Virus record (IMG/VR): IMGVR_UViG_3300049731_000149
Coordinates: 1-25,662 of that record
Length of the DNA: 25,662 nucleotides
Origin: a virus
Taxonomy: Duplodnaviria > Caudoviricetes
Direction: 5' to 3' (one strand)
Made by a program: the position numbers and the translations under genes
Part shown: one piece after another, positions 1 through 25,662 of the stretch
How the letters are laid out: each line of letters begins with the position of its first letter
Position numbering within the stretch: position 1 is the stretch's first letter
Notes under the pieces: model-generated
The model's database searches: none
What the model was told of the DNA's origin: nothing
The model's input: the letters and a program-made list of their open reading frames with translations, nothing else

Positions 1-188
1 ACAAGGAATACACGCTCGCGGTCCTGAAAGGCCGCGGCGCGTTTCGCAACTTCGAACGCAGCGACGGCGATCAGAAACTCTCGCTCGAAATCACCATCGA
101 TGGCCTCGAAGCGGACGGACGGGCGATCCCCGAAGGGACCGTCGTGGGCATTCCGCGCACCGTCGCGCTCCCCGATGTTGAGGACTAG
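1..188 (+). CDS. 3' end of probable terminase small subunit (partial)
   Basis: Frame 3 is open from the window edge: KEYTLAVLKGRGAFRNFERSDGDQKLSLEITIDGLEADGRAIPEGTVVGIPRTVALPDVED, TAG at 186-188, 3 nt before TerL. Function inferred from position only. Confidence 0.55.
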   Translation, partial: KEYTLAVLKGRGAFRNFERSDGDQKLSLEITIDGLEADGRAIPEGTVVGIPRTVALPDVED

Positions 189-191
189 GCC

Positions 192-1682
192 GTGGCTCGC
201 GCGGTCGCCAGCAATCTCACCGGCAAATTTAGCCTCAAGCACAACCCGTGGCAGCAAGCGTTTCTGCGCGCGCTGTTTTCCTTCCATCCCAATGGGCAGC
301 ATCTGTTTCATCGGCTCGCGATTTTCGCCGGCCGGCGCGGCGGCAAAACCCTGATCGGGGCCGTGGCCGCGGTGCTCATGGCGGCGCGGTTGCGTGAGTC
401 GCTGGGTTGGTGCGTCGCGCCGAGCTATCCCGAACTCAATGATTACGTCATTCCGGCCGTTATGAGAGTCGTGCCGGTGTCCTGGGTCCCGAAAGACGGC
501 TGGTCAGCGGAATTCACGACGCTCAAATTGAAGAACGGCGCGCGCATGCAGTTCCGCTCCGCCGAAGACCCCGAACGCATGCGCGGGCCCGGCTGCAACT
601 GGGGCTGGTTCGACGAAACCAGAAAAATTCGCAAGCTCGCCTGGGATACCTTCCGTCCCGCACTGACGGAGTTTCGCGGCCCCGCGTGGTTCACGACCTC
701 ACCGAATGGCTTCGACTGGTCGTACAACGCGTTCTACAAACGCGCGATGCCGGGCTATCACCAACGGCCCGGCTATTGGGCCTGTCGCTACAAGACCATC
801 GACAATCCGATCATCTCCGCAGAGGAAATCGAAGAAGCCCGCGGCGAAATGGATCCGCAGTTTTTTCGGCAGGAATACGAAGCCGAATTCGTGCGCTTCG
901 AAGGATCCATCTACGGCGACACGATGGACCCGTGCGTCTTTCTGGCCGGCGAAACCGAACGCATCCAACAGCACTTACCCTGGTATCCCACGCCCGATCC
1001 GAATTGGCCGTTGCTGGTGGGCCTCGACCCCGGCGCGGACCATCCCTTCGGGGGCGTCGGCATCCTAGCCACGCCGCAAGGGCTGGTCCCCTGGATCGAA
1101 TACCGCAAACGCATGTCGGCCTACGTCGACCACGCCACCGAATTGCTGCAACTGGTGCACGGCTTCACCGATGTCCGCTTCGGCATGGACCGCACCGCGA
1201 CGCAAGCCTTCATCGAACTGGCCACGCACGGCATCACCGCGAGCGCGGCTGAAAACTCCGTCCTGCTGGGCATTCAACGCGTGCAGTCCTGGCTCCGCGC
1301 CCAGAAGATGTATCTCATCGAGGCGCGCACGCCGATGCTGGTCGAAGAAATGCGCTCGTATCACTGGCACGACGCGCCCTCGGTCGACGACGAACGCATC
1401 AAGGAACGCGTCTTCAAACTCGACGACGATCTGTGCGATGGGCTGCGCTACGCGACGATGCTCTGGCCGGAATTGCCGGTGCCCGCGCCCGTGCTCATCG
1501 GCCGCGACCCCGCGACCGTGCCGCTGCAATCGCTCTGGGCCTGGGAACGCGAGCGCCGCTTGACCCGTGACGACGACGGATTGGATTGGGAACGCGATCT
1601 GCGCCCGATGGCCGATTTCTTTGCCCAAAGCCTGTCCGACGAGGAAATGGAAGGGGAGTACGTCGGTGGGTATTTTCACTAA
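192..1682 (+). CDS. terL: Terminase large subunit
   Basis: Walker A AGRRGGKT, WCVAPSY, RSAEDPERMRG, Walker B WGWFDE, coupling motif FTTSPNG, FRQEYEAEF, RNase H-like nuclease LLVGLDPG and DDLCDGLRY. GTG start with GAGGA upstream. Confidence 0.96.
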   Translation: MARAVASNLTGKFSLKHNPWQQAFLRALFSFHPNGQHLFHRLAIFAGRRGGKTLIGAVAAVLMAARLRESLGWCVAPSYPELNDYVIPAVMRVVPVSWVPKDGWSAEFTTLKLKNGARMQFRSAEDPERMRGPGCNWGWFDETRKIRKLAWDTFRPALTEFRGPAWFTTSPNGFDWSYNAFYKRAMPGYHQRPGYWACRYKTIDNPIISAEEIEEARGEMDPQFFRQEYEAEFVRFEGSIYGDTMDPCVFLAGETERIQQHLPWYPTPDPNWPLLVGLDPGADHPFGGVGILATPQGLVPWIEYRKRMSAYVDHATELLQLVHGFTDVRFGMDRTATQAFIELATHGITASAAENSVLLGIQRVQSWLRAQKMYLIEARTPMLVEEMRSYHWHDAPSVDDERIKERVFKLDDDLCDGLRYATMLWPELPVPAPVLIGRDPATVPLQSLWAWERERRLTRDDDGLDWERDLRPMADFFAQSLSDEEMEGEYVGGYFH

Positions 1683-2253
1683 GCCGTCCACGCCCGAACT
1701 CACGCCCGACCCGCCACGCGACCCGCTCCGCGATGAACTGGTCAAAATGCAGGCCGAACGCGACACGTTGCGCGGACAACTCAAACACTGGCGCACCGCG
1801 TACAAGACGCTCGTGGCTGAACACAGTCTCGAGCGCCTGAAGGCCACCAGCGAGCACCGCGCCCAAGTGGCCCGCCTGGAAGCGCAGCTGCGCGCCGAAA
1901 CGACGCGCGCCGACACCGCGACCGCGAACTTCGAATGGATGCGGCTGATGTTCAACAAGGCCGACCAGGAAGTCTCGACCTTGATGCAGCACACCTTGAA
2001 CGTCCAGCGCATGCCCTTTGAACTGGCGCGCGAACCCCTCGCCGCCGACGACAAGCCACGGCCGGCCGTCTCGAGCGCCGAGAGCGGCGTCGCGGTGCCG
2101 GTGGGCGATGCCACGCAGACCGCGATTGGCGGACTGGCCACCTCCCTGGGCCTGGACTTCGAAGACGTGGGCGACGAGCTGGCCCATGCCCTCGGCGTCA
2201 CCAACGACAACCCGCACGGACGACTCGAGCACCTCACACGCAGGAGTAACTAG
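1666..2253 (+). CDS. Hypothetical coiled-coil protein (195 aa; start revised from 1567 to GTG 1666)
   Basis: AAGGGGAG SD at 1651-1658 precedes in-frame GTG 1666. Heptad-like region LVKMQAERDTLRGQL...VARLEAQLRAE. Fills the TerL-portal gap. Confidence 0.75.
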   Translation: MGIFTKPSTPELTPDPPRDPLRDELVKMQAERDTLRGQLKHWRTAYKTLVAEHSLERLKATSEHRAQVARLEAQLRAETTRADTATANFEWMRLMFNKADQEVSTLMQHTLNVQRMPFELAREPLAADDKPRPAVSSAESGVAVPVGDATQTAIGGLATSLGLDFEDVGDELAHALGVTNDNPHGRLEHLTRRSN

Positions 2254-2255
2254 CA

Positions 2256-4664
2256 ATGGACAACATGGTGCCACCCCCCACGGGCGCACCGGACCCGAGC
2301 GGCCTCGAAGGTGCGGTCGAAGCCGTTTTCGCTGGGGCCCCGGCCATCAAGAGCGAGGACCAATACAAAAACTTCGGCGCGATGCTCGAGTTTTACAAGG
2401 AGGCGAAGCGCGAATGCCTGGACGGGCGACAGGCAATCGAACGCCTCTGGTGGCGCAACATCCTCTACATTCTCGGCCGCCAGTGGATCTACTACGACCG
2501 CAAACGCGGCCAATGGGTAGACAAGCGCATGGCCCGCTGGATCCCTCGACCGGTGACCAACAAAGCCTCGGAAGTGGTCGAATCGCTGGTCGCCCTGTTT
2601 CAGAGCATCGAACTCGACGCGACCGCGCGACCGGTCGGGGGCGAAGTGCGCAACGTCTCGACCGCCGAAACCATTGACCGCCTCGAGCCCTTTCTGAAAG
2701 ACGACCACGATTACAACCATGCCTGCATGATTCGGGATTTCTGGCTCGTCGCCACCGGCAACGGCTTTTTGCATACCTATTACGACAAAAATCCCCAATG
2801 GGGCACTGTCTCACTGCCGTACTCGCAATGCCAAAGCTGTGGCGTGAAGCACCCCCCGCAGACGGCCTATCTCGGCGTCTGCCCGACGTGCAAGGTGGGC
2901 CAGATGGCCGCCACCGATATGGCGATGCCGGTCGGGCGCGGCCGCACGTGCGCGCCGTCGCCCTTCGAAATTGCCTACCCGCTGGTCTATCAGGAATTCG
3001 AGGACACCCCCATCGTGCTCCGCATGATGTGGAAAACGAAACGGCAACTCGAGAACTTCTACGGCCGGAGCTTCCTCGACAAACACAAAATCACGTGGCA
3101 ACGCTCGCCGCAAGAACGCTCGCTGCAACTGATGCGCGCCATTGCCACGCAGACCGACGTCTCCGCGATGTCGCGCAGTCATGGCCTGGGCGCGGAAACC
3201 GACTTCGAGAGCGATGGCACGACCGAATTCGAACTGTGGGCCAAGCCGAACGAAGACTTTCCCGAAGGCTTGCTGATGCGCGTCCTGGGCGACGGCGAAA
3301 ACGTCGTGCTCATCGAAGACGAGCCGGCCTTGCCGGGGCCGGTGCCGTTTCAAACCAAACAGGGCGAGATTCTGATTCCGTTCCTGCACACCGGTTTCAA
3401 ACAATTTGGCGGCAAATCCACCGCCAACAGTCCCCTCGACGTGATTTGCGCCAAGGTCGACCAGTTGAATCGCCTCGACGCGCTCATCGAACTGATTGTG
3501 AACCGAAGCGCCAATCCCGTGTGGCTGGAACCCAAAGGGAGCGAAATCAAATCCTTCACCGGTGAACCGGGCCTCGTGCTGAAATACAACGCCCTGGCCG
3601 CCGGCGGCGCGAAACCCGAACGCCTGGAAGGGGCCAACATTCAGGGCAGTCTGTTTCAGCTGCGCAAACAGATCCTCGACGACATCGAATATTTGGCCGG
3701 CACCTTCGACGTCTTGAAGGGCAGCAAACCCGGCGGCGTCGAAGCGTTTTCGGCGCTGCAACTGCTGGTCGAACGTGGACAGGCCCGCTTTACGCCGGTG
3801 TTCAAGGCGCGCGGGGAAACGCATCGCAAATGGCTCGCCTTGGCGGTGGAGCTCGAGCGGCAGTACGGCCCGACCCGGCGCACCTACGCGGTGATGACGC
3901 CGAATAAGGGCTGGACGATGGAGCACTTCCTGAACGCGGACCTTCAGGGTGCGGTCGATTTCATCATCGAGGACGGCGCGCAGGCTCCGAAGACCAACCT
4001 CGGAATTCGGGCAGCGATTGAACAGGCGAAAAATTTGGGGTACTTGGATCCCGCGGACTTCGAACAGAAGTACTCCGTGTTCACCAAGTTGGGCCTGACC
4101 TTCCTGATGCCGTCGCTCGACTTCCACGTCAAGAGCGCCCTGGCTGAACAAGACGCGTTCGAAAAGTGGACGCAGGATCCCGCGGCCCTCGAGCAATTCA
4201 ATCAGCAAATGATGGTCTACAGCCAATCCCTCCAGCTGTACACGCAGCAGACGCAGCAGGCGACCGCCGCCGGCCAGATGGTGCAGAGCCAGCCGCCGGA
4301 CATGCCCGAGATGACCCCGTTCCAAGGCAAGGAGTACCAGGACGGGCGCGTGCACATCGCCGAGCACACCAAGTGGGCGAACAGCGATTCAGCCCGGACC
4401 CTGTTCCAGCAGATGCCCATGCTCGAGCAAGCCTTTCTCCGTCACCTCGAATTACACGACATCCTCGACGCGACGCGGATCCTTCGGCAACAGCTGGCGC
4501 AGACCCAAGCCCAAATGCGCCTTGGCCTGTTGCTCCCCCAACCCCAGGCGGGCGGCGGCGGGCAAGCGATGGCGAGTAGCAATCAGGAATCCGGCGCGAC
4601 CGATTCGATGCCGGCCGGCAACAACGACCAGGGCAAGACCGGCCAACAGGTCGGGCCAGCCTAA
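2256..4664 (+). CDS. Portal protein (P22-like size and layout) with CxxC-x13-CxxC insert and Gln-rich C-terminus
   Basis: 802 aa, follows TerL. Portal-like segments WWRNILYILGRQW, RPVTNK, ATGNGF, DQLNRLDALI, SALQLLVE. AGGAG SD upstream. Confidence 0.87.
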   Translation: MDNMVPPPTGAPDPSGLEGAVEAVFAGAPAIKSEDQYKNFGAMLEFYKEAKRECLDGRQAIERLWWRNILYILGRQWIYYDRKRGQWVDKRMARWIPRPVTNKASEVVESLVALFQSIELDATARPVGGEVRNVSTAETIDRLEPFLKDDHDYNHACMIRDFWLVATGNGFLHTYYDKNPQWGTVSLPYSQCQSCGVKHPPQTAYLGVCPTCKVGQMAATDMAMPVGRGRTCAPSPFEIAYPLVYQEFEDTPIVLRMMWKTKRQLENFYGRSFLDKHKITWQRSPQERSLQLMRAIATQTDVSAMSRSHGLGAETDFESDGTTEFELWAKPNEDFPEGLLMRVLGDGENVVLIEDEPALPGPVPFQTKQGEILIPFLHTGFKQFGGKSTANSPLDVICAKVDQLNRLDALIELIVNRSANPVWLEPKGSEIKSFTGEPGLVLKYNALAAGGAKPERLEGANIQGSLFQLRKQILDDIEYLAGTFDVLKGSKPGGVEAFSALQLLVERGQARFTPVFKARGETHRKWLALAVELERQYGPTRRTYAVMTPNKGWTMEHFLNADLQGAVDFIIEDGAQAPKTNLGIRAAIEQAKNLGYLDPADFEQKYSVFTKLGLTFLMPSLDFHVKSALAEQDAFEKWTQDPAALEQFNQQMMVYSQSLQLYTQQTQQATAAGQMVQSQPPDMPEMTPFQGKEYQDGRVHIAEHTKWANSDSARTLFQQMPMLEQAFLRHLELHDILDATRILRQQLAQTQAQMRLGLLLPQPQAGGGGQAMASSNQESGATDSMPAGNNDQGKTGQQVGPA

Positions 4665-4676
4665 GGAGACACGCAC

Positions 4677-4907
4677 ATGGAAGGCAAACTGATTCAGAAA
4701 CTCCTGGATGACCTCGTGGCGCGCAACCCCGACATGGAAAAGTACCTGACCAACCTCGACTACATTCCGCAGGGCGAGGAACCGGCACCGGAGCACACCC
4801 ACACCGTGAAACTCGCCAACATCGCCAGCGGCGAGGATCTGGTGATCGCGCTCACCGCCCAGCCGCCCTACGGGGCCATTGCGGATCTTCTCCTGGAGCG
4901 TCTCTGA
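4677..4907 (+). CDS. Hypothetical protein (76 aa)
   Basis: AAGGAG SD, GC3-biased codons, TGATG coupling to the next gene. Confidence 0.75.
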   Translation: MEGKLIQKLLDDLVARNPDMEKYLTNLDYIPQGEEPAPEHTHTVKLANIASGEDLVIALTAQPPYGAIADLLLERL

Positions 4908-5053
4908 TGCCGAAGGAACTCGAGCGCAAGCTGACCAAGGAAGCCGCGATGAAGGGCCTCAAAGGCGCGCACAAAGACGCCTACATCTACGGCACCATGC
5001 GCAAGACCGGCTGGCGACCCGCCCGCGAGAAAGGTGGCAAAAGGAAAACGTAA
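4907..5053 (+). CDS. Small basic protein (48 aa, absent from the ORF track)
   Basis: ATG overlaps the previous stop (TGATG), GGAG upstream. MPKELERKLTKEAAMKGLKGAHKDAYIYGTMRKTGWRPAREKGGKRKT, TAA 5051-5053. Confidence 0.75.
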   Translation: MPKELERKLTKEAAMKGLKGAHKDAYIYGTMRKTGWRPAREKGGKRKT

Positions 5054-5066
5054 CCGCTGGATCGGC

Positions 5067-5097
5067 TTGACAGCCACCACATCTTGTGTTGTAAGGT
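5067..5097 (+). promoter_or_regulatory. Candidate sigma70-type promoter for scaffold/capsid genes
   Basis: Perfect TTGACA at 5067-5072 in a locally AT-rich intergenic patch. The -10 candidates are TGTAAG (17-nt spacer) or TAAGGT (19-nt spacer); neither is ideal. Confidence 0.5.
5074..5089. promoter_or_regulatory. NrdR-box-like imperfect palindrome in the promoter spacer
   Basis: CCACCACATCTTGTGT against the NrdR consensus acaCwAtATaTwGtgt; core C-A-AT-T-G positions all match. Single copy only. Confidence 0.42.
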
Positions 5098-5112
5098 TTT
5101 GCCTGACATGCC

Positions 5113-5145
5113 TCTCGATCCGTCACCTAGGTGACGTGCCCGAGA
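5113..5145 (+). promoter_or_regulatory. Hairpin/perfect palindrome in the scaffold leader
   Basis: CGTCACCTAGGTGACG (5121-5136) is a perfect 16-bp palindrome, extended by TCTCG (5113-5117) pairing with CGAGA (5141-5145). Confidence 0.55.
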
Positions 5146-5161
5146 AGAAGGCGAGGCAAGA

Positions 5162-6037
5162 ATGGCCGACGAGCCAGCCGGTGCGGATGGTCAAGACCAG
5201 CTGACCGAGCCGACCGGTCAACCTGACAGCGGCGAAACCCAAGCGCCCCGCGAACAGCCGCGCGGGGCCCAGGACGGAGCCTCGGCGGGCGCTGAGAAGG
5301 CGACCCGTACCGGTCCTGCGAGCCGAGCCACCGGCCAGCGTCGTGGTGATGGGGCGTTCGTACCCAGTCATCGTCTGCGTGAAGCAAACGCAAGGGCGGA
5401 ACGAGCCGAGCAACGATTTCGAGAACTGCAAGCGCACTTGTATCGCCAACCGGCCGGCGAGCCGGTACGGCGGGAAGCCCCGGCGGCGATTGATCCAGAA
5501 ACGCAGCGAGTGCGGGATGCCTTCCGCCAGATGTATCCGCAACTCGCCGCGTTTGAGGACGCGGGAATTGACCTAGGCCGATTGAGTCAGCTGGTATCCC
5601 AGAACGGGCCGATTCAATCGTTCGAAGATTTGCAACAGCAAATCTGGCGCAACGTTGCACTCGGCGCACTGCGCAGTGTCGACGCCAAAGTCAGAGATGC
5701 CTACGGGCCAAACGTCAAACCCAGCACAGTGCGGCATTTCCAGTCGGCCTTCATGTCGTGGATTCAGGACGACGAAGACCGGAAAAATCGGTACATCGAA
5801 AACGATCCAAACCTTGTCGACGATTTCTGGCACGACACCACCGGCGACGTCGTAGAACCGATTCGCGAATCGACACAAGCCACGCTTCGGACACGCGCGG
5901 AGCGCGTGAACAACCTGCCGAAGTTCACCGGTCGCACCGGACCGGTGGGCGCTCAGGGTAAACCGAAGACGCTGCCGAAGACCGAAGAGGAACTACACGA
6001 CGCCGCATTTGACGCGCTGATCGAACGCCAAGGGTAG
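5162..6037 (+). CDS. Capsid scaffolding protein
   Basis: Directly upstream of the capsid gene. Disordered N-terminus, FVPSHRLREANARAERAE motif leading into coiled coil, C-terminal amphipathic helix TEEELHDAAFDALIERQG. Confidence 0.78.
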   Translation: MADEPAGADGQDQLTEPTGQPDSGETQAPREQPRGAQDGASAGAEKATRTGPASRATGQRRGDGAFVPSHRLREANARAERAEQRFRELQAHLYRQPAGEPVRREAPAAIDPETQRVRDAFRQMYPQLAAFEDAGIDLGRLSQLVSQNGPIQSFEDLQQQIWRNVALGALRSVDAKVRDAYGPNVKPSTVRHFQSAFMSWIQDDEDRKNRYIENDPNLVDDFWHDTTGDVVEPIRESTQATLRTRAERVNNLPKFTGRTGPVGAQGKPKTLPKTEEELHDAAFDALIERQG

Positions 6038-6080
6038 TCACGCAACCTTTGCCAAACGGCGCGTCACGTGAGGGACGCCC

Positions 6081-7385
6081 GTGACCGGAGCCGACACACA
6101 GGTCATTGATGGGATTCTCAAGGACTACTACGAGGATTTCGTCTCTGAACAAGTCAACAACAAAAACCAGCTGAAAGACCTGTTCGGGTTCAAGGACTCG
6201 GACTTCGCGGGTAGGGAAAAAGTCTACACCGCGCACGTGTCGCGCAACACCTCACCCTTCTTCAGCGGTGAGGATGGCGCGTTCGCAGAAGCCGGCGCGC
6301 AGGGTCACGTCCAGGTGCGTGTCGGGCAACGGAAGCTGATGGGCCGCATCCGCCTCACCTATGAGGCGATGCACGATTCGTTGCAGAGTCGCGGGGCCTT
6401 CAAGCAGGCGCGGCGCGACGAGAATCAGGGGCTCATCAAGGACATCGCGCGCAAAGAGGAATACGCCCTGGCCACCGAAGGCCGCGGCATTCTCGCGCTC
6501 ATCGATGAAGTCACGCCCTCAGGCGATACGACCCTCGAGCTCGACGCGCCCGGCGGCATCACCAACGACAACTTCGGCAATCGCTTTTGCCAAGTGGGTA
6601 TGTATGTCGGGGCGGTCAATCCTGGCACCGGCGCATTGCGCACCACCGTGCGGAAGATCACGGCCTGCAACAGCGATGGGACCGACGTCACCCTCGATGG
6701 CGTCGGCGGCTCGACCTGGGCAAACAATGACTACCTCGTCCAGTGTGCCAATAGCGACGTCACCGATGTGCTCGATTCGAGCTACGAGCATGCGTTCTGG
6801 GGCCTGATGGCCCTGGTCGATGACGGCACCTATCGCAACAACTACTTCGGCGTCGACCGCTCCGTCTGGGGGAACTTCTCGAGCTACGTCAAGCCCTCGA
6901 CCGGCACGCTGAGTTTCGACCTGTTGCAGCAAGTGGCCGACATCCTCGATCAGAAACTCGGATCGACGATCGACCTGCTACTCGCGCATCACTCCACGCG
7001 CCGCCTCTACATCAAGATGCTGCTGGGTGACCGCCGCTTCGTCGGCAATCACGTGCAGCGTCCCGATGGCGGCACGGTCGCCTTTACCCAGGGCGATCTG
7101 ACGATGGGCGAAGTGCCCATCAAAGCGATTCGTGATTTCCCACTCGACGTGATGATGCTGTTGGACAAAGCGAATTCCGGCTGGGTGGTCTACGAATCAG
7201 AAAAGGGCAAGTGGGTGGACGAGGACGGTCAGATTCTCGTCCGCGCCGGCGTCGGATCCGCGGCGCGCGATGCCTTCGAGGCGTGGTACCGGATCAGAAG
7301 GCAATATCACCTCAGGTATCCGGGGTACAACGCACGACTCGACGCGATTACCGGTCAGTCGTTGGTCATCGTCCGCGCTGAATAA
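6081..7385 (+). CDS. Major capsid protein (HK97 fold expected)
   Basis: 434 aa. N-terminal IDGILKDYY, GRIRLTYEAM, GLMALVDDG, YFGVDRS and C-terminal NARLDAIT resemble P22-like capsid proteins. Positioned after the scaffold and followed by a strong hairpin. Confidence 0.88.
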   Translation: MTGADTQVIDGILKDYYEDFVSEQVNNKNQLKDLFGFKDSDFAGREKVYTAHVSRNTSPFFSGEDGAFAEAGAQGHVQVRVGQRKLMGRIRLTYEAMHDSLQSRGAFKQARRDENQGLIKDIARKEEYALATEGRGILALIDEVTPSGDTTLELDAPGGITNDNFGNRFCQVGMYVGAVNPGTGALRTTVRKITACNSDGTDVTLDGVGGSTWANNDYLVQCANSDVTDVLDSSYEHAFWGLMALVDDGTYRNNYFGVDRSVWGNFSSYVKPSTGTLSFDLLQQVADILDQKLGSTIDLLLAHHSTRRLYIKMLLGDRRFVGNHVQRPDGGTVAFTQGDLTMGEVPIKAIRDFPLDVMMLLDKANSGWVVYESEKGKWVDEDGQILVRAGVGSAARDAFEAWYRIRRQYHLRYPGYNARLDAITGQSLVIVRAE

Positions 7386-7401
7386 GCGCGACGAGAAGGG
7401 C

Positions 7402-7438
7402 CGCGCGCCGGTGATGTCGGGAGCGCCGGCGCGCGTTT
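7402..7438 (+). terminator. GC-rich hairpin after the capsid gene (partial terminator or mRNA stabiliser)
   Basis: CGCGCGCCGGTG (7402-7413) pairs with CGCCGGCGCGCG (7424-7435): 12 bp with one G-U, followed by only TTT. Confidence 0.5.
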
Positions 7439-7457
7439 CCGCAAAAAGGAGAGGCGA

Positions 7458-7895
7458 ATGGAAGGATTTCTCAATCCCTACGATTGGGTCGAAGCGGGCA
7501 ACCGCACCAGCAAGACGCTCACCGTCACCTATGACGGCAAATCCTGGGAACTGCCGCCCTATCCGGCGGTGAACAAACTCCCACAGATCGTCGCCAGGAA
7601 GGCCATTGAACAACATCCGCTGATGGGCAGTGAGGATCCGACCAATCCGAACTACTTCATCTCCCTGGTGTTCGTGCGCGGGTGGGAAATCGGTGGCGAA
7701 CCGATGGCCGACACGCCTATCGAACAAAGCAGATCAATCGAACGCATTGACGTGTCGTTGCTCGACCCCGACCGGCAACGGGGCCGCGAAACCGTGCATT
7801 TCGGCCGGCTGAAACCGGAACGCATGCACGACATGCCAGGCGCGAGCGACAGCGCGCGGACCGGTTCAATGAGCACGTTTTCGGGTGATGCCTGA
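7458..7895 (+). CDS. Hypothetical phage protein (145 aa)
   Basis: AAGGAGAGG SD; TGATG coupling downstream; globular N-terminal region. Confidence 0.8.
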   Translation: MEGFLNPYDWVEAGNRTSKTLTVTYDGKSWELPPYPAVNKLPQIVARKAIEQHPLMGSEDPTNPNYFISLVFVRGWEIGGEPMADTPIEQSRSIERIDVSLLDPDRQRGRETVHFGRLKPERMHDMPGASDSARTGSMSTFSGDA

Positions 7896-8422
7896 TGCCT
7901 GAGGACTTTGCGATGGCGCAATTGCGCCGAGCGCTCGACGAGCGGCGGCCCCCACCGCCGACCACGCCCTCGATGCGCGCGCCCACCACCTGGGAACGCA
8001 TTGGCGGAGGTTTGCAATCGGCGGTGGAGAGTCTGTCGAAACAGCCACTTGCCCGCATTGCCGATTTGGCCGGGCTGGTGAATCTGGACGCGGCGAAGCG
8101 GGAATTCAGCGAGCCGTATAGCGGCGTGCGCTACGCCACGATGCCGAGCGGGCCGTTCAAGTGGGGCAACAAAACCTTGGAATTGCTCGACGACACGGTA
8201 GGCCCACGACTCAACGCGTCGGGCGAATCGATGGCCTCGAGCGAAGCCCTGAGTCGGATGTCTGGGATGAAAGACCGGGGCCAGAAGTTTGTCGTGCGCC
8301 GCGGCGGCATGACGCGCGAACTCATCGGACCGACTGCGGTCGATTACAACCCGCGCCCTGGTGAGGAATACGGCGTCTTGCGCGACGGGGTGTTCAGCTT
8401 GCTTCAGCGGGGAGGACGGTAG
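7895..8422 (+). CDS. Hypothetical protein (175 aa), possible minor internal virion protein
   Basis: Coupled on both sides (TGATG, TAGTG). Pro-rich N-terminus; compact C-terminal segment NASGESMASSEALSR...LIGPTAVDY. Confidence 0.75.
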   Translation: MPEDFAMAQLRRALDERRPPPPTTPSMRAPTTWERIGGGLQSAVESLSKQPLARIADLAGLVNLDAAKREFSEPYSGVRYATMPSGPFKWGNKTLELLDDTVGPRLNASGESMASSEALSRMSGMKDRGQKFVVRRGGMTRELIGPTAVDYNPRPGEEYGVLRDGVFSLLQRGGR

Positions 8423-8940
8423 TGCCGCCGCCGGTGAACTGGATTGAAGATCAGAATCCGTTTCGCCTCTCGACGCCGCCGTACTGGTGGTTGCGTCGGC
8501 TGGCCGAAATCGATCCGGCCCTGCGCATCCTGCCGGCGCTCAACAATTTTTGCTACATCGTCGGACGCAAAACGCCCCGCGCGAAGCAGCTGCGCTGGCT
8601 GACCAACGTCGCGAAGTTCACCGACAACCGCGGCGAACAGCAACGCTTGATTGCGCATGCGTGCGTCTACGTGAAAACGCTCACGACGTTCGACATTGCC
8701 GGCGAGAACTTTTTCGGCTGGTTGCAGGCCGCGGATAGCTGGAACCCCGCGAATCGCGCCGCCCCGTCGATTGACGTGGCGATTGACCGCACCATCGACG
8801 CCATCGACGCGAAAGAAGCCCGCGACGCGGCGCGGCAGGATGCCGCCATCGCGGATGAAGCAGAGATGCGGGGTAGTTCCGCCTACACCGCATTGCTCCT
8901 CAGGCGCGGAAACATGACGTTTGTGCAGAACCCACACTAA
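8422..8940 (+). CDS. Hypothetical phage protein (172 aa)
   Basis: GGGAGG SD; GTG overlaps the previous TAG; helical C-terminus. Confidence 0.78.
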   Translation: MPPPVNWIEDQNPFRLSTPPYWWLRRLAEIDPALRILPALNNFCYIVGRKTPRAKQLRWLTNVAKFTDNRGEQQRLIAHACVYVKTLTTFDIAGENFFGWLQAADSWNPANRAAPSIDVAIDRTIDAIDAKEARDAARQDAAIADEAEMRGSSAYTALLLRRGNMTFVQNPH

Positions 8941-8996
8941 CCGAGCGTGCGACTGTCCCGGCTGCACGGCGGGCCTCGCACAAGGAGACGTGCTCA

Positions 8997-9467
8997 ATGG
9001 CTCTCTCACTCGAAGATGCTGTCAAGGTCAAAGAAAAGTGCCGCGCGGAATCGCGGAAGCCCAAAACACAGGGCCTCATCAAAGCCCTGTTTATGTATAT
9101 CGCCCAGCACAAGAACAATCCGAAGTTGCAGCTGGTGCCGTTCGACGCCATCTCGAGCGCGACGACCGGTTCCGGCGTCGTGATGGCGGATGTGGCGTGC
9201 CGGCTCTATGGCGTGTTCGTGAAATCGCCCACGGGCTCGTCCGCGACGACCTACTTCAAGATCACCGACGACGAAACCACGGCCTCAGGCACCGCATTCG
9301 ATATCGGCATCGGCGTCGCGGCCACCATCGAACACTTTCTCGCGTTTCCTGATGGGAAGGTGATGGCCAACGGCGTCGCCGTCATGGCGAACACGGCGAT
9401 TGACGGGTCAACCGGTTCCTCGTCCGCCGACCGACCGAGCGGATTCGTGATCGTCGGCGGCTCCTAA
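8997..9467 (+). CDS. Probable capsid decoration/accessory virion protein (156 aa)
   Basis: AAGGAG SD. Basic helical N-terminus followed by a Thr/Ser/Gly-rich beta-sandwich-like domain. Function is inference. Confidence 0.65.
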   Translation: MALSLEDAVKVKEKCRAESRKPKTQGLIKALFMYIAQHKNNPKLQLVPFDAISSATTGSGVVMADVACRLYGVFVKSPTGSSATTYFKITDDETTASGTAFDIGIGVAATIEHFLAFPDGKVMANGVAVMANTAIDGSTGSSSADRPSGFVIVGGS

Positions 9468-9490
9468 GCCGCCGCAGCAGTGCCGTTCGC

Positions 9491-9596
9491 CCTTGGCCGC
9501 ACACCGGGGCAATCGGTAGGCCGCGCCGGGATTCTTCGCCGTCCCGGCGCGGCTCCCCTTCACGGCGAAGCGGCGGTAGGGGCCGCAATGCCGAGG
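9491..9596 (+). ncRNA. Candidate structured RNA with pseudoknot (family unknown)
   Basis: Closing stem CCTTGGC/GCCGAGG, hairpin ACCGG/TCGGT, and a 12-bp perfect stem 9520-9531/9542-9553 whose loop CTTCGCCG is complementary to CGGCGAAG at 9563-9570. Confidence 0.45.
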
Positions 9597-9601
9597 ACAC
9601 C

Positions 9602-10018
9602 ATGATTCGCGATTACAACGTCGATCCGACCTACAGTCAATTTGCGCGTCAGACGATTGCCCTGACTGTCAACGAAGGCGCGTCCGTCTCGGCCGTGGCC
9701 GTCTGTGGGTTTCGGTCCGAGATGGCCGGCACGATCATCAGTGCGATTTTTCGCTGTAACACTCTGACCGACGCGGACGATTCAGCGCGTGTCGACGTGC
9801 ACAAGAACGGCGTGTCAATTCTGTCGGCCGCGGTCGACCCGACGACGGCCTCATCCACGACCACCTTCACGCTGACCGATACCGACCTCGCGGACGGCAC
9901 GCTGATTACCGGCGTGGTCACCACCGGCGCGGGTGATGCGATCCGCGGCTACTTTCAATTTGAAATTCGGCCCGACCTGGGCAGCGAAGAACTGACCAGT
10001 CCGATTTCGAACAGCTAG
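9602..10018 (+). CDS. Beta-sandwich virion accessory protein (138 aa)
   Basis: GAGGA SD. Pattern AGTIISA...ARVDVHKNGVSILS...LADGTLITGVV resembles all-beta domains of phage fibre/decoration proteins. Confidence 0.65.
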   Translation: MIRDYNVDPTYSQFARQTIALTVNEGASVSAVAVCGFRSEMAGTIISAIFRCNTLTDADDSARVDVHKNGVSILSAAVDPTTASSTTTFTLTDTDLADGTLITGVVTTGAGDAIRGYFQFEIRPDLGSEELTSPISNS

Positions 10019-10028
10019 GAGGCGAGTC

Positions 10029-10424
10029 GTGATGATTGGCTCGAGTGCGCAAGCCACACTGCGCAACTTCTATCGCGACGTCTCGACAAATTGGAGCGTC
10101 GCCACGACCGACACCGGGACGGCCACGAGAATCGCCGGCAAAACCGGATTCACGATGTTCGTTCAGCGCGTGAACATTTACATCGAAGCGGCTGGGGCCG
10201 TGACTTATATCCTGCGGTCCGAAGACGATACCGTCGAAATCGCACGTGTGCCCGCGTCCTCGACGGTCGGCAATCTCTTGACCTACGACTACGGCGAAGA
10301 AGGCAAGGCGCTTCCGGAGGGTCAGGGGCTCGAAGCCGCCATTTCTGGGGCTAACAACGGGCTCGAATGCCACGTCGAAGCCTATCTCCGACAGACAAGC
10401 CCGCTCCCACCGTCAGGGCTGTAA
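10029..10424 (+). CDS. Beta-sandwich virion accessory protein (131 aa)
   Basis: AGGAGG SD 6 nt before GTG; alternating beta-strand pattern; abuts the adaptor gene (TAAATG). Confidence 0.65.
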   Translation: MMIGSSAQATLRNFYRDVSTNWSVATTDTGTATRIAGKTGFTMFVQRVNIYIEAAGAVTYILRSEDDTVEIARVPASSTVGNLLTYDYGEEGKALPEGQGLEAAISGANNGLECHVEAYLRQTSPLPPSGL

Positions 10425-11129
10425 ATGGCGACGACGCTGAATTCGATCATCTATCAGGCCCGCAAGGTGCTCCTCGAGGACACGCCGTCGTTCTGGACCG
10501 ACGCCGAGCTTCTCGACATTGCGCTCAACGGCTGTCGCGATTTGTGGAAAGGGATCATCGACGTCTACCAGGATCACTTTCTCACGCTGGATGAATCGAA
10601 TGTGAGCCTCGCCGCCAATGCGACGACAGCTTCCGGGGTGCCGAGTGACCTGTTTCGCGTGAAGTTCATCGAACCACGCGACCGCTCCACCTACATCAAC
10701 ACCTTCTTTTTCCCGCGCGACTATGCCAGCGACGAATTCCGTCGTGCCCGCACCCTCACTGGCCAGGACGCGACGGGCTGCATTTTCTTCTACGATGTGG
10801 TCGGCGCGGGCCCCCCGGTGGCCGCGCCATCGCTCTACATCTCCCCGAAGACCAACGCGGCGCTCAATCTGGCGGTCGGCTACATCGCCGGCATTTCCAG
10901 CAGTTTGACCACCGCGAGTAACAACCCGATTCCCGGCGAAACCGACAATGCGCTCAAAGCCTGGACCATTGCGTGGGCGCGCGCCAAGGACCGCGAGGAC
11001 CGCTCGCCAGATCCCGAATGGTTGAAGGTCTATGGCGACGAAAAACTCGGCATCATCACAGCGGTGACGCCACGCCAGGAAGACGAACCCGATTACGTCG
11101 AGGGGCTGTTCGATGGCTATGAATTTTGA
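10425..11129 (+). CDS. Head-tail adaptor (functional equivalent of P22 gp4 / T7 gp11)
   Basis: N-terminal TLNSIIYQARKVLLE...FWTDAELLDIALNGCRDLW helices, central YISPKT beta domain, C-terminal IPGETDNALKAWTIAWARAKD helix. Size and position are typical. Confidence 0.78.
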   Translation: MATTLNSIIYQARKVLLEDTPSFWTDAELLDIALNGCRDLWKGIIDVYQDHFLTLDESNVSLAANATTASGVPSDLFRVKFIEPRDRSTYINTFFFPRDYASDEFRRARTLTGQDATGCIFFYDVVGAGPPVAAPSLYISPKTNAALNLAVGYIAGISSSLTTASNNPIPGETDNALKAWTIAWARAKDREDRSPDPEWLKVYGDEKLGIITAVTPRQEDEPDYVEGLFDGYEF

Positions 11130-11148
11130 TTCATTGTTGGAGACGAGA

Positions 11149-11610
11149 ATGAAGATGCTGTTTCTTATCCTTGTGCTGCTGGTCAGCACCCCTGCATGGG
11201 CTCAGACGACGAATCCCTGCACGGAACCGATTGGCTTCCAGATGTTGCCCGATGGTGAAGGGCAAGTCTTCGTGCCGCTGACCGAACACACCATGCTCGA
11301 GCCCGATGGGAAAACGCCACGCGTGGGCGAGTATTCCTACGCGCTGTTCAACGAAGGCACCAATCCGGACAATGGCACCCCGATTCAGGGACCAACGACC
11401 GTCCCGAAAAGCGCCTTCGCCTTGGTCGCCGGCACACCGGACTGTTATCAGGCCGATCTTCCGCAGACCATTCCAATGGATGTTCGTTTAGTGGCGGCAT
11501 TAAAAGCTCGCGGACCGAATGGGGAGTCAGGATGGTCCCCCATTTCAAACCCTTTCTCATCAGTGCCCAATGTGCCGAAACCTCCGGGGAAGCCGGCAAT
11601 CCGCCCGTAA
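11149..11610 (+). CDS. Signal-peptide protein with Fn3/Ig-like domain (153 aa; start revised to 11149)
   Basis: GGAGA SD. MKMLFLILVLLVSTPAWA|Q is a classic Sec/SPase I signal. Two Cys; Fn3-like terminal motif LKARGPNGESGWS. Confidence 0.8.
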   Translation: MKMLFLILVLLVSTPAWAQTTNPCTEPIGFQMLPDGEGQVFVPLTEHTMLEPDGKTPRVGEYSYALFNEGTNPDNGTPIQGPTTVPKSAFALVAGTPDCYQADLPQTIPMDVRLVAALKARGPNGESGWSPISNPFSSVPNVPKPPGKPAIRP

Positions 11611-11906
11611 CGATTGCGATTCATACCTTCACGTCGCAGGTGTCGCTGTCGTCGCCTCAGGGCCTCTATGTGACATTCACCGTGGGCGGACCGGTGAAAG
11701 TGTCGTCGTTAGAACTGGACCTGCTGGGCGATGGCTACCCGGAATGGGTTCAGAATTTCCCCGGCGAGCAAGACGGCCGCGAATGGACCGAAGGGAGCGT
11801 CATGCCCTACAAGACCGGGACGTTCGAACTGGTGATGCGCGCGCGAGATGTGCGCAACTGCTTCGCGCAGACCGGCGTCAAGCGCATCGTGACGGTGGTT
11901 CCATGA
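11532..11906 (+). CDS. Ig-like beta domain; independent gene or -1 frameshift extension of 11149..11610
   Basis: Fills 11610-11903; its stop overlaps the next ATG (ATGA). GTFELVMRARD is an Ig/PKD-like strand; two Cys; 79-nt overlap with the upstream gene. Confidence 0.7.
   Translation: MVPHFKPFLISAQCAETSGEAGNPPVTIAIHTFTSQVSLSSPQGLYVTFTVGGPVKVSSLELDLLGDGYPEWVQNFPGEQDGREWTEGSVMPYKTGTFELVMRARDVRNCFAQTGVKRIVTVVP
11547..11556 (+). other. Candidate -1 programmed ribosomal frameshift site
   Basis: AAACCCTTTC gives two overlapping X XXY YYZ heptamers (A AAC CCT, C CCT TTC) correctly phased with 11149..11610. The -1 frame is open to 11906. Confidence 0.5.
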
Positions 11907-12595
11907 ACGCGCTGGTCCTGACGCTCGCGGCACAGGTCATTCTGCCGATGCCGCCCCAGATGACGATCGGCTATTCGCTGCCCGTCACGCAGGATTTGGG
12001 CTGCACTGAGTATTGGGTCAGCACGACCGTGAAGCTGGCCTGGAAACCCGTCGAAGACCACCAGACCATCTTCATCGAGGATATGGTGTTTGCGCAGGAG
12101 GTGCCGCAATTCTGGACGCTCTCGAGCTACGAGATTCACGTCTTCAAGAACGATAAATTCGTCAGCCAAATTGGGGTGCCCCCGCCGGCCACGAGTTACA
12201 CCTACAAAGTCAGCGCGACAGCGACCACGGGCGGGCGCTACTGTTTCAAAGTCTATATGCGCGGCTTCTATGAATTCCTGCACAAGCCGCGCGAGGAAAC
12301 GTGGCACAGCAACGTCATCACGCAGACGTTCCCCGCCGCCACATGGCACACGTTGACATGGCCGCCGGTCCTGGGCATTGAACTGAATGGCTATCAGGTG
12401 CGCGCCACGACCGACCCGGCCTTCATTGATAACTTCCTACTCATCGCGGGTGAAACCGATGAAGTCACCAATCCCTCGGTGACCTTCTATGTGGCCAAGC
12501 CTTACACGGTCTATCAAAAAATCAGTGCCATCAAACTGCTGGACACCGGTCCGCTCCCCAAAACACCCGGCCGCATGACCGTGACGAGGAAATGA
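11903..12595 (+). CDS. Protein with two Fn3-like domains and a short hydrophobic N-terminus (230 aa; start revised from 11519)
   Basis: ATGA coupling. MNALVLTLAAQ; VKLAWKP...SYEIHV...TSYTY...YCFKVYMRG; second repeat TLTWPPV...NGYQVR. Confidence 0.78.
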   Translation: MNALVLTLAAQVILPMPPQMTIGYSLPVTQDLGCTEYWVSTTVKLAWKPVEDHQTIFIEDMVFAQEVPQFWTLSSYEIHVFKNDKFVSQIGVPPPATSYTYKVSATATTGGRYCFKVYMRGFYEFLHKPREETWHSNVITQTFPAATWHTLTWPPVLGIELNGYQVRATTDPAFIDNFLLIAGETDEVTNPSVTFYVAKPYTVYQKISAIKLLDTGPLPKTPGRMTVTRK

Positions 12596-12945
12596 CCATG
12601 CTGACGTTCCTCGTGCTGCTGGTGGCGCAAACCACGCCCACGGTCAAACCGCTCGATTCGTATTGGTCGGCCAGCAGCTGCTTGACGGCGAACACGGTGC
12701 CGAACGCACCCTATACGTTGGCGTGGGATCCACTGCCGAGCCCGCAAGACCTAGTGCAATCCAATGGGAAGACCACGACGTGGACGCTCGTCGACTACGA
12801 ACTCTACATCACGGTGCTCACGCCCGGTAACATGCGCACCTTCACGCCGCGCACGTCAACGACGGAGTACGTCTTCACGACGCCAGAAGCCGGGCAATTG
12901 TGCTTCTCGGTGATGGGCAGAGGCACCTATTTGTATTTGCCGTGA
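12592..12945 (+). CDS. Single Fn3-like domain protein with hydrophobic N-terminus; paralog of domain 1 of 11903..12595
   Basis: MTMLTFLVLLVAQ; C...TLAWDP...WTLVDYELYI...TEYVF...GQLCFSVMGRGTY aligns with the upstream gene. Confidence 0.78.
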   Translation: MTMLTFLVLLVAQTTPTVKPLDSYWSASSCLTANTVPNAPYTLAWDPLPSPQDLVQSNGKTTTWTLVDYELYITVLTPGNMRTFTPRTSTTEYVFTTPEAGQLCFSVMGRGTYLYLP

Positions 12946-12952
12946 GCGAACC

Positions 12953-13174
12953 GTGCCAGGGAAAATCAACATCTACAACCTCGGTCAGCTGGGCGTCGAT
13001 ATTGTCAATGCGCCGTTTCAGGTTGAAGACGGCGCTTTTCTCTCGGCGCAGAACGGACAGATTTCCAACAAGGATGACCAGCTGGCCATCCGCAAACGCG
13101 ATGGCATGAGCAAGGTCAACACCACCGCTGCTGCCGGTACGGTGCTAGCGTTTTTCATGGTTGCGAGTGACTGA
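12953..13174 (+). CDS. Stand-alone N-terminal module of tail nozzle (73 aa)
   Basis: GVDIVNAPFQVEDGAFLSAQNG...AIRKRDGMSKV matches the G..P..i.....N......kR.G start of P22 gp10 / T7 gp12-type proteins. Paralog of the next gene's first ~70 aa. Confidence 0.68.
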   Translation: MPGKINIYNLGQLGVDIVNAPFQVEDGAFLSAQNGQISNKDDQLAIRKRDGMSKVNTTAAAGTVLAFFMVASD

Positions 13175-14388
13175 TGCCTGGGAAGGTCAACATTTACAAC
13201 CCCGGTGCCTTCGGCGTGCAGCGCACCAACAATCCCTTGCAAGTCAAGGACGGCGAACTGCTGTCGTCACAAAACGGCGTGCCGCGCCTCTATCGGGGCC
13301 GACTCGCGTTGTCGAAGCGCGACGGGATGAACAAAATCAACGCGACCACCGCGGCCGGCGCGATTCTCGCGATTTACAACCTCCCCTTCAGCGAGGAAGA
13401 AGAAGTCAGCGGCGATCCGGTGGTGTTCCTTGCCGGCTCGAGCACCGGCACCGACCGGATTCAAACCTCGGAGGATGGCTCGACCTGGACGCTGCGCAAT
13501 GACAACCTGGGCGCGGGCTCCCCCGCGTTCGGGGTGCGCTGCATTGCCTACTCGCCATCGCTCGATCTGCTGGTGGCGGTCGGTCACAACGGGTCGCAGA
13601 ATGCGTGGTTTGCGACGTGTGACAATGCCGACCTCGACACGTGGACCATCGGTACGGCTGGCACCACCCCCGCGGCGCACAATTGGGACACGGTATGTTG
13701 GTCAGAGACACTTGGCCTGTTCGTCGCGATGGCGCAGGTCGCCACACCGAGTAAAATTGCGACCTCCCCGGACGGCACGACGTGGACGTTCCGCACGAAC
13801 GCGCATGCCTCTCACACCTATATCGAAGTGATTTGGGTCGACGCGCTGGGCATCTTCATCGGCATTTCCGATACGGCTGGCAGCACGCGGGGCCACATGG
13901 TGACCTCGCCCGATGGGATCACCTGGACCGAACGCACCTACGATGCGACGGCGACCGCCAGCATGGGCGTCTCCGGCGTTGCATGGTCGGATAGCCAGGG
14001 AGTCGCGGTGGCGTGCGTGCGCTCGACGGGCGTCGGCGTGGCGAACAAGTTTTTCACGTCGCCCGATGGCATCACGTGGACGCGTCGGACCGCGCCCTTC
14101 GACGTCCAATACACTGACGTCGAATGGTCCGCCGATCTGGGCCTGTTCGTCGCGGTCGCGCAAACCGGGACCAACGCGCAACAAATCGCGACCTCCCCGG
14201 ATGGCGTGACCTGGACGGCGCGATCGTGCCCCACCGCGCGCAGCTGGAAATATGTGAAGTGGCGGAGCGCACAGGCGGCATTTTTCATCGTTGGCACTGG
14301 CACCGACAAACTCATCACCTCGACCGATGGCACGACCTGGACGGAAATCTCGACGGCCATCAGCCAAGACTGGCAGGTAGTGATCTGA
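13174..14388 (+). CDS. Nozzle N-terminal module fused to an Asp-box (BNR) beta-propeller; probable receptor-binding protein
   Basis: First ~70 aa repeat the upstream gene, then an EEEE linker and seven repeats: TSEDGSTWT, TCDNADLDTWT, TSPDGTTWT, TSPDGITWT x2, TSPDGVTWT, TSTDGTTWT. Confidence 0.82.
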   Translation: MPGKVNIYNPGAFGVQRTNNPLQVKDGELLSSQNGVPRLYRGRLALSKRDGMNKINATTAAGAILAIYNLPFSEEEEVSGDPVVFLAGSSTGTDRIQTSEDGSTWTLRNDNLGAGSPAFGVRCIAYSPSLDLLVAVGHNGSQNAWFATCDNADLDTWTIGTAGTTPAAHNWDTVCWSETLGLFVAMAQVATPSKIATSPDGTTWTFRTNAHASHTYIEVIWVDALGIFIGISDTAGSTRGHMVTSPDGITWTERTYDATATASMGVSGVAWSDSQGVAVACVRSTGVGVANKFFTSPDGITWTRRTAPFDVQYTDVEWSADLGLFVAVAQTGTNAQQIATSPDGVTWTARSCPTARSWKYVKWRSAQAAFFIVGTGTDKLITSTDGTTWTEISTAISQDWQVVI

Positions 14389-15990
14389 ATGCCGTTCTAT
14401 CTGATTCACGCCAACACGTCGCTGCAAAAGGTCACGCCGGCCGGCGACATCACCACGTTGACGCTGCCCTCTGGTGTCACGATGGTCGACACGCGGCCGG
14501 CACGGTTTGCCACTTTGGCCGGCACCGTCGTGGTCGTCAACGCCGTCTCGAAAAACGTGGCCATCAACGCGGCCACACTCGCCGCGCGCCTGTTGACCAT
14601 CGATGGGCCCTCGGCCGCGCCGACTGTCGCGGCGGCCACGTCCTCCGGCAGCTTTTTCGGCAGTTATCGCTTCGCCTACACCTACGCGATTACCAGTGGC
14701 GACACGGTGCTCTCCGAAAGCCCGTTCTCGCCCATCGCCGGCCCGCTGGTGCTCCAGAATCGCCAAGTGGCCATGTCAGCCGTCACCGTTTCCGGCACGA
14801 GTGGAGTGAATGCGCGCATCATCTACATGACCACCAACAACGGCGAAACCTATTTCGAAGTGGAGCGCATCGAGGACAACACTACGACCTCGGTCACCTT
14901 CGACGGCTCCGATTACGACCTGGGCTTGCTCGCGGAGGCGTCCAGTCACGCCGAGAACCCACCGGGCCACGACACCACCGACCGCTTTCGCATCATTACC
15001 GCCTGGAAAGACCGGCTGTTCGCCAGCCCGGACGACGATCCCGATGATGTGTGGTTCTCCGGCAACCGCGAAGTGTCGTCCTGGGGGGATGTCTTCACCG
15101 TGCCCCCCGCGGGCGAAGACCAGTACGGCGTGACCGCCTTCATGGCGCGACGCGACGAACTGGTGCTGGCGAAACGTCGCCGGCTGTGGAAACTGGTGGG
15201 CGACACGCCCGAAGACTACGAGCAAGTCTCGATTGATCCGGCGGTGGGCGCGATGGTGCAGGAAGGCTGCATCGTCATTGAGGATGTCTGCTATTTCCTG
15301 GGGGAAAACGGGTTTTACGAATACGGCCCGGCGGGTGTCCGCAACCTGTCGCGCGAGAACGTGCATCCCTGGTTCACGAGCGATGATTTTTTCAACCGCG
15401 CCAAATTCGCAAATGCCTTCTGCAAGTACAACGCCTTGTACGACACCATCGAATTGCACCTCGCCGCCGCCGGATCCACCGACATCGACCGGTGGGTCAC
15501 CTACCATCGCGGGAGTCAGCAGTGGTTCGGGCCGCATAAGACGGGGGCCTTCACGCCGACTGCTGGGGCGACGATGGACGACACCAACGGCTTCAATCGC
15601 CCCGTCATTGGCTCGAGCGCCGGATTCATTTACGCCGAAAACTACTCGACGGCTTCGGACGACGGGACGGCGATTGAATTCGATGCGATTCCGAAATGGC
15701 ACAGCGGCAACACGCCCGACATTCAGAAGCTGTTTGGCCAAGCGGCCATCCTCTGCGCGATTGAATCGGGTGGCACGCTGAGTCTGGTCCCGAAAGTGGG
15801 GGGCCTGGACGCTTCGGCCCAGACCACCATTTCGCTCGCGCTCACCAGCGGCCAGCATCGCACCCGGCATTTGGGAACCGGGCGCTTGCTGCAAATGCGG
15901 TTCTACAACAACGAGAACAATCGGGCGGTGATGCTCTACGGCTACGAAGTGCCGTTCCATGAACTGTCGCGGCGGTCGGTAGCGCCATGA
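14389..15990 (+). CDS. Tail nozzle / tail tubular protein B body lacking the usual N-terminal module
   Basis: WKDRLFAS, VWFS, GEDQYGVTAF, CYFLGENGFYEY propeller blades; SYRFAYTY...ESPFSP and ARIIYMT insert; C-terminal DDGTAIEF...WHSGNTPDIQKLF...GRLLQMRF as in P22 gp10-like proteins. Confidence 0.8.
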   Translation: MPFYLIHANTSLQKVTPAGDITTLTLPSGVTMVDTRPARFATLAGTVVVVNAVSKNVAINAATLAARLLTIDGPSAAPTVAAATSSGSFFGSYRFAYTYAITSGDTVLSESPFSPIAGPLVLQNRQVAMSAVTVSGTSGVNARIIYMTTNNGETYFEVERIEDNTTTSVTFDGSDYDLGLLAEASSHAENPPGHDTTDRFRIITAWKDRLFASPDDDPDDVWFSGNREVSSWGDVFTVPPAGEDQYGVTAFMARRDELVLAKRRRLWKLVGDTPEDYEQVSIDPAVGAMVQEGCIVIEDVCYFLGENGFYEYGPAGVRNLSRENVHPWFTSDDFFNRAKFANAFCKYNALYDTIELHLAAAGSTDIDRWVTYHRGSQQWFGPHKTGAFTPTAGATMDDTNGFNRPVIGSSAGFIYAENYSTASDDGTAIEFDAIPKWHSGNTPDIQKLFGQAAILCAIESGGTLSLVPKVGGLDASAQTTISLALTSGQHRTRHLGTGRLLQMRFYNNENNRAVMLYGYEVPFHELSRRSVAP

Positions 15991-17033
15991 AGCTCCAGAA
16001 GCCGCACCCGATTCGTGACCTCGAGATTAAGGAAACCGCGCAGGACATCGACGATAACTTCGATGCGGTCTGGGGCGCACTGCGCGAGCTCAATAGCCGC
16101 CTGGGCGTGAGTGAAGACGACATCGCCATCCTCGAGGCGGCTCCCGATCCGGTCCAGAAAGTCATTCTCGCGCTCGACGGCACGCCGGGCGATGATGGGA
16201 TGCCGGGCCCCCGCGGCGCAACGGGCATCACCGGGGCGACCGGGGCCCTGGGCCCGCCAGGATTCGACGGCGCGGACGGCGCGGATTTTTGGGGCGTTCT
16301 GGCCGCCGCCAGCAGCGAAGGCGAAGTCACCTTCACCACCACCGGCAACATTGACGACCTCGACTTCGGCAACGTGCCGCTCATCCGCATGAACAACGCG
16401 TCGCTTGCGACGCTGCGCGGACTACGCGCCGGGCGCGCGGGCCAGCTGGTCACGATCGTGTCGGTCGGGGCGGGCCAAGTGGATTTGGCCCATCAGAACG
16501 CCGGCTCCGTGGCCGCGAATCGCCTGACCAACATCGCGACCAGTGCCGTGACGTCGTTGTCCGCCGGCACCGGGCTCGCCACGTTCCGCTACGACAACAC
16601 GACGCAAAGCTGGCGGCTCATCGAGCATGAACAAGGGGCCTGGATCACGCCGTCGTTCAGTGCCGGCGATTACACCGCCAATGGCGCGATGACCTGGACG
16701 GTCGCCTCTGGCGACGTCGCGCTGATGGCCTACTACCTCAAAGGCCGTCAACTCTCGGTCCTGTTCGAACTCAACACCACCACGACGGGGGGTGTGGCCT
16801 CGACGGCGCTGCGGCGCACGGTGCCAGGCGGCTTCACGATTGCGAGCGGGGTCCGCGCGTTTTACCGCGTCATCAATGCCGGCGTGACCGTCACCTCACC
16901 GCTGGGCATGGCCTACGCCGCCGCCGCGTCCACCTATATCGAATTCCTGCGCGATGGCAGCGGCACGGCCAATTGGACCATCGGCACTGATAACGTCGGC
17001 ATTCTCGGCAGTCTGTTTACCGACGTGCAGTAG
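15987..17033 (+). CDS. Tail fibre with coiled coil, collagen-like segment and C-terminal head domains
   Basis: IDDNFDAVWGALRELNSRL coiled coil; 12 consecutive G-X-Y triplets (16179-16286); beta-rich C-terminus (GAWITPSF, YYLKGRQLSV). Confidence 0.8.
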   Translation: MKLQKPHPIRDLEIKETAQDIDDNFDAVWGALRELNSRLGVSEDDIAILEAAPDPVQKVILALDGTPGDDGMPGPRGATGITGATGALGPPGFDGADGADFWGVLAAASSEGEVTFTTTGNIDDLDFGNVPLIRMNNASLATLRGLRAGRAGQLVTIVSVGAGQVDLAHQNAGSVAANRLTNIATSAVTSLSAGTGLATFRYDNTTQSWRLIEHEQGAWITPSFSAGDYTANGAMTWTVASGDVALMAYYLKGRQLSVLFELNTTTTGGVASTALRRTVPGGFTIASGVRAFYRVINAGVTVTSPLGMAYAAAASTYIEFLRDGSGTANWTIGTDNVGILGSLFTDVQ

Positions 17034-17042
17034 GAGGCTTGA

Positions 17043-17381
17043 ATGCCCGGAACCATTCGCACGCTTGCAGGACCGCTGGCCCTGACCAACACCTACACCA
17101 CCAACGTCTTCAACGATACGAACACTAACGTGTTCAACGTCGTGCGGCACATTCACATCGCGAACAAGACGTCGGCGGCGGTGACCTTCCGCCTCTATAT
17201 GGGCACAACCGGCGCGAACACCGCCGGCACCGAACTGTTCTACGACAAATCGGTCCCGGCGTTCGATTACCTCGATTGGTATGGCTTGCTGCGCATGGCC
17301 AGTACCGATTTCCTGGTCGGCGGGGCGAGTGCGTCGACCTCGCTGACGATCACCATCATGGGCGAACGGATTCCGGTGTAA
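17043..17381 (+). CDS. Small beta-sandwich tail-associated protein (112 aa)
   Basis: AGGAGG SD. VVRHIHIANKTSAAVTFRL...YDKSVPA...LTITIMGE pattern is common in small phage structural proteins. Confidence 0.7.
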   Translation: MPGTIRTLAGPLALTNTYTTNVFNDTNTNVFNVVRHIHIANKTSAAVTFRLYMGTTGANTAGTELFYDKSVPAFDYLDWYGLLRMASTDFLVGGASASTSLTITIMGERIPV

Positions 17382-17410
17382 GGTAAAGCCTCACGAGCCA
17401 GGAGAGCATC

Positions 17411-18379
17411 ATGCCTACGGGCGCATCCTACGGCCTGGACTACTATCGACCGCCGACCAAAGCCGGGCCCGTTGTCGGTTGGACCGGGACCGGACAACCG
17501 ACCTACGGCGGGCCGACGCCGACCCAAACCGCCAACCAGCAAGCGGCGCAAACCCAACAGACCAACGCGCTGAGCGCCTTGGAGCAGCAACGCCAGCGGC
17601 TGGCCCTGGAAGCACAGCAGCAAGCCTTCATTAACTCGACCCGGTTGATGAATGCGAGCGACCCGCAGAACGTGACGATCAAGTCAACGGGCATCGACCA
17701 GGAACTGTCGCGCGGGCCGGGCGCGGGCGGCGCGGGCGCAGGCGGCGCGGGCGGGGGCGGGCTGAGCGCAGACCAAATCGCGGCGATACTCAAGCAGAGC
17801 AAGCCGGAACCAGAACCAAAGGTCGATGCCCCTCCCTTACCGCCGGCTCCACAACTCCCCCCGCATGTAGGCATCTACGGCGGCGGTGGTGGCGCATTTG
17901 AAGGCGGTGGCGGTGGCGGCGCGGTCGGTCCGCCGGGCCTGCCAGGCACTGGCATCAGCCCAGGCCCATCGTTGGCGTTCTCGAGAGCGAAGGACGTTGC
18001 CGGCCGACAGGGCTCCGCGGCGCTGAGCGCTCTGAAAGACGTCATGTCGTCTCGCAACATGGGGAAATCGTCGATGGAGGGACGCGAGTCCGCCAACATC
18101 CTGTCCGACCTCGCGCAGCATTTGACCGACGTCGAATTTGAGGACGTCACCAACAGGGAGCAACGCGCGTTCGATGCCGCGATGGAACAGTATCGCGGTG
18201 GGCTCACGCAACGAGGACAGGACATCAATTTCCTGAGCGGCACGCGCAGCCAGGACGTCGACTACACGGGCAATATCTACGCTGGCGGCGTGGATCAGCG
18301 GGGCCAAAATGTCAATTTGAAGACCAGTTGGCTCAACACCATTCCGCAAATCTATTCCCTGATGGCACGGCGTTACTAA
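17411..18379 (+). CDS. Probable ejection/internal virion protein (Gly/Pro-rich, RGQD-type repeats)
   Basis: AGGAGA SD. Low-complexity N-terminal half; helical C-terminal half with TQRGQD, TRSQD, DQRGQN; positioned after the tail genes. Confidence 0.7.
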   Translation: MPTGASYGLDYYRPPTKAGPVVGWTGTGQPTYGGPTPTQTANQQAAQTQQTNALSALEQQRQRLALEAQQQAFINSTRLMNASDPQNVTIKSTGIDQELSRGPGAGGAGAGGAGGGGLSADQIAAILKQSKPEPEPKVDAPPLPPAPQLPPHVGIYGGGGGAFEGGGGGGAVGPPGLPGTGISPGPSLAFSRAKDVAGRQGSAALSALKDVMSSRNMGKSSMEGRESANILSDLAQHLTDVEFEDVTNREQRAFDAAMEQYRGGLTQRGQDINFLSGTRSQDVDYTGNIYAGGVDQRGQNVNLKTSWLNTIPQIYSLMARRY

Positions 18380-18380
18380 C

Positions 18381-18902
18381 ATGGCGACGCCCATCACCGA
18401 ACAGTCGATTCGCGATCAGTTCCAGAAGCGATTCCAGCAGCACTACGGGGCCGGCACGCCCGCGACTGGTGATTGGGAAACGGCCTATAAGAACGAAGCG
18501 ACGCTCTACGGGCATAGCTACACCGGCGGCACGCAAGAAGACCTCGACGCGTATTTTAAGAGGCGCGAAGGCGAACTCGGACTGAACAAACCGCCCGCGC
18601 CCGCGCCCGCGCCCGCGATTACGAAGACCAAACCCACCGCGCCCCCGACGCCCCCACCCCCCGGCGGCGAATACGGCGGTGGAGTCGGCGCGGGCGGTGG
18701 CGGGGGCGGCGGCGGTGGGGGCGGCACGTTCGATCAGTTGGCCATGCCCGCGTATCACTCCGCGATGCGTGGTCCCGAGATGATGGCACCGGCACCGGTC
18801 CAAAACCTCACCGGGCCATCGGAGGGTAATCCCCAACTCGGCAATCGCATTCTGCCGATGCAACAACTCAAATTAGCGCTCAACCCTAACAGGATCTACT
18901 GA
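18381..18902 (+). CDS. Gly/Pro-rich hypothetical protein, probable internal virion protein
   Basis: Small helical N-domain, PAPAPAP and poly-Gly tracts; TGATG coupling to the next gene. Confidence 0.7.
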   Translation: MATPITEQSIRDQFQKRFQQHYGAGTPATGDWETAYKNEATLYGHSYTGGTQEDLDAYFKRREGELGLNKPPAPAPAPAITKTKPTAPPTPPPPGGEYGGGVGAGGGGGGGGGGGTFDQLAMPAYHSAMRGPEMMAPAPVQNLTGPSEGNPQLGNRILPMQQLKLALNPNRIY

Positions 18903-19414
18903 TGCCGAGTAGCCGAGCCTTTTACAACCGGCTGGCGATGCAGGGCGTCAATGCGCCACTGCTGCGCGGACGGTCCTATGTCGACCGTGGCACCACGGCC
19001 GCGGACCGCGGTCCCTTCGATCCGCAACTCCTGATTGGCGATAGGGGCCAACGGCTTCAGGTCAACGACCAAAACCCGGTGGGCCTGATGAATTTCGGAC
19101 GCCAACAAATCGAAGCCCGCCGGCAGCAGCTGCGCGAACAGGAAGACCCGAGCGGTCTGACTCGAGGCGGGCGATTAGTTGGTGGTCCCGCCCCAAGCGC
19201 GGCCTGGGATGCCTACTTCGGCATTCTGCAAGGCAAAGAGAACGCGGCACAGGCATCCGGGCGACGCCTGAACTTCGATGAACGGGCGTGGGGTAATCCG
19301 AGCGTGCAGGACTTCTCGCCCGAAGGACGCGGCATGCGCTACGGCCGCGGGGAAATTCCGCCGGCGTGGTTGCAAGCCGAAGGCGGATTGCGCTCAGCGC
19401 TCCGGAGGCGGTAA
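18902..19414 (+). CDS. Arg/Gly-rich hypothetical protein, probable internal virion protein
   Basis: Coupled on both sides (TGATG, TAATG). Confidence 0.7.
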   Translation: MPSSRAFYNRLAMQGVNAPLLRGRSYVDRGTTAADRGPFDPQLLIGDRGQRLQVNDQNPVGLMNFGRQQIEARRQQLREQEDPSGLTRGGRLVGGPAPSAAWDAYFGILQGKENAAQASGRRLNFDERAWGNPSVQDFSPEGRGMRYGRGEIPPAWLQAEGGLRSALRRR

Positions 19415-20457
19415 TGCCATATCAATCGCCGTTTTCCACCCTACAACAGATGATTCGCGACCGGCGCTTCGGTGACCTCGTGGACCGTGGTAACGACTTC
19501 GAGGTAGACGACCTGATCGACCGCGGCCAGGACCGCGATGCGATGCTGTTGCAGGACGACCAGGAATTGCGTTTGCGTCCGGAGCAATACGAAACCCTGC
19601 GACGCTCGCCGTTTTCTGAGCCCACGCCACCGCGCTCGAGTCAACCGCCGATGCCGCCATCGCGGCGCGAGTTTCCGTTCGAAGTGCTGCGCAAATCGAC
19701 GGGCAATCTCGCTCCGATGCTCAACCGCTATGGGCTGGCCGACTACGGCAACGTCGAAGAAGGCACGGGCCCGCGTGGACCGTCATCCGTCTTCCCAGGG
19801 GCGGGCGCGCGTGCGGGGACCAAGGTGACGATGTATGGCGACCCGATCGACGCCGAAGTCTCGCGGATGAAGCAGCTGCGTCAGCAAGCCGTCGACTCAC
19901 GCGCCCTGAATCAACGGTACCTGGAAAGCCATCTCGGCCCCGAAACCGCGGCGTTCAAAGCGGACCCCTACCGTTCCATGCTGGCGCTCGAATCCGGTCA
20001 GCGAAGCTACGAGCGAGCGAACCCCTTGCCCCCACAACCGGGCATGTTGAGCAACGTGGAAGCCGGCGCGGTGCTGCGCGATTTTATGAGTGGCGACGCA
20101 CGGGCGCGGGAAGCCGCCCGCGCGCAAGCCATCAGCGGCGCGGAAACGTTCATGGATCCGACCGTGACCGCCGGCCGCGGATTGGCCCGGCGCGAAGCCG
20201 AGCTCGATGCCCAGCAAAAGGGGTACTGGGATGTCGCTGGTCGGCTGGCCGCGAGCCAGAACTTCTTCCCGACGCCAGAACAGACCGAGCCGTACTTCCC
20301 GTCTGGTGGCGGGCAGGCGGGCCCACCCGGCGCGGACGCCGGCGCGAAGACGCTCAGCCTTGATGACCTCAGGATCATCGCGCAAATGCAGGGGTTGACG
20401 CTGGATCAGGCCGTCGCCGTCGCACAGCGACGAGGTTGGACGATCGGTGGACGGTAA
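19414..20457 (+). CDS. Probable ejection protein (347 aa; start revised from 19366)
   Basis: GGAGG SD with TAATG overlap; begins MPYQSPF; C-terminal mini-domain TLSLDDLRIIAQMQGLTLDQAVAVAQRRGWTI. Confidence 0.72.
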   Translation: MPYQSPFSTLQQMIRDRRFGDLVDRGNDFEVDDLIDRGQDRDAMLLQDDQELRLRPEQYETLRRSPFSEPTPPRSSQPPMPPSRREFPFEVLRKSTGNLAPMLNRYGLADYGNVEEGTGPRGPSSVFPGAGARAGTKVTMYGDPIDAEVSRMKQLRQQAVDSRALNQRYLESHLGPETAAFKADPYRSMLALESGQRSYERANPLPPQPGMLSNVEAGAVLRDFMSGDARAREAARAQAISGAETFMDPTVTAGRGLARREAELDAQQKGYWDVAGRLAASQNFFPTPEQTEPYFPSGGGQAGPPGADAGAKTLSLDDLRIIAQMQGLTLDQAVAVAQRRGWTIGGR

Positions 20458-23400
20458 TGCCGTACAGGGATCCGTTCCGCGACATCGATTTCGATTTCGA
20501 CGACGCCGTGCGTCGACTGCGCGCGTCGCGCCGGCCTGGGCCGCCCGCCGGCGACGTCGATTTCGACATCGATTCGGCCGTCCGCGATCTGCGCGCCGGC
20601 CGTTTGAAGGCTCCGCCTAATCCAGCTGGTCCCGACGAACCCGACGACGACCGCAGCTGGGGCGACACCGCCATCGCGACCGCGGCGCGCGTCGTACCGA
20701 GCATTGCCGGCGGCGTCGCAGGGGCGGCACTCGGCAACGTCCCCGGCGCGGCCATCGGGGGCGCAGCGGGCGGCGCGTTTGGCGAATGGCTGGCGGAGGA
20801 GTACGAGAAAGCGCGCGGGCTCCGCAAAGAGGTAGACCCGCGCAGCGTCGCCGTCGAAGCCGCGCTTGGGGCGGTGCCGCTGGGCAAGACCGCCTCATGG
20901 GGACGGGCGGCCCTGAAGGGCGCGGGGATGGGCGTCACCGGCTCGACGGCCCATTCGGTGGTGGAACGCGGGGAATTGCCGTCGCTCGAGGAAGCCGCAC
21001 TCTCCGCAGGATTCGGCGGCGTGTTCGGCGGCGGCATTCACGCCGCGGCTGATCGGTTCGGTCGGTTCCTGAGTGGACGGCGGGCACCAGCGGCCGACCT
21101 GCCAGCTGGCACACCAGGAGGCCCACAAGGCCCTGTGGACTTCCCGGACGCGCGGACCTCCCAGACCTACCAAGACACCCTCGCGATGCGCACAGCGGAC
21201 CAGGACGCGGCCAGGGCGATGGCTGTAGCCCGCGCCCGCGGGATGGTCGACCCCCAGACAGGCGAAGTAACTCGGCCGCAGGGTTCCGGCTTTCTCGACT
21301 ATGAGGATTGGGACGCCGAGTTTCGTTCCGAACAGCGTCGCCCGTCCGTGTCGCCGGAATCAGGGACACGGATGTTCGAACCGCCGCCGCCGGATGCGCC
21401 GCTGGGCCAGCTGCAACCTCGACCGCTTACTGGCCTTCAGCGCTACTTGCAAGAGGATGCCGCGATCCAAGCCGATGTCCGCGAACGCGGTCACGTTTTC
21501 CCCCCAGGACCACGCCAGCCCGACCGGTTCGACCTCGCCACGGTGCCACCGGTCGAAGCCAGCGTCCCGCGCTCGATTCTCGAGGCGGAGGTTCCGCCGA
21601 TCCCCCCGTGGGAAGAAGTGGACCCGCGGCGCGCACTGCCGGCCGAAGCGGCGATGCAAGCGCTCATCCCGTCGCGCTACCTCAGACCCGGTTCCCAGGC
21701 TGCGCGCCGGCGCGAGAACGAAGCCCTTGCCGAATTTCTCCGCGTCAACCTGACACGACCGGACGTGCCCCCGTCCCCACCGTCAGGCCCAGCGCCCGAA
21801 GCGCCACCGCGACCGCCTACGATGACCGTGCCGCGCATCGAGGGCTATCACAAACTCGGCGGGCGATTGCTCCCGATCTACGAAGTCTCCGGCGACGACG
21901 TGACCTTGGACCCGACGACCTACCAGTTCAAGGAATCCGACGTCCGCGGGCGTACCGGGGCCCTGAAGGGCGTCGAACAGTGGGATCCGACCGCCGGCAG
22001 CAGCAAGCCGATCATCCTGCACAAGCGGGCGGACGGGCGGCTGATGGTGGCCGATGGCCATCAACGCGTGAACAAGTGGCAAGAGCTCAAAGCGGCCGGC
22101 GCAGACCTGCCCCCGCTGCGCGCCATTGTCCTCGACGAAGCGGAAGGGTTCGACGTCGCCCAGGTGCGGCGCATTTCCTCGCTGCAAAACATCCGCGAAG
22201 GATCGGGCGAACCGACCGACATCGCGAAACTGTTGCGCACCGGCCAGCTGTCACAGCAGGAAGCGGCCACGATGCCGCGCGGCAGTGTCGCCGGGCCGAA
22301 GCTCGCGCAGGGTGAATCGCTCGCGACGCTTTCCGATCAGGCATTCCAAGCCGTCATCAACAAGGAAGTGCCGTCACAGTGGGGGGCGATGGTGGCGCGG
22401 AGTCGCGCGACGCCGGAACAGCAACTGTCCGTCATTCGCGCGCTCGCCAAAGCCGACATCGGCAATGACGTCGAAGCCGATGCGTTTGTCAAAGCCCTGC
22501 TGTCTGACGATTTCGAGCAAGTCACGATGCGCGACATGTTCGGCGAATCGACGCAAGCGGTCAGTTTGGCGGAGAACATTGCGAAGATCGTCGGCAAGGT
22601 CAATGCCCGACTGGCACGCGAGAAGCGCGCGTTCGGCAAAGTGGTCAAAGAAGCCAGCGTGCTCAAAGGCGCAGGGAACGTTCTGGCCGAAGAAGAAAAC
22701 GTCGCACGCGCCGGCAAGGCGCAATCCGCGCTCGAGCAATTCGAACTGCTGAAGGACCAGAAAGGCACACACACGCGTGAGGCGATGAAAGCGCTGGCCG
22801 CGCGGATGGTGCGCGGCGAAGCGACACTCAATCAGGCGGTCGATGAAATCTTGCCGGCGCTCCAACGCGACGCCCAGGGCGAACCGTTCACGTTACGCGC
22901 CCCCACCGAAGCCCAACCGACCGCCGCCGCGGCCGCGGTCGAAGAACCCACGGGCCCGACGCGCGCCGAGCTCGAGGCCGAGGGCCAAGGCTCCATGTTC
23001 GGCGAAGAACCGCCCGCGCCGCTCGATTTCGATGCTGCCAAAAATAAACAGGTCCATCGGCAACTGACAGAGGGAATGGGTCGACTCACGGACGACGAGA
23101 TTCGGTATCTCGATTCATTCGATGAGTTCGGCAAACCTCTAAGCCGTGCTGACCGTGGCGATGAAAGTGGGTTTGTTCGTACACAGCTAGGCGGTCGACT
23201 CGCGGGCGGCGTGACGGGCGGCGTGCTTGGCGGCACCGCCGGCGTAGCCACCGCCGATGAAGAAGCCACTCCGCAAGAACGATTGGGCCGCTTTCTCGCC
23301 GGCGCGGCAGCGGGCGGCATCGCGGGCGCAGCGGGTGGCGGCAGAGTCGCCCGCGCGCTCACGCGGGAAACGGGCGAAGCAATTGAACGTCGCGCCGGCA

Positions 23401-25662
23401 CGGCTGAACCACGTCCCATCGCGCCGTTGCGGGCCTTGCCAGAAGACGCATCGGTCGCCGATATGCAACGGATGGCGGTGCAGCGTGCCGCCGACAACTT
23501 CGGCGCGGTCAGTTTCCCCGTGGAGGAAGTACAGCAGAAGGCCGTCCAGCGGATGGCCGATTTGCTCGACCAGCGCGGACAAACAGCCGCGCGGGGCTTC
23601 GTCCCAGACGTCGAACCCACGACCTCAAACATTCCCGCCACACTACGCCAGTTACGTTTCGATGATCCAGCCCTGCGTCAATTACACGTCGGGTACGTGA
23701 TGGGCGACCGCGAGGCGCGTGAACAATTGGTCGATGCTGTACGTCGCGACCCGAACATTGCCGCTCGATTTCAAGACCAGATCCGACAGGCATTCGGTGA
23801 TGAATTCACCGTCTACCGTGGGGCGACATCGGAACCGAACAGGCCATCGGCATTCACCCTGGACCGGAACATCGCTGAAGGGTTCGCACAGACGGAAGCC
23901 GAGGCGACGGGCAAGCCTGGACGCGTCTTTAGCTTCAAAGCCACACCTGAAGCGGTCCTGTTCCCCGGCGAGTACACCCAATCAGAACTCGTCATCGACC
24001 CGACACTGTTGCGAACGCGAACAGGAGAAGCCGGATTCGTCAGCCCACGCCTGGGCGCATCACTCGGTGGCGGCGTCGTGGGCGCGACCGCGGGCGGTGC
24101 GACTGGTGCCGCCACCGCTGATGAAGACGCCACCCCCGAAGAACGGCTCGCGCGATTCTTTGCCGGCGCAGCCACGGGCGCAGCGGCCGGCGCGGGTGGG
24201 GCGGCCACCTTAGCGAAGTTCCTGTCGCGCGGTGCACCACGCACGGCCATCGAAGCGGCGCGCACGCGAGGCGTCAGCCAGGAAGAAATCACCGACACGC
24301 TCAAAGGCATCACGCGCGAACAGCAACTGAAAGGGTTGCCGGCCATCGGTGGGCGAGCTCGCGCGAAAGACACGGTGGTCGAATTCACCGGCGAACGACC
24401 GGTGCCACCGACCCAACCGATGCCGAAGGAGCAACGCGAAACGTGGTTGAGAATCGAAAAATTCCCACAGGCATTGCAGCAGCCCTTGAAAGAGCTAGGC
24501 GACTCCATCGGTGAACTGCAACTGGAACAGCAGCGCCGCGGTCGGCAATCCCTCGAGCGTCGAGACGCGCTGGCCGAGCAACTCCGTGTCAACGCCAGTA
24601 AGGTGCTCAAACCGGGAACCACCCTGAACTCGGAGGAAACGCGCGCCTACACCAACGCACTCGCCGCCGTCGTCCACGAATCGCAGGAGGCGAAGGCCCG
24701 CTACGACGCGACCGGCAATTACGAGGATGGGCATCGCGCCGTGCAACTCGACGCCGCGCGGGCGGCCTTGCTCTCGTCCGTCGTTGGCGCGCGGAGTGAG
24801 GCGGGCCGCTCACTCGCCGCGTGGCGGGCCCTGGTCAACGTCATGCCGGCGGAAGTGCGACTCGCCAGTGAATTCATGTCGCGTGGTCGGCTGCGCGCGT
24901 CGATGGATGAAGTCTCGGAACGCCTGGGGCAGATTCCCAAAGACCCGACCGAAGCCGTGAAGTATCTCGCCCAGATGGAAAAGCAGGGATGGGGCGAGTC
25001 CGCGTTCAATTACTACATGGCGAACATCCTGTCGGGCATCAAAACCCACGAACGCAACGTGTTGGGCAACGCGTTCAACACCATCTCGCGATTCGCCATC
25101 AAAGGCACGACCGCCGCTCCGGTCGATCTGGTGAAATCCATGCTCACCGGCAAGCCGCGTGAAGTCTTCGCCGGCGAAAGCGCGCAGGAAGCCGCGGGCG
25201 CGTATGCCGCGGCCGGTTCCGCGATCCGCGATGCGTTCGACACGATGCGACACGGCTTCTCTCCGAAGGCCCTGGAAGAAGGACTAGCCGGCATTACCCC
25301 GCTCTATATCCCCAAGAAAGAATTCGTCGGTGGCGCGGCCAACCCGTTCAATCTGGTCGGTCGCACCCTCGAGGCCGGCGACCGCTTTTTCGTGACCCTC
25401 AATCGCGGGGCGGAACTCTACGGACAAAGCTATGCCATCGCCAGGAAGGAAGGACTCGCCCGCCAGCTGAAAGGCCGCGCGCTACAAGACTACGTGGCGT
25501 CGCGCTCTGTCGACCTTCGCGCCAACCCAGGCGAGGAGTTACAGCGGTCGACGTTGAAGGCCGCCGAAAAATCCGCGTATCGCGAAGACCCTGGTCCGCT
25601 AGCCAATCAAATCATTGCGCTGAAGAAACACGTCCCCGCGATGGGATTCGTGGTGCCGTTTG
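20457..25662 (+). CDS. Giant polyvalent internal virion/DNA-transfer protein (>1735 aa, truncated by the window; not in the ORF track): glycine zippers, ParB-like domain, ART-like domain, helical core
   Basis: Manual translation of frame 3 from ATG 20457 (TAATG overlap) found no stop. DPTTYQFK...VEQWDP...MVADGHQR (ParB-like); VYRG / SAFT...FA / QSE (ART-like); SEAGRSL, YYMANILSGIKTHERNVLGN, AGDRFF, VVPF helical core. Confidence 0.88.
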   Translation, partial: MPYRDPFRDIDFDFDDAVRRLRASRRPGPPAGDVDFDIDSAVRDLRAGRLKAPPNPAGPDEPDDDRSWGDTAIATAARVVPSIAGGVAGAALGNVPGAAIGGAAGGAFGEWLAEEYEKARGLRKEVDPRSVAVEAALGAVPLGKTASWGRAALKGAGMGVTGSTAHSVVERGELPSLEEAALSAGFGGVFGGGIHAAADRFGRFLSGRRAPAADLPAGTPGGPQGPVDFPDARTSQTYQDTLAMRTADQDAARAMAVARARGMVDPQTGEVTRPQGSGFLDYEDWDAEFRSEQRRPSVSPESGTRMFEPPPPDAPLGQLQPRPLTGLQRYLQEDAAIQADVRERGHVFPPGPRQPDRFDLATVPPVEASVPRSILEAEVPPIPPWEEVDPRRALPAEAAMQALIPSRYLRPGSQAARRRENEALAEFLRVNLTRPDVPPSPPSGPAPEAPPRPPTMTVPRIEGYHKLGGRLLPIYEVSGDDVTLDPTTYQFKESDVRGRTGALKGVEQWDPTAGSSKPIILHKRADGRLMVADGHQRVNKWQELKAAGADLPPLRAIVLDEAEGFDVAQVRRISSLQNIREGSGEPTDIAKLLRTGQLSQQEAATMPRGSVAGPKLAQGESLATLSDQAFQAVINKEVPSQWGAMVARSRATPEQQLSVIRALAKADIGNDVEADAFVKALLSDDFEQVTMRDMFGESTQAVSLAENIAKIVGKVNARLAREKRAFGKVVKEASVLKGAGNVLAEEENVARAGKAQSALEQFELLKDQKGTHTREAMKALAARMVRGEATLNQAVDEILPALQRDAQGEPFTLRAPTEAQPTAAAAAVEEPTGPTRAELEAEGQGSMFGEEPPAPLDFDAAKNKQVHRQLTEGMGRLTDDEIRYLDSFDEFGKPLSRADRGDESGFVRTQLGGRLAGGVTGGVLGGTAGVATADEEATPQERLGRFLAGAAAGGIAGAAGGGRVARALTRETGEAIERRAGTAEPRPIAPLRALPEDASVADMQRMAVQRAADNFGAVSFPVEEVQQKAVQRMADLLDQRGQTAARGFVPDVEPTTSNIPATLRQLRFDDPALRQLHVGYVMGDREAREQLVDAVRRDPNIAARFQDQIRQAFGDEFTVYRGATSEPNRPSAFTLDRNIAEGFAQTEAEATGKPGRVFSFKATPEAVLFPGEYTQSELVIDPTLLRTRTGEAGFVSPRLGASLGGGVVGATAGGATGAATADEDATPEERLARFFAGAATGAAAGAGGAATLAKFLSRGAPRTAIEAARTRGVSQEEITDTLKGITREQQLKGLPAIGGRARAKDTVVEFTGERPVPPTQPMPKEQRETWLRIEKFPQALQQPLKELGDSIGELQLEQQRRGRQSLERRDALAEQLRVNASKVLKPGTTLNSEETRAYTNALAAVVHESQEAKARYDATGNYEDGHRAVQLDAARAALLSSVVGARSEAGRSLAAWRALVNVMPAEVRLASEFMSRGRLRASMDEVSERLGQIPKDPTEAVKYLAQMEKQGWGESAFNYYMANILSGIKTHERNVLGNAFNTISRFAIKGTTAAPVDLVKSMLTGKPREVFAGESAQEAAGAYAAAGSAIRDAFDTMRHGFSPKALEEGLAGITPLYIPKKEFVGGAANPFNLVGRTLEAGDRFFVTLNRGAELYGQSYAIARKEGLARQLKGRALQDYVASRSVDLRANPGEELQRSTLKAAEKSAYREDPGPLANQIIALKKHVPAMGFVVPF
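23163..23340 (+). repeat. Glycine-zipper hairpin repeat, copy 1
   Basis: ESGFVRTQLGGRLAGGVTGGVLGGTAGVATADEEATPQERLGRFLAGAAAGGIAGAAGG; DNA similarity to copy 2 (gccaccgccgatgaagaagccactccgcaagaacg). Confidence 0.85.
24027..24204 (+). repeat. Glycine-zipper hairpin repeat, copy 2
   Basis: EAGFVSPRLGASLGGGVVGATAGGATGAATADEDATPEERLARFFAGAATGAAAGAGGA; DNA gccaccgctgatgaagacgccacccccgaagaacg. Confidence 0.85.

Follow-up and report, generated by a model that had tools for sequence, protein, structure and literature searches.

A split phage tail nozzle with two candidate N-terminal plugs, one bare and one carrying a variable beta-propeller

Introduction

Podovirus tail nozzles have been regarded as rings of six identical chains or, from 2026 on, as units in which two chains are paired in a fixed way. 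In the published account of T7 gp12, the N-terminal 45 residues give three strands of the platform and the propeller's first strand closes blade 1 (PMC6702177). In SU10, as described, blades 1-3 lie far off the tail axis and the dock for the short fibre extends from blade 1 (PMC9509320), and the crAss001 muzzle is reported with one propeller, not two (PMC10172136). Two cryo-EM studies of 2026 describe divided nozzles, namely the split nozzle of the Pseudomonas podophage A1002, made of gp39 (nozzle-rope) and gp42 (nozzle-base) (PMC13730344), and the heterodimeric gp30:gp31 nozzle of the Xanthomonas phage PhiXacm4-11 (bioRxiv 10.64898/2026.02.16.706137).

A split nozzle as such is already known from these two phages; what appears to be new in the locus described here is two candidate alternative plugs. 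A search of the openly accessible literature returned no nozzle with duplicated alternative modules for one slot.

Results

Organization of the locus

The window (the whole stretch of 25,662 nucleotides that was analysed) holds a head-tail module with genes for a terminase, a major capsid protein, a probable adaptor, the nozzle proteins and a collagen fibre-like protein, followed by a gene for a 2126-aa internal-virion-like protein. The features that concern us are these:

10425..11129, plus strand: probable head-tail adaptor gene, 234 aa (weak match to the structural protein phrog_399, and synteny; the adaptor role is putative)
12953..13174, plus strand: bare nozzle N-terminal module, 73 aa, GTG start; class A (D16, I17, A28, acidic loop 36-46)
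13174..14388, plus strand: open reading frame for a 404-aa protein, module plus payload
13174..13383, plus strand: second module copy, at the start of the 404-aa protein; class B (Q16, R17, E28, basic loop)
13384..14388, plus strand: acidic linker and seven-repeat Asp-box beta-propeller payload (repeats at aa 98-389; Atlas neighbours are propellers)
14389..15990, plus strand: nozzle body, 533 aa, without N-terminal platform strands (from the AF2 model, Foldseek and structure alignment ranges)
15987..17033, plus strand: tail-fibre-like gene, given for context; it has a short collagen repeat and is coupled to the gene of the nozzle body

The stop codon of the 73-aa gene overlaps the start of the 404-aa gene (TGATG), and the stop of the latter is followed with no gap by the ATG of the 533-aa gene, which places the payload stop in frame with the body start. 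The nozzle genes stand after the adaptor and before the fibre and ejection genes, a podovirus-like head-tail order in which the adaptor and ejection (internal-virion-like) labels are probable ones drawn from weak matches. A homolog of the probable adaptor in one relative (L012) matches phrog_399 at E 1.8e-6, and in several relatives the probable adaptor gene lies directly 5' of the module gene.

Because the window matches part of a 50-kb record (G004) with 0 mismatches and all of its sampled words are present in 18 DNA runs, possibly the source samples, the gene arrangement is not an assembly artefact. The same record also encodes an integrase, RecT and RusA, and all 24 runs listed as containing the DNA carry a soil metagenome label. 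In the RNA runs X19-X22, short contigs of 99% identity lie across the region, with the bin of the bare gene represented in two runs; such contigs cannot show transcription. Matches to genome bins were not accepted as host evidence (six loci, three of them at 37-42% identity, to bins titled Fervidifonticultor, Phycisphaerales and Vicinamibacterales). Neither the body nor the module had a match among 50,697 annotated phage records.

A nozzle body that starts late

The 533-aa protein has 238 homologs, and almost all of the 120 listed have a length of 525-538 aa, with 98-100% query coverage. It is encoded once per record in each of the five records searched, so the two modules face one partner. 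Sequence searches returned no credible match to the PDB and none to Pfam; an Atlas feature neighbour carries PF11134 (Phage_stabilise) at 0.93, and phrog_3287 was matched at E 2.5e-5. The AF2 model (110 sequences; pLDDT 92.4, pTM 0.84), read with the structure alignments, shows a beta-propeller at about residues 1-420, probably with a beta-sandwich insertion at about 70-190, and C-terminal platform strands at about 429-528. The top 18 Foldseek rows are all podophage tail chains.

A structure search independent of Foldseek placed model residue 1 opposite chain residues 60-87 in all 11 phage-tail rows among the matches listed, and alignment to the 11 solved tail chains gave Z scores of 18-26 over model residues 1 to about 529. 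Against Pa223, model residue 1 falls opposite residue 65 (Z 26.4, rmsd 3.6, 391 residues aligned); the residue opposite it is 68 in SU10, 64 in VP1, 78 in crAss001, 65 in Sf6, 63 in GP4, 83 in Carin-1, 60 in Pam1, 87 in LME-1, 87 in A4 and 72 in HRP29. As modelled, then, the 533-aa protein is a podovirus nozzle without its first 60-87 residues, and the region absent from it is the counterpart of the N-terminal part of T7 gp12. The N-terminal platform strands are not in the nozzle chain but are encoded on separate genes, so the protein would work as a nozzle does but is not a member of the single-chain nozzles. A first-pass annotation made from the sequence had proposed a split nozzle whose body has no N-terminus of its own; the alignments bear this out, and the body modelled alone is not a complete nozzle, since the first 60-87 residues of the solved chains are left uncovered.

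The module as the missing N-terminal piece

Over 68 aa, the 73-aa and 404-aa proteins are 54% identical at their N-termini (E 6e-23), in keeping with the earlier description of two adjacent genes that begin with the same module of about 70 aa. When the bare 73-aa module was predicted in complex with the body, a check that the annotation had suggested, the score was 0.88 against 0.00 for the best of three controls; runs shared at least 97% of their contacts, with partner pLDDT of at least 84. The mark used for such scores is passed by 116 of 157 solved complexes and by 2 of 215 mismatched pairs, and a pass speaks for fit, not binding, as the halves of a split gene may pass through their likeness to solved nozzles. 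The best predicted contacts (module 33-34 with body 429-434, 52-56 with 414-416, and 64-68 with 5-8) are those expected for platform strands and a blade-1 strand.

The module has no credible direct match in the PDB, Pfam or PHROGs, and its kinship with nozzle N-termini, which the annotation had made a point of checking, is indirect. Six single-chain nozzle relatives, found via L150, provide the first step: the module profile matches their N-terminus (hhalign 63.6%, E 6.7e-5) and the remainder of L150 matches the body by profile (99.1%), whereas module and L150 as single sequences match weakly (E 0.028). In the second step, the sole PDB match for the profile of these six relatives is a segment of the nozzle of cyanophage A4, residues 27-80 (E 0.066), which ends just before A4 residue 87, where the body alignment starts. 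Sequence thus ties the module to solved nozzles by two weak steps, which are consistent with the complex prediction.

Natural fusions offer a further link, in that 10 of 13 matches are full-length module-propeller-body proteins of 919-949 aa. The AF2 model of one natural fusion (L121) has a pTM of 0.43 and does not place the module, with pLDDT below 50 for most of residues 1-81; its residues 82-393 form a closed propeller, for which fold searches returned generic propellers, the other matches being uncharacterised viral proteins. Taken together with the complex score, the existence of such fusions favours the completion in trans that had been proposed from the sequence, and we are close to certain that this nozzle comes in separate pieces and that the module completes it in trans.

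Survey of relatives

To the window we added 141 loci and grouped them into 100 clusters at 90% body identity, of which 36 were left out for having less than 1500 nt upstream or a cut body. A module lies upstream of the body in all 64 evaluable clusters: 47 have one module with a payload, 8 (window included) have a bare and a payload-bearing copy, 7 have a short or bare module only, 1 has two payload-bearing copies and 1 has the module fused to the body; the ten full-length fusions mentioned above come on top of this one. A module profile search returned 648 clusters at 50% identity, a large family, yet one without a cultured member or a Pfam or PHROG model. In all of the best 150 of these clusters the module starts within the first 15 residues, and 126 of the 150 are 340-500 aa long. 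Module plus a propeller of about 330 aa is the family norm, and because this is the usual form (47 of 64), the bare copy is the novelty, a derived addition.

Six of the seven short-only cases form one clade, in which a module of 85-93 aa ends with the first propeller strand, and what is left of the propeller lies at the end of the next gene (770-1240 aa). The seventh, L014, has a near-bare module and a glycosyltransferase gene where the payload would be; its record is 95% complete and holds one module match. In the body tree, which was built by a quick method and midpoint-rooted, the eight two-copy genomes fall within one clade of 11 (support 96) and amount to about four lineages, not eight independent cases. 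The single-copy members of that clade have either the payload form only (L015, L018) or the near-bare module only (L014). Six fused rows form one clade (support 100) nested among split forms, which suggests re-fusion.

Conservation and specialization of the two copies

The bare gene is intact in all eight two-copy clusters, at body identities of 53-76%, and four of six pairs, those that are not saturated, give it a dN/dS of about 0.26 (0.16-0.47 for the body). It is under purifying selection and conserved, unlike the non-conserved remnant that the annotation had named as a case against its reading. In the window its start codon is GTG and its ribosome-binding site is weak. The gaps at the payload-body junction in the eight two-copy genomes are 0 (two genomes), -1 (five) and +3 (one); no frame is conserved among them, which argues against conserved read-through.

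The two copies differ in the same way across these genomes. In 8/8 genomes the bare copy has D at position 16 where the payload copy has N or Q; position 17 is I or L versus R in 7/8, and position 28 is a small residue versus E or D; the net charge of loop 36-46 runs from -5 to -1 in the bare copy, which keeps the acidic loop usual for the family, and from 0 to +3 in the payload copy, which retains the invariant G14, N34 and R49. The same signature appears in a representative set that partly overlaps the survey loci (126 of 152 sequences parsed), where all 22 R17-type proteins have a long extension, residue 28 is acidic in 20 of them and the loop is negative in none.

At module residues 46-70, which touch the body, the paired copies of a single genome resemble each other more (0.60) than copies from different genomes do (0.38-0.47), while residues 16-45 follow class instead of genome. 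This pattern would be expected if both copies fit the same body and face different neighbours, and old gene conversion could be another source of it. In the module tree, bare and payload copies are not separated as two clades (four changes each). Because class-specific residues are found in all eight two-copy genomes, the two copies probably share a slot but not a role. The first-pass annotation had called the modules interchangeable, and at this point we depart from it, given that residues 16, 17 and 28 and the loop charge differ between classes in these genomes.

The payload propeller and its turnover

Asp-box-like repeats begin at residues 98, 148, 197, 244, 295, 340 and 382 of the 404-aa protein, at a spacing of about 45-50 aa; six carry the canonical motif S/T-x-D-G-x-T/S-W and the one at 148 is degenerate. 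The payload has no Pfam match, and in the ESM Atlas the model covering residues ~76-404 has its matches in propeller clusters (TM 0.78-0.93 in single-domain rows), so the seven-repeat Asp-box propeller that had been read from the sequence stands.

Among genome pairs at 45-80% body identity, payloads are homologous (at least 200 aa aligned, E <=1e-10) in 8/63 pairs within the two-copy clade versus 166/186 pairs outside it, at similar body identity (neither set includes L016, L042 or L047). The variable payloads anticipated for related phages are thus found in this clade. L011 and L067, at 76% body identity, have no BLAST-detectable payload likeness, and 10 groups can be distinguished among the 22 R17-type payloads; the biggest, with nine members, is Asp-box-rich like that of the window. 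The single-copy clade members L015 and L018 diverge as well, so payload turnover does not strictly depend on the presence of a bare copy. As the payload follows the blade-1 strand, on what is the outer side in SU10, it likely points outward; its hypervariability and this outer position suggest that it probably binds the host surface.

Discussion

A proposed mixed ring and its alternatives

On balance we favour a nozzle in which both plugs occur in one ring, where the bare one secures assembly and the other, in fewer than six places, displays a variable binding domain. A body without its first ~70 residues would be completed by strand complementation from a separately encoded module. The bare module is predicted to supply the platform strands of the N-terminus together with the strand that begins propeller blade 1, and the payload copy would occupy the same slot. 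Both copies would be present in virions and share the six slots of the nozzle ring, with the bare copy securing nozzle assembly and the payload copy displaying a rapidly exchanged, probably host-surface-binding beta-propeller. This propeller would exit from blade 1, on the outer side where SU10 docks its short fibre, and the acidic and basic loops may bias the arrangement, for example toward alternation, rather than leave it random. Because 47 of the 64 relatives apparently carry a propeller on every module, sterics alone do not require a blank.

Donor-strand exchange occurs in pili, and the bare module could be a temporary placeholder (a donor-strand chaperone) that keeps the body folded until a payload copy displaces it, so that mature virions carry six payloads. 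The exposed, extended groove on the body, with about 310 predicted contacts, would suit such a role, and so would the coupling of the bare gene to the upstream adaptor gene in several relatives and the six propellers that out-of-clade relatives appear to carry. We nevertheless consider it unlikely: the 47 single-payload phages do without a placeholder, L014, whose record is 95% complete, has a near-bare module as its only one, which means that a bare module is probably able to act as a final partner, and the usual acidic loop of the bare copy suggests that virion contacts are kept.

Equally improbable, in our estimate, is an arrangement in which the bare module fills all six slots and the payload copy, whose R17 and basic loop are derived features, docks elsewhere on the tail or is a minor optional part. 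A second body-like gene was found in none of the five records searched, and the payload copy both keeps the invariant G14, N34 and R49 and, at residues 46-70, goes with the bare copy of the same genome, even though only payload copies have R17 and the basic loop and the payload is free to vary, as would be the case for a non-essential part.

There might also be two virion types, with bare or payload nozzles and little mixing within a ring, as a form of bet-hedging between host states. Both single-copy states exist in the clade, and class-specific surfaces could favour like-with-like packing; against this, the genes are adjacent and coupled, so that both proteins would be made in the same cell, and opposite loop charges would favour mixing more readily, all of which makes this version very unlikely. 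The least probable account, that the bare gene is a role-less leftover of tandem duplication or that the pieces are joined in translation by read-through or frameshifting, could draw on the in-frame payload stop and on the GTG start and weak ribosome-binding site in the window, but it sits badly with the intact, selected bare gene and the varied junction gaps.

For the mixed ring that we favour, a more elaborate form can be drawn, which we offer with considerable doubt. It is an ordered hetero-ring of one body and two plugs that alternate by their oppositely charged loops, so that a fixed subset of positions shows a swappable receptor-binding propeller. In six relatives, strand complementation would have been reused one level out, with a plug that bears the first propeller strand hooking a separately encoded, adhesin-like protein of 770-1240 aa.

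If two paralogous plugs do share one slot, the kind and amount of display at the tail tip could vary with the DNA gate untouched. Tunable stoichiometry, receptor binding and host-range swapping by way of the payload could follow from such a design. The module family occurs in fused, split, doubly split and duplicated form, which makes it possible to follow how plug-in display evolved.

Comparison with known nozzles

The single-chain nozzles (T7 gp12, SU10, P22 gp10, Sf6, Pa223, VP1 and the crAss001 muzzle) have the same platform and seven-bladed propeller fold as the present one; in those descriptions, however, the N-terminal strands are in the same chain and extra domains are fixed insertions, not plug-ins. 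The PhiXacm4-11 nozzle resembles the one proposed here as a hexamer of two-chain units with extra radial domains and with fused forms among its relatives, but it is described as two large interwoven halves at a fixed 1:1 ratio, divided at another breakpoint, an account with no small plug and no alternative partners. In A1002, as reported, platform and propeller are likewise completed in trans by beta-strand complementation, which is predicted here, and one partner bears an attachment function, a likeness to the probable role of the payload copy. The A1002 nozzle is cut near the C-terminus, so that gp42 keeps platform-N and most of the propeller and has one fixed partner, whereas the nozzle described here is cut after its N-terminal ~70 aa and has two paralogous partners, one bare and one bearing a variable propeller.

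Organization of the nozzle unit in relatives

The following arrangements were seen among related loci (L-numbers) and homologous proteins (P-numbers).

L050 3850-7001, L053 3745-7001, L055 3756-6998, L057, L058 and L061: second split, within the family propeller, the ~330-aa payload that usually follows the module
L121 994-3777 and P0125-P0135 (one clade): module, propeller and body in a single chain
L016 4712-6999 and L145 1-2366: two module copies in tandem, both with payload, the first in L145 being cut by the contig end
L014 6063-6998: family 2 glycosyltransferase gene flanked by a 104-aa module and the nozzle body

In the six doubly split loci, the module (85–93 aa) includes only the first propeller strand, and the remainder of the family propeller forms the C-terminus of a separate 770–1240-aa gene with IPT/TIG or Asp-box extensions; judged from these sequences, their nozzle unit would be in three pieces. 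The one-chain proteins lack a Met at the junction, and because their clade is nested among split forms, they possibly represent a re-fusion. Additional domains inserted into the nozzle bodies of P0091, P0092 (713 aa) and P0107 (615 aa) are another, second way of decorating the nozzle. In L014, the glycosyltransferase gene occupies the place where a payload would be.

Neighboring genes

Three small ORFs (165, ~230 and 117 aa; window 11113-12945) separate the probable adaptor from the module. All three have an N-terminal hydrophobic, signal-peptide-like stretch and abundant predicted beta-strand-type sequence, with no matches in Pfam or PHROG. Two larger ORFs lie in G004, the 50-kb record containing the window.

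L142 22-1902 (upstream of the window, in G004): 627-aa ORF
Window 20457-25662, running past its edge and continuing in G004; L143 2978-9355: 2126-aa ORF

The 627-aa ORF has a weak C-terminal B-type lectin match, under the Pfam cut-off. The 2126-aa ORF matches phrog_10691 (E 7e-27) and has a weak hit to an internal virion protein; by sequence, its product is a probable ejection protein.
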